Source: Klebsormidium nitens | Lineage: Eukaryota; Plantae; Klebsormidiophyceae | NCBI GenBank assembly: GCA_000708835.1 | Contig: DF237134.1 | Coordinates: 1-64,000 of the forward strand | Direction of reading: 5' to 3' | DNA: 64,000 nucleotides | In this document: positions 1 to 64,000 of the stretch, in pieces | Numbering within the stretch: the stretch's first letter is position 1 | Layout of the letters: the number at the start of each line of letters is the position of its first letter | The notes under the pieces: model-generated | Databases searched by the model: none | Told to the model about the DNA's origin: nothing | What the model saw: only the letters and a program-made list of their open reading frames with translations | Made by a program: the position numbers and the translations under genes

Positions 1-149
1 AGAATGGTCGCCCAAACTTGCCTGAATGAGTGACCAGCCACTTGCATTTACATCTGCTGGATCCTTCTTCGTTTCCCTAAGCCTCCGCTCCTTTCGTGCA
101 GGAGCTTCGCTGTCGCGCCTCTGGGGACATTCCCCGGCAGGGTCGCGCC

Positions 150-197
150 GAGAGCCAGCTCAACCTTTACCGGGAGAGCCAGCTCAACCTTTACCGG
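150..197. repeat. 24-bp tandem duplication (GAGAGCCAGCTCAACCTTTACCGG x2)
   Basis: Two adjacent identical 24-mers at 150-173 and 174-197. Confidence 0.85.
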
Positions 198-441
198 GGA
201 CTGAATCCGCGAATTCACAATTCTCCTTTCGACAAGTCGAGATGATTTCGTAACGGTATTAGAGAAGCTGGTCACAGTGCAATGTGACCCGTGCAGTGGG
301 CTTGCAAACGGAAGCCTGGGAAGGCGCTGCTGTCCCGCCTCAAGTGCAAGTTGTGCACCTTTCTCTTCTGAACGTGCAGTGGAAGGGGAAGGGGCATGTG
401 CATCAGGGTGCTGAATCAGTCCTGTAAAGGGCACCTGCGGG

Positions 442-951
442 ATGCAGGGTTTGTGGCTGGGCACCTGGCTGCGCTACCTGGCCGGCACTCGGCTCGCCCC
501 CTTCGTGGCGATGCCCCCCCGAGTGGTGCGCGAGCTGCTCGACCTGGCTGACGTCACCCCCTCCGACACACTGGTTGACATCGGCTGCGGGGACGGCCGC
601 ATTCTAGTTGCAGCTGCACAGCGCGGGGCGCAATGCTGCGGCTTCGAGATGATTTCAAGCCTGGCCAATGAGGCGCGGGAGAACGCGCAGCGGGCGGGTG
701 TCGCGGACCGCATCGCCGTGCACGAGGTGGATGCGATGAAGGCCGACTTGAGGAGCGCGAGCGTGGTCACGCTGTTTCTAACGAGCGCGGGGAACAAACG
801 GTTGTTGCCGAAGTTTGGGGCGGAGCTGGCGCCCGATGCCCGGGTGGTGTCCTGGCTGTGGGAGATGGAGGGGGTCAAGCCAGCGCGGGTGAAGCGCGTT
901 GGCGGGGTGGGCATGTATCTGTACACAGGTTCACACTTCAGAGAAAGCTGA
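442..951 (+). CDS. Class I SAM-dependent methyltransferase (FAM173/ATPSCKMT-like putative protein-lysine MTase)
   Basis: ORF contains APFVAMP, motif I LVDIGCGDGRI, post-I GFE, and VVTLFL...VVSW, which are typical of this family. Start codon not independently confirmed. Confidence 0.8.
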   Translation: MQGLWLGTWLRYLAGTRLAPFVAMPPRVVRELLDLADVTPSDTLVDIGCGDGRILVAAAQRGAQCCGFEMISSLANEARENAQRAGVADRIAVHEVDAMKADLRSASVVTLFLTSAGNKRLLPKFGAELAPDARVVSWLWEMEGVKPARVKRVGGVGMYLYTGSHFRES

Positions 952-2276
952 GCTGAAAGTGCAGCGGAGGGGGCCTGGTCTCTGCAGATGGCTAGAGGAG
1001 TTTCCCTTTAGCCCCTACTGAAAATCTGCCTCATTGGGAATCATGCTGAGGCATGAATTTCTGCCAGGCCCACAGTGAGGACACCAGATGAGGTGCAGGA
1101 AGGTAAAGTGCCATGTGGTATGGTCTGCACGGTTGAAGGCAGTCTGCTTCTGGTCATGCTGGAGTCATGATCAGTCTGCATGCATGTTGTGACGAACCGG
1201 CATGGAACTTGCTTCGTTATGCAAGTCCGGTTTCAGTGGCACGAATGGGTGTCTGAAGTAGCCACTGTAACTGGACTTTTATCGTTTGATCCAAGCACAA
1301 ACCTCAAGCAAGGGTCGGAAAAGGTTGCGGCAAGTAGTTGTCCCTCAACGGAGCTGAATGATGGCGCCAGTGAAGGACTGAAGCGCGCTTTTCATGTAGC
1401 TTTCTGTTCCTTGTTTGCAGTCTGCCCATGAAGGAATTGCAACTGGTTGTTTGATCAGGGGCTATTACAACGAGCTCAACAGTCCCTAATCCAAGCATCA
1501 AGCAGTATACAGGCTCTAGAGCTCGAAACCTCCAGCTAAAAGCCCTTCTCGAGCAGCCAGTTTGGGCCCACCCAGTAACAAGACGGAAATGATGCAGAGA
1601 CAGTGACTGAAATGGATACATAGCAATAACCTGCCAGCGACATGCTGATAAGTCTATTCTGACTAAGTACAAGCTTCTGTTAGGGAGTTACGATCTCACG
1701 AGCTCACATTGACCCAAGTACAGAAATCAGGACAAACTTTCTCCAGAGAAACACGTTCTCAAAAGCTGCCACATATCGAGCTAGCCAGCTAAGCTCATGA
1801 AACAAGTGCAATGCGAACCGGCCTCGAGTCAAGTGTCCTGGTTGGAGCTAGATCCGAACAATTACGAACGGGCCTGCACAGTCTTGCAGGTTGTATCTTA
1901 CTTTTCGTTCTTACTTAAACATGAGAATCATGATTCAAGTATTGTTTAAAACTGTGAAGCTTTTGATTGATAAGACCACACATGTACAGTGATAGAAACG
2001 ACATGTCCAGATCTTAGTCATGATGCACCGTCGTGGCCATGTGCAACGCGCACCTTCCGTCAGTGTCACATAAATTATACGTGTGCCTGCAACATCTTAT
2101 AAGTAACAAGTATGAACGAGTCCATATTTCAGGCTTGTGCATATGTGCTAGCTCACATCACTCGCGTTGATGATCAAAAGATTGCCGCCTGCAGCCTGCC
2201 CGGCGGCCTAGCTTTGACAGTGAGACATGCGCTGCACAGCATGCATATCCAACCGACATGATCACGAACAAACATG

Positions 2277-2340
2277 TGTCGCGACAGACCATCTCGACGC
2301 TAGATCATGTCGGCACCACAGCATGTCACTTGCATCACTC
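2277..2340. repeat. Repeat Y, outer copy (64 bp)
   Basis: Identical to 2679-2742; begins with the palindrome TGTCGCGACA. Confidence 0.95.
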
Positions 2341-2343
2341 GCA

Positions 2344-2676
2344 GTGAATAATGACTGCGCCGCGTCCAGCGCGATCAAGGCACGTCAGAACGGTTCATGA
2401 GTGTGAATGAGACACGGAATTACAACCACGCCCTCATGGCATGGAGGGAAACTTCTTACTGGCCATCGTACAACTCTCAAGGGTTTACAATGAAGTCGCC
2501 CTTACAAAGCCTCAGATTGAACAGAAGAAAGAATGCCTAAGCTGCATTCTTCCTTCAAGTCACCAGTCACCTGAGCCTGCAGCACTACTCAACATCATCT
2601 ACACAATACTGAGACAATAATTACACCAATTATTGTCTCCCCATCTAGTTGCGACACAAATCGGACGCGCGTGACA
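2344..2676. repeat. Repeat X (LTR segment), 3' copy
   Basis: Matches 4878-5221; contains an 11-bp-stem hairpin GAGACAATAAT/ATTATTGTCTC at 2611-2639. Confidence 0.95.
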
Positions 2677-2678
2677 GC

Positions 2679-2742
2679 TGTCGCGACAGACCATCTCGAC
2701 GCTAGATCATGTCGGCACCACAGCATGTCACTTGCATCACTC
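2679..2742. repeat. Repeat Y, inner copy, immediately after the polypurine tract
   Basis: Identical to 2277-2340. On the minus strand AGGAGGGGAGAG (2751-2740) is followed directly by TG at 2739. Confidence 0.95.
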
Positions 2743-3010
2743 TCCCCTCCTGGGTCCGATCGTCGAACTAAAGTCGGACCCAAACACAGCACTACAAGTG
2801 ACGCCCACAACTGTCGCAACGTCGCCGTGCACAGCTGCGCCGCCACACTGCTGCGGTCCTGCCCCGTTCCAGCCGACCACGTGCCAGCCATCTACTCCCG
2901 TCGCCCCCGCGCTCCGAGTATCCCCCCACCGCACGCCAGGCATCCTGGCACCTTCCTAAGTAGCCACCGCACACTAGGCACCACAGGCCTTGCGGCCACC
3001 TCCCGGCCGC

Positions 3011-3904
3011 TTAGGCACGCGCCCCTCCCACCGGCAGCGCCAACGAGCTGAGCTCGTACTCCTGGTCGTCATACTCCGACCCTTCCTCTTCCGCGCCCTC
3101 ACCAGCGCCCGCGCCTTCAGCAGCAATTGCCTGCAGCTCCGCCTTCCAAGCCAGGAACTCCGCAAACTCTGCGGCGGAAACAATGCGCAGCCCCTCAGTG
3201 TCGACGGCCACCACCTTTGACACGGGCTGCCGCACCCTTCTCTCGACCACCGCCGGCGCCGCAAGTGCTGCCACAGGCCTACCACCTCCCCGGGCTCTGC
3301 TAGCCTCGGAAATCCTGGGCACTTGCTCACGCGCTATCTTCAGCCGCGCATTCATCGCTGTCACCCGCAGCGCCGCCTCATACGCCTCGTCTAGTGTATA
3401 TGCCCCTCCAGCCTGAGCCGTCCCCGCCATCGCCTGCAAGTTCGTTTGCTCAGCTAGCCGCCTGTCAAGGCATGTCACAAACTTGGTCACCAACTCCTGG
3501 TCCCCAAGCGGCTGGCCCAAATCCAGAGCCAAGCCCTGCAGCCTGAACAGCAGCGACGGCAGGTCCTCGCCTGACTCCCGCCTGAACTGCACCCACTCAT
3601 GAGCCTTCCCCTCCTTGTGGTCCTCAAAGTGCCGCCTCAGCGACGCTAAGAGCGCGCCCACCGGGTCTGACGTCCTGCAGTGGGCCTCGTACTCCCTCTC
3701 ATGAGCAAGCCTGGCAGGGTTATCCAGAAACTCTCCCAAGAAGATGCAATACCGCCCTGCAAACTCTGCCCCCTCCAGCGGGTTGCCCACATCCTTCTGC
3801 AGCTTCTTGAACCTCTGCTCCAAGCTGCCCTTCACCATCAGCTCAAATTGCTTGATGGTGAGCCCCTCGCCCTTCTTCCCGGAGAAACCTCTGTCTCCCG
3901 TCAT
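3011..3904 (-). CDS. Retrotransposon Gag-like (Ty3/gypsy-type capsid) protein
   Basis: 297-aa ORF inside the repeats with gag-like segments (FSGKKGE..., QFRRESGEDLPSLLFRLQGLALDL, ELVTKFVTCL, TLDEAYEAALRV). A Cys-rich in-frame continuation follows the TAA (2792-3010). Confidence 0.75.
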   Translation of the reverse strand: MTGDRGFSGKKGEGLTIKQFELMVKGSLEQRFKKLQKDVGNPLEGAEFAGRYCIFLGEFLDNPARLAHEREYEAHCRTSDPVGALLASLRRHFEDHKEGKAHEWVQFRRESGEDLPSLLFRLQGLALDLGQPLGDQELVTKFVTCLDRRLAEQTNLQAMAGTAQAGGAYTLDEAYEAALRVTAMNARLKIAREQVPRISEASRARGGGRPVAALAAPAVVERRVRQPVSKVVAVDTEGLRIVSAAEFAEFLAWKAELQAIAAEGAGAGEGAEEEGSEYDDQEYELSSLALPVGGARA

Positions 3905-4877
3905 TCACCCCCGCTGGCGCCATCTCCCCTTCGTCCGCCCACCAGCTGGTCTCAAACTCCCACGCGCCTGCGCCCGCGTCCGCCTCTGCTTCTGCTGCCA
4001 CAACACCCTCGGCACCCAGAGTTATTGCTGGCCCCTGCGAAACCGCTTGCACTACTGCCAGGTACCTTCTAGCCAGCTGAGCCCTAGTCTCAACTGGCAT
4101 GGAAGCGCACCCGACCCTTGGCGCCTTGCTGCGCCCACTTCACCCGGCTTCCCCTCCGCAGCGTTACCAGAGCCGCCAGCTGCCGCACCGTCCCTGCAGG
4201 CTGCCAGAACCTTGCCCCTCGTTCTGCTCCGCCGTGAGCCTGGCGCCTTGCCACCAGACTCGCTGCCGCCGCTTCAGGCGCTACTCCTCAGCGCCAGCCA
4301 GCTCCACACCAGCTCCCGGCCTGCTCAGCGCTCTGACGCTTCTGCGCGCCCCCGCTCACACTATCTGGCCCCTGCCACAGTGTCCTGACAGGGCCTGTTC
4401 ATAAACCTGGCGCCTTGCCTGCGCCCCGCTGTACCACCAGACTGTCTGCAGCGGCTCCTAGCGTTACCGCAGCCCTGAAGACCTGGTGCATACCAACACC
4501 GTCAAATCTCAACTACTTGCGCCTATGCACAGCGCCTGTTCGCCGCACACCTCGCGCACCGCTGCTCACAGCAGCTCACCGCAGCACCCAATGCACTGCC
4601 TCCCACAGTCCACTAACTGTGACAGGGGCTGCCTTGTGCAAACCCCTTCTCCCCTGCGCCTATGCTCAGCTAACTTTGCTGACCACCTCGCGCCCCGCTG
4701 CTCTCCGCTCAGCGGTCTCCCCAGCACTTGATGCTGCTCGCAGTCCGCAGACTGTAACAAGGGCTGCCTTGTGCAGGCCCTTTCACCACAGCGCTCGCAG
4801 CGCTACTCCTGGCACCTCAGTGCTATTCTCCTTCCAGGCCTGATTCATCAACTCATGCAACCGTGATTCTTTCTTCT

Positions 4878-5221
4878 GTGAATAATGACTGCGCCGCGTC
4901 CAGCGCGATCAAGGCACGTCAGAACGGTTCATGAGTGTGAATGAGACACGGAATTACAACCACGCCCTCATGGCATGGAGGGAAACTTCTTACTGGCCAT
5001 CGTACAACTCTCAAGGGTTTACAATGAAGTCGCCCTTACAAAGCCTCAGATTGAACAGAAGAAAGAATGCCTAAGCTGCATTCTTCCTTCAAGTCACCAG
5101 TCACCTGAGCCTGCAGCACTACTCAACATCATCTACACAATACTGAGACAATAATTACACCAATTATTGTCTCCCCATCTAGTTGCGACACAAATCGGAC
5201 GCGACACAATCGGGCGTGACA
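4878..5221. repeat. Repeat X (LTR segment), 5' copy
   Basis: 344 bp; equals 2344-2676 plus the insertion ACACAATCGGG. On the minus strand it starts TGTCACG and ends TATTCA before a PBS-like 13-mer. Confidence 0.95.
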
Positions 5222-5545
5222 CATGCTGAAATTATCTCAAAAAGGACTCAGAAGTTGGATTCTTGTAACCCGCGAATAGGTTTTGACAATCTGCTCAAAT
5301 CTAATGGGCAAAGATGGTAAGCGGCTGATTGCGGCCACTGTGGAATGCAGCTTGCAAAAGTTTGTGTAGCCTCTGACAACCGATGGCTCAACCGATGCCC
5401 ATGTAGGACAATTACAGTATGTCGCCATGGAGCGTGCAGTCCCACTTGGCTCGGAACAAGCATGCAAGAAAGACCTTCGGACCCATAAAGACCAATCGTG
5501 CAGAACCGGGCTGTATATAGTTTCGACTCAGTCGGCAGATATTCT

Positions 5546-8500
5546 TCAAACTTTTAACGGATGAACTGCCGCATCCATCCTCCTAAATGCTGTCCGTATC
5601 CTATCTGCCATCTGCTCGTCTTCGCACTCAAGCTCCTTGCTCTCGTAGTCGAACTTCGCTTGCACCCCGTCCATCTTGACCGTCAACACTTTCGCCTCCT
5701 CGTCTAGATCCACCGTCCCAAATAAGTCTCTCAACAACCTTCTTCTTAGCCTCAACTCGTCCCGTTCTGACACACTCCCCGTGCCAACTAGAGCGAGCCT
5801 CTTTTCGGACGCCCCAGCGTCCAGCTGGAGCACCAGCGCCACCACCGAGTCCGCGACCATGTCCGCAATCGGGTCGGACGCCCACTCCATCACAAGCAGC
5901 TCGTCCGACTCGTGCCTGACCGTCACCACCCCGTGCACACTTAGCGACTCGACCTCCGCCTTGTCAACTGTTACCACCCCCTCGTACAGCTGCTCTAACC
6001 GTTGCCGCAAGGAGAAGAAGGAGCCCCGGTAGGGGAGCGACTGCCGCTGCAAAACGCTCCCCGAGCTCAGCTGCGTATACGTGTGCAAGTCTGCCGGGTC
6101 CATCAACTGGTAAGTGAAGCCCTTTTTAACCAGGAGCCCGCCCACTTGGGTGCCCTCCCCCGGGGTCTCGGCCGCCAGACGGCCGACGGTCTTGGCGGTC
6201 TTCTCGCTTGTGAAGTGGAGCTCGACGGTTTGCGTGTTCTTGGGGGTCAGCACCTGGCAAGAAACGGGAGTTCGGAGCTTTTCTCGGAGCTACGCTTTGA
6301 GTTCACGAGGTGGTTGACACGATCTGCAAAGTTTGAGTAGCGCCCTCAGAGAAAATCCTGTGAAGCTAGGAAAGTCTCGCCCAGTTTGACACGTATGCGA
6401 CCATTTGAGTCTGCGAAGAAAACGATTGGAGATGAAGATGAAGCTAGCGATTGCGCCGCTTCCAGAACGAGGAGGACCGTCGGTTTCTGCACGTCGCAAA
6501 TCTAGCACGTCGTCTTTATGAGACCGCTCGGATGTTGCGAAGACAAGGGCGAGCGACACACCTCAACTGTTGGCAGCGTCGAAAGACACTGTTTTGGCAA
6601 AAGTCTTGGACAAAAGGATGCATTTGAGTACGAAGGCCTTCTGATCGAACCTTAGAAACAGGGGCAGCAATTATATGCCCCGGAAAGCGGTCAACATAAC
6701 ATGACGTTTGGGTTGAAAAAAAGGCCGAAATTGCGTCAACAGAAGCATCCTCGACCCAGAGCTTCGCAACCGGACATTAGCTGGATTGAGAAGCACCCGG
6801 CTGTTCAAATGGCGCCTGGTACGCTCCGTCAACAGCGGCTCAGTTTGCGAGCGGAAATCGAAGCCTCGTGGGCTCTCAACCAACGACTCGTCACGAAAGC
6901 GAAAAAATTCACGTGGATTCCTAGCAGCAGATAGCTCTCACGAAGCGCTTCTTATCCCTTTCCTCCTACGCACACACGACTTACCGACGCACCCCATCAA
7001 TCTGCACACCTCACCTTGATGTCCGTCCCCGCAAACACGGTGTTGAGCTTGCTCTTGAGCCGCCCCATCTCGTTGGCCTCCCCGTGCACCAGAATGATGT
7101 TGGGCGGCCGCAGCTCCGTCAGGAAGTCGCTGGTCTGCGTGTAGTCCGCGTGCGCGGAGAAGGAGATGTAGTGCACGCTCATGCGGAGCGGGACGGGGAG
7201 GCCGCTTTGGAGGACCACCTCCTTGGGCTCCTTCAGGATCGTGCTCGCGAGCGTGCCCTCCACGCTGTACCCGGGCACGATGCACGCGTTGCGCTTGTCC
7301 TAGAAATAAGCGAAGATTAAATCTGGTGAAGAAAAGCTACATGTGTTGCGCAGGAGAATGTTGGGGATGTTGATGGATCGGACGTGTGCTCGCCAGCGTG
7401 CCCTTCAAGCTGTACCCGGGCACGATGCACGCGTTGCGCTTGTTGTAGGGAGAGTGACCATTGTGAGCAGGAAAGGGCCCCTTTCACAAGTATGATCAAA
7501 ATCCAGGTGATCCAGCAGGAATATTAGTGAGGGTATTCTCCGCGCTGTTCCCGGATCGGCTACATGCGTTGCGCCTGTTGTGGGCGGGAAGGAGGAGCGG
7601 ATAAAATGGACAAATCTGTAACGGAGTAGAGAGGAGACGAGTGATTTGGGGTTATGATCAATCGTCGCGTGGACTCAACTTTACTTCGATGCTTTATCCT
7701 TTTGCTGAGGGATAAGAGGACGACAAGTGAAGGTTCAGAAATTTTCTGTACGTGCTCCGCGAAGAAAGACCGCGTGCTCTGAACAAAGGGCTGCGCAAGC
7801 AGTTAAATATGAGGACCACGCGCACGCTCGTATCCTGTACTTAACCTTCTTGACAACGCCTTCCTGAGAGGCAACAGGAAGATGAAGTCCACAGTATCCG
7901 CAAACCGCCAGTGGTCCAAGAGACCCTCAATCACAGTAAACCTTAGATATAAACGGTGGGTTTCGAGATTCAAACTGTACAGCAGCTCTTGAACGGAGAA
8001 AGAAGTAGATTGACACGTGGCATGCTCACCTGGCACCACATGTCAAACAGCTGGCGCGACATGCCGCTCTGCAGCATCCCGGGGCTGGCCATCACAACCG
8101 ACGGGCCCACGTCCTCGAACTCCCGGATACTCCGCAGATTCGATATGAACTTGAAATTGAACGGGTTGTCGATCTCGAACTGCCCCCGGATGCGATCATT
8201 CATCGAATTGATGTACGTCTGGTACACGAGCAGCGACTTCTGCGCGAGCGGCGACGCATAGTAAATGGGCACGTGCTGGATCTCGGGGTGCGCCGCCCAG
8301 TACTCCTCCATGATGAGCAGCAGCTCCTGCGCGCGCCCGAGCGCGAACGCGGGGATGAGCACGCGGCCGCCCTGCATGACCGTGCTCGCGATGATCTCCG
8401 TGAAGCTGCACGGAGAAATTAGAGTCGTCAGCATTGGGGGGATAGTTCGTAAATGGAGCTCTAAAGGAGTGGCTCGATTCCCCCTTCGAAGCGGCCATGA

Positions 8501-11500
8501 AGGACTCAACGGCAATGATTCCCGTTGGGTTGCCCACAACGAAAAGGCCCCACTGGTTCCGTTTGTAAGTGGATCGGGGAGCCCGACATATGCTCGAGTG
8601 TAACGCACCTTCGGACGTTACAGTAAGCTTACTGAATCAAAAACGAGAGGCACTACGTCGAACCGACTGAGCTGTTCAGATACAGCTAAATGACTAACGG
8701 TCGGTCTGCCGACGCTGAGCCCCCACTTGACGCATGCTTTCTGTCGTCCAGAACTCCTCGGAATCTGCAGACTTGAAACCTCAAATCTTGATTGCTCGAC
8801 GGTTCAGTCGTCCGGCCCGCACTCACCGGCGCTCGGTTACCGCGCGCGGCTGGTAAATTTGCAGGCCGTATGTAAAAAATACCAGTTCTCTCGAAACTCC
8901 GTTTCATCTCAAATGTATGATGATCCAAACATCCAAACTCACCGGCGCTCCCGCACCGCGCGCGGCTGGTGTATCTGCACGCCGTACGTCGACTCGATGA
9001 TGCAGACGTCCGGCGAGAAGGGCGGCATTTCCGCGGCGCGCAGGTGGCGGTCCTCCTCCCGGGAGTAGTCCCCGGTGTACAGCACGCGCACGCCCGCCAC
9101 GTCGACCATGAACATGGCCGCGCCCAGCACGTGGCCTGCGGTGTACGCCCAGAAGCGGATGCCGTCGACTTCGACCGTCTGGTGGTAGTCGATGACCTGC
9201 GAGAAAGAAATAAAGAAAGTGTGGGGTCAAATAACATGTTCATGGTGCCTGTCAATGACCGTAGAAAGCAAAATATTAGATTGGTGTCATGGTGGTAGTT
9301 GATGACTTCGCCTGTGGGAAAAGGTGAAAAGCACTGGGTCGAAAAAAGTGTTATACTGGTAGTCGTGACCTTGGAAGAGGAAACAGAACGTGCTGGGTTG
9401 AACAGTGTGTCAGAGTAGAGTTTAAAGAAAAGGTTTGCGAGTGGGGCTCGGCTCGGCTTCTGCAGGGGAGGCATTGGCGTTTTTGCTGTTCTTTACGGAA
9501 GGGAGGAAAGGAACGAATCGTACGAAAAGCACGGCTGTCGTGCCTCGTTTTGCTTCAAGCCCAGTCATATCTCGAGCTTTGGACCAGCCCCTAGAAGCAA
9601 AGCTGGTGCTTCACTTTCTAAACGTAAGGAGATCCGTGGCTTTCCCCAGAGGCGCGAACGTCAGATACACTGTGCATTTCAACGTGCATCCGAGGTCGTC
9701 CGCGCCCCACTGATATCCGAAACCACCAAAACCGTTTGCGCACAATGACGAATGGGACAATGTCGGTTTCAAGAGTGAAAAAGTTACCGAACTGCGGGGT
9801 CTCCTGCAAACATCTCAAGCAATAGCATGACAACGAAACACGCGCTAAAATACAACAGAAGCACGCCCCATTCGACGCTGGTCCCGTTGCGCTCTCTCCG
9901 TCCTCATTGTTTGATGGCTTCTGAGCGAGAACGCTATGGTAGCAAACAAAGCGACACACACCGCAAAATAAGCATCAAAGATGTCCGCCCAAAGCGAGAA
10001 AGAAGAAAAGCAGAATACATCCCTATACCACTTCAATCCTAAGCATGGAGCTTTCTTGTGGGGTCCTACGTACTCCCCCCGTGTCGAAATTGAGAAGAGA
10101 TAGACAAGATCAGAGATGTCTACCTCAATCTTGGCCATGGATCGCTCCAGGTCGTGCTCATCGTAGAGCATGTCCTCGACGGCCACCTTGCTGACGCGCA
10201 CAAAGTCGAGCAGCAGCAGCTTGTAAATCGCCTTGGTCGCATGCGTCATGTACACCTTGCCCTTGAACGCAGTCTGGGACAAGATAGGCAAGAGGGCAGC
10301 AGTGTCAATGGGCTGGAAGAGAAACGCCGATGCTTAAACAAGTCCGCAGGTTCTCGTCCCAAACTTCGAATCCCTATTATGCTGCTCAGTCTTCGATACG
10401 GTCATGTGGACGTTGAACGGTTGCGCTTATGAGACCCGCCCGTTTTCTCTCGAATTCAGGAATAGCCATGCAAAGAAAAAGGAGCAAGACACGTCCTCTC
10501 TGGCCCCGTTTCCCAGCAGGCCTAACGTAGTAGGCTTCTTTGATGATCGCTATTCTGACAACGTCACTGCGTCAGCAGTAGATGCCGAGAAGTACACATA
10601 GGGCCCATGCAACAGGCCCTGATAAGTACTTTCAAGAACGATACGTTTTCAGCCTATCGAGGCACTTACCTTCTCTGTGACATACGGAAGCGACGCAGCA
10701 TGGTCCAAATGAAAGCTGCAGAGGAGTAGTATAACTGGTTGAGTCAGGGGGCAACTGAAAGGCGGAGGGCCAAGAAGTTGGTTAACAGAAAGTCAGAAAG
10801 TCCTACTTGCAGCACATACTTTGTACAGCCTCTCTGACTCATCGAAGCGACTTGCCAATAACCCATATGCCAAGCATCTGTACCACACTCCTCTTCTGTA
10901 AAGCTCGTTCTCAGATCGACTGAAATGAGACAATGACGTCGATCACTACAAGCTTGTCTTATCCAACCAACAATCTCAGCCCAAATCATGCTCGTTGCTC
11001 TGTTTCTTTTGGAAACCTCTTGGAGACTCTAACACTCACTGCGTAACAAGCAGGATGTCCACGGTGCTGAGGTCGATCTCATCGAAGAAGGGCAGGGCCG
11101 CCAGGCCCGAGTAGGCGGGGTGGATTCCGCAATCAAACTGCAGGGCAAAAGGACAGGGTGGTCCATGTGAGCAAGAGGACCGCAGGAAGCAGAAAAGATA
11201 CAGATGCCTGGCTCCAATTGAGGGTAATAAGCATGGTTCGACTTTGCTGTTTACCATTCTGGCCTGTTTAGCCATGTTTTTCAGACTGATTGGAACCGGC
11301 GGAGATGTGCAACTGTGCCTTTACTGTGCATAAGCAGGGTCCCAACAGCCTTGTCCTCAAGGTTGATGAGAGGTCAAAGATTCAATGCCGTCCGCGAGCG
11401 AGCCTCTCGTGGCACTCCTTTGGAAGCCTCACTGATGTCACTGACAAAGAGAAGCCCCGCCGGGGGTGATACTGCAGCGCCTCCACCCCTTGGAAAGGAT

Positions 11501-12000
11501 CGCCTTCGCACTACCACAACTCTGTCTTCCATTCATTCTGCCCATAAATGTATCGGCGGGGGGCCTGGAATGTGTCAAACTGTCCCTGTATCCCACTCCC
11601 TGTTTATCCACACAAAGATCAACACACGGCAGCTTGAGCAAGAAACCTAAGAACCCCGCGCTCCACGAGACGAACAAAACGCCACCACGAAGGTGGCGGA
11701 AAAAAAGAGTCAATTCTCAAGATTCTACGATTCAATTCTGAAGATTCTACGACCAGAGAAGACCCTCAAGCAACACAAGAAAAGAAAGAGAACGGTCGAT
11801 GACGAGTTTTCCGCAGCTCAATTCTTCTCAGCTTCTTTTTCCACAGCTCAGTCACTCTCCGGAATCCTCACCAGGATGTTCTTCCCCTTGAACGTCATGA
11901 ACACGCTCGAGCGCCCAACCTCATTGCCGGCGCCCAGGGGCGTAATCTCCAGCTTGTCGCCCCGGACGTCCGTGGAGACCGTCTCTTTCCGCTTCGCCAT
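5546..12000 (-). CDS. CPSF3: Cleavage and polyadenylation specificity factor 73-kDa subunit (CPSF73/CPSF3), 8 exons
   Basis: Exons 12000-11872, 11137-11040, 10715-10670, 10273-10124, 9196-8943, 8405-8030, 7299-7015, 6253-5546 with GT-AG junctions. Motifs [96 protein letters not shown]. Confidence 0.97.
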
Positions 12001-13095
12001 GGTGAAGGGACAATAATTCCTTTGTGTGACTGATCAAGTTGGCTACAACACCAAAATCTTCCTCGCCGGCAGGCACACACCGAGGATTTCAGAAAAGGGA
12101 CCCAGGATGCTGCAGAAGTCGAATCAAAGCGACTTGTGAGTTGCACTAGCAAAATTGGCCGCCAGAGCTTGAACTTGAAGACTATGTCACTTATATACTC
12201 TCCAGCGCCACGCTTCTGCTCAGATCTGACACTGTGTGGCAAGCACTGCCACTGGCAGTCTGATTTGGCTTCAAATCCTGCAGGAATTGGCATGAAACTG
12301 CCAGATCAGCTCTGTACGAACACGAGGTAGTTGATGCCGGTTGATACCGGTCCTTGCAACGGGGCGAGGTAGACTGTCACGTTGAGAAAAAAGGCCGCAG
12401 CATGGTGCCCTTCACGTTGGGATGACGGTTCTTGTACAGGGTGCTCAAAGGTATCTTCATTTATCCCCATTTGCCCCTGAATTTGACATGCACTTTTTGC
12501 TTGGTCGCAATTTGCAGCTTGCAAGCTGGTGCAATTGCTTCTTGCAAAGATGGCGCTTGCTCAGGCCCAGGGAAAGGGAACAGTATCTCTACTTTAAGTT
12601 GAGGGCAGCGGGACGCAAGACAGGCAGGTCCAGGGGCAATGTTTGTTGCGCAGTTGCAAATTGCCTCTCTACAACATATGCACGTTGACTACGCTGTCTT
12701 GGAACCCCACTTGATTGGGCAACATGTCTGACACAGACGCAAGGTAAGTTCAGGCAACAGATACTTCCTTTCGGCCTTCTCTTGCTTGCATCTCCTTCGG
12801 TTGTTGGCTCGTAGACTCTTTTGTTGCAACAGGAATTTCCACAGGTTGCTTAAAGTGCTGCAGATTGTTCCCCTTTGAGCTACTCCGGATCCATGCTCTT
12901 CCTATTCTTGCTTGAAGTCGCTCACTGACTGTCATTGCCCCCTGTCAACCTTTGCTTGAGATGTTAGCCAGTTGGAAAAGCACCCTATAACTCCTTAGTA
13001 TAGCAGCATCTCATCCTTTGAAACAGGGTCACCACCTGGTCTTCTTAGAGAAAGACATATATCATAGTTTCCATCTTCGTTTTGGGTCCTTGCAG

Positions 13096-16000
13096 AACGC
13101 CAGGTGTGCCCATAAAGCCGCCTGATGCAGCTTACCGGTTGGAAGCCTGGCTGGAAAGAGCTGACGGTATGTCCCGCTGCTCAGTAGAATCTCTTTCCCA
13201 AGCTGCTCCAGTAAAACGCTTGAAAGTGATGTACTCTTGTTGCCTCAAGTGGTGCGCCTGTGCAGGACACTAGCTTGCTGATGTCAAGTGCATCAGGGAA
13301 GCGAGGAGCGTCTTGTGTATAAGATTGGTTCAATGAAGAAAGTCAGGAACACCAGATGAATCACTTTTCTTGAGAGGCACCCAGTTATGCCCCCGGAGTC
13401 CATTGCACAAGGCCCCTCGTTTTGCCCCTTCAGGTCTTTGCCCTACTCAGAAGGTCAGTAATCCGGCCACCTGCTTGTGGTAAAGTGCAGTATGCTGAAA
13501 AGAATGTGCAAGCCGAGAGCAATAATTTTTAATTGTGCGAAGTGGGTTTTGTATACTCGTTTCTTTCTAATATGCTGCAGAACCCCGCCTGGAGTTGGTG
13601 GGGCCTGGAGAGTACAATGAGCTTCTCCAAGCCGCGAGCCGGAATTGGGCCGCATTAGAAAAGGGCATTAAAGAGGCGCAGCAGGGGTCTGACAATCTGC
13701 TTCGAGTAAGGCCGTCTGAAGGTGTTTGTCAGGAGTAAAGCGGGCTATGCTCGTTGGATTGTCATGGTTGAGGAGTTTTGTGATTAGTGATTGTCAAGCT
13801 CCTCTTCTTCTTTGCATGCTACTCTTCTTGGGGTGAATTGTTCGCAGACCCAAATAACATTCAAAGCCGCAGACTCGGTTTCGTCAACACAGGCTGCATC
13901 TCTCTAACTCTTTTCTACAGTCCGTGATCGAACTTTTCCAGATTTTCCTCCCTGTTCATGTGTCTTTCTGCGCACGTTGTAGCCCCTTCTTGCCCCTTCT
14001 TTTTGTATCTTTTATGGCACCCCCACTCTTCGCCCCACTCTATGATCATCCCTTCCCTTACAAGCATCAGCGCCTTTGGAACTCTCAGGACGAACAGACG
14101 CTCCAGGCGCTGGCGCGAGACCGCTACTTCCTCACCTTGACTGAGGCAAACGTGGAGACCCTACTGGCTCTACTGCACAGACTGACAGCTGGCGGTGCTT
14201 GTGGGGATAGCGGTTCAAACGCAGTTGTGTCTGGTGCTCGGATTCTCGCCGCTTGGGTGCGGCGGGTGTCGGTGCAAGGTGAGGGATTTGCACAAGCGTG
14301 CTGGGATGCCCTTCAACAGCACGAATCATTCCTACGTTCACTCTCTGCATTGTGTGTGTACTTGTTTGCACTGCATCCCTTCAACTCTTGTTGTGACTTC
14401 CTTCTCTTGTCCTGTTTCTTTGGGCACTGACTTTAAACGATTGTCCTTCAACGGTCCCAGCCCCTGGCAGCGGTCTACTCTTTCTCGACTGGTCTGTCTC
14501 CAATTCGTTTGCCAAAGGCTGCTATCTTGACTCAAGGACGCCCAGAGTTGCTCGCATCAGAGGTGTGGGGGCGATTCTAGCTTCTCGACGAGCCGCCATT
14601 GAAAATCGTCCCCATTCGCTGCAGCCGCACCGACGTGGGCGTCCAGAAGAGTCCCGGCCATCATTGATACTGCCTGCGACGCTCTCACCTCTAGTTCTTT
14701 AGGGGGCGCATCTGGGAGTCTGATCTATCTCTTGGGCGCTGGAGCCGCAGGTAAGCACGCGTAACAAATAACTCTTTTTGGATACGTGGGCCGTTGATCA
14801 TTGAGCTGAGGAAGATTAATATTCGAAACCAAAAGAGATGGTCAGATTAGTGCAGAAGACGGCGCCAAGTTTGGCCTGGCTGTCGCTACTCGCATGCGTG
14901 GTTTAGTAGCAGTCTGTTGTTTTGGGTCGATCGAGAGAGTCCTGTCAGCAGCTGAGCTCAAATCAATCGTATCGCACTTCTACCCAAGCTCGTTGGAGTA
15001 AGTGCTCTGCATTTTTAGAATCTCATGTTGTGTTTAAACAAGTGTCGAACAGCGAAAGTTTGTCCCTACTTCCGAAGATAGTGACTTGATTCTCGCTCCG
15101 GTTACTTTGGTGGGCAGCCCCTCAATGCTCGCCAACTGGACACTCTCGATGTCGGGAAGTGGTGACACAGGCGCTGCATCAGCGGAGGTCTGCAGTGAGG
15201 TAAGCCTCTGCTGAGCTCCTGCGCCCGCCCACTTATCTGTAGTCGTTTCGTGCAACACATTTTGCACTTCCCTTTCGAAGCTGCCCAGAGTTGCCATTAC
15301 CACGAAGTGCTCGACCCCGCCCTGCGTTCGGGTCCAGTGCAGTCAACTGCTTGTGCGATTCGCTGCAATCACATGGCATGGCCACCTCCGTCGAATTTGG
15401 CCCTTATACGTCCGGAGGACCGCAGATGGCCCCTCCCCCTTCCTTAGATGATACGAAATATGAGCCGGAGGAATGCTCGCTCGTTCATTCATCCGTGCTC
15501 CGAAGCACAAACTCGAACCAGGGTTTTGAAGGAAGGCTTTCCGTCCAACAGCTGTTGTTCAACTGTCTTCTAGCTTCTATATTAGAAATTTGAAGCTTGG
15601 TATACGAGCTCTTACCCCCTCCTCTCCTTTTTCCCAGTGGGCCCACTCAATTCCCCGACGCTCTCGTCGGCGCCGCATACCTCATCACCGGCGGCTCTGG
15701 CGTCCACGGGGCGCATCTGACCGCCCTCCTCACCAGCCTCCTCCACCTTTGGGCCCCACCAACCGGTTCCTTTTTCTCGGTCACTTCCATCGCTCGCCCC
15801 TCCCCCCACTCCCCGCACCAAAAGGCTGACCCCCCGAGCAGCAGTTCTGGCTCCCACGAGCTCCTTCCGCTCAGTCCGCCGGAATCCGCCGGAGCCCCCC
15901 TCATCCAGGCGCTTGCGCTCTCCCGACTGCTAGAGTACCTCGCGCTGCTAAGTGCGCGCGCGCTCTCCCAGGACTTCGGCACGCGCTCCCTGGCGCTCGC

Positions 16001-18780
16001 AGACGCAAAAGCGGTCCAAATCAGCCTCAGTCTATCGGGGGATCCCTCGGTAAGCGTATTGGCGCTCGCCGGCTTCAACCGGGGGTTGGGCGGCCGTCGG
16101 GGGGACGGCTTTCGCGGCGCGGCCGAGGACTGGGTCCGGTTGGTCGAGCAACAGGAAGGGCTACTCATTTCAGCAGCTGAGGCGGTACTTGCAGAAGTAG
16201 GCAGAACCTCAAAAGTTGGCGCTCTCGGTCAGGCTTACGTGCACAAGGGACTCGCGCACCGGGTCCAGTGCGCGGCGCTCGCATGCTCGCGTCTGGACTC
16301 CATACCCGGGACGCCCCTTGGAGGAAACGCCTCGATCTTGCTTTGCCTCAGCTCGGCCCTGTTCAGAGACCTCTTGAGCCTCGGCCGGCTGCATTCGGCC
16401 GCAGCTCCGTTCATTTTGTCGGATCGGAATCCAAACGGAAGGCCGGCAGGTTCCGGACGGAACTCCGGCCTTCAGTTGCACGAGGAGTTGAATCGGGCGT
16501 TTGCGGAGGTGAGAGAACGGGTGGAAGGGGACGCGTTCAAGAACGTGGGTTTGCTCGCGAGGGCTCTCTGCGACCACTGCAAAGCAGCAGACGATGCGGG
16601 GCGGCGACTGGTTCTGGGGGAGGTGGTGCGTTTTGCACTTGGCCTTGAAAAAGGGCACCGAAACGCTGCGTTGAGTACGGAGGCAAATGGGGCTGCGGAG
16701 AGGGAAGCCGCCGAGGCCGCCACGAGAAAGGTCCTCGACGCCTGCTTCCTGACGGTGACCGTCTGCTGTGAAGCGGTCCTGGGAGAGGCGCCTGGTTCCG
16801 TTCCGCCCGGGTCCGTTCCGGCCGTGCGGCCGGCGGAAGCGGATCCGAAGGTGGTCTGCGAGATACTGGAGGCCCTGTCCTGCGTGGAGTTTTGCCGGGT
16901 GCCGTACGCGGGGTATGGCCAGCTGGTGACTCGGGCAGTCACGCTGGCCGCTAAGAGCAGAAACGGGGCAGAAGGGTTGGCGGCAAACATGCCGAAGTAC
17001 GAGGACACAGTCGCTCTCGCACTGGTCCAGTCGCCAATCCTTTCTGGAGGCGAGTCGAGGGGTTTGCGGGGATCAGAGCCTGGCTACTCCGGAGCAGTAG
17101 CAACGGACAGAGAGGGTCGTGGTCTTGGCCAGGCAGACATTGTTGAGGGAAACGACTCGAGGGGAGAGATGGTGGAAAGCACACCCAGCACGTCCGGCCG
17201 GGGGGCCGCAACCGGTCACCACGTTAACCCGACAGGACTCCTTTCCCCCGAGGGCCAGTCTCCTACCTTTTGGGCACGTGACGCGGTTCGTGCCGCCCGC
17301 GTCCACTTCATGCTGCGCGTCTTGGGGCCGTGCGTCGAGAAGATCGGGGACGAGCCGTTTGCGCATGCGGTCCTGCCGATGCTCCTGCTGTATCTGCTTC
17401 ACCCCTCGGCGCCAGTCTCGCGCTCCGCCCACGCGCTCTTTGCTGCCTTTCTGGACAGCCGGGAGGCGTTCCGCCGAGAGTTCGAAGCGGAACGGAACGG
17501 CGGAACGGCACGGACCGGCGGAACGGAATGGAGCTCCCCAGACCTCGACTCCGCGTGGCAGCCCCCTCCAAAGACCAGCATCTTGCAGCGGCTGAATCTT
17601 CTGTCCCCTCAACACAACGCAAAGAGCGACCCCCCCAGGGATGTATCCGTTGCGGAACGGGCGGCGCTGTTCTACGTGCAGCGGTCGCTGGGGGGGTTCC
17701 CGGGGCTGACGTCATTCGAGGCGTTCACGGCGGGGGTGGCGGCAGTAGTGCGCCACGTGCCCCCCGGGAGCCCGGCGATCGTGCTGTCGTTGCGGCGGAT
17801 CGCGGCGGCTGCCAAGGATCTGTTCGCGCGGGGGGTGCCGTACGTGCCGCCGGAGGGGGAGGCAAACGGAGAAAAAGGAAAGGCGCCGCAAGAAGGGAGT
17901 CGGGGGGGGCAGCTGACGCGGCTACTGGTGCACCTGATCCCCATTGTAGATATCCAGGTGGGAATACGGTCCGCTGTGAAGTCCGACGGTAAAGTTGTTT
18001 GCTAGCGGTTCAAGGATAGAATCTTAATTACGCTTTGCCGCTGCTTCATTGGGGGCCGCGTCTGCTCCACGAGAGAAGTGCCGACGTGGATTTTCCGGGA
18101 TCTGTGCAACCTGACGTATTGATGTTGTTTGAATCTGCTTTTGGCAGCCTGCAACCGGCATTTCTGGCAGGTTTTTGAGTGGAGTGGATCATGAGATTCC
18201 CAATGTAATAGTGGTCTGCAGTGCAGAGCTCAGCCTTTTCGTCGAATGCCGACTCTGTCATACTAGGTGCCACTTCCAGATTCAGCGTACGGGGATTTAC
18301 GCAAGCTCCTATTCTACATTTTTGGCGCCCAGCTCGAGTCACCTTCGTCCTTACGCTCTCCCCGCTTATCGTAAAAGACAGCCACGTCCACGTTTTTTCC
18401 TGAACTTGCCGAAGTGACTGGTAGCTAGATTCTGACACCTACTTCTCGCCCTCGCCCCGCAGGTCCTGACCGGTCTGCTCCACGAGACGGAGGCCGTGGT
18501 GCTCTTCATCTCCGACCAGTCCGCCCAGCAAGCCGCGCTCGCGGAGCTGTACGAAGTCCTCGCCGCGAACGAGGACTACACGCGCAAGGCGCACTGCACC
18601 GTATGGTACCAGCAGCTCGCGGCGAAGTGCGTCGCGCAGTTTCGGGCGAGAGTGAGAGAGGGGAAGGCGGGGGTGGCGAGGATAAAGTCGAAGGACGGGG
18701 CGGGGGGGCGGTCTTGGCCCCGGACGTGGGGGCTCTCAAGACCGAGGCAGAGCGTAGGGGACGAAGACGCGATTTCATAA
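13096..18780 (+). CDS. Conserved plant protein of unknown function, homologue of Arabidopsis At1g73970 ('obscurin-like', helical repeat); first exon unresolved
   Basis: Phase-compatible exons at 13096-13166, ~13581-13707, ~14064-14279, ~14627-14750, then a large exon ~15638-17957 (join phase unresolved) and a last exon 18463-18780. Motifs YRLEAWL, LQALARDRYFLTL, ILAAWVRR, RAARVHFML, LVHLIPIVDIQV, NEDYTRKAHCTVWYQQL resemble At1g73970 as I recall it. Confidence 0.7.
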
Positions 18781-20425
18781 CGCTGTTGTCCGGTTTAGAA
18801 GTCCTCCGTTCTATTCCATCATGATTCACTCTCGTCCAGTCTACCACGTCTCTCCAACATGATCTGCTTTCATCCAGTTTATGAAAATGTGATGCTACCT
18901 ACCGGTATTCGACGACAGCAAACTTTTTTCAGTGTGTTGCACTCGAAGGTCGGTCACATGGTCAAGGAGCCAGGTAGCTCTTGAAACGTGACGGATTTAC
19001 AGTAGCGGATGGCATGGCAGTTCATTCGCGCAAACTTCTGCCATCTGATAAACACGGTCCAAACCGAGACGATCCTCCTTGCGCCTCATGCAAAACGCAT
19101 GCAGAGCTGCCTAGCTATGCTATCTAATTTGGAAGTCGATCAAAATTGGTCGAAGTAGCGCTGTTCAGCGGGTACGGTAAGTTTCGAAATATCCTCCGCG
19201 CGCTCGATTCCATGGTCAGCTGTTACCATGAATTCAGGGCCGGTTTGAATGGTTAATGCATGAAAGAGAACAAGGAGTGATCTGCGCAGCGGCGCCCACT
19301 GCATGCCAGCGGCTAAACGCTTCCCAATAAAGAGATGACGTCCCAACTGAGGCATTCGGTCTGAAATCGACTTGTCCGGTAACAAAATTGTGCCATGTGA
19401 CAGCTATCAATGCATGCGCAAGCATCCATGCTGCGCTTCATGAGGGATCGTTAAGTGCCATTATATAGAACCGCACGCGAAAATACAGGCTTGCATCACA
19501 TTGCAATGCGTACTACACATGCAGCGGACTCGGCCTCGACCACGTCCTTAGGAACATAATGCAGATAAGAAGATCGATCCGACAAGAAGCTGCACTCGGT
19601 GGTAAGAACCTTTTTGCCTACGTAAGCACAGACCAACGATTCTAGTGGGATATCCGTATAGCTCGAGGCTCGGGCAGCGCTGCATGCTATATGGGCCACC
19701 AATGAAAGGACGGATGAAGCAGGGGATCGATGAGCAAAACACCAAGCGCCTCGTCGCCGAGTGCCAGAGCACTTCAGAAAACTTACGCGAGCCGGCACGA
19801 GTGGGGAGTTTGGTCGGTGCCAAGAAAAGGTGGTAAGCCATGTCGCAGGTTTTCTGCTTTAGTACGTGTTAGGTTGAAGACTTCCTGTTCAACTAAACAT
19901 CGAAGGTCACAGTCAGAGGAAGAGAATACCTCTGATCAGCGATGAGCAGAAACAAGCACAATCCAGACACCCGGCATCGGAACGTTACAAGCCCAGTCTA
20001 GATACTCGTTTCTTTGTGAATGTCTTTCGACCGTTAACGGCAGATAAGAGCTCATGTGGAATGTAGGTGGGACGTTGACGCTGACTCGCAATCTTGCATT
20101 CAGTGGCAAAAATCCTTGTGCCCTGTTCTCCAGGCGAGCTTCTGACAGGCTGCACCCAGGAAAGACAAACGACTCAGCTTCGAAGGGTTTTTGTCCCGAT
20201 TGCCCTTTCTTCAGTGCTCAGAAAGCCTGCCAAGAGTTGAAAGTACATCCTGAGATGAAGGAATGGCAACAATTTCTGCCGATGCCTCGAACGTATGTTT
20301 TTCGAGTTGACGGGTTTGCACTGGTGCGTTCTTTGTAATATTTGACGATTCCTCAGGCCAAGCAAGCGCATTGCCTTTCAGACATATATAGCGGGCCAAC
20401 CAGGCAGAAAGCATGTCCCGCATCG

Positions 20426-21823
20426 CTATTTGATACGAAGATTCAAAAAGCTTTCGTGATACACACCTTTACTGCAGTACACAGCAAGTCTGCACCGCCC
20501 ACAGATTTGGAATGTGCCACCCATAGATTCGACGTTGCCGCAACTAGAGTGCGAGCACTTTCTGCGCTCCAGCCGGGGTTTGACAGGCACACTCGCGGCC
20601 CCCACGGCCCCAACTTCCGCTGGTTCCGTTTCCGCTGTCCGCTGCTTCGATCGTGGCTTCTCGACATAGAAGGTCTGGCAGGTCTCCTCCGATGGTGCTG
20701 AGAACATTTTGCCGAGCTGGACCGCTCTTCTCACCGCTTTCTCATCAGCTCGGAAACGCTCATCCAGGTAGGACTCTGCCCCTTTGCTGGACAGGTCTTG
20801 AAGCTCCTCTCTCCAGAACTGGCGCACAGCATGATTGACAACACAGTCCCAAGTCTCTGCTCCCATCCTGTCTCCTGCAGATCGCATGGCGAGCAAAGAG
20901 GAGCCGATAGAAGGGTACTGCGAAAGAATGTTGTCTTCCAGATCTGCTTTCATCGTGGCACAGAGAAGCCTCCTTGCTAGATCGACCTGCTCCCAACTCT
21001 TGACATTCGCCAAAACGTGCCCGATGACCTCGTAGAGATCGCCTTTCAGTGCCCACAGATCAGCTTTCTCACTAGCAGCGGCGCTACATACGAGCGCAAG
21101 GCACGCAAAATGTGTCTCCGCGTATATCCTCGCAGTCCCATTCTGAAGGCAGGCCGCATATTTGAGGATGCCCCGCAACAGACCAGTTTCTTCTGCAACT
21201 CTTTTCTCGCAGTTGCGAGACCTTGGCATCAAGTGGTTGAGCAGCTGCACGACTTCTCCCCTTGCATGTATCTGGAACTTGTATGCTTGATGGCGGTTTA
21301 TTCTTCCCAGGTGTGGCTCTGCTACGAAAATGGCTCCCAAAACCTCCATCAAGTCAGGGAATTCCTTGAGTATGAAAGCCACGCATCGGGTATCAATAGT
21401 TAGGGAGATCAAGCAATGAAGGAGCACCACAGGTTTGTTAGCCTTGACTTTTGACTTCAACTTCGATTTCAGATCGATCTTCCTCTGCGCCACACGAAAC
21501 GTCCAGTCTCCTGACTGAGCTTCCCTCATGTCACAAGCAATTGCCCTGACAATTCCTCTCTCTAGCGAGAAGACCGCTAGGTCCAGGACAATCCGATCTT
21601 CTCCTTGGCTTCGAAGGTGCTGAAAACACTGCTCCAACTGAGCGACTGCGATCAGTCTCTTCTCTGGATGTCCAGAGTGTGCAGATTTGAGAATCTCAAG
21701 CACAAACGAGCAAGTCTCTGGTTCCTCCAAACCTACGCTTTGCAGGATTCTCGATCGGATCTCGTCATCTGCATGATGAGCAAGACGTCTATTCTCAAGC
21801 AGACCAGCAGGTTCCGACGCCAT
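20426..21823 (-). CDS. MYND-type zinc-finger protein (long first exon; last exon unresolved)
   Basis: 465-aa ORF ending CSHSSCGNVE...FQICGRCRLAVYCSK followed by a GT donor at 20466. This is the N-terminal two-thirds of a MYND finger. Confidence 0.7.
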   Translation of the reverse strand: MASEPAGLLENRRLAHHADDEIRSRILQSVGLEEPETCSFVLEILKSAHSGHPEKRLIAVAQLEQCFQHLRSQGEDRIVLDLAVFSLERGIVRAIACDMREAQSGDWTFRVAQRKIDLKSKLKSKVKANKPVVLLHCLISLTIDTRCVAFILKEFPDLMEVLGAIFVAEPHLGRINRHQAYKFQIHARGEVVQLLNHLMPRSRNCEKRVAEETGLLRGILKYAACLQNGTARIYAETHFACLALVCSAAASEKADLWALKGDLYEVIGHVLANVKSWEQVDLARRLLCATMKADLEDNILSQYPSIGSSLLAMRSAGDRMGAETWDCVVNHAVRQFWREELQDLSSKGAESYLDERFRADEKAVRRAVQLGKMFSAPSEETCQTFYVEKPRSKQRTAETEPAEVGAVGAASVPVKPRLERRKCSHSSCGNVESMGGTFQICGRCRLAVYCSKGVYHESFLNLRIK

Positions 21824-23158
21824 TCTCGCTTCAGGCCTTGAAGAAAAGGCTCTCTGGTGCTCCTTGGAATTAAAGGTCTCTCAAGAATTTCAGCCGCGAG
21901 TTTCTAAGATACCAGCGCCTCCTCCCCATGCACACAGGAGACATCAAGACTTGATGATGGGGTGTCTCCTTTGTCGCAAGGTTCCTGCAAGTGCAGTTCC
22001 GCTCAGCTTTTATGCGCATAAATGGTACAGCAGCAGGAGGCATGCATGCCCGCACGGCTGCCAGACCATGACCCGCGATTTTGCATCATCACCTCATATT
22101 CAGACGGATGTCGAGCTTACGCGCGACAGGAGCGGTGAAAGCCGCCCTGTTGACATCACTGCTTTCGACGTTTGATGTTCGATACCGGGGGCCCTGCCAT
22201 TTTGCCCCAGATAAGATCTCAGCATGTGCAAGATCTGAATTACACGGCATGAGAATGTGGCTACGCACAAGGCCTCACTGGGCATCTTCGGAAGTAATGC
22301 ATCCCTGAGTTCAAGACGTGTATCACAAAACCCACGTCTTCGAGAAGAGTTTGACATCCGCTGCGGTAGATCACTTAAGATTAGGGTAAGGTACCTTCTA
22401 TATGCTGGCGCCGCCAGGTTTGCCCCTCACCGACCAAACGGCGATTGACACCAGAGTGAGCTAGGACTTTTGAGAGCAAACCATACTGGTCGAACTCGAT
22501 GCCGCCTTGTATTGCAGTCGGACACTGGAAGTTGCAACGGCACCTGTACCTTCAGGTCATTATGCAGATGCATATACGACCAAGTATGCTTGTATACCAA
22601 GTCTGTGCTGGCAATGAATATCTAGACAGTTGCAATGTCATAGACGAATAATTTGTTTAAAAAATCGTTCTTCTACACCACACACAGTAGCTGACAATGA
22701 TGTCATACTGGCCAAAGAGTTTGCAGCATGGTACGCGCAAGCCTTATGTAATACAAGGGACACCTTTATCCGCTGCCAGGATCCCGATTCGGAGCCCTTG
22801 AGCATCCATGTAGGGACCTTCAAAAGCTCAGGGAGGGCGGCAGCCTGCGCGCTTACGGCAGAGTTCAGCTAGAGCGGTGAACCTCGAAGCCTCAGCTATG
22901 CTTGATTCACCCTAAGGGTCCGTCGAGAGCGATTGGCAGATGAACCAGGGCTGGCTGCAGCCACGTGTTGCAACCGAAGCAGAGACGCTAATTCATCGTA
23001 AGCACTCAAGAATGTTCGTAAGAGCGTCATACTGGCGTCATAAATCTTATTCACCTTCCTGCACATCTGACGAGGCTGTGCCGGCAGTCGGCTCAACGAG
23101 TCCCTTTCGATCTGAACCACCCAAGAATTCTGAGACAATGTCTCCCACTTCCTAGATC

Positions 23159-26100
23159 TCATTGTGGCCAAGCAAGCTCGCAGCAGACTGGAATATGGTC
23201 CGACGGATGTCTCCTGGACGGCAACGCTGACGGTCCTATCATTTCGCTCGTGGGCAGCCTTCTTCTTCTGACCAGGTCCAGACCGCGATACCAGATGTAG
23301 TCGATGGTATCCTTCTTTTCGCCCCCGGGTCTGCAAACCAAAAGAATGCCTGTCAAGTATGTCTTCTGATGGGGACCACTTGCAGAAAGATGTCGAAGAT
23401 CTTCTACGCATTCAAACGACGGAGCAGTCCAGGCTGCTCGAACTCCAGTCCCTTCGCTTCCTTCGTTTCAGTTGGGCGCCCCGTCCAAAGCTTCCGCGAC
23501 CCGCGGTTGCCATCACCAGAGTCGACACCGTTTGATGCTGAGCCCGCAAATCTTATATTGATGCTCATGAAGCCTCGGTCAACTTTCAAAAGTGTCCGTT
23601 AGTCTTCTTTCACAGTGACCCTTGAATCACCCTTCGCCGAAATGGTCGTGCAGAACTGCCTCCCCAACACGTAACAATCGGCGCTTTCCATCTCAACTAT
23701 CTGACCCCTGACACACCCGCGCCACAACCCAAGACGGCCGCTCACCTAAACTTCCAGGTCGTGAAGGCACGACCTTCCGGCGCGCCTGCTCTTCCGTTTC
23801 CGCTGTCGTTCCCAGCGGAAGACTCTGCGTCCACCCAAAGCTCGCTGGTAGAGGCAACGGGCTGAGCGAAAGCGTCCGCAAGTCCCAAGGAGTGCGTCCG
23901 CAGGGCCGCGCAGACGTCCGAATCCGGGCTGCAATTGAAGTCGCCGCAGAGGACGACGGGGACGGTGGAATCCGCTAGAGCGGCTATCCTCTGCAATCGA
24001 GACACGCCACGAAACGTTTTAAGATAGTACCTATACTTGAAAAGCTCCCCTTTCTTTGGGAAGGGGCGTGAGTTTCCATATTGAGGGACGAGCAAGAAGC
24101 GGAGAGGCGCAACGCAGCGTTGGATACAAATTCACATCAGAAGGACCCAAAGATTGAAGCCAGGCAGGCGAAGGATCGATCGATAAATGACTTGCCGAGC
24201 CTTAGGTTCAGACGTAGTTCCGTTGATTTGGCCCCGCATCCAGCCATGCGTTTCAGTCCCGATAAGCGCCTAGATGCGACCCACCTTCAACAGCTGCTTG
24301 ATCTGGATGGCCCTCGTCGCGTCATTATCTGCGCCCGTTTTCGCCTGCTCACATGAAACCGATCATAGGCTTAGCCAGGCAGAAACATGAGTTGTGCTTC
24401 GATGCTTCGTACGAATGCTGGCAGACTCAACAGCTTGGACGGCCTTTCATAGGAACGGGTTACCAAAGCGGCAGTTCCTAAGCAAAACCTGAAGGGTATA
24501 CGAGCGGCCCGGCGGTTCGGAAAAAAACGTGCTAACACCATATTCCTGCTACTGCTGCCAACGATCAAGCAGCCCAGAAGCCTGGTCGAGCGATCGTTTA
24601 TCGTCGAACTTCGTGCACCACCTTCACCGTTTCCATCTTAGTGCTTCGCCGATGTCGAATCTTGTGCAGTGCCAATAAAGTCCACCTTTGAGAGGATTGG
24701 TAAATGCTGAGCGGCTTGCCTTGAGGTGAGTGGTCGCCAAAAGCATCTGGTCGCCCGTTTGGAGGTCCCGAAGTCGGCAGAGGAGAGCGCACTGCAGGGG
24801 CGACCAATGCTACTCAGTCGACGTGAGACCCGCCAGTCCGCCAAACCTTCAGATTCCTGATTGCACGAGCACTCGAAGCCGCGAAGCTCGCATTTGAAGG
24901 CAACTCAAGTGGACTGCGGCAAATGATATCCGGAAAAAGACTAGACACCCTAAGCTTGAGCCCGCACATCTTCCTCGTTGATCGGGAGTGGAGGACGCGC
25001 TCACCTGACTCATGTTATCGCCGTTTGGATCGACGAACTGGAGCGTTTCGTAGCCTGCAGAACGCCGCTGAGAGACTTCATAGGCTTAATGCAGTGGCTT
25101 AAATGCAAGGACACCGCCAAGACGAGCTTCGATCAAAGACTCCGTTCTGAAACTATGAAAGGTCAAAATTGAAGCAGGATACCGAAGTTCCAATCCCCTT
25201 TCTACACGGCCGAATGTAGTGGAATAAGGTATGGGGGACGGATAGAATTGGCCTAAGAGTCAAAGTGACAACAAAGGCGGATTGCGTGATGACCTGATTG
25301 GACTGTGCCTGGGGTCCCCCATATCGTATGAACTAGCTTTTAACGACTGAAAACGGCCGCAATGAGAGGGTTATATCAAAAGCATCAATCCCCCTTACCA
25401 CGCATCTCGAATCGAGAGGCCTTGTAGAAAAGCGCAACGCCATCCGCAGCATAACCGAAGCGCTGCAAAAGGCGGGAGAAACCGTCACGAATTCCGTTCT
25501 GCTTAAAACGAGAACCAATCACAAAAAGCAGCTGAATCCAAGCAGATTCCGCACCAAAACTTCAAGCAATTCGTTAAATTTGTTATTAGCATCTACTCCT
25601 TCTGACTGTACTTCTTGACTGCATCAGACTGTCCTGCAATGAAGCCAAGAATACGGCCGTAGGGAACAGAAGGTTCTGGAAAGAGTGGCCTCGTTAGGTG
25701 CTTACAGCAGACGGGGAGAGGATCTTCGGCTGAAACCGTCCAGAGTACCCGAGCTTCTCCAGCCCTGGAAGGAAGCAGTCATCTGCACAGTTCCAAGCTC
25801 GTCGGTTAGCCCAATGGACAGGGGGATCCCCCTGCATGGGCCTACGCGATAGGAAGTTAGGGATGGGATATCAACAACACCAGAGCAGCCCGAGTTCCTA
25901 CGTTTCTAACCAAGTGTAGCCATCAGCTCCCACTTAAGGAGCGGCTGAGACCTGCAGTAGTTCCGAAGCTTTTCTCTTTGGCTTTGTTTGTTCGACTTGT
26001 GTACATTTTGCGAGCATGGGTGAGGGCCGCAAGAGCGGCTCTGTAGAAGGCGTGGTGCTTGGGCTGCTTCAAATTGGCAGAGCGCTCAGCAGCAGAGTCT

Positions 26101-27024
26101 GGGGCTTCCTTACCAAAGTGGTTCACTTCCTGTAAGCAGATGACGTCAGCTCCTGACTCCTCAAGCTCGCGCAGGAGAACCGGAGCTCGGCTTTCCCAGT
26201 CCAGAAGTTTGCTGGGGACCTGCAAAAGGACTCTCTGATCTTACTACAAAATACATTCGAGACACCCCCATATAAAAGGCGACACCTCTGCCCACCTCGG
26301 GCCTGGCCGTTCCGAGACCAGAGTTGATCAGCTGTACAGTATGTGTGGTGCGCTACAGAGTGGCTACTTTCAAGGGTTTCTTCAGTAGTACTAGCGCACA
26401 TAGTTGGAGATGTCTGTATCTCATTGAATTGTTATCCCAAGTCTTGCCCAGTGATGCCAAGGAGAGAGCTTTGAAAACAGAAACGAGTTGGCATGATGAT
26501 TCCGCAGGGATCAAAGACTCAACGCAACTGACCTTGACAAAGTCCCCATGTTGGGCGAGCCCGTCCGCCAGTGTGTTCCATGTGAGAATTCGCACTCGTG
26601 AAGTGAGCGCTGGTATATCCCTCCGACATTCGTCCCAGCTATACTTAAACGTTTCTTCCTTAACTTCTCCTTCATTTTGGAATAGGGAATCAGGCATCCC
26701 CGGACTGTGACTCTGAGCAACCAGGTTTAAACGCTGAGCTGGCACCACTCCGTCTACTAAGTGTGCGCATACTTTCTTCTCAGCAGCATTGAGCGCCTGG
26801 TCCAGTTCTGGCTGTTTGTCCATATCAGAGGGGACACTGGCAGCCATGCAGCTTCTAAGATGAATGCCAGGGGCCCTGACTGATCTGCTGCGGAGTGTCT
26901 TACTAAAACAAAGGGCAGAGCTCAATGCTTGATTCCGCATATGTTTCAAGGCACTTGGTGGCAAGGTCGGCCTTTGCCAGCTGTGCACTCTGCTCAAGCA
27001 GCTGGAAGTGAGCATACAACCCAC
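23159..27024 (-). CDS. NOCT: Nocturnin/CCR4-like EEP-family phosphatase with N-terminal organelle-targeting-like extension, 9 exons
   Basis: Spliced motifs RILTWNTLADGL, ADVICLQEVNHF, GYSGRFQPK, DGVALFYK, ATTHLK|AK, VVLCGDFNCSPD, FTTWKFR|PGGEKKDTIDYIWY, LPSRRHPSDHIP. One GC-AG intron at 24719-24345. Start codon uncertain (27024/27015 or downstream ATGs). Confidence 0.88.
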
Positions 27025-27313
27025 ATGCTAAGCAAAGTTGGGAGTTTTGTAACCAGCACTTGAAAGCATACTCTCAACGGCCCGTCGTTTGGTGTCACCA
27101 AGTCGTGCAGCTGCTCCTTGTGACGCAGAACTAGGCAAAATGCTCACAGGAGCTTGGCTCTGAGTTTGGCCAGCGGTTATAACAGTGACTATACGCTCTT
27201 GCTGCACAGGAAGAAGGCTTCATGAAGCTAAGCTGCTGACCTTCGCTTCTCTCCTTTTCACCCAGGGAAACTTCACTGTCTTCAGTCTGCAAGTTTGCTC
27301 CGGCCCCCCAGGC

Positions 27314-27338
27314 AAACCCTAAACCCATGAAACCCTAA
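27314..27338. promoter_or_regulatory. Two telo-boxes (AAACCCTA) in the divergent promoter between the nocturnin-like and TatD genes
   Basis: AAACCCTA at 27314-27321 and AAACCCTAA at 27330-27338, within the ~460-bp gap between head-to-head coding starts. Confidence 0.5.
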
Positions 27339-27487
27339 AGTCTGAACTTTTGTCAGATACTTTCATATAAGCTCCCAAGAATTGTCGATCTAACCTTTTC
27401 TCCACCTTAAAATTCCTTACAATCTTCTTGAACAAGCAATAAATCCATCGCGGCCTAAAGAAGAAAGCAAAGTTCAAGCCAGGAGTC

Positions 27488-30400
27488 ATGGCGACGCCGA
27501 AGCTTATTGGTGAGTGATGTTCAATTGTCATCTCAAACTTCAGATAGATACCTTGGACGGTATTCTGATTTTATCCCGGAGCAGCATTGAAAGTACGTCT
27601 TTTTTCTAAGGGTCAACAAGTCTGAAGCGCAGGTGCGTCTGGTCGCCAGCACTGTGTCCTCAGCAAGTTGCTGCCGCTTGAGCTGGTGGTGACTTCTTAA
27701 TGGGGTTGCAATTGAAGCGTGTCTTTCCGTGGACTCCAACTCCTCATCATTAGATTGCCGCCACTTCATCAACCTGCTTGCTCTCTCGAACTGGATTCTC
27801 ACCTGCTTTCTTGCAGACATTGGTGCAAATCTGACTGATGCCATGTTCCGAGGGGTGTACAACGGGAAGCAGGCACACGCTCCGGACTTGGCGGCCGTCC
27901 TAGCTCGAGCATGGGCTGCAGGTGTGGAACGCATCATCGTAAGTGTCACACGATTATGTGGATGTGCCGTATCAAGAACATCCCTCAATTCCTTCATTGG
28001 AATTTGCAGTGGCGCATTGCTTCAAACACTGGTGGTGGTACGAACAGGATCAAGCAGCTACTCCTGCCAGAGGTTTTGAAACAACTTTGTTGCGCCGTAA
28101 GCTTTGGGTTTACTTGGGCATCCATGAGACCAGACCTGCAATCTGGTGGTAACCAGCTCACATGAATCATGATTTTTGCAGGTCACAGGTGGTTCTCTGA
28201 AGGAATCGCGCGAGGCTTTGGAGCTTGCGGACACCGATGGTGAGACCCCTGTGTCCTTTCAAGCGTGTGTTGTTGACGTAATCTGCCACAATTAGGCGAC
28301 AGAAAGGTTCGCAAAAGTCCGTAAGATTTTATGACCTTCGAGGTAGAAGGGACGAGTCCGACCGGGTGAGCTTTGAAGCTTTATAGATTGAGAGTGGGTC
28401 GATGTGGCCGAGCCCCTGTCAACACATGAAGGTCAAGCTTGATGGCCTATCGCACCCTTCTGCAGAACAAGATTGATTCACAGATTTCTTCCGCGTCTGC
28501 TAAGCGAAGATCCTATGCAAGCTTTGCACAACGAAACTCTGAATTAAAGTATGGCTGGCCAACGGAGATAACGCCTATCTGTAAGAACTGATCGCTGAGC
28601 CCATATGCAATCATTCGAACTTAAGTAGTGACTTCCGCTCTTACCTTGTGCAGCAAGGCTCTTTTGCACAGTAGGCGTTCATCCAACACGGTGCTCTGTA
28701 AGTCGGCGGGCTTCCTTCCTACTCCAACCATGCAGTTGGAAGTGTGACCAATAAGCAATGCTTGGTTGTTTCTATGTACCAAAGTCGAGTCTCACATTCT
28801 GTCTCTGTGTCCTTCGAGCATGCTTTTGCGGCAGCTTCTCTTTTCGGTTCGAATCTCAGACGTTCGGTAAAAGTCGAAACAGGGGATATAAGCGCTTGGC
28901 CTCTGCAAGCATGCAATTTGCCATTTGAGGTCTCGGCAAACGTCCAAGTTGGGCCGGTGATCTCGGCAGATTTGAGCTCATAGACAATGGCCATGTATTG
29001 TTGGACGCTAAAGAAGTAGCCTACATTTCTCATCGAATCACGCGCAACTGAGATACCCGTCTTTGTCACCATCCGCCAGCAAGCCCGGAATGGGTACACA
29101 CTTGCTCTCTTCGCTCAAACTTTGCCGGGACTTGAAGCAAACGAAACTTGAGAAACTTCATCGCAAGGTGTCTCCATCTCCTAGTCAGGCTCTCTCCTAA
29201 CATGTTACACGTGTCCTTTGGTGATTGGCAGGAATTTGATGAAAGCGGCGACCCTGTGAGGCACTTGCAGGAGTTGGAGGAGCTTGCTCGGAGAGGGAAA
29301 GAGAGGGGCAAGGTGAGAAATATCAACAGATGCACATGTCTTTAGGGTCCAGCCGAAATTTGTCAACAAATTCCACTGTGCTCCTTCATCTCGCCACTAG
29401 AAAGGCGGAGATGTGTTTTGTAGTCTGTTGCATAGTAGTCTACCATTGCCTGATTACCTTGCAAGCTCGCCCCTCATGAGTCCTCGCAACTGTCTGTATC
29501 TTTGATCGACGAAGTGAATTTCTGAACGTGTCCTCCTTTTGCGAAGGTAGTCGCGATCGGCGAGTGCGGGCTCGACTACGACCGGCTGCAGTTCTGTCCA
29601 GCCGAAACGCAGAGAAAGTACGGCCTTCCAAAGCTTTTTCATCCAAGCCCGAAAAACTCCTTCGGAATTATTAGATCTGCTATAGCCCGTCCAAAGCTTC
29701 GGAGAAGCCGACGAGTCCAGAAAAATTGGCAATCTCGATCACATTGACGTGCTTCGGTTGATTGCCTGTGGCACCCCTCCACCTTCACGCACTCATCCGG
29801 GTCGAGTAGTACGTACGCCTGCGGGCTGCCGCAAACGAACAGTCTCTTTCAAGATACTCGTTGCCCAGACTGTTACTGCCGATTTACGAACCTCATTTCA
29901 TCCTAATCTCCACCCCGTTCGTTTTCCCAGATACTTTGACCACCAGTTTGGCCTGGCAGAGCGCCTCGGTCTGCCCATGTTCCTGCACATGAGGGCCGCG
30001 GCGGACGACTTCTGCGCCATCATGCGACGAAACGAGAGCCGGTGCGCACACTGTCTATCTACTTTCTCCCGTTCCTGTCCGATGCAGCTTTACGCAGGAT
30101 GGTGGATAGTCCGGGTTGCAAGCAAGGTCGTAAGGGCCATTGGGGCAAGGGATGTCAAGGGGCTGTACCTCCTTGATTTCTGACTGAGCGCTCCTTATTC
30201 GAGCGGCTTCGGTTAGGTTCAAATTAGAGAAGCCATCTCATTGGTGTCGAAATCAGTGATAGTCCATTAAGTTGCTCCTAGGCAGTCCTGAAAACTTGGG
30301 CGACGTACGCCCGGGGGCGATTGCGGATCGGTCGAGGATCCTCTTTACACAGTGACGCAGGATTCTTATACTTTGTACATGTTTGCAGGTTTCGTGGCGG

Positions 30401-32153
30401 TGTTGCGCATTCCTTCACGGGCAGCGCGGAGGACCTCCAAAAGTTGCTAGCCTTTCCGACACTGAGCATAGGTGAGTTTTCGCAAATATGGGGCACGTTT
30501 CCCACTCTCGAAACTTTATTAATCTATTGAAGCGGGTGAGAACGCTTTGCATCAGCTTCTTCAACGTACAGGTTTGTTGTAGCTTACGTTGATACCATAA
30601 GGAGCCGTTGATCAAAGGATTCCCGTCCCTTTCGCAGTAAAGTTTCTCCATGCAACTTTCGTAAACCCATCACGTTCCCTGACAACGAAACACGAGCGAC
30701 TTTTGCCGGACATTGAGGCTGCGCCAATCGGCCTTCAGTCAGGGCGTTGATCGCTTCGGGCGAAACGATCTCAACGAGCCTTCGCCTCTCTTGAAAGAAG
30801 GTTCAGACGCCTTACCAGATATGACCTTACTCAACGCTTTCCATTTGTAAAATTTAGGATTGGCACCGTGTCTTATCTACAACGCTACTTTCTACGGGAC
30901 TAGGAACCGCTTTCTATGTTCTTCTTCAACTGCTTTCGAATATGTAATCTGTGCTGATTCGAGTCCAATTTCGTGGTCCCAGGCATCAACGGCTGCTCCC
31001 TGAAGACCCAGGAGAACCTTGACGTCATGGCTGACGTCCCTCTTGATCGCCTCCTCCTCGAGACGGACTCTCCGTACTGCGACGTGCGATCCACGCACGC
31101 AGGGTTTAGCCACGTGGCGACCACGTGGCCTTCGAAGAAGAAAGAAAAGCACGACGCGGAGAGCCTGGTCAAGGGGCGTAACGAGCCGTGCACAATGAGG
31201 TGGGTCAACAAGAACATATGACGGGATGACAGAATTTACTCTTACCCGTGCTTTTGTCAAACTTTGGCAGCCTTGACTATATTCGTTCTGGCTACGGGAT
31301 CTGGGCCGTCCGATGGTGCGTCTTGGTGCATCGAACCGCCCCCAAGTTCTGCTATTGCCGAGGTCAGGAAACTTTCAGCGCCCAGGTTTGACGCAAGGTA
31401 CGATTTTGTCTGTGAACTTTCAAAAGGATTTGGGCTCGTCTCATAGTCCAATATGCCTTCAGCCTGGAGATTGGATCGGACTCCCGTTCCGTTCTGTATT
31501 CGACCTTGCTTTGGAGGAAAAGACGAGCTGAATCTTGTGCTAGAGCCGAAACAACGATGAGAGCGTCTCCGTGAGTCTTGACCTCGCCAGGTGGCATGCT
31601 GTCTGCACGATCCAGCTGTCCAGGCCGCTGCTAGTACTCAGGGCCGTTGGATCCTGCGGAACCTGTGGCGATAGGCTGCAGCCTTTGACCATTATTTCGA
31701 TGCAATCTCAGAGTGCGGGCGGAGTCAACTAGGGGGGCATAGGTCGAACCAGACGGTCAATTGACGGGGCAGATTGCCGAAGTGGGTTAGGAGAGCAAGA
31801 ACAGTGACGGTATATTTTGCTGCGCAGGCAAGTACTGGAAGTTGTGGCAGGTCATCGACGGGTCACGGATGTTGCGGGATTGGCTCGAGCGGCGCACGAA
31901 AACACCTGCCGGTGAGACTCTACTCATTTGCTTCCTCGGACGTTTCGTTCGATGGTCATTAGCAGATAGAGCCGGAGCTACAGTAGCCCTAAGATCTCGC
32001 AAGGTGGGTAGACCAATTTGCTTTGAGAGTATCACCTTGGTCGCTCCCCTCGCCGCCGATGCTTACTGATCCAACATACTTTGCAGGTTGTTTTTCCCGT
32101 ACGATCTGGATTCGATAGCAGGGGCCGTCTTGGAGCGAAGAACAGAGTCTTAA
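27488..32153 (+). CDS. TATDN1: TatD-related DNase (TATDN1 type), 11 exons
   Basis: Spliced motifs MATPKLI|[94 protein letters not shown]. Confidence 0.95.
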
Positions 32154-33088
32154 GGCAAATTGTACTTTTTCCGCCCGAGTCGGTCATCCCATCTTGCATG
32201 CTCGCATAAAATCAATGAGCAACCCCCTAACAAAGGGGAAGCTACCTAGTGTGAGTATGCCTCGGATTAATGGAATATTGTTGTAGACCTACGTTCTAAT
32301 ACCAAGTCGATGCTGGTAGTGCGTTTTGATATTGCGAAGGCTGCAGCGTGCAGGAAACTTAGGCTTGGTGTCCGCCAGAATCAAGTGCAGATTTATTATA
32401 ATTACTGAGTGAGTCGATGCACACAAGTGTCTACCCTCCAATGAGTCACTGCATTCGATCATCACACCATTGATGACAATGTCGCCGATCGTGTGTATCG
32501 ATCAACATCTTAACCGCCGGCCCATGTCTGAGCGGGCCCGCGGTAACTGAAGCTGCATAGCAGCATGATACAGCCACAAGTCTGCATATGGTCGGACCGC
32601 GCAGCCTAGCTCTAGAACCTGGCACTCATGAGTCGGACGAATCAGCGCACCTCTATACGTATAAGCAATCATGAGCTGCCGTTACTGTCGCACATGTCTG
32701 GACGAAACCTCTGTACAAGGTGTTGTATCGCTGTGAACCTACATCTGATCGAGAGCAACATCTTGCTTTGGTAGCTGCATCAATGTGAGCGCTGCTTGCT
32801 TACAACGGAGCCTGCATGCATTGAACTACTGGAAATGTATGTGACGAGAATAGAGACGGAGATTCGTTTTTGGTTTCTAGCTTCTCACAGCGGCGCAATC
32901 TGTTTGAACGAATGGACGAAGTTTGACGTAACGAGTTCTGATCGAACTTTCTCATATGCAACTAGCGCAGCTTCGTACGCGACATGTTACTTCCTATCTA
33001 CTGATCTCGTCTTTAACGAAAAACCGAGTCCGGCAATCCTCAACCGCAGCCTTCAGATTGCACGAAAGATGCCAGTAGACCGGACTCA

Positions 33089-34275
33089 TCAGAGTTCGTA
33101 CCAGAGAGTCCATCTACCTTTAAGATCCGTGTTCAATGTTACGTTATTTTCCCGAAGCTGCGCATACATTGATCTCCAACCTAGATCATACCCTAATGTG
33201 ACTCTGAGGTCCTGATGCCTCCCTGGGAAGTTGGCTATGTGCCGTCGTCCCTCGATTGCCACCCGACTCCCCTGCGTGCCCTTTCTATGATGCAAGTTTA
33301 CCTTCCCCTTGACTAGCAACTCCGTTGGCTTGTATCCACCTTCCAACTCCTCCCCAAACTGAAGCCGTAGGTCGCTCACAAGCTGCAGGCTTGGCAGCTT
33401 AGAGGGAAACGCACTCTCCCATCTAAGAGCTGTATAGACCGTGTAGGGATCGCTTACTGGTAGTCCTTCCGCCTTGCGTGTCTGCTTCCGGCCAATAAAT
33501 GTTGGCAGCTTCTGTCGCAATCTAAGCACCCAGTGGTGGCGGCCCTCCTCTCCAGGCGCAATCAGAGCCTTGAAGGTGAGGTCAGGAAGGACTCCATTCT
33601 CATCAAGCGTGACCTTTTCCTGTAAATGCAATGGATCAGCAACAATGAGTCCAAACAAACAAGAAAATCCGTTCGTTGGCACTGCGAAGCTGGGATTTTA
33701 GATGAAGGAAGGAGGTAATATGCTCACCAAACCACGCAATCCAGAAGATCTCAGCATGTCATGTTGATCACAACGAGCATCCCCATGTTGAACCAAATGG
33801 TGGCGACAAGCTGTCAGAAGAGCTGTCAGACAGCAAAGTTGTTCTTTCCTTCAAAACAAACATGGCTCAGCAGTTTAAGAGCGGGTGTATAAAAGCTAGA
33901 AAGAGGAGAGCCTGTACAGTTGGAAAACCCAGCCCTTTGCGTCCAAAAAAGTCGAGCCGTTTGTAAGTAACTCTGATGGTCAGACACCTTGTTTGCATGC
34001 AGCATGCAAGGAGTCGGCTAATGTGCATCTTCAGTGATGAAAGACTCTGTGGCTAGCGCTTGACAGCTCACATAGAGTGGGTGATTCGTTCAAGAGAGCT
34101 GGAAACAAAAATGCTGATTCATGTAACCAGAACGCCATCCTAGTCTGCACTGTTGCCTTCCTGTTCACGACGCCTGTGCATTGTTCCAGGATCTTGAACT
34201 CACTTTAAACTGCAGGCCCATGTCCCGCTGAATGCTGTCGTATCGGAGCCATGCCTGCAGCGCATGCCCCGACAT
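33089..34275 (-). CDS. OEP21: Chloroplast outer-envelope pore OEP21-like beta-barrel, 2 exons
   Basis: Exon 1 (34275-34204, MSGHALQAWLRYDSIQRDMGLQFK) splices in phase to exon 2 (33619-33089). The C-terminus QDLRVTLGYDLGWRSMYAQLRENNVTLNTDLKGRWTLWYEL closely matches plant OEP21 (QDLRLRIGY...[23 protein letters not shown], as recalled). Confidence 0.8.
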
Positions 34276-35045
34276 GTCCCTTTGACTTTGGGGAATGTGG
34301 ATTTCAAACCTCTCCGCAACCAACGGAATAACTCTGGTTAAATGGAAAAATCAATTGTCATCAGCTCTCTTCTGCAGCTCGCAACAATCGAAATCATCTA
34401 CTACACAACTCAAGGTTTTCAAGCTTGTCTTCTGGCCAGTTGGGCGCCCCTTGCAGCTTGCTGATCACGTCGTCACCAGCAAAAGCGAAGTTCAAGCTAT
34501 CGTCATTTCTGACAATATTGACTTGCATATTGCACAGTTTGCACTTGATAAGCTCATGACCATAAGTCTAGGCGGGCACCAGCTTTTCTATCCAATTCGG
34601 CAAAAGGGGGCAAAGAGAAAGGTATAATCATAGCCCCCCCAAATGAAAGGACCGAAGATCTGTTGCGCGCTTATATCAAGCAGCTGCTCATATATCCACG
34701 CATGACGACCCAAGTAATACATTGCATTGTGGATCTAGCTCAACTGAGCTCAGCCAGAGCTCAGCTGTGAATTGCAGAAAGTTTCTGGCACCCTGCACAG
34801 GCTAAGCTGCAAGCAGTCGATACAGCTGCAGTGCTGCTTTGCAAGTACATAGATCCTGTTGAGGAGACGGGGCCAATGGCAAGGGACGCTCCATTCCTGC
34901 ATTCATGAGCTGTATTGGGTCTCAGCGCCCGTCTAATACCAATTGCAGCCAACTCTACCCACAAAGAGCAAAGAGCAAAGAGCAAGACCTTGTGGCCTAA
35001 AGATCTGCTACATCCGCCTTGTGTTTCTGATCTGCACAGATTTCC

Positions 35046-36351
35046 GTGGCCATGACAGGTCCAAGTGCGTACAAGGTGCCCATGACACACGCATCGAGAA
35101 AGAAGCCCACTGGAAAAGCTGGCGGCAGTATATTGCGGCAGTTGGTGCCAATCAATGGAGCGGCGCCCAGCAAAGTGCACCCAGGGCCAGAAGGGCCGTG
35201 CAGAACCCTAATCTGGAATGCCAGCCAATTGTCCTTAGAATGTGGGGCTCTGGACACTTCAGGCAGTGGGGCTCAGGGGCAGTGCTTCGAAGAAACAGAT
35301 GACAGGAATGCAAAAGCTGGACCATTGATTCAGATCGATGCAATTGCAGCTCAGACTGAGAGGGATCACTTAAAACGATTGACCCCTGATAGAACTGAGA
35401 CAGCCAACGGCCATGAAGGAAGCGCCCGCTTTGAATTGGGTTCCAGTGACTCGAGCTCCCATCGAGAAAGAGTAGCTTCAGCTTCAGCTGGCAGTGACAA
35501 CCCCTCCTCGAGCCAGCCTACATGTCACACTGGGCTCGCAGCATCTGATAGGAGGAGCTTTGCTGGGCAGGAAATTGACGCGCCAGTTCCCTTAAAACCG
35601 CTATTGGACGAGTCCGGCAGAACGGCGTCACCGAGTCAGGGCAGTGCGTCAGCAAGTCGAACGGATGATTGTGTTGCGGAAGACCGAAGGTTGTTACAGG
35701 ATGATGCAAGGTGAGGAGGTTTTCACTCTTACGATAAGTCAAAAGAGAAAGATGTCTCCCAGCAGATTCTGGTCCGTGAAACTTTGAAAACCTTTCTTAG
35801 AGAGGACCTGTAAACTCACCCTCGTAACCAGCTAGTGTAAAAGTGTCACCCGCTTGTACGAGTAAGCAAGCGGCCACGAGCGGGGAGTAATCACCACGGA
35901 CGCACTTGCCTGGTGAGCTTGTTTCATGTACGATAAAAGATTCAGATGTCAGGAGGCTATGTAAGGCTGCCAGATTTATCAGAGTGGGTCCCCCCCTCCT
36001 ACTTTCATTGTTCTGTGTGCCAGCGTCTTCCTCGTCTAAGATGTGGGCTCCTGAGTAAAGGAGACGAGGATTGATCATTGCTTGTCGACCAGAGAAAGGT
36101 GGCATCTGTCAGTGGCCCATTTACTCCTGCTGCAGGTTGCATGGACGATGATGGGCAGACCGGATTTGGCCTCTTGACAGTTGAGACTAAGATAGAAATC
36201 TGTTCTCTTTGAATGATACACGGTCGCTGAATAACAGGACTACCTTCGTTGCAGGCGATGGGACCGTGCAGAGAACCTTACCAAGAAGATCAAACGAAGG
36301 AAGGCCAAAACGAAGTTGAGAAGAACGGAGCTTGCAGAGGAAGTTTCTTAA
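35046..36351 (+). CDS. Hypothetical, largely disordered protein (2 putative exons)
   Basis: 222-aa ORF ends at the donor AG|GTGAGG (~35711) and can join in phase to TGCAG|G at ~36256 (RWDRAENLTKKIKRRKAK...*). No recognisable domain. Confidence 0.35.
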
Positions 36352-37438
36352 TGCCTGCAGCTATACGAGAGTCAAAACGTCACTTCAATCAATTTTGGAG
36401 CTTAGGCTCAAAGCTCACCTTGAACAAGTACTATGTGAGTATATGTCAGAGCTTTGCGCGAAGAATAGCACTCATCTGACATGCCAGCTTTATTAGGATT
36501 GTAAACAGATCATGGATTAAAATAGCGTCCTACTGGTGAGGTCTTACAACAAGAGTGTGACGGTCTGACCAGTTTACTATGTGCTGCGGGCCTTATCAAA
36601 CACAGATGAACTTGGAACTTTAAACAGATTGAGCTTGTAAAAATGTCTATGGTACCTTGGGCACGTCAACCGGACCACCTCTTTTACGTGGTACCCAAAC
36701 GGGACATGCTCACCAGAGATTCGATCAAGCATGATGACGATATGCAAGGCCGAGTATATTCGTTCACCACCGTGGATATTCGAAGCTAGGCGAGCGCGAC
36801 CTAGCTGGACCGTTCGTTTGGATACATATGCCTGATATCTTAACCACGCTTTTTCAAGAACCATCGACTGCAAGCATGCAATCCAGGTGCAATCGGACCA
36901 AAAAAAAACAGTCGGACAAAACGTCACTGCCGCGGATACATCTCGGCGGCCTTGCATGGAAGAGACCGTCTGAAATGCTGAAACTTATTAACCCACTGGT
37001 CAGGGATGATCATAACTAAAATGTCCCCCTTTCAAGATGCCAATTTCCAGTCAGATCTAGGCGCTTGTATACAGAAGCGATTCTGTTACTGTACATCGTC
37101 ACAAAGGACATCCATATATGATGGCTCTCGATTGCACGACAACCGTCACGGCAAGAAAGACAGGTATGAACTTCACTGACTCCGTGTAATGGCTCAAGAC
37201 ACAAACATATGGCTGTCTCAGACCTACACGAATACTCTGACAACACGATCCTCAATTGTTCAGAGGCAAAACTGCTGAGTAGCTCCCTTCCGAGTTGGCG
37301 CTTGGATCCAAGCAAATGTAAAGCACGCCTACTGCGAGCTTGTTACCAGTTTGGCTTTCAGATCCAAGCAATACCTGACAAGCGGGCGGCCTCAAGCCCT
37401 GAATCTCATCGACTCCAGCAGCCGTTGCAGTGACCTAC

Positions 37439-40400
37439 CTAACCCTGCGGTAACCCACCTATTTCGACAACGGTTCCAGTGTCATCGCTTAAGCCTTTCC
37501 CGTTTGTGCAGCGACTTCGGCTGCGAAGTCGACGGACTTCTTCTCGATCCCCTGCACACAAGTATAAAGCGATGCTTGAGTATAACTAAACTCTGCAGCC
37601 TAGAAGAACCCTTGTACCTTCACGTAGATCCAAACGCGCCCCGCAAAGCTTTCCTGAGCTGTATTCAACTATTCATGTCCCCACCCACAAAGCGCCTCAT
37701 CATAAACCGCAAACACAGTCATCAAGGCTCCACACCCTGCTTCTCTTTCGCGCATGGCAAACCAAACCACCCCGACAGACACCGCTTGCAAACGAACCCC
37801 CTGCAAAAGGAAAACCCCTGCAAACGCCAGCTCACCTCCCCAAGGTTGAATCGCACGAACCGCCGCACTTGGATGTTCTCCCCAATCGTCGCGACCGCCG
37901 CCTGGATCACATCCCGCAGCTTCTGCTTGTCGTCCCGGATGTACGGCTGCTCCAGCAGCGCCAGCTCGTTCACGCGCTTGGCCATCCGGCCGTCCACGAT
38001 CTTCTCCCGGATCGCCTCCGGCTTGCTCGCCAGGTCCTCCTTGCCCAACTCGATCTCGCGCTCCTTGGCGACAATCTCGGCGGGGACGTCGTCCGGGGAG
38101 ACGACCGTCACCTGCAGTGATGCGCGATGCCTTGCCATTAGAAACTCGACGGCTGATGTTGACAGTCCAAATGCAAACTCAACGTTGCCCGTTCCCTTTC
38201 CGCCGAATGAGGGAGATCAAATTTTGTGTTTTGAAACCACGCCGATGGACAACGCTCGTAAACCTTTGCGCAACAGGAACGAGGACGTGATACAAGAGTA
38301 CATACGGCCGGAACACTTCTTGGACACCAAGCAGCGTCTGCTGCTACGACACACTTTCGTTCTTTTAACGAACACAGCTCGCGTGTGCCCTCCAAATGCA
38401 GACGGTTGGAGTATGCGGCTGAACCACTGCGTGTGCCATTGTAATCCGAACAGTTGGGAATCGTCGCAAACTTCACTGACTGTGCCCGTCAAGTTTGGAC
38501 GATAGGAACCTTTCGCCTAGGTCATTGCTTTGTCGTCCTCACCTGTGGGCACGCGGCCACCTGCATCGCGACGTCCTCCAGCAGCTCCTTGAACTTGTCC
38601 CCCCGCGCCACGAAGTCCGTCTCGCAGTTCACCTCCACCAGCACCCCGATCCGCCCGTCGTGGATGTAGCTCCCGATCGCGCCCTCCGCCGCGAGCCGGC
38701 TGCTCTTCTTCTCCGCGCTCGCGAGGCCCTTCTTCCGCAGCAGCTCGCGCGCCTTCTCCACGTCGTTGTCGCACTCCGCGAGCGCCTTCTTGCAGTCCAT
38801 CATGCCCGCGCCGGTCTCCGCCCGGAGCTCCTTCACCGCCGAGGCCGAGACCGCTACCGCCGGCTTCGCTTCCGCGGGTGCTTCTTCCTTCTTCTCCTCC
38901 GCTGCCGGCGCGGGCGCCGGCGCGGCCTCCTTCTTCTGCGTCTGCTCCGCGACCTCCGCGGCCAGGTTGCTCGTCTTCTTGGTCAGCCCCTCGCCCAGAT
39001 TATAGCGCTCAAAGCGCCGGATCTGGATGTTCTCGCCGATCTTGGCGACCGTCGCCTTGATCAGGTCCTTGACCTTGAGCTTGTCGTCCTTGATGAACGG
39101 CTGCTCCAGGAGCGCCAGCTCGCCCAGCCGCTTGTTGATGCGGCCGTCGACCATCTTCTCCCGGATCGCCTCCGGCTTGCTCGCCAGGTCCTCCTTGCCG
39201 GCCTCGATCTCGCGCTCCTTGGCGACCACGTCAGCAGGGACCTCGTCCACCGACACGAACTCAACCTGCGGCAGAGATATGAGACGCCCGTTTAAAATTG
39301 ACACTGTGCCAAATCAGGCCTGGTCAGTGCAGTGTACTACCTGTTTTCTGGGCAGCTTTGCAACTGCCTACCCCGCTCAGTTACTGCTTTGACGAAACAG
39401 ACGTTTGGAGAGTGTGCGATTGCAAGAGAGGTGTTGATTCTCCGCCAGCCAAACCTGTGAATTTGAGCCGAACCCAGTTGGGAATCCCGCACACCAACTT
39501 ACAGACGCGCAAATTGCTCGATCAGAAAGCGGTAGATCAGGGAACCGTGACCAGAAAGTTCTATGATATCTCACCTGCGGGCATGCGGCAACCTGCATGG
39601 CCAGGTCCTCCAGCAGCTCCTTGAACGTGTCCCCCCGGGACACGAAGTCCGTCTCGCAGTTGAGCTCCAGTAGCACGCCGATACGCGAGTCGTGGATGTA
39701 GCTTCCAATTGCGCCCTCCGCTGCAACGCGCGCCGACTTCTTGTCGGCGCTGGCGAGCCCCTTCTTGCGCAGGATGTCGCGGGCCTGGTCGATGTCGCCG
39801 TTGGCCTCCGCGAGCGCCTTTTTGCAGTCCATCATGCCGGAGCCCGTCTCCTCGCGCAGGGCCTTCACCAGTACGGCGGAGATGCCACCTGTGAAGTGGG
39901 AATATGGGAATGAGAAAGAGATCCGACGAGCGTCGGGAGCGATCATGCTGTGATTGAGTTTGCGCCCACCTCATTGAAAAGCTCTACTTGCCACGGTCGG
40001 AATTCGATGCAGGACCATACGGCCAGGAAAGCGTATAAAAGTGACGGCGATTATCTGCCGACCTGATAAAGCAAACGACCACATCTCTACCCGCTTCCAC
40101 AATGTATCGTTGTCGACTCTGAGAAGGTTGTCCGGCTCAAATATCGGACTGTCAGTTTGGAGGCAGCAATGGATGCTTCGGAATGTGCTCTCAGAACCCC
40201 AAGAGCTGAGAGACAAAAGAGTTCTCACAGCGACAAAAAGGATCACCAAGAACGGTTCAATGTGGGGAGTAAGGAAGCGTAAGCAAAACCAGGATTTGCC
40301 ACGCCCTTTTGGACTCCCCTTGCAAAGTGTTTAGAGTACGGATCTAAAACAACCACCAGATTTACAGCAGTTTCAGAACAGCTTTCCAAGATGCCCAAGG

Positions 40401-43400
40401 CTGACTGCCAGCACACGCAAGTGCTCGTTTCAGCCCGTAAGCACACGAAGCCGTATCGAGTACGTAAGCACGACTTCAAACATCTCGAACTTTCTCAAGT
40501 CTTACTTCCGACCAATCGAGCAGGGACTGAAATGAGGAAGACGTTGCCAGCACAAGCGTCCTGCAAAAGGGCTCAAACCCCTCACCTGCCTCCTTGGGCT
40601 TCTCTTCTTTGGCCGCCGGCGCCTCCTCCGTTGCTGACGTCACCTGGTCCACCACCCCCGTCACCGCAGCTACCCCTGCGTCCGCCGCCTCCTTCACCTG
40701 CTCCGCCAGCGAGGGCGCGTCCTCCTTGGCCGCCTCGACAGCTGGCGCCGCCTCCTTGGTCTCCTCCGCCGCCGGCGCAACGGCATCCTTCACGCTCTCT
40801 ATAACTTCCTCCACCTTCTCAACCACGGGCTCGGCCGCCTCTTTCACGCTGTCAACCACGTTCTCAACTGCCTCGGCAACCGGTCCCACGACATCGCCGA
40901 TCCCCCCAGTCTGGATCGCCCCAAGCTGGTCCCCAACGTTGTCTGACGCCCCGGTGACGGTCTCCTTCGCCTCCTCTACGGCCGGCTCGACTTTCTCAGC
41001 CACGGGCTCTACCGCCTCGGTAACGGTCTCCTTGGCGTTTTCTACCAAGGGCTCCGCTTTCTCGCCCACGGTATCCGCAGCATTGGTAACAGTCTCCTTA
41101 ACCTCTTCCACTATGGGCTCGACCTTCTCAGCCACAGGCTCGGCAACCTCCTCAACTTTCTCGATCACGGGCTCGGCAACCTCCTTGACCTTCTCGATCA
41201 CGGGCTCCGCCACTTCCTCGACTTTCTCAGCTACCGGCTCTACAACTTCCTCAACCTTCTCGATCACGGGTTCAGCGGCTTCCTTGACTTTCTCGGCAAC
41301 CGGCTCTACGACTTCCTCGACCTTCTCGATCACGGGCTCCGCCGCTTCCTCGACTTTCTCGGCAACGGGCTCCACAACTTCCTCGACCTTCTCGATCACG
41401 GGTTCAGCCGCTTCCTTGACCTTTTCGGCTGCCGGCTCTACGACCTCCTCGACTTTCTCGGCGACCGGCTCTACGACTTCCTCGACCTTCTCCGCAACCG
41501 GCTCGGCCACTTCTTCGGCCTTCTCGACCACGGGCTTTGCAACATCCGCGACTTCGTCAGCAATGGGCTCGACGCCCTCGGTCACGGCTTGTGCGGCGTC
41601 TTTGGCGTCATCAACGACATCCTCGACGGTCTCCTGGACGGCTTCAGCGGCGCCCGCGTTGGATGAGTCGTCGGCATCGGCCTCCTCGGGCTTCTCGGCG
41701 GCCGGGGCGGGAGCGTCGTCAACCTTCTTGCCTGAGAAAAGGCCAGCCTCTGCAAATGAGGAAGAGAGTGGTCAGGTTGGATAATAAGTGAGGGGAAATA
41801 GGAACGGAAAATGTGAGCTGCTCCCACGGAGGCTGTCAATCGAATCGCTACAAACGAAACCGCAGGGTCGTGAAGGAGGGGGTGAATTCTGACGACCTAG
41901 CTGAAACAAGCTTCCACAGAAGTGCAGACTTACAGAAGTGCAGACTTCCAGAGGAACGTCGTCCTTCTGTCCGCACTAATGTACACAACACTGGCACGCA
42001 GCAAAACATGTGCAAAAAGGACAAGTCCTTACTGCGACGACCTCAGAGCACAATCAATGTCCTCGAAACGTTTCACAAAGTTAGTGCACAGCCCTACGCT
42101 TGAGAAGATCGACAATATAACAACGTGCTGACTGTCAAACAACCTAAATGTGCTTAACAGCCACAAACAACAGATGATCACACTACTCTGCTTTTGATAC
42201 CACTCACTCTGGATCTCCTGGGTCTCCGTCTTGATCTCATCGCTAGCGGCAGCCACAGGCTCGGGCTTCTTCGTCTTCGCGAGCTCCTCGGCACCTGGGA
42301 GCTTGTCCAAAACCAGGTTCGACTTCTTGAAGGCGGCCTCGAAGGGGTTCGTGATGCCGTCTGTGCCGAACTCAGCCCCCTGGTTGAGCTTCACGTTGAT
42401 GTCATCCGTCTGCAGGATACACGGGCCAAAGTCAATCGCGTGTATTTGTCAAAAGCCAAGTGTTCCGATCAAGAGGCCCGATATTTGTGATCTGACAAAG
42501 CCGTACTCATTTCGAATACTTCAGAAGTATGCAACCGACCATGTGCACCAAGGTAATGCTCCAAAACAGTGCCGTCACAAGCAGAGGCGCAGAGTGCTTC
42601 CCTTTCTGTCACTTCGAGTTTAGCAGGTTGAGACTGGGAAGTAAGTGCTCACATCGACTCTCTCCTTGGTAGTCAGGCTGATGCGGTCTTTCTGCAACAA
42701 CAAAAGGATGGGTGGATGTCAGGAATACCGTTATCCCCTTCCGCGAGTCAGGAGAAAGTGCACGACGAATCATCGGCAGGAGGGACACAGCAACGTGGAT
42801 AGAGAACTGGCCCCCTCCCAGCAGAGCTCCAAAGCAGCTGAGACGCCAAAGAACAAACCGAGCTTACCGTGACAGACAGGACGGTGACGTTCACTTTTTG
42901 ACCCATTTCGAGGTGCTCAGCAACCTCTACCCGCTCGCTTCCTGCAAAATCCAACAGCTCCAGTGAATCTCAAGGGGCTTCCCATACGAATCTGTCAAAT
43001 TGAGGACTAGGGGGAACAATTTTCTGCCCCTACAGCTTGCCGTGCAGATTGGGAAGCTTTGCTAGCACAGAAAAGATTCACCCCCCTGGACAAACCTTCC
43101 TCTAACTGGCTGATATGAAGCTGCATTACTTCTTGTAAGCAGCTCTTTAAAAAAGGCAGTTAATGGGGACCGTCGGAAAACAGGACGCTTACCCTCTCCA
43201 ATCTCGCTAGCATGGAGCAGTCCCTCGACCCCATCCTTCAGCTCCAAGAAGGCCCCGAAGGGGGCGATGCTGGTCACAGTGCCCTCAAACTTCTGCAGAG
43301 GGAAAGGATGGAAGCGACCTTTAAAATGGTAGTGCAGAATGTCAAGTGACAAAAGTCAAAAACAAAGAGAGAAGCTACAACCACTGCAATACATTTGCCT

Positions 43401-45129
43401 CTTCAGCTTACACTGGTGGCGTCGGTAGTGTTCAGCATTTCATCAGCGGGATACAAGGGGAGGGGCGTCTCCCCCCTACCAACACAGAATGCTGTCAATA
43501 TGACCGCAACTATCCAACACCTAAGCAATGCGCCCAGAAACCCCACCTGTCCCTTCCTGATGCCGTGGCTAGGCTTGTCAGAGCCTCCCCTCCCCCCAGC
43601 CACCGCTCTCCGGGGCCTCTGGTCGCCGCCACGCTGCGGGCGCGGTCCGGCCCCCCTCTCGGCACGAGGTGCTCCAGCCCCCTCCGCTGGCTCAGGCCGC
43701 TCTTCCCGGGGGGTCCTCATGCTGAGCGAAATGCGCCCCTTGGCGACATCGACCTCCAAGATGCGTGCCTGGACTTCTTGCCCGGCCTCAACCAGATCCC
43801 CGACGTTCTCAACGAATTGGTCCTGCATTCAGGAAAGCAAGCTCGAGTGAGAGTGGGTCAGAAGGCTTGTGCCTTTGATGAGTGTCACTGAGGAGCTCTT
43901 CCCTGGACAAGCAAGGGGCTCGCTGAAGATGTTCCTCTTTTGAAATGAAATCCTGCCTTCCATTGAATAACGCACATACGAGAAGTCCATTCCACTCCAC
44001 ACCCATCGTCCCTTGTTCATTGTCTGGTCTCTTAAAAAGGAGCCAGCAGAATCACTTGATGCAAAGAATGTCAGTCCTCAGTTCCTAATATGATGCATCT
44101 TCGTATGGCAGCAGGCTTCCCACCATGCTGCAATGTCGCTACAATTCAGTACTAACACGATATTTGAAGCCGGTCGTGTGAACTTACCGCAAGCTCGGAG
44201 ATGTGAATGAGGCCGTCGGTGAAGGCACCAATGTCCACAAAGCAGCCATAGCTCTGAATAGACCTCTGCACAAGCAAGACCAAAAAGAGAGTCAAAGATC
44301 CCTCCTGCTTCTAGGAGATAGGCCAACTGTTTGAGCCCTGAAGTCGATGTAGAGGAGTCCTTCCTAAAACCTACGAGCCTTAAAAAGGCGCTGAAAGGCC
44401 AGCCTAGTATCAGATATATCCTGCCCCTGCCAAGATGCCATGGTAATCCTTTAATCTTTGGTGGTCTGCTTGACCAAAACTGATTGTAATGTCCAGCAAA
44501 TGAGACTTGTAGCCTCTATTGCAACAGCAATGACAACTTCGCGTCAGTGGCTAAGCGTGACTCTTGTCAAGGTGCATCCTATGTGACCCTTGTCTCAAGT
44601 TCCCTTACCCACTGAAAAAGCAGGCGGCCAGCAGAATAACATCCTTTCAGAGACCATATATAGATTTGTCCTTCCTCCCGATTCCTTCACTTCAGGCCAC
44701 CCATGGTGCCACCCAGCTGCGCTACAGACCCCTCACCACTTTTCCAGGCACTGTTTGCCCCGGTTGCAAGTCCTCGATCTTCACGGTGATCTTCCTCCTG
44801 TTCTTGAAGGGCCTCCTGGCCGCCGGCTTGGCCTCTCCGCCCTCTGCATCGGGAGCGGCTGGCTCCGGTGCAGCATCTGCATCTTCCTCTGCCACAATCT
44901 CGTCCTCCGCAGTGGCTTCCTCAACAACAGTCTCTCCCTCAGCAACAGTGGCTGACACACTCGTGGTGAATGACCTGCCACTCCTTGAGAAGGGAGAGCC
45001 AGATGACAGGCGGACGCCGGACAGAAGCTTGACGCTTGGTCTGCAGGGCCTGGAAAGGGGAGCCAAAGCTGAGCAAGCAATGTGCAGCAACCGCCAAAGG
45101 CACGCACGTTCTGCAGTGCTCCATTGCAA
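37439..45129 (-). CDS. EMB2726: Plastid polyprotein PETs: transit peptide + 2 S1 domains (PSRP-7) + acidic repeat linker + 2 EF-Ts modules; first exon unresolved (45.1-45.9 kb)
   Basis: S1 motifs [25 protein letters not shown] and [17 protein letters not shown]...GLLHASEI. Two EF-Ts modules with [29 protein letters not shown], and ENIQ.RRF.R.NLGE. Last micro-exon (G*, 37444-37439) is tentative. Confidence 0.93.
41109..41570 (-). repeat. Coding 33-bp (11-aa) tandem repeat, ~13-14 units, EPV[A/I]EKV[E/K]E[V/A][V/A]
   Basis: Read directly from ORF 40476-41585, inside the PETs linker exon 41731-40587. Confidence 0.95.
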
Positions 45130-46943
45130 CTGAGAAGGAGCACCGGAAAAGCACGTGAGACGCTGCATTCTCCAAAGTGCAAGTTTCCGATACTAACCCT
45201 ATGTGCTGCTGAAAGGGCTCTATGCAAGTTGCAGTGACTCTATAAGCAAGGTGCAATGCTGCCAGCAAGGTGCACAATCTGCCACAAAGCAAAGAAGGGC
45301 GTAGCGGTTCCCTGTTGACCGATCCAATACTTCTGAATTGCACAATCACTATTTAAGCGAACAAGAGACAACGGTTGCAATGCAGAATACGACCAATATC
45401 CTGAAAAGCAAAGAGCATAATGGAAGACTTCCTTCTCAAGCTACTTGGAAGCCAGGACACCGCCAGTCCCTGTGAAACTAGCTTAAAGCACTCCAATGAG
45501 ACAACCATTACCATCATTTTCCTAAACAACGACCGTACCTCTGCTGCTGTAAACAAGGATCCTCTATTAGTGGATTCTGAACGCTGAAAAGTTCAGCACT
45601 CTCAAAGCAGCAAGAGCAAGCACCAAAACGACCCTCTTACTCCTCAACAAGACAGCTAAGTAAAACCATATGAAAATGTAGTGTCTTTCTGCTCTCAACC
45701 CGTACAATAAACCAGGGTTGTCATAGTTGCATTGATGTTAACAGACAGTCACAACAGCAACAGCGCAAGGGTTTTATCAAAGAGCTCACCGGAGGAGCTG
45801 GCACTTTGAGAGCGCAGCCGGCTTGGGAATTCTCTGTCTGGCTGATACCTGTTGCGAGAAAAGCATGTCAGCAGAAGGCCGCTGAGCCAATCCAGATATC
45901 ACACAACAGGAACACAAGAAGCACCCACAAGAGAATGCCCTTCTTTGTGTCTGGAATTCTCATCATCGATGCGAGACAGCATCTCCCGGCACAGTGTTTT
46001 CCCTGTCCGTTCAACCCATGCCAGAGAATACCACCATTGCTGATGTGCACGCAGAGAAAGGCTCCTTACGTTGCTGTGAGCTTGGGCAGAGCACAAGGAC
46101 ACACAAGCGTGAGTCACCCCAGACACCGTAGTGACCGACGCCATCTTCTAATATATCTTCCGCAAACCCTCGTCAACAATGCTGCCGGTGGTGTGCACCG
46201 GGGGCCTCGAGGCACCCCACTTAGCGTAGAGAGAGGCTGGAGAGCAGCCCTAGAGCTACTTTGCTCGCCCTGTTCCCTCCCTCCGCATTTCCTTCTGACG
46301 GTCCTGAGGGCGAGGCAGCAGGCTGTGGTTTTGTGCTACAAGAACCCAAGTTTGGAGCTCGTGTTGGCAATCTCCTGACCACAAACGTTGCCCCCAAGGG
46401 GAAACGGCCATGGTCATCTAATGGACCGCATTCCCAGATTTTGTACGCAAATCCTGCGGATGGTCCCATAACCATGCCGTCATAGAAAAGAATGATGATC
46501 GGTAATATACAGTGCTAAATTACTTCTAGAGAGGGTTGTATCTATACATGAAGAGGAATCAAGCTGTGAAAACTGAACGCTTATATTCTCACGTACACGG
46601 CAGTATAGCTGCTATCTTTTGACCCTAATATAAGCGGCTTGTGCTGCTTAAATCAGCTCCTTGGCTCATAGACGCTTGACGTCATATACCGTACCTGTTG
46701 CGATTCCAGGCTCTGGAGTAGAACAGTGCCAGCACAGAGCAGCGCCATTTGCAGCGCAACAGTTCAGCATTCAGTTCTTCTCGATCAGACTTCTGCCATC
46801 CACTGTCAGGCATTCAGAAACTCCACACGCAAGTTGAAACTCACCACCCCTCAATTTCTGGGTTTGTGGCTTTTCCAATCACCTGGACCTCTATATATTG
46901 TCGCACGGTGTCCGCGGCGGCATGCGACCGTGTTTAGACTAGC

Positions 46944-49577
46944 ATGGGTGGCAGAAAGCTGAAAGATGTCACAGAATATCACTTAAAAGGGCAGCCTGGG
47001 GAGGCAAATACGATTCGAGGTGAGATGCACTTTCACACAATTGCAATTGCCTAAAACGTGCTTGGTGTTTCTGCAATGCCACCTCTTCCCAGCCTCATGC
47101 CTTCGCTAGCGTCTTTCTGTTTTCTAACCTGCATATATAAGCTGCACTTGACAGTGAAGCTTTGAGAACCAAAAGGTCGATTTGCACGGGCTAAGCTTCA
47201 TCAGGGAACACTTGTCTTGAACTGTGCTTCCATTAAATATCCTGAGGTGGTGCAGCCACGCAGACCGCTGCGTATGATAATAAAGGCAATCTCTCGCTGC
47301 CGATGGTGACAAATAACACCGGCCTTTTAAGAACTCCTCAGCCTAATCAATGCTGACAACTCCAAACGCTCACTGACACGCCCGGTCGCTTCGCTGCAGT
47401 GGGCGACATCGTGCTAATAACACCAGTGGAGGGCAAGTTGCGGTACATTGGGAAACTGGAAAAGCTATTTCCAGATAGAACCACCGGGAAGATGAAAGTC
47501 AAGGTGCGGTGGTATTACAGGCCCCATGAAGCCAAGGGCGGCCGAAGGACGGTGAGTTCAAGTGGGCACCTGTAGCTTATGCGCTAGTCAGCAAGTCTGT
47601 CCAGTGCTCTGATCAAAGAAAACTTTCGTGCATGCCTCACAAGGTCAACGCAAGGCTTCGTGGTATCTTACTGGGCATTATAATGTAGAAGGGCGACTTC
47701 GATCTTGTAATACGGGTCCCGATGGAGACTTTCATTGAGAGCTCCCTGTAGGCAAAGGACCCATTTGGCCTCCAACATATTGACTAAGGAGCCAGATCAT
47801 TGTCTCAGATAAGTTGTGCAAGAGCCATTCTTGACTGCCCAGCTGCCAAGTTGTCATCCGATGGGGCAATTAAAGCATAATTTTCATCCGATTCGATGCT
47901 TCGGTGGGTTTAGGATTGTCATTGGGGCTCATTGTTCCCACTCAAAGTTCGTATGCTTTCCCCCTGACAAACTGCACAAGGGCTCCACGGCAGAAGCCCT
48001 TTCCGTTTTTACAATTGAGAAAACGAGATAATGCTCACCGGTCAAACGGTGTTCGAATTTGATGGAAATTGATGTTCACCCCCAACAAACCTCTTTGGTG
48101 GCCTGAATGTGAACGTCTTTGTTCGGTGGTCTTCCTCACATGTAGCAAGCCACAGTCTGAGTACTTTTCGCTTTTCGTACTTCTCTGACAACTTCCTTTT
48201 ATCATGCATCGTGATCGCTTACCAGCGTTGACCCTCGCCACTTTCTGCGAACTGCCTGCAGTCTCGCTCCATTCTAAAACACTTCGAGAGATTGTTCCAA
48301 AACATAATAGGAGATCTGCCGTTTTCAGTGGGCACTCTCGCAAGCTCCAAAAGCCAGGATAGATCGGCGAATTCTGAAGGACGAGTTTCAATTTATGCTG
48401 CAACATTTGGAAATTACTCGACTGGCAGGAAAGAAGACGGTGCTTTTGTGCGAACATGCGTGTCTCTCTGTAATGCAGTTCCATGGCAATGCGGAGCTGT
48501 TCTTGTCGGACCACTACGACGAAGTCTGGGCGGAGGCCATGGAGGGGAAATGCAAAGTGCACTCCTTTCGAAAATACACGGCATTGGACGACGCAGGGCC
48601 CAACGACTTCTACTGCCGCTTTGAGTATAAGCCACAGACCGGGGCGTTCGCCCCAGACAAAATCCCTGTGTAAGTCGCTTTTATTGGCATTATTCCTACG
48701 CTCCACCTTAAAAGCCCCTTCGGTCGGTTGCTCCAATATCAATTGGTCTAGCCAGAAACCAGCCATCGCTGCGTCTGATCTCCTGCTTCAAGCCCCTCTT
48801 TTTGTAGGTCTCTCCCTCGTGGGTGAATAGTTGTGAGACCAGCCCTGGACACAGAAAGCGATGCCTGTATATGCAGCCAAGTGCGAAGTCTCAGTTCGGA
48901 TTGCTCTGCACTCTGATGATTTCCGTGAGCTGACCACTCTCCGACCAATCTCGTCGCAGATATTGCATATGCGAGATGCCGTACAACCCAGACGACCCGA
49001 TGGTTCAGTGCGAAATGTGTAACGACTGGTGAGCCCCATGTCAATCTGTAAGTCGAGAGCGCGTGACTGACCAATGCAGCCGTGTCCGTCTTGCCACCTT
49101 TCTTAACCTCTCTGGTCTGCTCAAACCTGGCTGCCTCACCGACAAACGAAATGGAGCTGATTAGGACATCAGGCCGTTTGGAATGAAAAATTCCACTGCT
49201 AAGTAGCGCTGAACACGTTTTGGAGAAGGTTGACTACAGGATCTTCGTGGCGCAAGACTTGCAACAACAGTTGGGCTAACTGGACTGTATCGTCACAGGG
49301 CTATTGTGATAATAGGGCCACGGTCTTTGAATGTTGTGGGACTGAATCGACATTGGTCGATTCAGCGCCGCAGTCGCTCTGTTTAAAAGATCCGAAACGT
49401 GCAGCGCAGATGTGCAAAAGGAGTCCAGAACGTCACTGCGCCTCAATTTGAAACGAGTGGGTTTCTACGTGTAGGTATCACTTCAAGTGCCTGGGTCTAA
49501 CGAAAGCCGAGGTACGAAAGCTCGACCAGTTTTTCTGCGACGACTGTGGTCCGGGCCGGTCGCAAGTCACTGGTTAG
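46944..49577 (+). CDS. EBS: EBS/SHL-like BAH-PHD chromatin reader, 5 exons
   Basis: Exons 46944-47019, 47400-47551, 48479-48669, 48960-49028, 49475-49577. BAH motifs VGDIVL, KVRWYYRPHEAKGGRR, FHGNAELFLSDHYD, FYCRFEYK. PHD motif YCICEMPYNPDDPMVQCEMCNDWYHFKC...FFCDDC. EBS versus SHL cannot be resolved by eye. Confidence 0.9.
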
Positions 49578-51147
49578 GTGAGCTGGCACTCCTGGTCCGC
49601 ATTATACTCATGAAGCCATACAACGTTTGTCATTCATCCTGGTTCAGTCGTTCCGGGATCAGGTCTTGTCTTTGTGGCGTCGTTGCTTGGTCGGCCTTGA
49701 TCGAAATCGCTCAGATGGTGGCACAATATCAGTAGTTCAAGTGATACCCGGGTCTTGATTTTCAAGCAAGCGACGAGCTGCGTAAGTTCATCGAGTCATA
49801 GGGAGCTCGCCAAACCTGCTTCGCAAATGAACACTGGTAAGAGCTAACTTGGACAGAATGACGCATTCAAGCATCTTGTTTCTATTCACTAGGAGGAGCT
49901 AGGCCAGCTTTTTGAGTATCTTCATTGTTCTCAAAGATTGTGCGCTTCTTCCATTTTAGTATGCGAAAAGGGATTTCTTAAGTAAACGCGGACGAAGGTG
50001 TGGTGGACCACAGAACGACGTTTGTGAGTTTCCTAAGGGACAAACAACCAATCTGTTGTTTGTTGCTACGTTTTTTCTTGCACGGCCGACTTGAACTCTT
50101 GTTGTGATGCAGCTTGCACCCGCTTCATGCATGGCATGACAAACGACTGGGGGCACTCATCAGAGTGAAGTCCACCAATCCGCAATCACCAAGTGATACA
50201 CGTTCACTTCAGGCAAGCAGCCCATCGTCGGGCGAAGCCGGCTTTTCAGCGCAACGTAGCAGTGTTTTCTCAAAGCCGTGGGGAAAAAGAGAATTGCATA
50301 ACACTTGTACAGCTTACAGCACGCATACGACTTACCTTCGCTTTGTGACTACTGTACATACTAGTAGGCCCCCTGACCGCAGAAACTTTTGCAAGAGTCC
50401 GGCAAGTATGATCAGTGAGTTTAAGGGCTCGAATGTGAGACTCCTCTCATTGGAAGCGTCCTCGACATTCAAAATGTTGGACGGTCTGTGCCTTCGTGTA
50501 AGCTTTTCAATGCAAAGTCCCTTGCCGCATGTTAGAATGTATTAGTGTGTACTGTCTATGTGGATCAAAAGCTACCAAAATTCCATGCATCTCAAATATC
50601 AAGGATCGGGCCTTGATCGACATGAGCTCTCATTAATGATTCAACGCTTACAGCGCAGCGTTTCACAATGACACTGCTATACCTCAACTTGAGCATCTCC
50701 CTCAGTGCCATCATCTATTCCGAGCAGTGCCATGCAGATCACCATGCAGCCTGCACGCTGCAGAGTCCGCACTGCAGTTGCAAGCCGCGGCCGCCCGCGC
50801 GGCGACCGGAACGGCACCGTCGGCCAGCTGTGCGCGCGCTCGTCCCATGATGGAGCATGGAGAGTCGAGACACTGAGGCAAAAAGGTCAAAGAACGGAGT
50901 TGTAAAAGTGTTCACATGCTACTTTACGCGCAAGGTGCGTCAGCATATTTGGGCCAATTCAACAACCCGGGCACTCTGCACTCCTCGGTGAATATCCACA
51001 CATTTGGGTTAAGGGCTGGGTAACCGCAAGACAACCGGATGGTTTGTGAGGGTCAGCTCGATCATGGTTAAAGCTTCCGAGCTGATACGGAATACTAGGT
51101 AATGGCTTCGGTATTTGGGCTTCAGTCTTTTTTGCTTGTACGTTCAG

Positions 51148-51647
51148 CAGGGTTTCCCACAGCCGGCACGCTGGGGCGGACCTGGCCGGTAGATTTGCCA
51201 ACCCGGCCGGTGCCGAAGGCACCCTGCCGGCTGTGGGCCGGCCCTGCAGCCGGCTCTGCCAGGACCCTGCCAGCCAGAGCCTAATAGACTGGTCGCTTAA
51301 CAATCGTCTTAACCGCTCGACCAAGAGTCTAGATTCTAAAAACATCGAAAAGGATCGAGAATACCTGCAGCTTTGTACGGCAATGTGAGGATACAGCTAG
51401 GCACGACAAGGCAACCCCTAAACTTTGTGGTCGAAAGGTGGCTTGAACCCCGGGGAGACCCAACCACCTGGTTAAAAGGGCCCAGCCCGCGCGGGGGGGT
51501 CCCCCGGGAGCTCCGGCCGTCACCCATTAACGCCAGGCTTGCATCATGGGCAAAGGTGGCCGGCCGGCGCAGCCGGCCAGCCAGCCGGTACGACCGAGGG
51601 GGTGCCGGCAGGGGGCCGGCCGGGACGAAAGTCCATGGGAAACCCTG
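51148..51647. mobile_element. Non-autonomous hAT-superfamily MITE (500 bp)
   Basis: 12-bp perfect TIR CAGGGTTTCCCA / TGGGAAACCCTG; 8-bp TSD ACGTTCAG at 51140-51147 and 51648-51655; clustered subterminal GCCGGC motifs at both ends; no transposase ORF. Confidence 0.92.
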
Positions 51648-52479
51648 ACGTTCAGACGCCGGTTACTTTTAATAGTACTTTAAGTTGACTTGAGAAGAGG
51701 TGACTCGTGCAGGAACGCGCTGGCTGCTAGAGCTGTAGTTGGCCTCTGCCCGGTAGCTTGTATGAGTAGCATAGGGTCGCTCGGTGCTTTTGCTAAGGTT
51801 TCTTGCTACCGCATGCGCGAAGACGCAATCGTCGACAATCTGGCGGCCGACAGTGCCGGCCTTGGTAACACTCGGCTGGTAACACTGTTACAACTCCGTT
51901 CTTTGGCAGAGAATTGGTAGGAAAGGGTTCGCGAGGGCGCGCAATTTCCATAAAGTTCGCCGCTCTCGACGGAAAAGACCGTTTACTCATTGGTTAAAAG
52001 ATTTGTCGTTAGCGCTCAGAAACCGGAGGCCGTACAGCCACAGATCGGACGGTGACACACCGCGTCCCGTCTAAACATTCAGTCAAGCTGAAACCGTCGG
52101 ATATGGCGGAGCGTTGGCCACACGGTTAGTCCGTACGAGTTGGATCCACGTCAGCTCAGATGCAATGTCCAGGAAACGCGACTTGCTCACCGATTGGTTA
52201 CATTTTCGGAACCCCCGCAAAGTAACCGAGTGAACGCGCGTCGGGTTTTTGTTCAAATCCAATGCATCAACCTATGTCTCAGGTCAGCTTCAATTTGGTT
52301 CCGCGTTTCGTGGTTAACAATAGGTAATGGGTTTCGTAATCCAACGCAGCCCCTCTGCCCGGGCATAATTGTACTACTTGCGACACTGAGCTAGGCTAGC
52401 GAGACTGCATTTACCGCTCAGCCGCAGCGCTCGCCTACATGACTAGAATTCTGAGGTCATCAGCAGTGCGCCAAACGCA

Positions 52480-55400
52480 ATGGCGGCACAGCTCGCTCAC
52501 AGCACGGCGCGTCAATGTGGGCCCTCATTGCCGGCGGCATCTAGCAGGTGCAGTCAGGGCGTAGAATGTAACCTGCCCGCACAATTGGGCACACCACATC
52601 GCATTTGCGCATCAGTGGCAATCCTGAGAACTTCTGAGCACCGGAGACTTTCTGCGTAAGTTGCTTCACCACCACCTTCTTCAGCTTTTGTCAGAAGGAT
52701 TTGCAGAGAATTTTGCTGAGTTGGCTCGTATTATCTGTATTCAAGAACGGTGCAATTTTAAGGGCAATTGGTAGACTGAAAAGTGAGGTATGTTCAGTCA
52801 GAACAATCTAGCAATTGTCAATCTGGTGCTTGGGAATCAACAGGGTGCATAGTAACAAGGAACTTCTTCAAAAACTTTGCTGATACTTTTGGTTTTTATT
52901 TGAGCTGCAGTGGGGGATCAAGCGGCTACAGCGGGTATCAGCAGCATCCTCTTCCATTTTCAAGTGAGAAGATCTCTTTCATTCACACCACCAAGAAAGC
53001 GAGGCCCTGGGAACAAGTCGCAGCTTTTCCTTATTTGATCAGATCAAAAGGTTGTAGCAAGCAATGCATGCAAGCCAAGGCTTTTGTATCCTTGAAATGG
53101 TGCTTGAGGAGGGGTTGCAACTAAACTTTCGTGCAGAGTTGGACAACTAACTCATAAGTAGAGGCTTAGGATTGGGGAGATGGTCAAATTCGATGATCAT
53201 CCTTACTGTAGACCCACAATGTGGTTGTTCTTTCAGAAACTTCAGGGAAACGGTTTTCCTGCCTTGCCAAGAAGGATGACAAGAATGGGGACGATTTGAC
53301 CAAGAAGAATGGCAAGCAGAAAGAGCCAAAGGAGAAGGCGGTCATGGAAGACTTCCCCGTCCCCAACTGGGAAGGGATTGAAAGAAAGGTCAGTACTCCA
53401 CCACCCTTTTTCCGTCTCCATCAAGAATATACACTGTCTGCAATACGTGCATGATGTTTCTGACCAATCTAGATGCCTTGTCCACATACGCCCCTGTAAA
53501 GACGATTGCGAATCTGTGGGATAATCAAGTAACAGCATGGGGTCTGGGTCAATCAAGTGGATATGGGAGCCCCTGTATTGAGATTGAACTAGTACCCTCG
53601 TTTTTGTGCACCAGGCGCACTTCTCAGATGATGCTTCAAAGACCCTCGTTTTGGAGAAGAAGACGGGAAAGCGGGAGTACAACTACGATAAGGAGTTGGA
53701 GAAGCTGCAGCTGGAGTTGGTAAAATTGCAGGAATGGATCAAAAACAAAGGTGAGAGGCAGCGCTTTTCAGGTGGAACTGCGCTTTGCATTGATTCCTGT
53801 GCTTGTTTCGCATCTACCTTTTTGAAGCAGGATGTCGCTGGAGAACGACCTTCTCCAAAATATACTTATCTCACTAACATACTGTCAATCAGTCGCTGCA
53901 AGTTGGAATATCTGTAGCTTTCGTAACAGTCATACTCCTCTTGGGGACAAATAGCGTTTCTCCTTCCTTTGCAGGATTGCGAGTTGTCACCATTTTTGAA
54001 GGCCGGGATGCAGGTGAGTTACAAAGGCCGGTACTGCAGGCCTTGCCGTTTCGCAAGGCGTTTCGGGCTTATATTTGGTCAGACCAGACCAAGGACACTG
54101 TGTATGTAGTAGTTCAACTTTTGTCTGACCACAGATTCATACTAAGAATTCTTACACAGAGCGAACCTTGTCAGCCAGGACGGCTGTCTTTGTTTCTTTT
54201 TTCCTGAGGCTTGTTCTTCCTTGCTCACCTCCTTTCCTCTCTAGCCTTGTAGCCATTTCGCCAAGTCGACTGGGCTTTCTTTCCCAACAACATTTCTTTT
54301 GTGCGGTGCAGCTGGCAAGGGCGGCATCATCAACACCATCTCCTCGCCTCTCAACCCGCGCATCGTGTCGGTCCACGCATTGGGGACGCCGTCGGACCGT
54401 GAAAAGACGCAGTGGTATTTCCAGCGGTACGTCAAGGAGCTGCCGGCGGCGGGCGAGTGGGTCATCTTCGACCGCTCCTGGTACAATCGAGCGGGCGTCG
54501 AGAAGGTGCGCCAAATCCAGCAAACCCGCTTTTGCGCAAGGATCAGGAGCCATGAATCCCCACGTGCACTTCTCTCCAATCTCAGCACACACCGTTCTGT
54601 TTTGTGCAACGTGAAATGGAAGAGCAGAGGAAGAGCCAAGTGGCTTTTCGGCCTTGGTTGACACCTAAGTTTCGTTCCGCTCGGGCGATGGACTCGCTGT
54701 GTAACGAAAAGTGGCGCTTGTCTCGGCCGTTCCTGCTACGTTTTGGCCTTTCCTTTCGGGTCCTACTGACAAAGATTAGCCCCTGAAGATTGATTTTGAT
54801 AGCTCACTCGGCTTGCTTGGAATCCTTATCGACGTCATGCGTTGCCTTCAGGAAGCCCGAGCGCTAGACAGGGGTTTGAGCGGAGCAAAGTACGATCTGT
54901 ACGAATGTCGTTCAAGGCCGGTAAAGCTGAATTGCTTCGACTTCCCGTCCACTGGTGCTCCCTTTATACACAGTTGTCTCTAAGGCAAGACACATCCATC
55001 ATGGTTGCGATTGCTGTGCAGGTCATGGGCTTCTGTACAGACGAGCAGTACACAGAGTTCCTGGACTCGTGCCCCCTCTTCGAGCGCATGCTGGTCAGAT
55101 CAGGTGAAGCCTCATCCTTGATTTTTCACGATGCACAGGTTCGATCTCTGACGCTCTAAACCAGACAAAGACATGCTCCCGATGTTCAATGCGTTGTTTC
55201 AATCAATCTGGTACAAGAACTCAGCAAGCCCCCTTTCTTGCCGGTTTTTGATGATTGAACACTCAGGCGTGGTAATTTCAACGCGCACATTACTTAAGAT
55301 GTCTCGTCGAGCTCGACCTCTTGCTCGGGACAGATAAAGAGCGGGAGAAAGGCGCGAGGTGGTTTTTCATGGTCGAGTTTAGACCGTGAGCTGCTTAGCG

Positions 55401-57028
55401 CACTTACACGTTGTTGCAGGTATCATTCTCCTCAAGTACTGGGTATCTGTCAGCCCGGAGGAGCAGGAGAGGAGATTCAAGGTACGATCTCCAGTCCTCC
55501 CCAATCGCACACAACTCATCTAGACTCGGTTCCGCTGCCGCTGTTAACGCGCTTGTCTAATAAAGCCAGTAATACTTTGGGTGTGTTTTCGCAGACTGCT
55601 CATTTGGTAGGGTTCTCGATCTCGACTGTCGAGGGTACCATGTGAGTATTGTGTTAATGTTTCTCCCTACTTAGAATCCGTAGTGGCGCTGACTATTTGC
55701 CTTCAAGCAAAGATCGTATCGCATCCTGTCCAGAACAGCTCCTTTCTTCGCTTGAGTTGAGTTGAGTTGAGTTGAGTTGAGTTGGGTCGAGTCGAGTCCC
55801 TAAAACCCTAAAACCCTAAAACGATAACCCCTAAATCCCCAAATCCCGCTCACTTTTCGTCCGTGCTTTTGGATTCCAGGAGCGCCTGCACCGGCCCGAG
55901 AAGCGGTGGAAGCTATCACCCATGGATCTGTACGCACGATCGAGGTCAGCATTCTTACCGCCTCTGCTCGTTCTGCCTTTCTAGCCGCCCTTCGTTGCGT
56001 GCACAGGTGTTCAAGAACCTCTATTATCCAAGGTCCGGGATACATGATGAGTGCGACTTTCTTTGCAACAGAAAGCAACCGTGAGCGTTTCCGCCCCTGC
56101 TGTGGCCAGAACCCTCTCGAGGAACCACGTCTGATTGAAGTTGTGCATACGGCGGTGTCAGCCAAAAGAGAAATGCTGGCAACAAGGTCCCGGTCAGTGA
56201 TGAAGCTTGTCGCTGAGCTGCCTGGGTACAGTGATAAGCAACTTCGCCAAGGTCGTTTGAATCGATCTTTTTCAAAAGCTGGGGACCTTGAACTCTCGTG
56301 CCCTTTGGCAGGTGGGGCGACTACTCGTATGCGAAGGACATCATGTTCCAGGCTACGGACACTAAGCAGGTAAGCTGATCCGCCTACAGGCGGCCTCCTT
56401 AAGCTGCCTCTTGACCCGTTCAAAAAAATAGAGTCCTTTTGCGGACGCATGTTTTGGAATCCCGTTCATTGATTCGTATATGCACTCTGGTGCTCTATGG
56501 AGGTCGAAAGATGCTGCCGGTTTCCAATAGAGGCGTCGTTCGTTTGTGGGCTGCCCCCGAGACGCTTGTGGGCACTCCGTCTTTCTCTGCTGGGACGAGG
56601 TCATCTGTCTACTCTTTACTCCCCGCGTTTGTAAACCGTAGTAACCCTTCTTATCCATTGTTGATTTGCGTCCTCCCCGCGTTTGTAAACTGTAGCATCG
56701 CTTCTTGTCCATTGTTGATTTGCATCCTCCCAGCCTTTGTAAACTGTAGCATCGCTTCTTATTCATTGTTGATTTGCGTCCTCCCAGCCTTTGTAAACTG
56801 TAGCATCGCTTCTTATCCATCATTGGTTTGCGTCGACAGTGTCCTTGGTACGTGATCCCCGGGGACGACAAGAAGGCGGCCCGGCTGAACACCATCCAGC
56901 ACATCCTGGACCAGTTCAACTACGAGGACCTCATCGTGCCGGACGACCTGGAGCTGCCGCCCCGGCAGGAGGACAAGTACGTGCGGCCCCCGCTGCAGGA
57001 CCAGACTTTTGTGCCGCAAAAGTTCTGA
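52480..57028 (+). CDS. ppk2: Polyphosphate kinase 2 (class I, P. aeruginosa PPK2-type) with putative plastid transit peptide, 11 exons
   Basis: Spliced motifs YDKELEKLQLELVKLQEWI, FEGRDAAGKGG, LNPR, QWYFQRY, IFDRSWYNRAGVEKVMGFC, FERMLVRSG, KYW.SVS.EEQ.RRF, WKLSPMD, YSYAKD.MF.ATDT, PWYVI.GDDKK.ARLN. Phase-compatible 5' exons at 52480-52655, 52911-52963 and 53237-53388 (these are less certain than the core). Confidence 0.92.
55753..55846. repeat. (TGAGT)n microsatellite followed by an interstitial telomere-like (CCCTAAAA)3 tract, in PPK2 intron 8
   Basis: About 6 GAGTT units, then CCCTAAAA x3 at 55798-55821 and degenerate CCCTAAA-like units to ~55846. Confidence 0.85.
56621..56839. repeat. 54-bp minisatellite x4 at the 3' end of the last PPK2 intron
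   Basis: Units start at 56621, 56675, 56729 and 56783 (CCC.GC.TTTGTAAAC.GTAG...GATTTGC.TCCT); the last unit ends in the acceptor GACAG. Confidence 0.92.
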
Positions 57029-58653
57029 TGAGACGATCGAAAGTCAGTTGTGGAAGTACCGTAGCTACATAGAAGTAGGATCGAAGTAGGTGGAAGCAGG
57101 TACGTATGCTTTGTAGCCGCAGCGGGGTTGTATTTGTAAATGCCTGCGATTAGTGCAACGTAGTGTTAGGCTCAGCTCTTGTAGGGTTTGTAGAACGACT
57201 GGCACTTGCAAGAATTACTTAGGGAGTAGGGTCGGAGCATCCAGTCGACAAGAACCAGATGTCTGTCAAGAGTTCAGGATAGGTAATAAGCCAGGGTTTG
57301 GGAAGCTTTTGAATATCGTTTTTAGGCAGAAGTGTTTGTACGCCCCATCGACTTGACCTTATTAATGCTCCTACCTATCGACTGCATACATATGTACGAG
57401 GCGAAGCCCTTTGTACTGCAGCTGCTACACGTGCCAAAACCCTGGTCCAGGGCGGTTAAGGGCTTGATGCAGGGACTCGTCGCTTTGTACGATCGGACAC
57501 GCACTCGATCTCACTTGAATCAGCAGGACAGGTTCTCTCAACGCGAGACTCGTATACACTGACTGGTCGGAACCACGTGACACTCGTCTGCTATAATCTA
57601 AGGGTACTTCCTGATTATTTCAGCGGACGGTCCTTGACTGCATGAACAGACATGTTATTGAAGACCGACGGTACATGTCAGCCTGCATTTCAAGCATCGT
57701 CAAAGATCAGTGACAAGATAAGTCCGACAGGTGAATATGCTAAAGTAAATGTCGTGCGATCCATTCAACAAAGTCGCACAATCAGATTGCAGATTGCATG
57801 CGCATATATCATGCCTGCATGCATGCACGAGTGAGTCGCGAACGATCGGAAGACTGTAACGGGTCGCGAGCTAGCTGAAACGCGGCTGCTCAAGAATCAG
57901 CAATTATAACTTATATATATCCAATATCAGAGATCAAGATTCTCAAAGTCCCTAGCTGTTGTTGTACTCGTATTGGATCGATCGCCGATCCTTGTTTGAT
58001 GTGAAGCAGATACCTGCACGAGGCTTGTGGTTCTAGCGTCTGATCGTGTGCTCAAGCATGGCGAGAGTGTTTCAAGCTCAATTCATGCTGATACCCATCA
58101 TCTGCAAAGAGCAGGAAGAACGTCTAGTCAAGTCAAGGCTATGCATCTATAATGGTAACCGGCGGAGCCGATCAGTGTTGCGGCTGCACGTAATGGGCAC
58201 TTGCCGCCTGCGGCCGCCATCCGAGTTGTACACGGCAGAGTTTGATCCAGGATCAGCTGTCAAATGTGTACTTAACAAACAAGAGATTTTCTCATCCACA
58301 ACCGCATTGTTTCCCGAAGGACTCGGGACGAGTTCGGTGACATGTAAGGAATTCTGACGGTTTTCAAATGGAGAGCAGAGAGGAACGAACTTAAAGTCAA
58401 GAGCTTGTCAGCAGCAACTCGCCCCTGAAATTCAAAACTAGATTGTAGAACCAAAGTAGTCTCGGCCGCTGGATAGAAGCAAATACGTGACCACACGATA
58501 TCGCTGAGATGGGGATGCATACGGATCAACGGGGCGACCACTGTACATCACCCGTTGACCCGTCGCGCTTCTACCAGTGGGCAGCTGTATCAACATACTG
58601 AGGTGTATGGAACTTCCGCCAAACCTTTCTGCTTATCCAGACTGAAAACTCAC

Positions 58654-59170
58654 CTCTGCTGAAATTCCGCAACAAGTTGAGGCAATCGTCCCAATCTGGG
58701 GGACGGGAGTGCCCGTCCAATAGCAGCTTCACATAATACGCAAAAGTGATGACAATTCCACTGCGTCGCCCTGTATATCCTGTTCTTCACGCGAGTCAAG
58801 TAGTCAATAACCTTCTCAATCGTTGCCGTCGGTCGCACCTTGGGAGGCCACTGGGCTCCCTGCTTGTATCTGACCTTCACCGATTCTGCATTCGTCATGA
58901 GCTTAGACGAGACGTTTGCAACGCGGCACCGGACTGGGTCGGCATACAGCTCCAAACGCACCGTTTCCAGAGGGGCATGCAGCAACACCGCAGAGTGACG
59001 AGCGTCCCACACGTTTGAACGCCCTCATTCACTACCCAAACCAAAAGTGAGACTATCCAAGAAGAAGCTCGCAAGCCCGACTGGGGTGGTCATTCCTGGT
59101 TCGTCAAATTGCCCCTGCACGTGGTCTACTTGGCAGAATGCGCGTGCCGGGGGAACCGCTCGCGCAGCTC
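58654..59170 (-). pseudogene. Possible permuted papain-like (PPPDE/LRAT-like) peptidase exon, interrupted by an in-frame TGA
   Basis: Frame reads ...LDSLTFGLGSE*GRSNVWDARHSAVLL...IYRATQWNCHHFC. It carries His and Y-x5-NC-x-HF motifs and ends at a canonical GTGAGT donor (58653). TGA at 59027-59025. Confidence 0.4.
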
Positions 59171-60749
59171 TGCAATCACGTTGTCAGCACCAATGATGAC
59201 TGGGGACTCGTTGTCAGCATTCCGGGGCCTCTGAAACCCCACCCTTACCGCAATTGCCAGAAGCGAACGGGGCGCTAGACAGGGTTGAGGCATTGCTGCC
59301 CATGTTCAAGCACTCAGGCTATTGGAGCACAAAACAAAGGAGATTGTTTTCTGCTGAAATCGTGTCCCCTTCTTCTATTTTACCGTCAAGCTTAATCCTA
59401 GTTATGCTTCTAGACTTCGAGAGCGCCGCCTTCCCCTGAACCTTGGGGATCATCAAGATCAAAGTAAAGACGCATCGGAAAAAGGACGGCACTTGCAGAA
59501 CAGAGATTCATATGGATTTGGCTAGGTCTCTTGGGGCTCTTCTTGAGGTGACGTGACCTGTTGCGTCGCATCCAAGCTTTCTCGTGTATCCTCTGAATTT
59601 TCCCCCTTGTCGTATCAACTAAGTATGACGACGTGACGTGTATCATCGTTCATTCTGTAAATTCGAAGTAACGAGATTGCACATTCACACTACCGTAAAC
59701 CGTACAAAATTTACGCGCATCCGTCCCGCACGTATGATGATATCGATCTGATGATAGCTTGTCAGCTAAAAGAGACAAGCAAAATTTTTGCTTGACAAGC
59801 AATCTTTCAGCTTGACAAGGTGACACGCTGGCGATCGTTGTTCCGAAGAGACAACCTGCTGCACGCAGAGCACATGCGCAGCGCCCTTGCTGTTGTTCCA
59901 CCCGAAGCAATCGTAGCATGCGCCACTGATCAGCTAGACTACTACAATGCAGTTCGCCGCTGAACGATCTGCCGCTGTGTCGCTGGACTGGTCACCGTAA
60001 AAATTCACGATTGATTTGCTTTGGCTTCCAAAGTACCTCAGCAAAAGCGAATGACAATTCCATCAGGCACCTCGTTTTCTCGTCCAGAGGCAACTCTGCC
60101 TCTTTCTCTGGGGTATGCGACATAGAACAAGCCCCAGATTTGCGCTGTGTTCGAAACAGTCGGCAAAAAGCAGCACCGATGTCTAAGCCGAGACCCGGGT
60201 AAGCGAAAGGGCGAGCTATTAGTATGGGCAAATCAGTTGTACAGCCTCCGTCTATGTAGTGGGACTTTACGTTACCAACGCTTCGCGACTTCTCCCCCGT
60301 GTTCGCTCCGACCGGCGTCTCCCTTTGTGCTTGGCATCCCTAGTTGCATCCGGGTCATTGAAACTGTGAGGCAGGTTTACCTGCATAACAAGGGTTTGAT
60401 GCGCTGAGACTTCGGAACGTAGAAGCAGAGAAGAAGGAATGTTAAGAAAGTCTCAAAGGACCAGAATCTGCTGGTGGCGTGAGGAATGAAGCAATATTCT
60501 TCGTCCAAGCTGCAGTTGAGACGGGGATAGGTTGGATATCAGAGAATCTCCTCGAGCAGGTGCCTGCTTCCAGAAAGCGGCCACAAGAAAACGGCAAGGT
60601 TTGTCAGATGTCTGCCGGTCGAACTACTCCAAGCAGAAGGCTCATGATTGGCGCAAGAGCTCCCGCATTGCAACACACTCAATTGGACAACACAGAGGAC
60701 TTCCCGACAAGTGTTTCTCACCCTCGTTCAACGAACCTCTCGCTGGTTT

Positions 60750-63700
60750 TCAGGAAATCGACTCGAAACAACTCATTTCCAAGTGTAACTGAATGTACTC
60801 CAGTACTCTATCAGAAGTTTCGACCCCTACAGCTTCCTTCGGGGTCCCATGTTCTCCGAAAGAAGAGCCGAGGTTTTCAATATTGACCATGGCTCTCGCA
60901 TCCCCCTTAAACAGGCCGTTAGTCAAACAGGCCGGTCACGCGTGATTCACCTGTAACGGCGACAGCGCCACGCCCTCGATCGCGCTCTGCGCCTCGAGCA
61001 GCTGCCACGTCAGCTCCTCGCAGCGCCGCGCGGCCGCGTCGCGCCCCCGCTCAGATCGGTCGCGCGCGACCGCCATCTGGTCGACTTCGCCGCGGAGTTC
61101 CGCGCGCGCGGCCAGAAGCTGCTCCTCGCGCGCGGCCGCGAGCGACAGCTGCGCGCTCAGCTCCGCAACGCGCCGCTCGAGGGCCTCGTACGCGGGTTTC
61201 AGGGCTTGGAGCGCCTGAGGGAAAGAGGGAGTGAGCGGTCGGGACTGGGACTTCACGAGAAGCGCTCTTTGCCCTGACTTCCCTGGGTTTGTCCCATAGC
61301 CAGCCTTTCTCTTCCGGGTTCGATTGCATGTCGAGAATCGCTCACGAAGCCGACGTTAAACACTAGTTTCTTTGCGGAAGTTGAAGATCGTTAAGTTGTA
61401 GTGAAAGGGCGAGACTCCGCAAGAAGGCCTAAAACAATCTCACTGCAATCTCAGGCCGTTGCGCATCCTGATAAGAAGCATCTTATATGGACCCGGATCC
61501 AAGACTAAACCGCAACCCTTCCGCAACCCTTTCGATTCTATGAAGGGTAAGCGCCAAGAAGGGTAACAGCCACACTTACTCGAAACATTAAATCAAAGTT
61601 TTACACGCTCCGCATTCGTACCCACCCTAACCCTAGCCAACCCCACCCGTCCATAGCGTTTACCCTTTATGGCGCTTACCATTCATTAATCTGATCGATA
61701 TAACCCTTCCCCTCACCTGTCGCAGTCCTTTGATCTCGTCTTCCTGGCCGTCGATGACGCTTTGCCCCGCCTGCGCCCGGTTGGTCAGGTCCTCCACCCG
61801 GGCCATCAACCGACCAATCTCCTCCCGCTGCTCCGCGCTCGCCGCCTCGAAGCTCCGGGCGATCTGCTGCGCCTCCTCCCGCCTGCGTGAATGGCAGTAA
61901 CACAGAATATAAGACTTCAGATAACGAATATCCATTTTGTGGTGCTTTGATACAGCGGTAGGTGTTTGGTGTTCTGGGCTCGTCTGGGCTGGCTGCTGTC
62001 GATTAGCCCTCGGAGGGGTGCCGCCAAACACCTATGGAAGTGTTTCCGCTTATGAAGCAACGAATCTGTTCCCACGAAGCTGTGGATTGCTGACGAAATG
62101 AAGTACCTTCGTGAGGTCCATCTGAGTCAAAATCAAGGACCTGCTTACCGAACACTGAGGGGCTATAAGCATCTCCATGAGGTGCACGGGACACTGAATG
62201 TCGGTCGGGTTGCATGCATGCGCCCAACTTCACTAATGGAATTCCTCGACTGCGCCCGGGGCTTACCACCGGTTGACGAGCTGGTCCTTGGACGCGATGA
62301 CGTCCTCTGCCTCGCGCGCGAAACGCTCGTACAGCGCAACGGCGTCGTCCAACTTGATCGTCAGCGACCGGACCTGAGGGGAAACGGAGCGTATCACTTC
62401 AGACGCGTAAAAGAAACGAGAACATCGCCTCTTTGCTCGTCACGACCAAAGTCACAGAAGTGGTCTGGTGCTTCATAGCCTCGTTAAGGCATGGTCATCA
62501 GCGAACGGACCTGAGAACGATGGATTTTACCCTCTGGGACACAAACGAAAGGAGGCAGAGCAGCGCTTGAAGTCCCCCGCAAAAGCAGAGCCATGCGCCC
62601 TCTCCGCTTTTAGCAAGGGCTCAAAAGAACTGGCTCGAAAAGGTGCTCTGATCCCGATGCTGCTGGGTCGATGCTCTGCCACTACATACCATCAGTATCA
62701 ATGAGGAATTCGACCTTAGCATCAATAAGGATAACCTGTTATCTGCTTGTGTTAAGGGTTTTGGGATTTGGAGGTTTTTGCTTCTTTGTTCAGTTGCGAA
62801 AGGGCCGCACCTGGGTCTCCTTCTCAAGCCGAACTGCCTGTACTTCGTCCCGGGCTCTCTTCTCCACCTTGGCTTGGCCCTTGCTGAGTGCCCGGTTCGT
62901 TCTCTCGAGCTCGTCCACCGTCATCTCCAGCTGCTGCAGCACGCCTAGCTTCTCGTCCAGCTCGCCCTCTACACGCTGCATCGCGGGTTGTGCGCAGGTT
63001 TGAGCACTTTAAAGCCCGTTGGAGGGAGTCTTAGACGAATGATTTACACATGAATGAGGTTTGTAACCGAATCAGCTTCGGCCTTCGAGCAGGTTTAGGA
63101 TGTGCTTGGTGCATATTGAGTCCGGATACAAAATGTGTGACAAGTGTCGAACAGAGGGGATGGACAGCGATCTCGTAGTCGGCGGCTGATTCCTCAAAAC
63201 AGGATAGAAATTGAACAAGAACTCTATTTGTGCGATCAGTTACTGTCAAACGTCTTTCTCAGTGCCGCACAGCCAGGTGTCAACTGTAGCTGAGGTCGCG
63301 CGCCGTGCGGCATCCCTCGCACGCTCTCACCTGCAGCTGCCGCCCCAGGTCGGCCGCCTGCGCGAGCAGCGCGCTGCGCTCGCGCTCCCAGTCGTTCATG
63401 CTGCGCTGCGCCGCGCTCGAGAGGCTCGCCACCTTCTCGAGCGCCTCGTCGCGGCCGGCCTCCGCCTCCTCCGCCCGCGCGGTCGCGGCCGCCAGCTGCA
63501 AATATGGTGCCGAGGGAAAATTATGAACGACATTCGAGAAAGACGACCAAATAGAAGGAGGCACGAAGTGGCCGCTATGTCCTGAATGTTGTCACAAGAA
63601 GGAACTTTTTCCTTCGTCCGAAAATCCGAGATTTTAATCCTGTCCGGACAAACGAGTTGGTCTGCGGGAACGTATGCGACCGCCGCGCCTTTGCTGCCTA

Positions 63701-64000
63701 TACAGCTGAGCACCTTCTTGATCAGCACTGAAGAAAGAATACGTCAGCAAGTCGTTTTCGCTCTCGCACATGCAGCTGCGAATTGAATGTAACCGCATGC
63801 TTTGCAGCTGATTCGTACTCCCACAGTCACTCTCAATCTTAAACTCTTCCAATATTCTTGCAACAAACTGCCGTCGGCTGACGTCGTCACCCCTCACCTG
63901 CGCCGCGTGCTTGCTGACGTCCTCGACGCGCCCCGGCACGAGGTGCACCGCGCGCGCCTTGAGCTGCTCCATCTCCGCGGCCGCGCTGCGCTTGTCGCGC
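60750..64000 (-). CDS. Long coiled-coil protein, 5' part outside the window (at least 7 exons here)
   Basis: GC-rich heptad-like exons at ~64000-63897, ~63500-63331, ~62980-62812, ~62375-62270, ~61885-61717 and ~61217-60951 with GT-AG edges. The last exon (60905-60750) is tentative. Confidence 0.75.

Follow-up and report, generated by a model that had tools for sequence, protein, structure and literature searches.

LTR retrotransposons and retroviruses integrate a linear cDNA by both of its LTR tips, and circles are by-products of this process. To our knowledge, circular or joined cDNA is regarded as a dead end in all of the LTR elements and retroviruses that have been studied.

The described elements closest to the one reported here are the KnitGypsy-Dnmt3 elements of Klebsormidium nitens, which are Ty3/Gypsy elements with a Dnmt3 methylase (de Mendoza et al. 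2018, PMC5890265). According to the legend of Fig. 4c in that paper, these elements have the repeat structure of a DIRS retrotransposon and the domains of Gypsy. So the DIRS-like repeats of this clade were already known, from a figure legend of 2018. The paper gives no ends, target-site duplication (TSD), primer-binding site (PBS), polypurine tract (PPT), or mechanism, and its supplements are without element sequences or coordinates. This legend aside, a literature search of incomplete coverage turned up no account of split repeats in an element with a DDE integrase.

Other systems share single traits with our element. DIRS-order elements (PAT, Ngaro, TOC1, and VIPER) have the repeat order A1-internal-B1-A2-B2, in which the B1/A2 junction consists of the joined termini, and they encode a tyrosine recombinase. 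Plant TR-GAG elements have terminal repeats around a lone gag ORF, lack pol, and are presumed to be mobilised in trans. Self-priming of reverse transcription is established in Tf1/Sushi elements and has been predicted for the Tcn1 and TAR lineages of plants (PMC6317226); in Tf1/Sushi, the PBS lies right after U5, is complementary to an LTR site at the 5' end of the RNA, and is not of the tRNA type. Finally, HIV-1 integrase cuts the internal LTR-LTR palindrome at the junction of 2-LTR circles (PMC1905944), and such circles can be reused in retroviruses (PMC4372172).

The element lies on the minus strand of a 64-kb stretch of K. nitens DNA ("the window") and is the only copy within it. It is 2.9 kb long, and gag is its sole coding content, without pol. 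An earlier reading of the locus from its letters (the sequence-only reading) had described the minus-strand order X-gag-Y-X-Y, and both this order and its coordinates hold to the base by alignment and direct reading (Table 1). In full, the order is X(343 bp)-PBS-leader-gag-PPT-Y(61)-GC-X(332)-CTGCGAG-Y(61). Two equal direct LTRs at the termini are absent; instead, the repeats are circularly permuted (X ... Y-GC-X-CTGCGAG-Y), which gives the A1-internal-B1-A2-B2 order of DIRS elements.

Table 1. Features of the element, listed in its own 5' to 3' direction with coordinates in the window.
Feature	Coordinates	Strand	Remarks
Whole element	2277..5221	-	
Target-site duplication CATG, upstream copy	5222..5225	-	Direct reading; borders set by the X1/X2 alignment
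X1	4879..5221	-	343 bp; left integration end; begins TGTCACG, finishes TATTCA; holds part of U3, the predicted R, and U5 of the reverse-transcription LTR
Predicted self-primer (start of transcript and R), ATTCTTTCTTCTGT	5055..5068	-	14-nt perfect complement of the PBS
Primer-binding site of self-priming (Tf1-like) type (predicted)	4866..4879	-	Begins at the last base of X1
Long non-coding leader	4101..4865	-	Degenerate units of ~135 bp (repeat families D3, D6, D11)
gag N-terminal part (MPVETRAQLA...)	3843..4100	-	Frame differs from the rest of gag; switch near 3890
Main gag ORF (KFL_001850020)	3011..3904	-	297 aa; 100% match to P0001
Polypurine tract AGGAGGGGAGAG	2740..2751	-	12-nt purine run; abuts Y1 on its upstream side
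Y1	2679..2739	-	61 bp; U3 start of the reverse-transcription LTR (TGATGC...); closes ...CGCGACA
Spacer GC	2677..2678	-	Completes the perfect 10-bp palindrome GACAGCTGTC at 2682-2673
Internal palindrome GACA-GC-TGTC	2673..2682	.	Y1/X2 border; direct reading
X2	2345..2676	-	332 bp; alignment to X1
X2-Y2 junction CTGCGAG	2338..2344	-	Between U5 end (TATTCA) and U3 start (TGATGC)
Y2	2277..2337	-	61 bp; right integration end ...CGCGACA
Target-site duplication CATG, downstream copy	2273..2276	-	Direct reading

The two copies of X align with 0 mismatches and a single 11-bp indel. This indel directly follows the initial TGTCACG, the first of three heptamers of the form TGTCRCR that X1 contains at a spacing of 15–16 bp. 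The two copies of Y are fully identical, and their match runs 3 nt further upstream, into GAG. With zero substitutions between its repeats, the element is a young copy.

The termini are TGTCACG...CGCGACA, that is, TG..CA with an inverted repeat that matches at six of seven positions. CATG flanks both sides, as had been noticed, and the bases outside it differ, so the target duplication is exactly 4 bp. (With the borders fixed, a matching 4-bp flank has a chance of 1/256.) The empty site before insertion is predicted to have been AACATGCTG. The flanking CATG differs from the spacer GC at the internal Y/X border. There, the palindrome seen in the sequence-only reading is perfect over 10 bp, and each of its halves exactly matches one integrated end of the element. 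This palindrome is the presumed integrase (att) site. At the other internal border, CTGCGAG consists of the first base of the PBS (C) and the last bases of the PPT (GAG), as had been claimed, with a middle TGC that matches neither. This junction is presumably an end-joining scar.

The priming sites place the LTR differently from the integrated ends. On the upstream side, a 14-nt stretch whose first nucleotide is the final base of X1 has a perfect complement within X1, and 0 of 5000 shuffles of X reach an equal match. This self-primer complement is new here, and it strengthens what had been labeled only as PBS-like. Across the whole element, the best duplex partners of the predicted PBS are the two X copies of the self-primer site, with a duplex energy of -18.8 kcal/mol. 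The self-primer site is also the 3' arm of a local hairpin (5090-5078 / 5070-5058). Pairing of primer and PBS appears in the centroid fold alone; the minimum-free-energy fold pairs the 5' end elsewhere, and the z-score is just -1.5. No tRNA-type PBS (TGG) is present at the PBS position, and we found neither tRNA genes in the window nor any Rfam match. On the downstream side, purine runs of at least 12 nt occur just four times in the sense strand of the element. Because the self-complementary PBS adjoins X1 and the PPT adjoins Y1, the predicted reverse-transcription LTR is Y-GC-X. The ends that priming would define (TGATGCA / TGAATAA) have only three bases in common and are unlike the palindrome half-sites. 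The earlier claim that the LTR defined by priming differs from the integration ends at the Y/X palindrome is supported: integration used the palindrome halves inside the LTR, not the priming-defined LTR tips. We also considered X-CTGCGAG-Y as the true LTR, in which case the 5' LTR would be missing Y. We rejected this reading: two exact rearrangements would be required, and the PPT and the self-complementary PBS would have to land at the new borders by coincidence.

The main gag ORF has a capsid-like core, is without both of the CCHC knuckles seen in its relatives, and terminates at the point where the autonomous polyproteins run on. The N-terminal part is in another frame: tblastn with P0002 and P0005 matched frame 2 at 4100-3759 and frame 3 from 3931 onward. 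At the protein level, the leader showed no resemblance to the N-terminal regions of the polyproteins in the relatives. No Pfam domains were found in the gag ORF, and a PDB profile search with gag matched zinc knuckles alone, which the KFL_001850020 copy lacks. The AlphaFold model of the ORF is all-helical, with low confidence (pLDDT 45). By hhalign, gag aligns to the corresponding region in a chromovirus polyprotein (probability 96%). In Klebsormidium subtile, too, the knuckle-less gag lineage is transcribed and its ORF is intact.

To place the element, we relied on gag. K. nitens polyproteins that match it include P0186, whose gag part is 81% identical over 203 amino acids, and P0206, whose N-terminus is 60% identical (E = 3e-81). 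P0206 is a single polyprotein of 2087 amino acids with zf-CCHC, RVT_1, RT_RNaseH, Integrase_H2C2, and rve. The C-terminus of P0186 matches P0077 at 77% identity across a region that is protease-like and contains Dnmt motif I; in P0077, a matching gag C-terminus precedes the protease-like region and the methylase start. This region of P0077 overlaps P0202, which contains DNA_methylase, RVT_1, RT_RNaseH, Integrase_H2C2, and rve. Pfam scans and precomputed Pfam lists showed no Phage_integrase (tyrosine recombinase) in these relatives, and neither the ORF list nor tblastn of the relatives showed a tyrosine recombinase inside the element. When ten relatives were compared to the element by tblastn, gag alone was matched (no protease, methylase, RT, RNase H, or integrase). 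Scans with gag profiles of JGI metagenome contigs, IMG/VR, and GTDB genomes gave no gag relative. With P0202 as a pol query, metagenome contigs gave 37 loci that are 24–46% identical Gypsy elements and are uninformative on the Klebsormidium clade; the longer of these loci have ordinary or no terminal repeats, as judged by self-BLAST.

Because its gag relatives carry rve and none has a tyrosine recombinase, we class the element, on sequence grounds, as a non-autonomous, gag-only (TR-GAG-like) Ty3/Gypsy derivative and not as a DIRS element, with the link to integrase made through homologous proteins of other copies instead of an element that shares the X and Y repeats. The sequence-only reading had proposed to look for an autonomous partner with RT and either type of recombination enzyme. 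Gag-homologous polyproteins with RT and rve exist, and a tyrosine recombinase was found in none of them. Along with a gag homologous to that of Gypsy polyproteins ordered PR-RT-RNaseH-IN, the TG..CA ends with a 4-bp duplication, the predicted PBS after U5, and the PPT before U3 are as in Ty3/Gypsy elements. A Dnmt3-type methylase is missing from the element and is present in polyproteins of its gag family (P0077 and P0202). By these comparisons the element is a derivative of the KnitGypsy-Dnmt3 clade, not a full member of it: a copy without methylase or pol.

The element differs from each of the systems above. It shares its host and a homologous gag with KnitGypsy-Dnmt3, but protease, methylase, RT, RNase H, and integrase are all missing from this copy, and neither CCHC knuckle remains in its gag. 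Like plant TR-GAG, it has terminal repeats around a lone gag ORF, no pol, and presumed mobilisation in trans, but plant TR-GAG elements have two ordinary LTRs, whereas the element has permuted LTRs and a gag without nucleocapsid knuckles. Its predicted PBS resembles that of Tf1/Sushi in its place after U5 and its complementarity to the LTR, with the transcription start being a prediction. However, Tf1 integrates the ends of its linear cDNA, whereas the integrated ends of the element differ from its priming-defined ends. In retroviral 2-LTR circles, a DDE integrase cuts a CA..TG palindrome to give integration-competent ends, which is what we propose for the element; but in retroviruses the palindrome is the U5/U3 junction, made by joining, and the route is a side route. 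In the element, each LTR contains the palindrome and passes it on through the RNA, the U5/U3 junction made by joining is uncut, and the route would be obligatory.

We propose that this gag-only Gypsy derivative is probably mobilised in trans by the RT and DDE integrase of the KnitGypsy-Dnmt3 clade, and that an end-joined cDNA would be reopened at the internal palindrome. This explanation is built on one copy of the gag-only family. Transcription would start at about 5068 in X1 and end in X2 (both sites are predicted; TGTAA motifs lie near the predicted transcript end, at 5040 and 5023 in the X1 copy). The 5' end of the RNA would fold onto the PBS and self-prime, as in Tf1, and standard strand transfers would give a linear cDNA with Y-GC-X LTRs. 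The ends of this cDNA would then be joined, leaving the scar CTGCGAG, in a form like a 2-LTR circle. Next, integrase would cut both strands after CA at the GACA-GC-TGTC palindrome of the upstream LTR. Since these cuts are 2 bp apart, the two resulting ends would be recessed at CA-3'OH and carry 2-nt 5' overhangs, which is the form of processed retroviral ends, and these would be inserted with a 4-bp staggered target cut. A symmetric circle would have two palindromes. Only X-int-Y-X-Y retains a downstream R and would therefore be the sole product able to parent new copies; apart from the inability of the other product to replicate, the model leaves the choice of cut unexplained.

The same genomic structure would be expected from a linear head-to-tail product of reverse transcription. 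Reverse transcriptase might, for instance, switch template between the end of U5 and the start of U3 and so add a third partial LTR, and integrase would cut the two outer palindromes. The triple repeat on the 3' side would then be accounted for without selection, and non-templated nucleotides added at the switch could make up the extra bases of the junction. Nevertheless, we consider this route unlikely: the middle palindrome would have to escape cutting, we have no direct evidence for it, and the literature we searched held no precedent.

Alternatively, the family might normally be arranged as Y-GC-X ... Y-GC-X, and a dead-end 2-LTR circle might have been opened and inserted once. There is a single copy in the window, and the irregular extra bases at the junction resemble those at retroviral circle junctions. 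However, the break is exactly in a perfect 10-bp CA/GC/TG palindrome, with inverted TG..CA ends and a clean 4-bp TSD. Such a non-random break points to an integrase that recognises these half-sites, which the priming-defined ends do not resemble. Also, the related autonomous clade was published with DIRS-like repeats (PMC5890265). Such an accident seems to us quite improbable. Of the two alternatives in the sequence-only reading, a family-wide permuted layout is favoured over a one-off event, because of the gag relatives with rve, the published repeats of the clade, and the built-in palindrome at the break point.

As had been noted from the sequence, the element mixes a DIRS-like A-ORF-B-A-B layout with TG..CA ends, a PPT, and a 4-bp TSD of the DDE type. 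Split direct repeats in this order are the textbook mark of tyrosine-recombinase elements (PMC8969392). A derivative of the DIRS/PAT/Ngaro type would recombine with its target as a closed circle, at the B/A junction, and CATG, which is itself palindromic, would be the shared crossover core. But CATG is unlike the internal GC spacer and hence is no copy of the element's own core. Furthermore, DIRS elements make no TSD (PMC8969392), the ends are TG..CA with an inverted repeat, the gag is 60–81% identical to polyproteins with Gypsy-type RT_RNaseH and rve, and Phage_integrase is in none of the relatives. Overall, this origin is very improbable. Least credible is an assembly artefact, a mis-join among repeats that really belong to an ordinary LTR element. 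The sequence does come from a draft assembly, and 100%-identical repeats are hard to assemble, but a mis-join would not create a 4-bp duplication on unique flanks or inverted TG..CA ends, and would not put the PBS and PPT exactly at the inner borders. The same layout was also published for the related clade (PMC5890265).

The tips that reverse transcription gives this element, as set by the PPT and the predicted self-priming PBS, differ from those found at its integrated ends, even though the enzyme family is that of ordinary DDE integrases. The copy is a natural minimal test substrate (young, at 2.9 kb, with clear borders, TSD, PBS, and PPT), and proteins would be needed in trans only. More tentatively, the whole DDE-integrase Gypsy clade of Klebsormidium, together with the gag-only element as its parasite, may replicate obligatorily via end-joined cDNA, similar to a 2-LTR circle, that integrase reopens at a palindromic att site within each LTR. 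If the permuted layout is the rule in this clade, then end joining followed by cutting of an internal palindrome would be a distinct step in replication, and split direct repeats alone would be insufficient to annotate an element as DIRS. If so, circular or joined cDNA would be the normal substrate for integration in the clade, and DIRS-like split repeats could arise without a tyrosine recombinase.

We read the region 2100-5400 on the minus strand with repeat searches and pairwise alignments. The sequence-only reading had mapped a retroelement with split direct repeats, X and Y, at 2277-5221, and its coordinates proved exact (see table). The two copies of X show no substitutions and differ by one 11-bp indel, which lies immediately past the first terminal heptamer, within a short 15-16-bp tandem repeat. 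Between Y1 and X2, a GC spacer makes a perfect 10-bp palindrome, GACAGCTGTC (2682-2673), while X2 is joined to Y2 by CTGCGAG. The integrated ends (TGTCACG...CGCGACA) are of the TG..CA type and are inverted at 6 of 7 positions. CATG flanks the element on both sides, and because the next bases outward differ, this target site duplication (TSD) is exactly 4 bp. Repeat searches found no further copies of X, Y, or gag within the 64-kb window.

Repeats and predicted priming sites of the element
Feature	Position	Strand	Remarks
X1	5221-4879	minus	343 bp; repeat search and pairwise alignment
Predicted PBS	4879-4866	minus	14 nt, from the last base of X1
PPT	2751-2740	minus	12-nt purine run adjoining Y1
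Y1	2739-2679	minus	identical to Y2
X2	2676-2345	minus	332 bp; repeat search and pairwise alignment
Y2	2337-2277	minus	identical to Y1

At the left end, the terminal heptamer occurs three times with 15-16-bp spacing (TGTCACG, TGTCGCG, and TGTCGCA; 5221-5184, minus strand). X2 has only two heptamers (2676-2650) because of the 11-bp indel, and the inverted reading of the right end gives TGTCGCG. The repeated heptamers could be extra integrase-binding sites or merely a slippage-prone tandem repeat. The U3 part of X also contains a 29-nt hairpin palindrome with 12-bp perfect arms and a 5-nt loop (5173-5145 and 2639-2611).

As for the neighborhood, a CPSF73-like gene (5546-9474, minus, ending at 5546; Beta-Casp and CPSF73-100_C domains) lies upstream on the same strand; about 325 bp separate its stop codon from the element, which may sit inside the 3' UTR of the gene. 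A SAM-methyltransferase-like ORF (442-951, plus) is convergent. Farther away, a 369-aa ORF with amphipathic repeats (40476-41585, minus) matches the Apolipoprotein A1/A4/E, YtxH, and phasin models and may be a putative LEA-like (stress protein) gene. An 802-aa ORF (15597-18005, plus) has no Pfam match, and this stretch is 64.6% G+C versus about 52% for the window.

We found no tRNA-type PBS in the element, and the window contains no tRNA gene or Rfam match. The 14 nt of the predicted PBS are instead the perfect complement of 5068-5055 inside X, which was reached in none of 5,000 shuffles of X (duplex energy -18.8 kcal/mol). No other stretch of the element pairs with the PBS as well as the two X copies of this self-primer site do. 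When the transcript was modelled from 5070, the centroid fold paired its 5' end with the PBS, but the minimum-energy fold did not, and the z-score was only -1.5. The complementarity would suit self-priming in the manner of Tf1/Sushi, a mode that has been predicted for two plant lineages, Tcn1 and TAR, as well (PMC6317226). Judged by the self-primer position, transcription would begin at about 5068, and this start and the TGTAA motifs at 5040 and 5023 suggest that R-U5 lies within X. With R-U5 so placed, the reverse-transcription LTR would be Y-GC-X (TGATGC...TATTCA, 395 bp). This is the LTR of Y plus X proposed earlier, and it is supported by the PPT at Y1 (only four such purine runs occur in the sense strand) and the self-complementary PBS at X1. 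At 5090-5058, two 13-nt arms form a local hairpin with 12 of 13 positions paired. The predicted self-primer overlaps its 3' arm, and its 5' arm resembles the PBS, so the PBS and the 5' arm may be rivals for pairing with one strand.

The 297-aa gag ORF (3904-3011, minus) matches Klebsormidium nitens KFL_001850020 at every residue and gives no Pfam hit; its AlphaFold model is of low confidence. The first ~70 gag codons are out of frame with the rest (ORF 4100-3843, frame change near 3890). Between the PBS and gag, a leader of ~770 nt (4866-4100) contains degenerate tandem units of ~135 bp (72-79% identity) and has no protein similarity to the N-terminal parts of gag relatives. A word search identified at least 44 gag relatives, mostly from Klebsormidium. 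Full-length relatives start with MPVETRAQLA and have two CCHC knuckles; in an alignment of gag relatives (A1), the knuckle segment is absent from the element and from two other proteins. One knuckle-less relative is a complete ORF, with several Klebsormidium subtile transcript isoforms, and is 90% identical to the element's gag. P0002 and P0254, from the K. subtile transcriptome EP00243, show that knuckle-less gag is transcribed with an intact ORF (363-364 aa, 90% identical to the element's). Because this relative is intact and transcribed, the knuckle-less gag-only lineage predates the element copy and is expressed. Transcription in a second species suggests that the gag-only parasite is maintained and more than just a decayed copy.

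An autonomous partner with reverse transcriptase and either integrase or tyrosine recombinase had been proposed as a check. A profile search over all representatives, followed by stepwise comparison along longer matches, found gag-related polyproteins with an rve integrase, and no relative examined has a Phage_integrase domain. P0206 (KFL_001690230, 2,087 aa) is the most direct link from gag to integrase: its gag is 60% identical to the element's (E = 3e-81), and the same polyprotein contains a CCHC knuckle, RVT_1, RT_RNaseH, Integrase_H2C2, and rve. Another relative, P0186 (KFL_007970030), is 81% identical to the element's gag across 203 aa and 77% identical to the protease/methylase region of P0077, in which a gag C-terminus, a protease-like stretch, and C5 methylase motif I are joined. 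P0077 in turn overlaps a protein with DNA_methylase, RVT_1, RT_RNaseH, Integrase_H2C2, and rve domains, P0202 (KFL_009030040). Profile-profile comparison matched the gag core, with 96% probability, to Retrotrans_gag in a chromovirus polyprotein. Comparing ten relatives to the element by tblastn found nothing beyond gag. Because the relatives carry rve and none carries Phage_integrase, and the element has gag only, it is very probably a non-autonomous, gag-only derivative of a DDE-integrase Gypsy clade. Going by these sequences, the parent clade is the one published as KnitGypsy-Dnmt3 (PMC5890265). In the legend of Fig. 4c, that paper assigns the clade a DIRS-type repeat structure together with Gypsy domains; neither a mechanism nor the element ends or TSD are described there, and no sequences are included in the supplements. 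Gag-profile scans of JGI metagenome contigs, IMG/VR, and GTDB genomes found no gag relative, and metagenome loci found by a pol query were rejected as too distant to be informative.

How might the permuted layout have arisen? An RNA of the form R-U5-PBS-leader-gag-PPT-Y-GC-Xa-R would yield [Y-GC-X]-internal-[Y-GC-X] after strand transfers of the usual kind. Joining the ends of this product and opening it at the palindrome in its upstream LTR would produce the genomic copy. Joining would create X-CTGCGAG-Y; in this junction, C is the first base of the PBS and GAG the last bases of the PPT, while TGC matches neither. If both strands of GACA-GC-TGTC were cut after CA, the cuts would lie 2 bp apart, and each end would have a recessed CA-3'OH and a 2-nt 5' overhang, as a retroviral end does after 3' processing. 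Inserting such ends with a 4-bp stagger would then put TG..CA directly against CATG with no GC at the ends, as observed. HIV-1 integrase cuts a palindromic 2-LTR junction in vitro (PMC1905944), and one report argues that integration can draw on 2-LTR circles (PMC4372172). The intermediate may instead be a linear head-to-tail reverse transcriptase product. Inferring from one copy, we consider this join-then-cut route a little likelier to be right than wrong.

A one-off accidental break is disfavoured: an accidental break is not expected to hit the perfect CA|GC|TG palindrome or to yield integrase-type ends and a TSD, and the priming-defined tips are unlike the integrated tips. An assembly mis-join is also disfavoured, as it would not generate a TSD on unique flanks. 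A tyrosine-recombinase (DIRS) route is contradicted by the DDE integrase of the relatives and by a TSD that is present and differs (CATG) from the internal spacer (GC). The break in the palindrome, the integrase-type ends, the TSD, the PBS and PPT, and rve in gag relatives support the original view of a permuted-LTR element. Of its two alternatives, we favour a family-wide circular intermediate over a one-off event, with data from one copy of the element. Among the possible products of joining and cutting, only X-int-Y-X-Y (int, internal region) would keep the downstream R. X-int-Y and X-Y-X-int-Y would be replication-incompetent, and their loss of replication makes a prediction that can be counted.

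Follow-up and report, generated by a model that had tools for sequence, protein, structure and literature searches.

Reviews of plant and algal phosphate biology attribute polyphosphate (polyP) synthesis in eukaryotes to VTC and recognize no bona fide polyphosphate kinase 2 (PPK2) in plants or Chlamydomonas. The literature on eukaryotic PPK2 comprises two cases, both intronless (PMC3680246, the only paper found). PPK2s are assigned to classes by the residue that follows Walker B, which is Asn in class I, Gly in class II and Glu in class III (PMC8776046). Here we describe an algal gene that shares with bacterial class I PPK2s (Pseudomonas aeruginosa PA0141 type, TIGR03707; 4YEG/5LL0 from Francisella tularensis, 3CZQ from Sinorhizobium meliloti) the single ~230-residue PPK2 domain, the Walker A Asp and Lys, D-R-S, the class I Asn, the lid R-x3-R plus Lys, and the K-K-x-x-R pocket. 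Its exons are ~60-67% identical to many bacterial enzymes, and its orthologue P0170 reaches 70-74%. Unlike the bacterial enzymes, the gene is nuclear and split into 11 exons, His76 of the Francisella enzyme (FtPPK2) is replaced by Pro, and the protein is extended at its N-terminus by ~135 residues that comprise a leader, a Lys-rich linker and an H-[YF]-P-D motif.

Gene structure and catalytic residues

The window, a 64,000-nucleotide stretch of Klebsormidium nitens DNA, carries the PPK2 gene at positions 52480-57028 of the plus strand, with 11 exons, 10 introns and 1206 coding nucleotides (401 codons plus TGA). All ten introns are GT..AG with compatible phases, and the start ATG is the first after an in-frame stop 11 codons upstream. 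Sequence searches were run exon by exon and not on the joined 401-residue protein. An earlier note on this DNA, made from the sequence alone, had proposed the 11-exon gene. The gene is confirmed, and the three 5' exons and the peptide they encode match the note's description exactly. The exons are as follows (Pfam positions refer to PF03976, L002 to a related algal contig).

Exon 1, 52480..52655, plus strand: ATG and 58 2/3 codons; acid-poor Ser/Ala/Arg leader
Exon 2, 52911..52963, plus strand: part of the leader rich in Gly/Ser/Tyr/Gln
Exon 3, 53237..53388, plus strand: end of the leader, F-S-C-L-A-K-K switch (53254-53274) and Lys/Asp/Glu-rich linker (53269-53388)
Exon 4, 53615..53750, plus strand: clade-specific A-H-F-S-D-D motif (53615-53632) and first helix of the PPK2 domain; Pfam positions 5-27
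Exon 5, 53975..54013, plus strand: beta-strand and first half of Walker A, E-G-R-D-A, with the catalytic Asp (= FtPPK2 Asp62)
Exon 6, 54312..54505, plus strand: second half of Walker A, A-G-K-G-G (54312-54325); Walker B and class I Asn, F-D-R-S-W-Y-N-R (54467-54490); Pfam positions 43-106
Exon 7, 55022..55103, plus strand: PPK2 core, 76-83% identical to orthologues; Pfam positions 107-132
Exon 8, 55420..55481, plus strand: start of the lid with its first Arg (= FtPPK2 Arg174), aligned to FtPPK2 residues 158-175; Pfam positions 135-154
Exon 9, 55880..55944, plus strand: lid with second Arg (Arg178), Lys (Lys184) and K-L-S-P-M-D (55910-55927); Pfam positions 155-174
Exon 10, 56312..56369, plus strand: PPK2 core, matched by tblastn of orthologues; pN 0 versus L002
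Exon 11, 56840..57028, plus strand: last strand and helix, polyP-pocket K-K-x-x-R (56870-56884), C-terminal tail and TGA, aligned to FtPPK2 218-248; Pfam positions 196-225

Intron 5 interrupts Walker A (E-G-R-D-A-A-G-K-G-G) within the second Ala codon. The boundaries of exons 4 to 11 are backed by in-order tblastn matches of Closterium and other orthologues, and are confirmed by the exon-shaped conservation of the DNA in two related algal contigs, L001 and L002, where exons are 78-96% identical to the window and introns 55-71%, with length changes. Word searches with Closterium P0004 and P0170 as queries listed no full-length protein of the window gene among 5.8 billion proteins, so public annotation appears to lack an independent gene model. 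A degenerate pattern for the exon 1/2 junction gave 0 matches to metagenome contigs, a collection that may hold no such transcripts. Three antisense ORFs (54152-54664, 55800-56450 and 56362-56919, minus strand) had no Pfam match and were rejected as genes, and an Rfam scan of the window returned no match.

Exon-wise hmmscan matched PF03976 (229 positions) in exon order, most strongly in exon 6 (E=1.9e-26). Exons 5 and 10 are too short for a profile scan, and both were matched by tblastn of orthologues. Catalytic roles were mapped onto FtPPK2 using the residue roles in PMC4748334. Asp62, Lys66, Asp117, Arg118, Arg174, Arg178, Lys184, Lys228, Lys229 and Arg232 are all kept; the polyP-pocket His76 is the sole checked residue that is changed. 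Specifically, Walker A (G-x-x-x-x-G-K) is intact across exons 5 and 6 with its catalytic Asp and Lys, and Walker B (D-R-S, within F-D-R-S) in exon 6 aligns to that of FtPPK2. Walker B is followed by the class I Asn (D-R-S-W-Y-N), and the best PDB matches of exon 6 are the class I enzymes FtPPK2 and SmPPK2 (Sinorhizobium), at ~1e-21. TIGR03707 is the best NCBIfam family for every exon scanned, with 104 bits for exon 6 (versus 63 bits for the next family), 31 for exon 11 and 21 for exon 4. The orthologues P0170, P0004 and P0153 score 365, 358 and 332 bits, above the equivalog cut-off of 301.8. The earlier description of a complete class I PPK2 is thus borne out by the Asn after Walker B, the TIGR03707 ranking and the class I PDB matches, as are its motifs: the intron-split Walker A, D-R-S-W-Y-N-R in exon 6 and K-L-S-P-M-D in exon 9.

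Conservation, selection and ancestry

PPK2s are prokaryotic in their great majority, and contaminants were among the earlier eukaryotic reports (PMC3680246), which favors reading the gene as a bacterial contaminant, an assembly artefact or a pseudogene in decay. This explanation is effectively refuted. The gene has ten GT..AG introns, including one that interrupts the codons of Walker A, the same DNA has eukaryotic neighbors (the window includes the C-terminal exon of CPSF73), and the same split gene occurs on both L001 and L002, which come from independent assemblies. The argument against contamination had previously been made from the exon structure, and the neighbor and the two relatives now uphold it. 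A pseudogene is contradicted by a dN/dS of 0.04 and by the intactness of all catalytic residues.

The gene is nuclear, intron-rich and under strong purifying selection. Between the window and L002, dN/dS is 0.039 for exons 4 to 11 and 0.197 for exons 1 to 3, with no stop and no indel in any exon; pN is 0 in exon 11, as in exon 10. The 5' exons are genuine coding sequence. L002 keeps the ATG and the GTAAGT donor of exon 1, and the open frame and splice sites across exons 1 to 3, and L001 has an exon 1-like start (M-A-S-L-A-Q-H) and a C-N-Q-G block. In exon 2, acceptor and donor are conserved in L002 and changes are mostly synonymous (pN 0.076, pS 0.257); reading through the donor runs into a stop in L002. 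Exon 3 has pN 0.062 and pS 0.669. Both L002 and L001 have Leu in place of its internal Met, which therefore cannot serve as the start, and translation must begin further upstream. Exon 1 has no Pfam match and its constraint is weak, given an identity of 78% versus 71% in intron 1 and a pN/pS of ~0.56.

Ancestry was addressed with a 104-row and a 39-row tree (quick method); the joined window protein is in neither, and its membership was judged by exons. Eight eukaryotic sequences form one branch among 92 bacterial rows, with SH-aLRT 100 in both trees. By exon-level comparison, the window gene belongs to this well-supported eukaryotic clade, along with Closterium and five unnamed proteins from transcripts or contigs: the window exons have 11 of 15 clade-signature residues, versus 0-3 in the 92 bacterial rows, and the clade supplies all of the top six exon-summed tblastn scores against the window. 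Prasinophyte PPK2s (Pycnococcus and Pseudoscourfieldia) fall outside it, on long branches, in the 104-row tree. The single intron of Closterium PPK2 lies after residue 210 and that of Pycnococcus PPK2 at residue 280. Neither is shared with the window's ten, so intron positions were set aside as a sign of common descent and treated as neutral. No named land-plant orthologue was among the sequence-search matches. Reviews describe Chlamydomonas and land plants as without PPK2.

Bacterial descent, with domestication after horizontal acquisition, is supported by the position of the clade among bacterial sequences, together with the ten introns, the CPSF73 neighbor and the low dN/dS. The earlier note had allowed for either horizontal or endosymbiotic transfer. 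Its bacterial source stands; an endosymbiotic, cyanobacterial one gains no support, as cyanobacteria are not sister to the clade and the backbone is a star. Transfer from the cyanobacterial ancestor of the plastid, in place of a later horizontal transfer, would fit a plastid-directed product. It would also fit the ~72% identity of cyanobacterial class I PPK2s and a weak group (SH-aLRT 81) that joins the algal clade with two cyanobacteria in the 104-row tree. We nevertheless consider it improbable. The two cyanobacterial sequences are sister to the algal clade in neither tree, the nearest row being an unnamed metagenomic protein (P0179), and the star-like bacterial backbone singles out no donor phylum. 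The best bacterial matches of P0170 are spread over at least 10 phyla, as expected from rampant transfer in the family (PMC11968564). The position of the prasinophyte PPK2s outside the streptophyte clade, and the lack of the gene in Chlamydomonas and land plants reported by reviews, also count against an endosymbiotic source.

The N-terminal leader and its probable destination

Bacterial homologues have a median length of 300 aa and no leader. In the window gene, exon 1 encodes 3% Asp+Glu, 19% Ser+Thr, 16% Ala, 10% Arg and no Lys. In five of the six full-length orthologues there is an analogous stretch of 55-68 residues, 2-6% acidic and almost without Lys, that ends at A/S-K-K and is followed by a charged, Lys-rich linker, which bears out the earlier claim of a Ser/Ala/Arg-rich, acid-poor leader. 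In P0171 the motif rule matched only within the PPK2 region and the leader end was not placed. The F-S-C-L-A-K-K switch of the window recurs in L001 as L-V-C-H-A-K-K, and in Closterium and the unnamed orthologues as V-A-A-K-K, T-C-A-K-K, V-S-A-K-K and V-H-S-K-K. All full-length eukaryotic orthologues have the H-[YF]-P-D motif, whose His is rare in bacteria.

Most likely the leader is a cleavable organelle-targeting peptide, with the plastid a more likely destination than the mitochondrion, and the A-K-K switch probably marks the processing site. From such features we infer both cleavage and compartment. None of the leaders, in the window or the orthologues, has the hydrophobic core of a signal peptide. 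Leader length and maximal helical hydrophobic moment over the first 45 residues (0.21-0.40 across leaders, 0.36 in the window) are simple measures that lean toward the plastid without deciding against the mitochondrion. Plastid targeting, as proposed earlier, is plausible.

Algal plastid and mitochondrial leaders are hard to distinguish. The same enzyme could instead have a mitochondrial or dual-targeting presequence, and would then buffer matrix GTP/ATP from mitochondrial polyP. Presequences, too, are Arg-rich (10% here), Lys-free and acid-poor, and the region before the switch (K-R-F|S in the window, R-E-F|S in L002) suits the R-2/R-3 sites of the mitochondrial peptidase MPP about equally well. 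We judge this destination unlikely, since 55-87 residues is long for a presequence and the hydrophobic moment is modest. In addition, orthologue leaders open with M-A-S or M-A-A in an uncharged, Ser/Thr-rich initial stretch, like streptophyte transit peptides, and L001 has no Arg near the switch.

Alternatively, the extension may not serve targeting at all: the protein would be cytosolic or nuclear, with a disordered regulatory or polyP-tethering tail whose Lys-rich tract acts as a nuclear signal or polyP binder. Lys-rich tracts can have such roles, the linker is conserved in character among orthologues, some bacterial PPK2s (e.g., P0040, P0175 and P0179) have basic N-terminal tails of a similar kind, and exon 1 is weakly constrained. 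A sharp change in composition at a conserved A-K-K, after a Lys-free, acid-poor stretch, is the pattern expected of a cleavable leader, and it is present in all full-length orthologues but P0171. The possibly independent prasinophyte PPK2 of Pycnococcus also starts with a classic Ser/Arg/Leu-rich leader. Furthermore, when bacterial PPK1 makes polyP in the cytosol of plants or yeast, the product is toxic (PMC6973038), which makes confinement of PPK2 to an organelle plausible. A non-targeting tail thus seems quite unlikely.

Proposed role and known systems

The reading that we favor, and hold to be reasonably probable as a whole, is that of a functional streptophyte nuclear gene in which a horizontally acquired class I PPK2, with added introns and leader, provides a polyP-nucleotide enzyme to an organelle. 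A bacterial class I PPK2 would have been taken up before the lineages of the window alga and Closterium split, and would later have acquired its ten spliceosomal introns along with a front end specific to eukaryotes. The predicted precursor consists of an acid-poor, Lys-free leader of ~87 residues (exons 1 and 2 and the first ten codons of exon 3), the switch [hydrophobic]-x-[C/A]-x-A-K-K, a Lys/Asp/Glu-rich linker with the H-[YF]-P-D motif, and a complete single-domain class I PPK2. Within the organelle, GDP or ADP would receive the terminal phosphate of polyP in a Mg2+-dependent reaction, forming GTP or ATP; in reverse, the enzyme could build polyP when NTP is in excess. Substrate preference and direction are presumed here: class I PPK2s vary in the direction and the nucleotide that they prefer (PMC8776046), so sequence does not reveal which way the reaction runs in the cell. 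A role in darkness or desiccation is speculation.

More tentatively, and with considerable doubt, PPK2 could be one arm of a complete bacterial-type polyP cycle in an organelle of streptophyte algae. In such a cycle, PPK1 would synthesize polyP from ATP, PPK2 would return GTP/ATP, polyphosphate glucokinase would spend polyP on glucose, and the granule would be bound by a CHAD protein. The algal ancestors of land plants would have possessed the whole set, which the embryophyte lineage would later have lost.

Overall, a conserved, selected, intron-rich PPK2 with a targeting-type leader is present in algae that bracket the origin of land plants. It opens a concrete, testable way of asking whether streptophyte algae keep, in plastids or mitochondria, a pool of polyP in exchange with nucleotides. 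It also adds a clean case of ancient gene transfer from bacteria followed by the gain of introns and a leader, and offers a eukaryotic class I PPK2 for biochemical comparison, while revealing no new kind of enzyme. Its novelty is smaller than the earlier note implied. Eukaryotic PPK2 has been in print since the Ostreococcus tauri report of 2013, so the gene is not a first of its kind, and orthologues from Closterium, Pycnococcus and Pseudoscourfieldia are already in databases, those from Closterium as hypothetical proteins and the other two named PPK2. We found no paper on the streptophyte PPK2 clade.

The O. tauri PPK2 (Q015Y3; Whitehead et al. 2013, PMC3680246) is likewise a bacterial-type PPK2 in a green alga and was read as horizontal transfer. 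The published eukaryotic PPK2s are intronless and reported without targeting leaders (PMC3680246), whereas the window gene has ten introns and belongs to a streptophyte-type clade apart from prasinophyte PPK2, with O. tauri compared by description only. In the same clade are the orthologues CLOM_g4217 (GJP40345.1) of Closterium sp. NIES-68 and the paralogues of Closterium sp. Naga37s-1, which share the leader, A-K-K switch, Lys-rich linker, H-Y-P-D-D motif, class I PPK2 and C-terminal tail. They differ in their single intron at an unshared position and in a longer N-terminal extension (~200 residues). The bacterial-type PPK1s of Physcomitrium, Ostreococcus and red algae are domesticated in a similar way, with many introns and N-terminal extensions (PMC3680246), but PPK1 has an unrelated, phospholipase D-like fold with a phospho-His mechanism and favors polyP synthesis.

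Structure and genomic context of the PPK2 gene

Reading the three frames of 52400-57100 and checking each boundary, we identified a polyphosphate kinase 2 (PPK2) gene of 11 exons on the plus strand. The coding sequence totals 1206 nt (401 codons plus TGA), an in-frame stop lies 11 codons 5' of the ATG, and all 10 introns (224-516 nt) are GT..AG with compatible phases. Matches to the PPK2 profile PF03976 are collinear with exon order (E4, E6, E7, E8, E9, E11), and intron 5 interrupts the second Ala codon of the Walker A motif E-G-R-D-A-A-G-K-G-G. The model and the ordered matches bear out the spread-out gene with an intron-split Walker A motif described in an earlier note, and the 5' peptide quoted there is a correct reading of the sequence.

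Exons of the PPK2 gene (window coordinates, strand, evidence)
52480-52655, plus: E1, frame reading and boundary check
52911-52963, plus: E2, frame reading and boundary check
53237-53388, plus: E3, frame reading and boundary check
53615-53750, plus: E4, PF03976 profile positions 5-27
53975-54013, plus: E5, frame reading and boundary check
54312-54505, plus: E6, PF03976 profile positions 43-106 (E=1.9e-26)
55022-55103, plus: E7, PF03976 profile positions 107-132
55420-55481, plus: E8, PF03976 profile positions 135-154
55880-55944, plus: E9, PF03976 profile positions 155-174
56312-56369, plus: E10, frame reading and boundary check
56840-57028, plus: E11, PF03976 profile positions 196-225

Searches with the window sequence were made exon by exon. 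An exhaustive HMMER search of 1.84 billion representatives with E6 returned two near-identical products, one at 98% identity and the other at 95%; each is a prokaryote-style gene prediction that reads on into the intron. Their source contigs, from two related algae, are L002 (Logan run SRR23617307) and L001 (JGI metagenome 3300060285), and each carries the same split PPK2 gene. DNA similarity between the window and L001 is limited to the 3' part of E3 plus E4-E11, so the footprints are exon-shaped. In the comparison with L002, no exon has an indel and exon identity is 78-96%; introns, at 55-71% identity, differ in length and keep their GT..AG ends. From Nei-Gojobori counts against L002, dN/dS is 0.039 for E4-E11 and 0.197 for E1-E3. 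The window also contains an exon for the CPSF73 C-terminal domain (5546-6253, minus strand; PF11718, E=1.7e-45), which shows a eukaryotic nuclear context, and its composition is uniform. Given this exon, the split genes in both algae and the low dN/dS, we set aside contamination, artefact and pseudogene, in agreement with the earlier claim that the gene is not bacterial contamination. A domain search of antisense ORFs inside the gene found none. Word searches of a 5.8-billion-protein collection returned no full-length product of the window gene; the products found were intron-read-through calls from relatives. In public annotation the gene may be absent, cut short or fused to another model.

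Several features of the introns and surroundings were also recorded. Intron 8 (55752-55847) contains an interstitial telomere-type repeat: about six telomere-like CCCTAAA(A) units immediately after a (TTGAG)x9 microsatellite. Intron 10 holds four copies of a 54-bp unit (56619-56834, 90% identity) ending a few bases 5' of the E11 acceptor; the L002 intron is 89 nt shorter. Short blocks in introns 1 and 2 (52656-52690, 52975-52996 and 53056-53085) are near-identical to L002, in contrast to the divergent remainder of both introns, and may be splicing or regulatory elements. Downstream, 58642-59306 is 74% conserved with L002 5964-6619 and includes a minus-strand ORF of 120 aa that carries an N-C-H-H-F motif and has no match in a Pfam search. 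Elsewhere, a 369-aa ORF of amphipathic repeats (40476-41585, minus strand) matches Apolipoprotein A1/A4/E, YtxH, apoLp-III and phasin profiles, and looks like an LEA-type or lipid-droplet/desiccation protein. L001 carries reverse-transcriptase (RVT_1) ORFs about 4 kb upstream of PPK2 (3135-4436, minus strand); the window has none at the corresponding distance.

Enzyme class and predicted chemistry

The best structural matches of E6 are class I enzymes (Francisella 5LL0/4YEG and Sinorhizobium 3CZQ, about 1e-21), against 2e-16 for class II 3CZP and 1e-12 or weaker for class III. The residue after Walker B is Asn, which marks class I (PMC8776046). TIGR03707 (PA0141-type PPK2) is the top NCBIfam family for every exon scanned, and full-length orthologues pass its equivalog cut-off. 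The class I assignment proposed from the sequence is thus upheld. Exons were mapped onto the class I PPK2 of Francisella tularensis, with residue roles taken from PMC4748334. By its numbering, the gene keeps Asp62 and Lys66 of Walker A, Asp117 and Arg118 of Walker B, Arg174, Arg178 and Lys184 of the lid, and Lys228, Lys229 and Arg232 of the polyphosphate (polyP) pocket; His76 is replaced by Pro. Based on these structure, residue and family matches, the predicted chemistry is most likely Mg2+-dependent phosphate transfer between polyP and GDP/ADP. Preferred direction and nucleotide vary among class I PPK2s (PMC8776046), and so cannot be read from sequence for this enzyme.

Eukaryotic relatives and bacterial origin

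Cluster look-up and word searches turned up a few eukaryotic orthologues, each 395-485 residues long: GJP40345.1 of Closterium sp. NIES-68 (annotated as "hypothetical"), two paralogues from Closterium sp. Naga37s-1, a pair of EukProt transcripts, two Logan proteins whose contigs are of mRNA length, and an ENA protein. Together these eight form one clade on a long stem in trees that include 80 bacterial homologues with taxonomic labels (SH-aLRT 100, the sole support measure in these quick searches). Exon-summed tblastn against the window places clade members in all six top positions (457-495 bits), with bacteria at 430 or less. At the 15 clade-defining alignment columns, the window exons match the clade residue 11 times and the 92 bacterial rows 0-3 times. 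One of these columns still shows the bacterial state in the window, which would be expected of an early-branching member. No named land-plant PPK2 protein was detected among the top matches, where a bryophyte orthologue would be expected above the bacterial ones because the algal orthologues rank so.

The best bacterial matches share 70-74% identity and are spread over Planctomycetota, Calditrichota, Verrucomicrobiota, Chloroflexota, Bacteroidota, Vibrio, Acidobacteriota, two cyanobacteria and others. The bacterial backbone of the trees is a star, and the row nearest the eukaryotic clade is an unnamed metagenomic protein (SH-aLRT 84-90). This pattern fits a family shuffled by transfer (PMC11968564). 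Of the two routes suggested earlier, horizontal origin is supported; an endosymbiotic one is not, and would be the less likely, the two cyanobacteria in the trees not being sister to the clade. The window shares no intron position with Closterium or Pycnococcus (one intron each), so its 10 introns were gained in its own lineage or lost elsewhere.

Beyond the streptophyte clade, P0139, P0134, P0153 and P0155 are further eukaryote-looking PPK2s, one of which has an N-terminus of 290 residues rich in Asn, Ser and Asp, as is typical of AT-rich protists. The Pycnococcus and Pseudoscourfieldia proteins (PPK2 by NCBI name), a EukProt "Hpha" transcript and the Asn/Ser/Asp-rich protein form long branches outside the clade. 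Both the Pycnococcus and the Pseudoscourfieldia protein show a Lys-rich tract along with a Ser/Arg-rich leader. Eukaryotes may have acquired PPK2 several times, with a leader gained on each occasion.

The N-terminal leader and comparison with described PPK2s

That the three 5' exons are coding, as first proposed, is confirmed by L002, which keeps the ATG, a 58-codon open frame without indels, the GTAAGT donor of E1, the acceptor and donor of E2 and the acceptor of E3. Reading through the E2 donor in L002 meets a stop. Both L002 and L001 have Leu in place of the sole Met within E3, so the translation start must lie further upstream. L001 has an E1-like ORF that starts M-A-S-L-A-Q-H and contains the same C-[SN]-Q-G block. 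Against L002, constraint is weak in E1 (pN 0.19, pS 0.33), as is typical of leaders, and strong in E3 (pN 0.06, pS 0.67).

Across the clade, leaders are 55-87 residues long, 2-6% acidic and about 10% Arg, with almost no Lys. They end at a switch, [hydrophobic]-x-[C/A/S]-x-A-K-K, which reads F-S-C-L-A-K-K in the window and L002, L-V-C-H-A-K-K in L001, and V-A-A-K-K, T-C-A-K-K, V-S-A-K-K or V-H-S-K-K in other members. A Lys/Asp/Glu-rich linker follows, and an H-[YF]-P-D motif lies about 20 residues ahead of the PPK2 domain. None of leader, switch, linker or H-[YF]-P-D occurs in the bacterial homologues (median 300 residues), some of which have short basic tails. The clade plan is the anatomy predicted for an organelle leader that is cleaved off ahead of a basic tail, which may tether polyP. 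Organelle targeting is probable for the protein encoded here. Leader length, the M-A start and a modest maximal helical moment (0.21-0.40) lean towards the plastid; the pre-switch contexts K-R-F|S and R-E-F|S also match mitochondrial processing motifs, and we give the plastid specifically an even chance or slightly less. Since polyP in the cytosol harms plants and yeast by its toxicity (PMC6973038), confinement to an organelle would be favoured for such an enzyme.

The only convincing eukaryotic PPK2s of Whitehead et al. 2013 were those of O. tauri and Nematostella, both intronless (PMC3680246). A 2019 New Phytologist review knew of no bona fide PPK1 or PPK2 in higher eukaryotes, plants included, and a 2024 review lists Chlamydomonas as lacking PPK2. 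Full-text searches on PPK2 or polyphosphate kinase with Klebsormidium, streptophyte algae, Closterium or horizontal transfer yielded no description of the streptophyte clade. The gene may belong to a bacterial-type polyP toolkit in this alga, a reading with well under an even chance. Earlier work already covers the PPK2 family, its class and the notion that algae received it by transfer; the streptophyte clade with its intron-rich member, and the leader plan conserved in it, appear undescribed.
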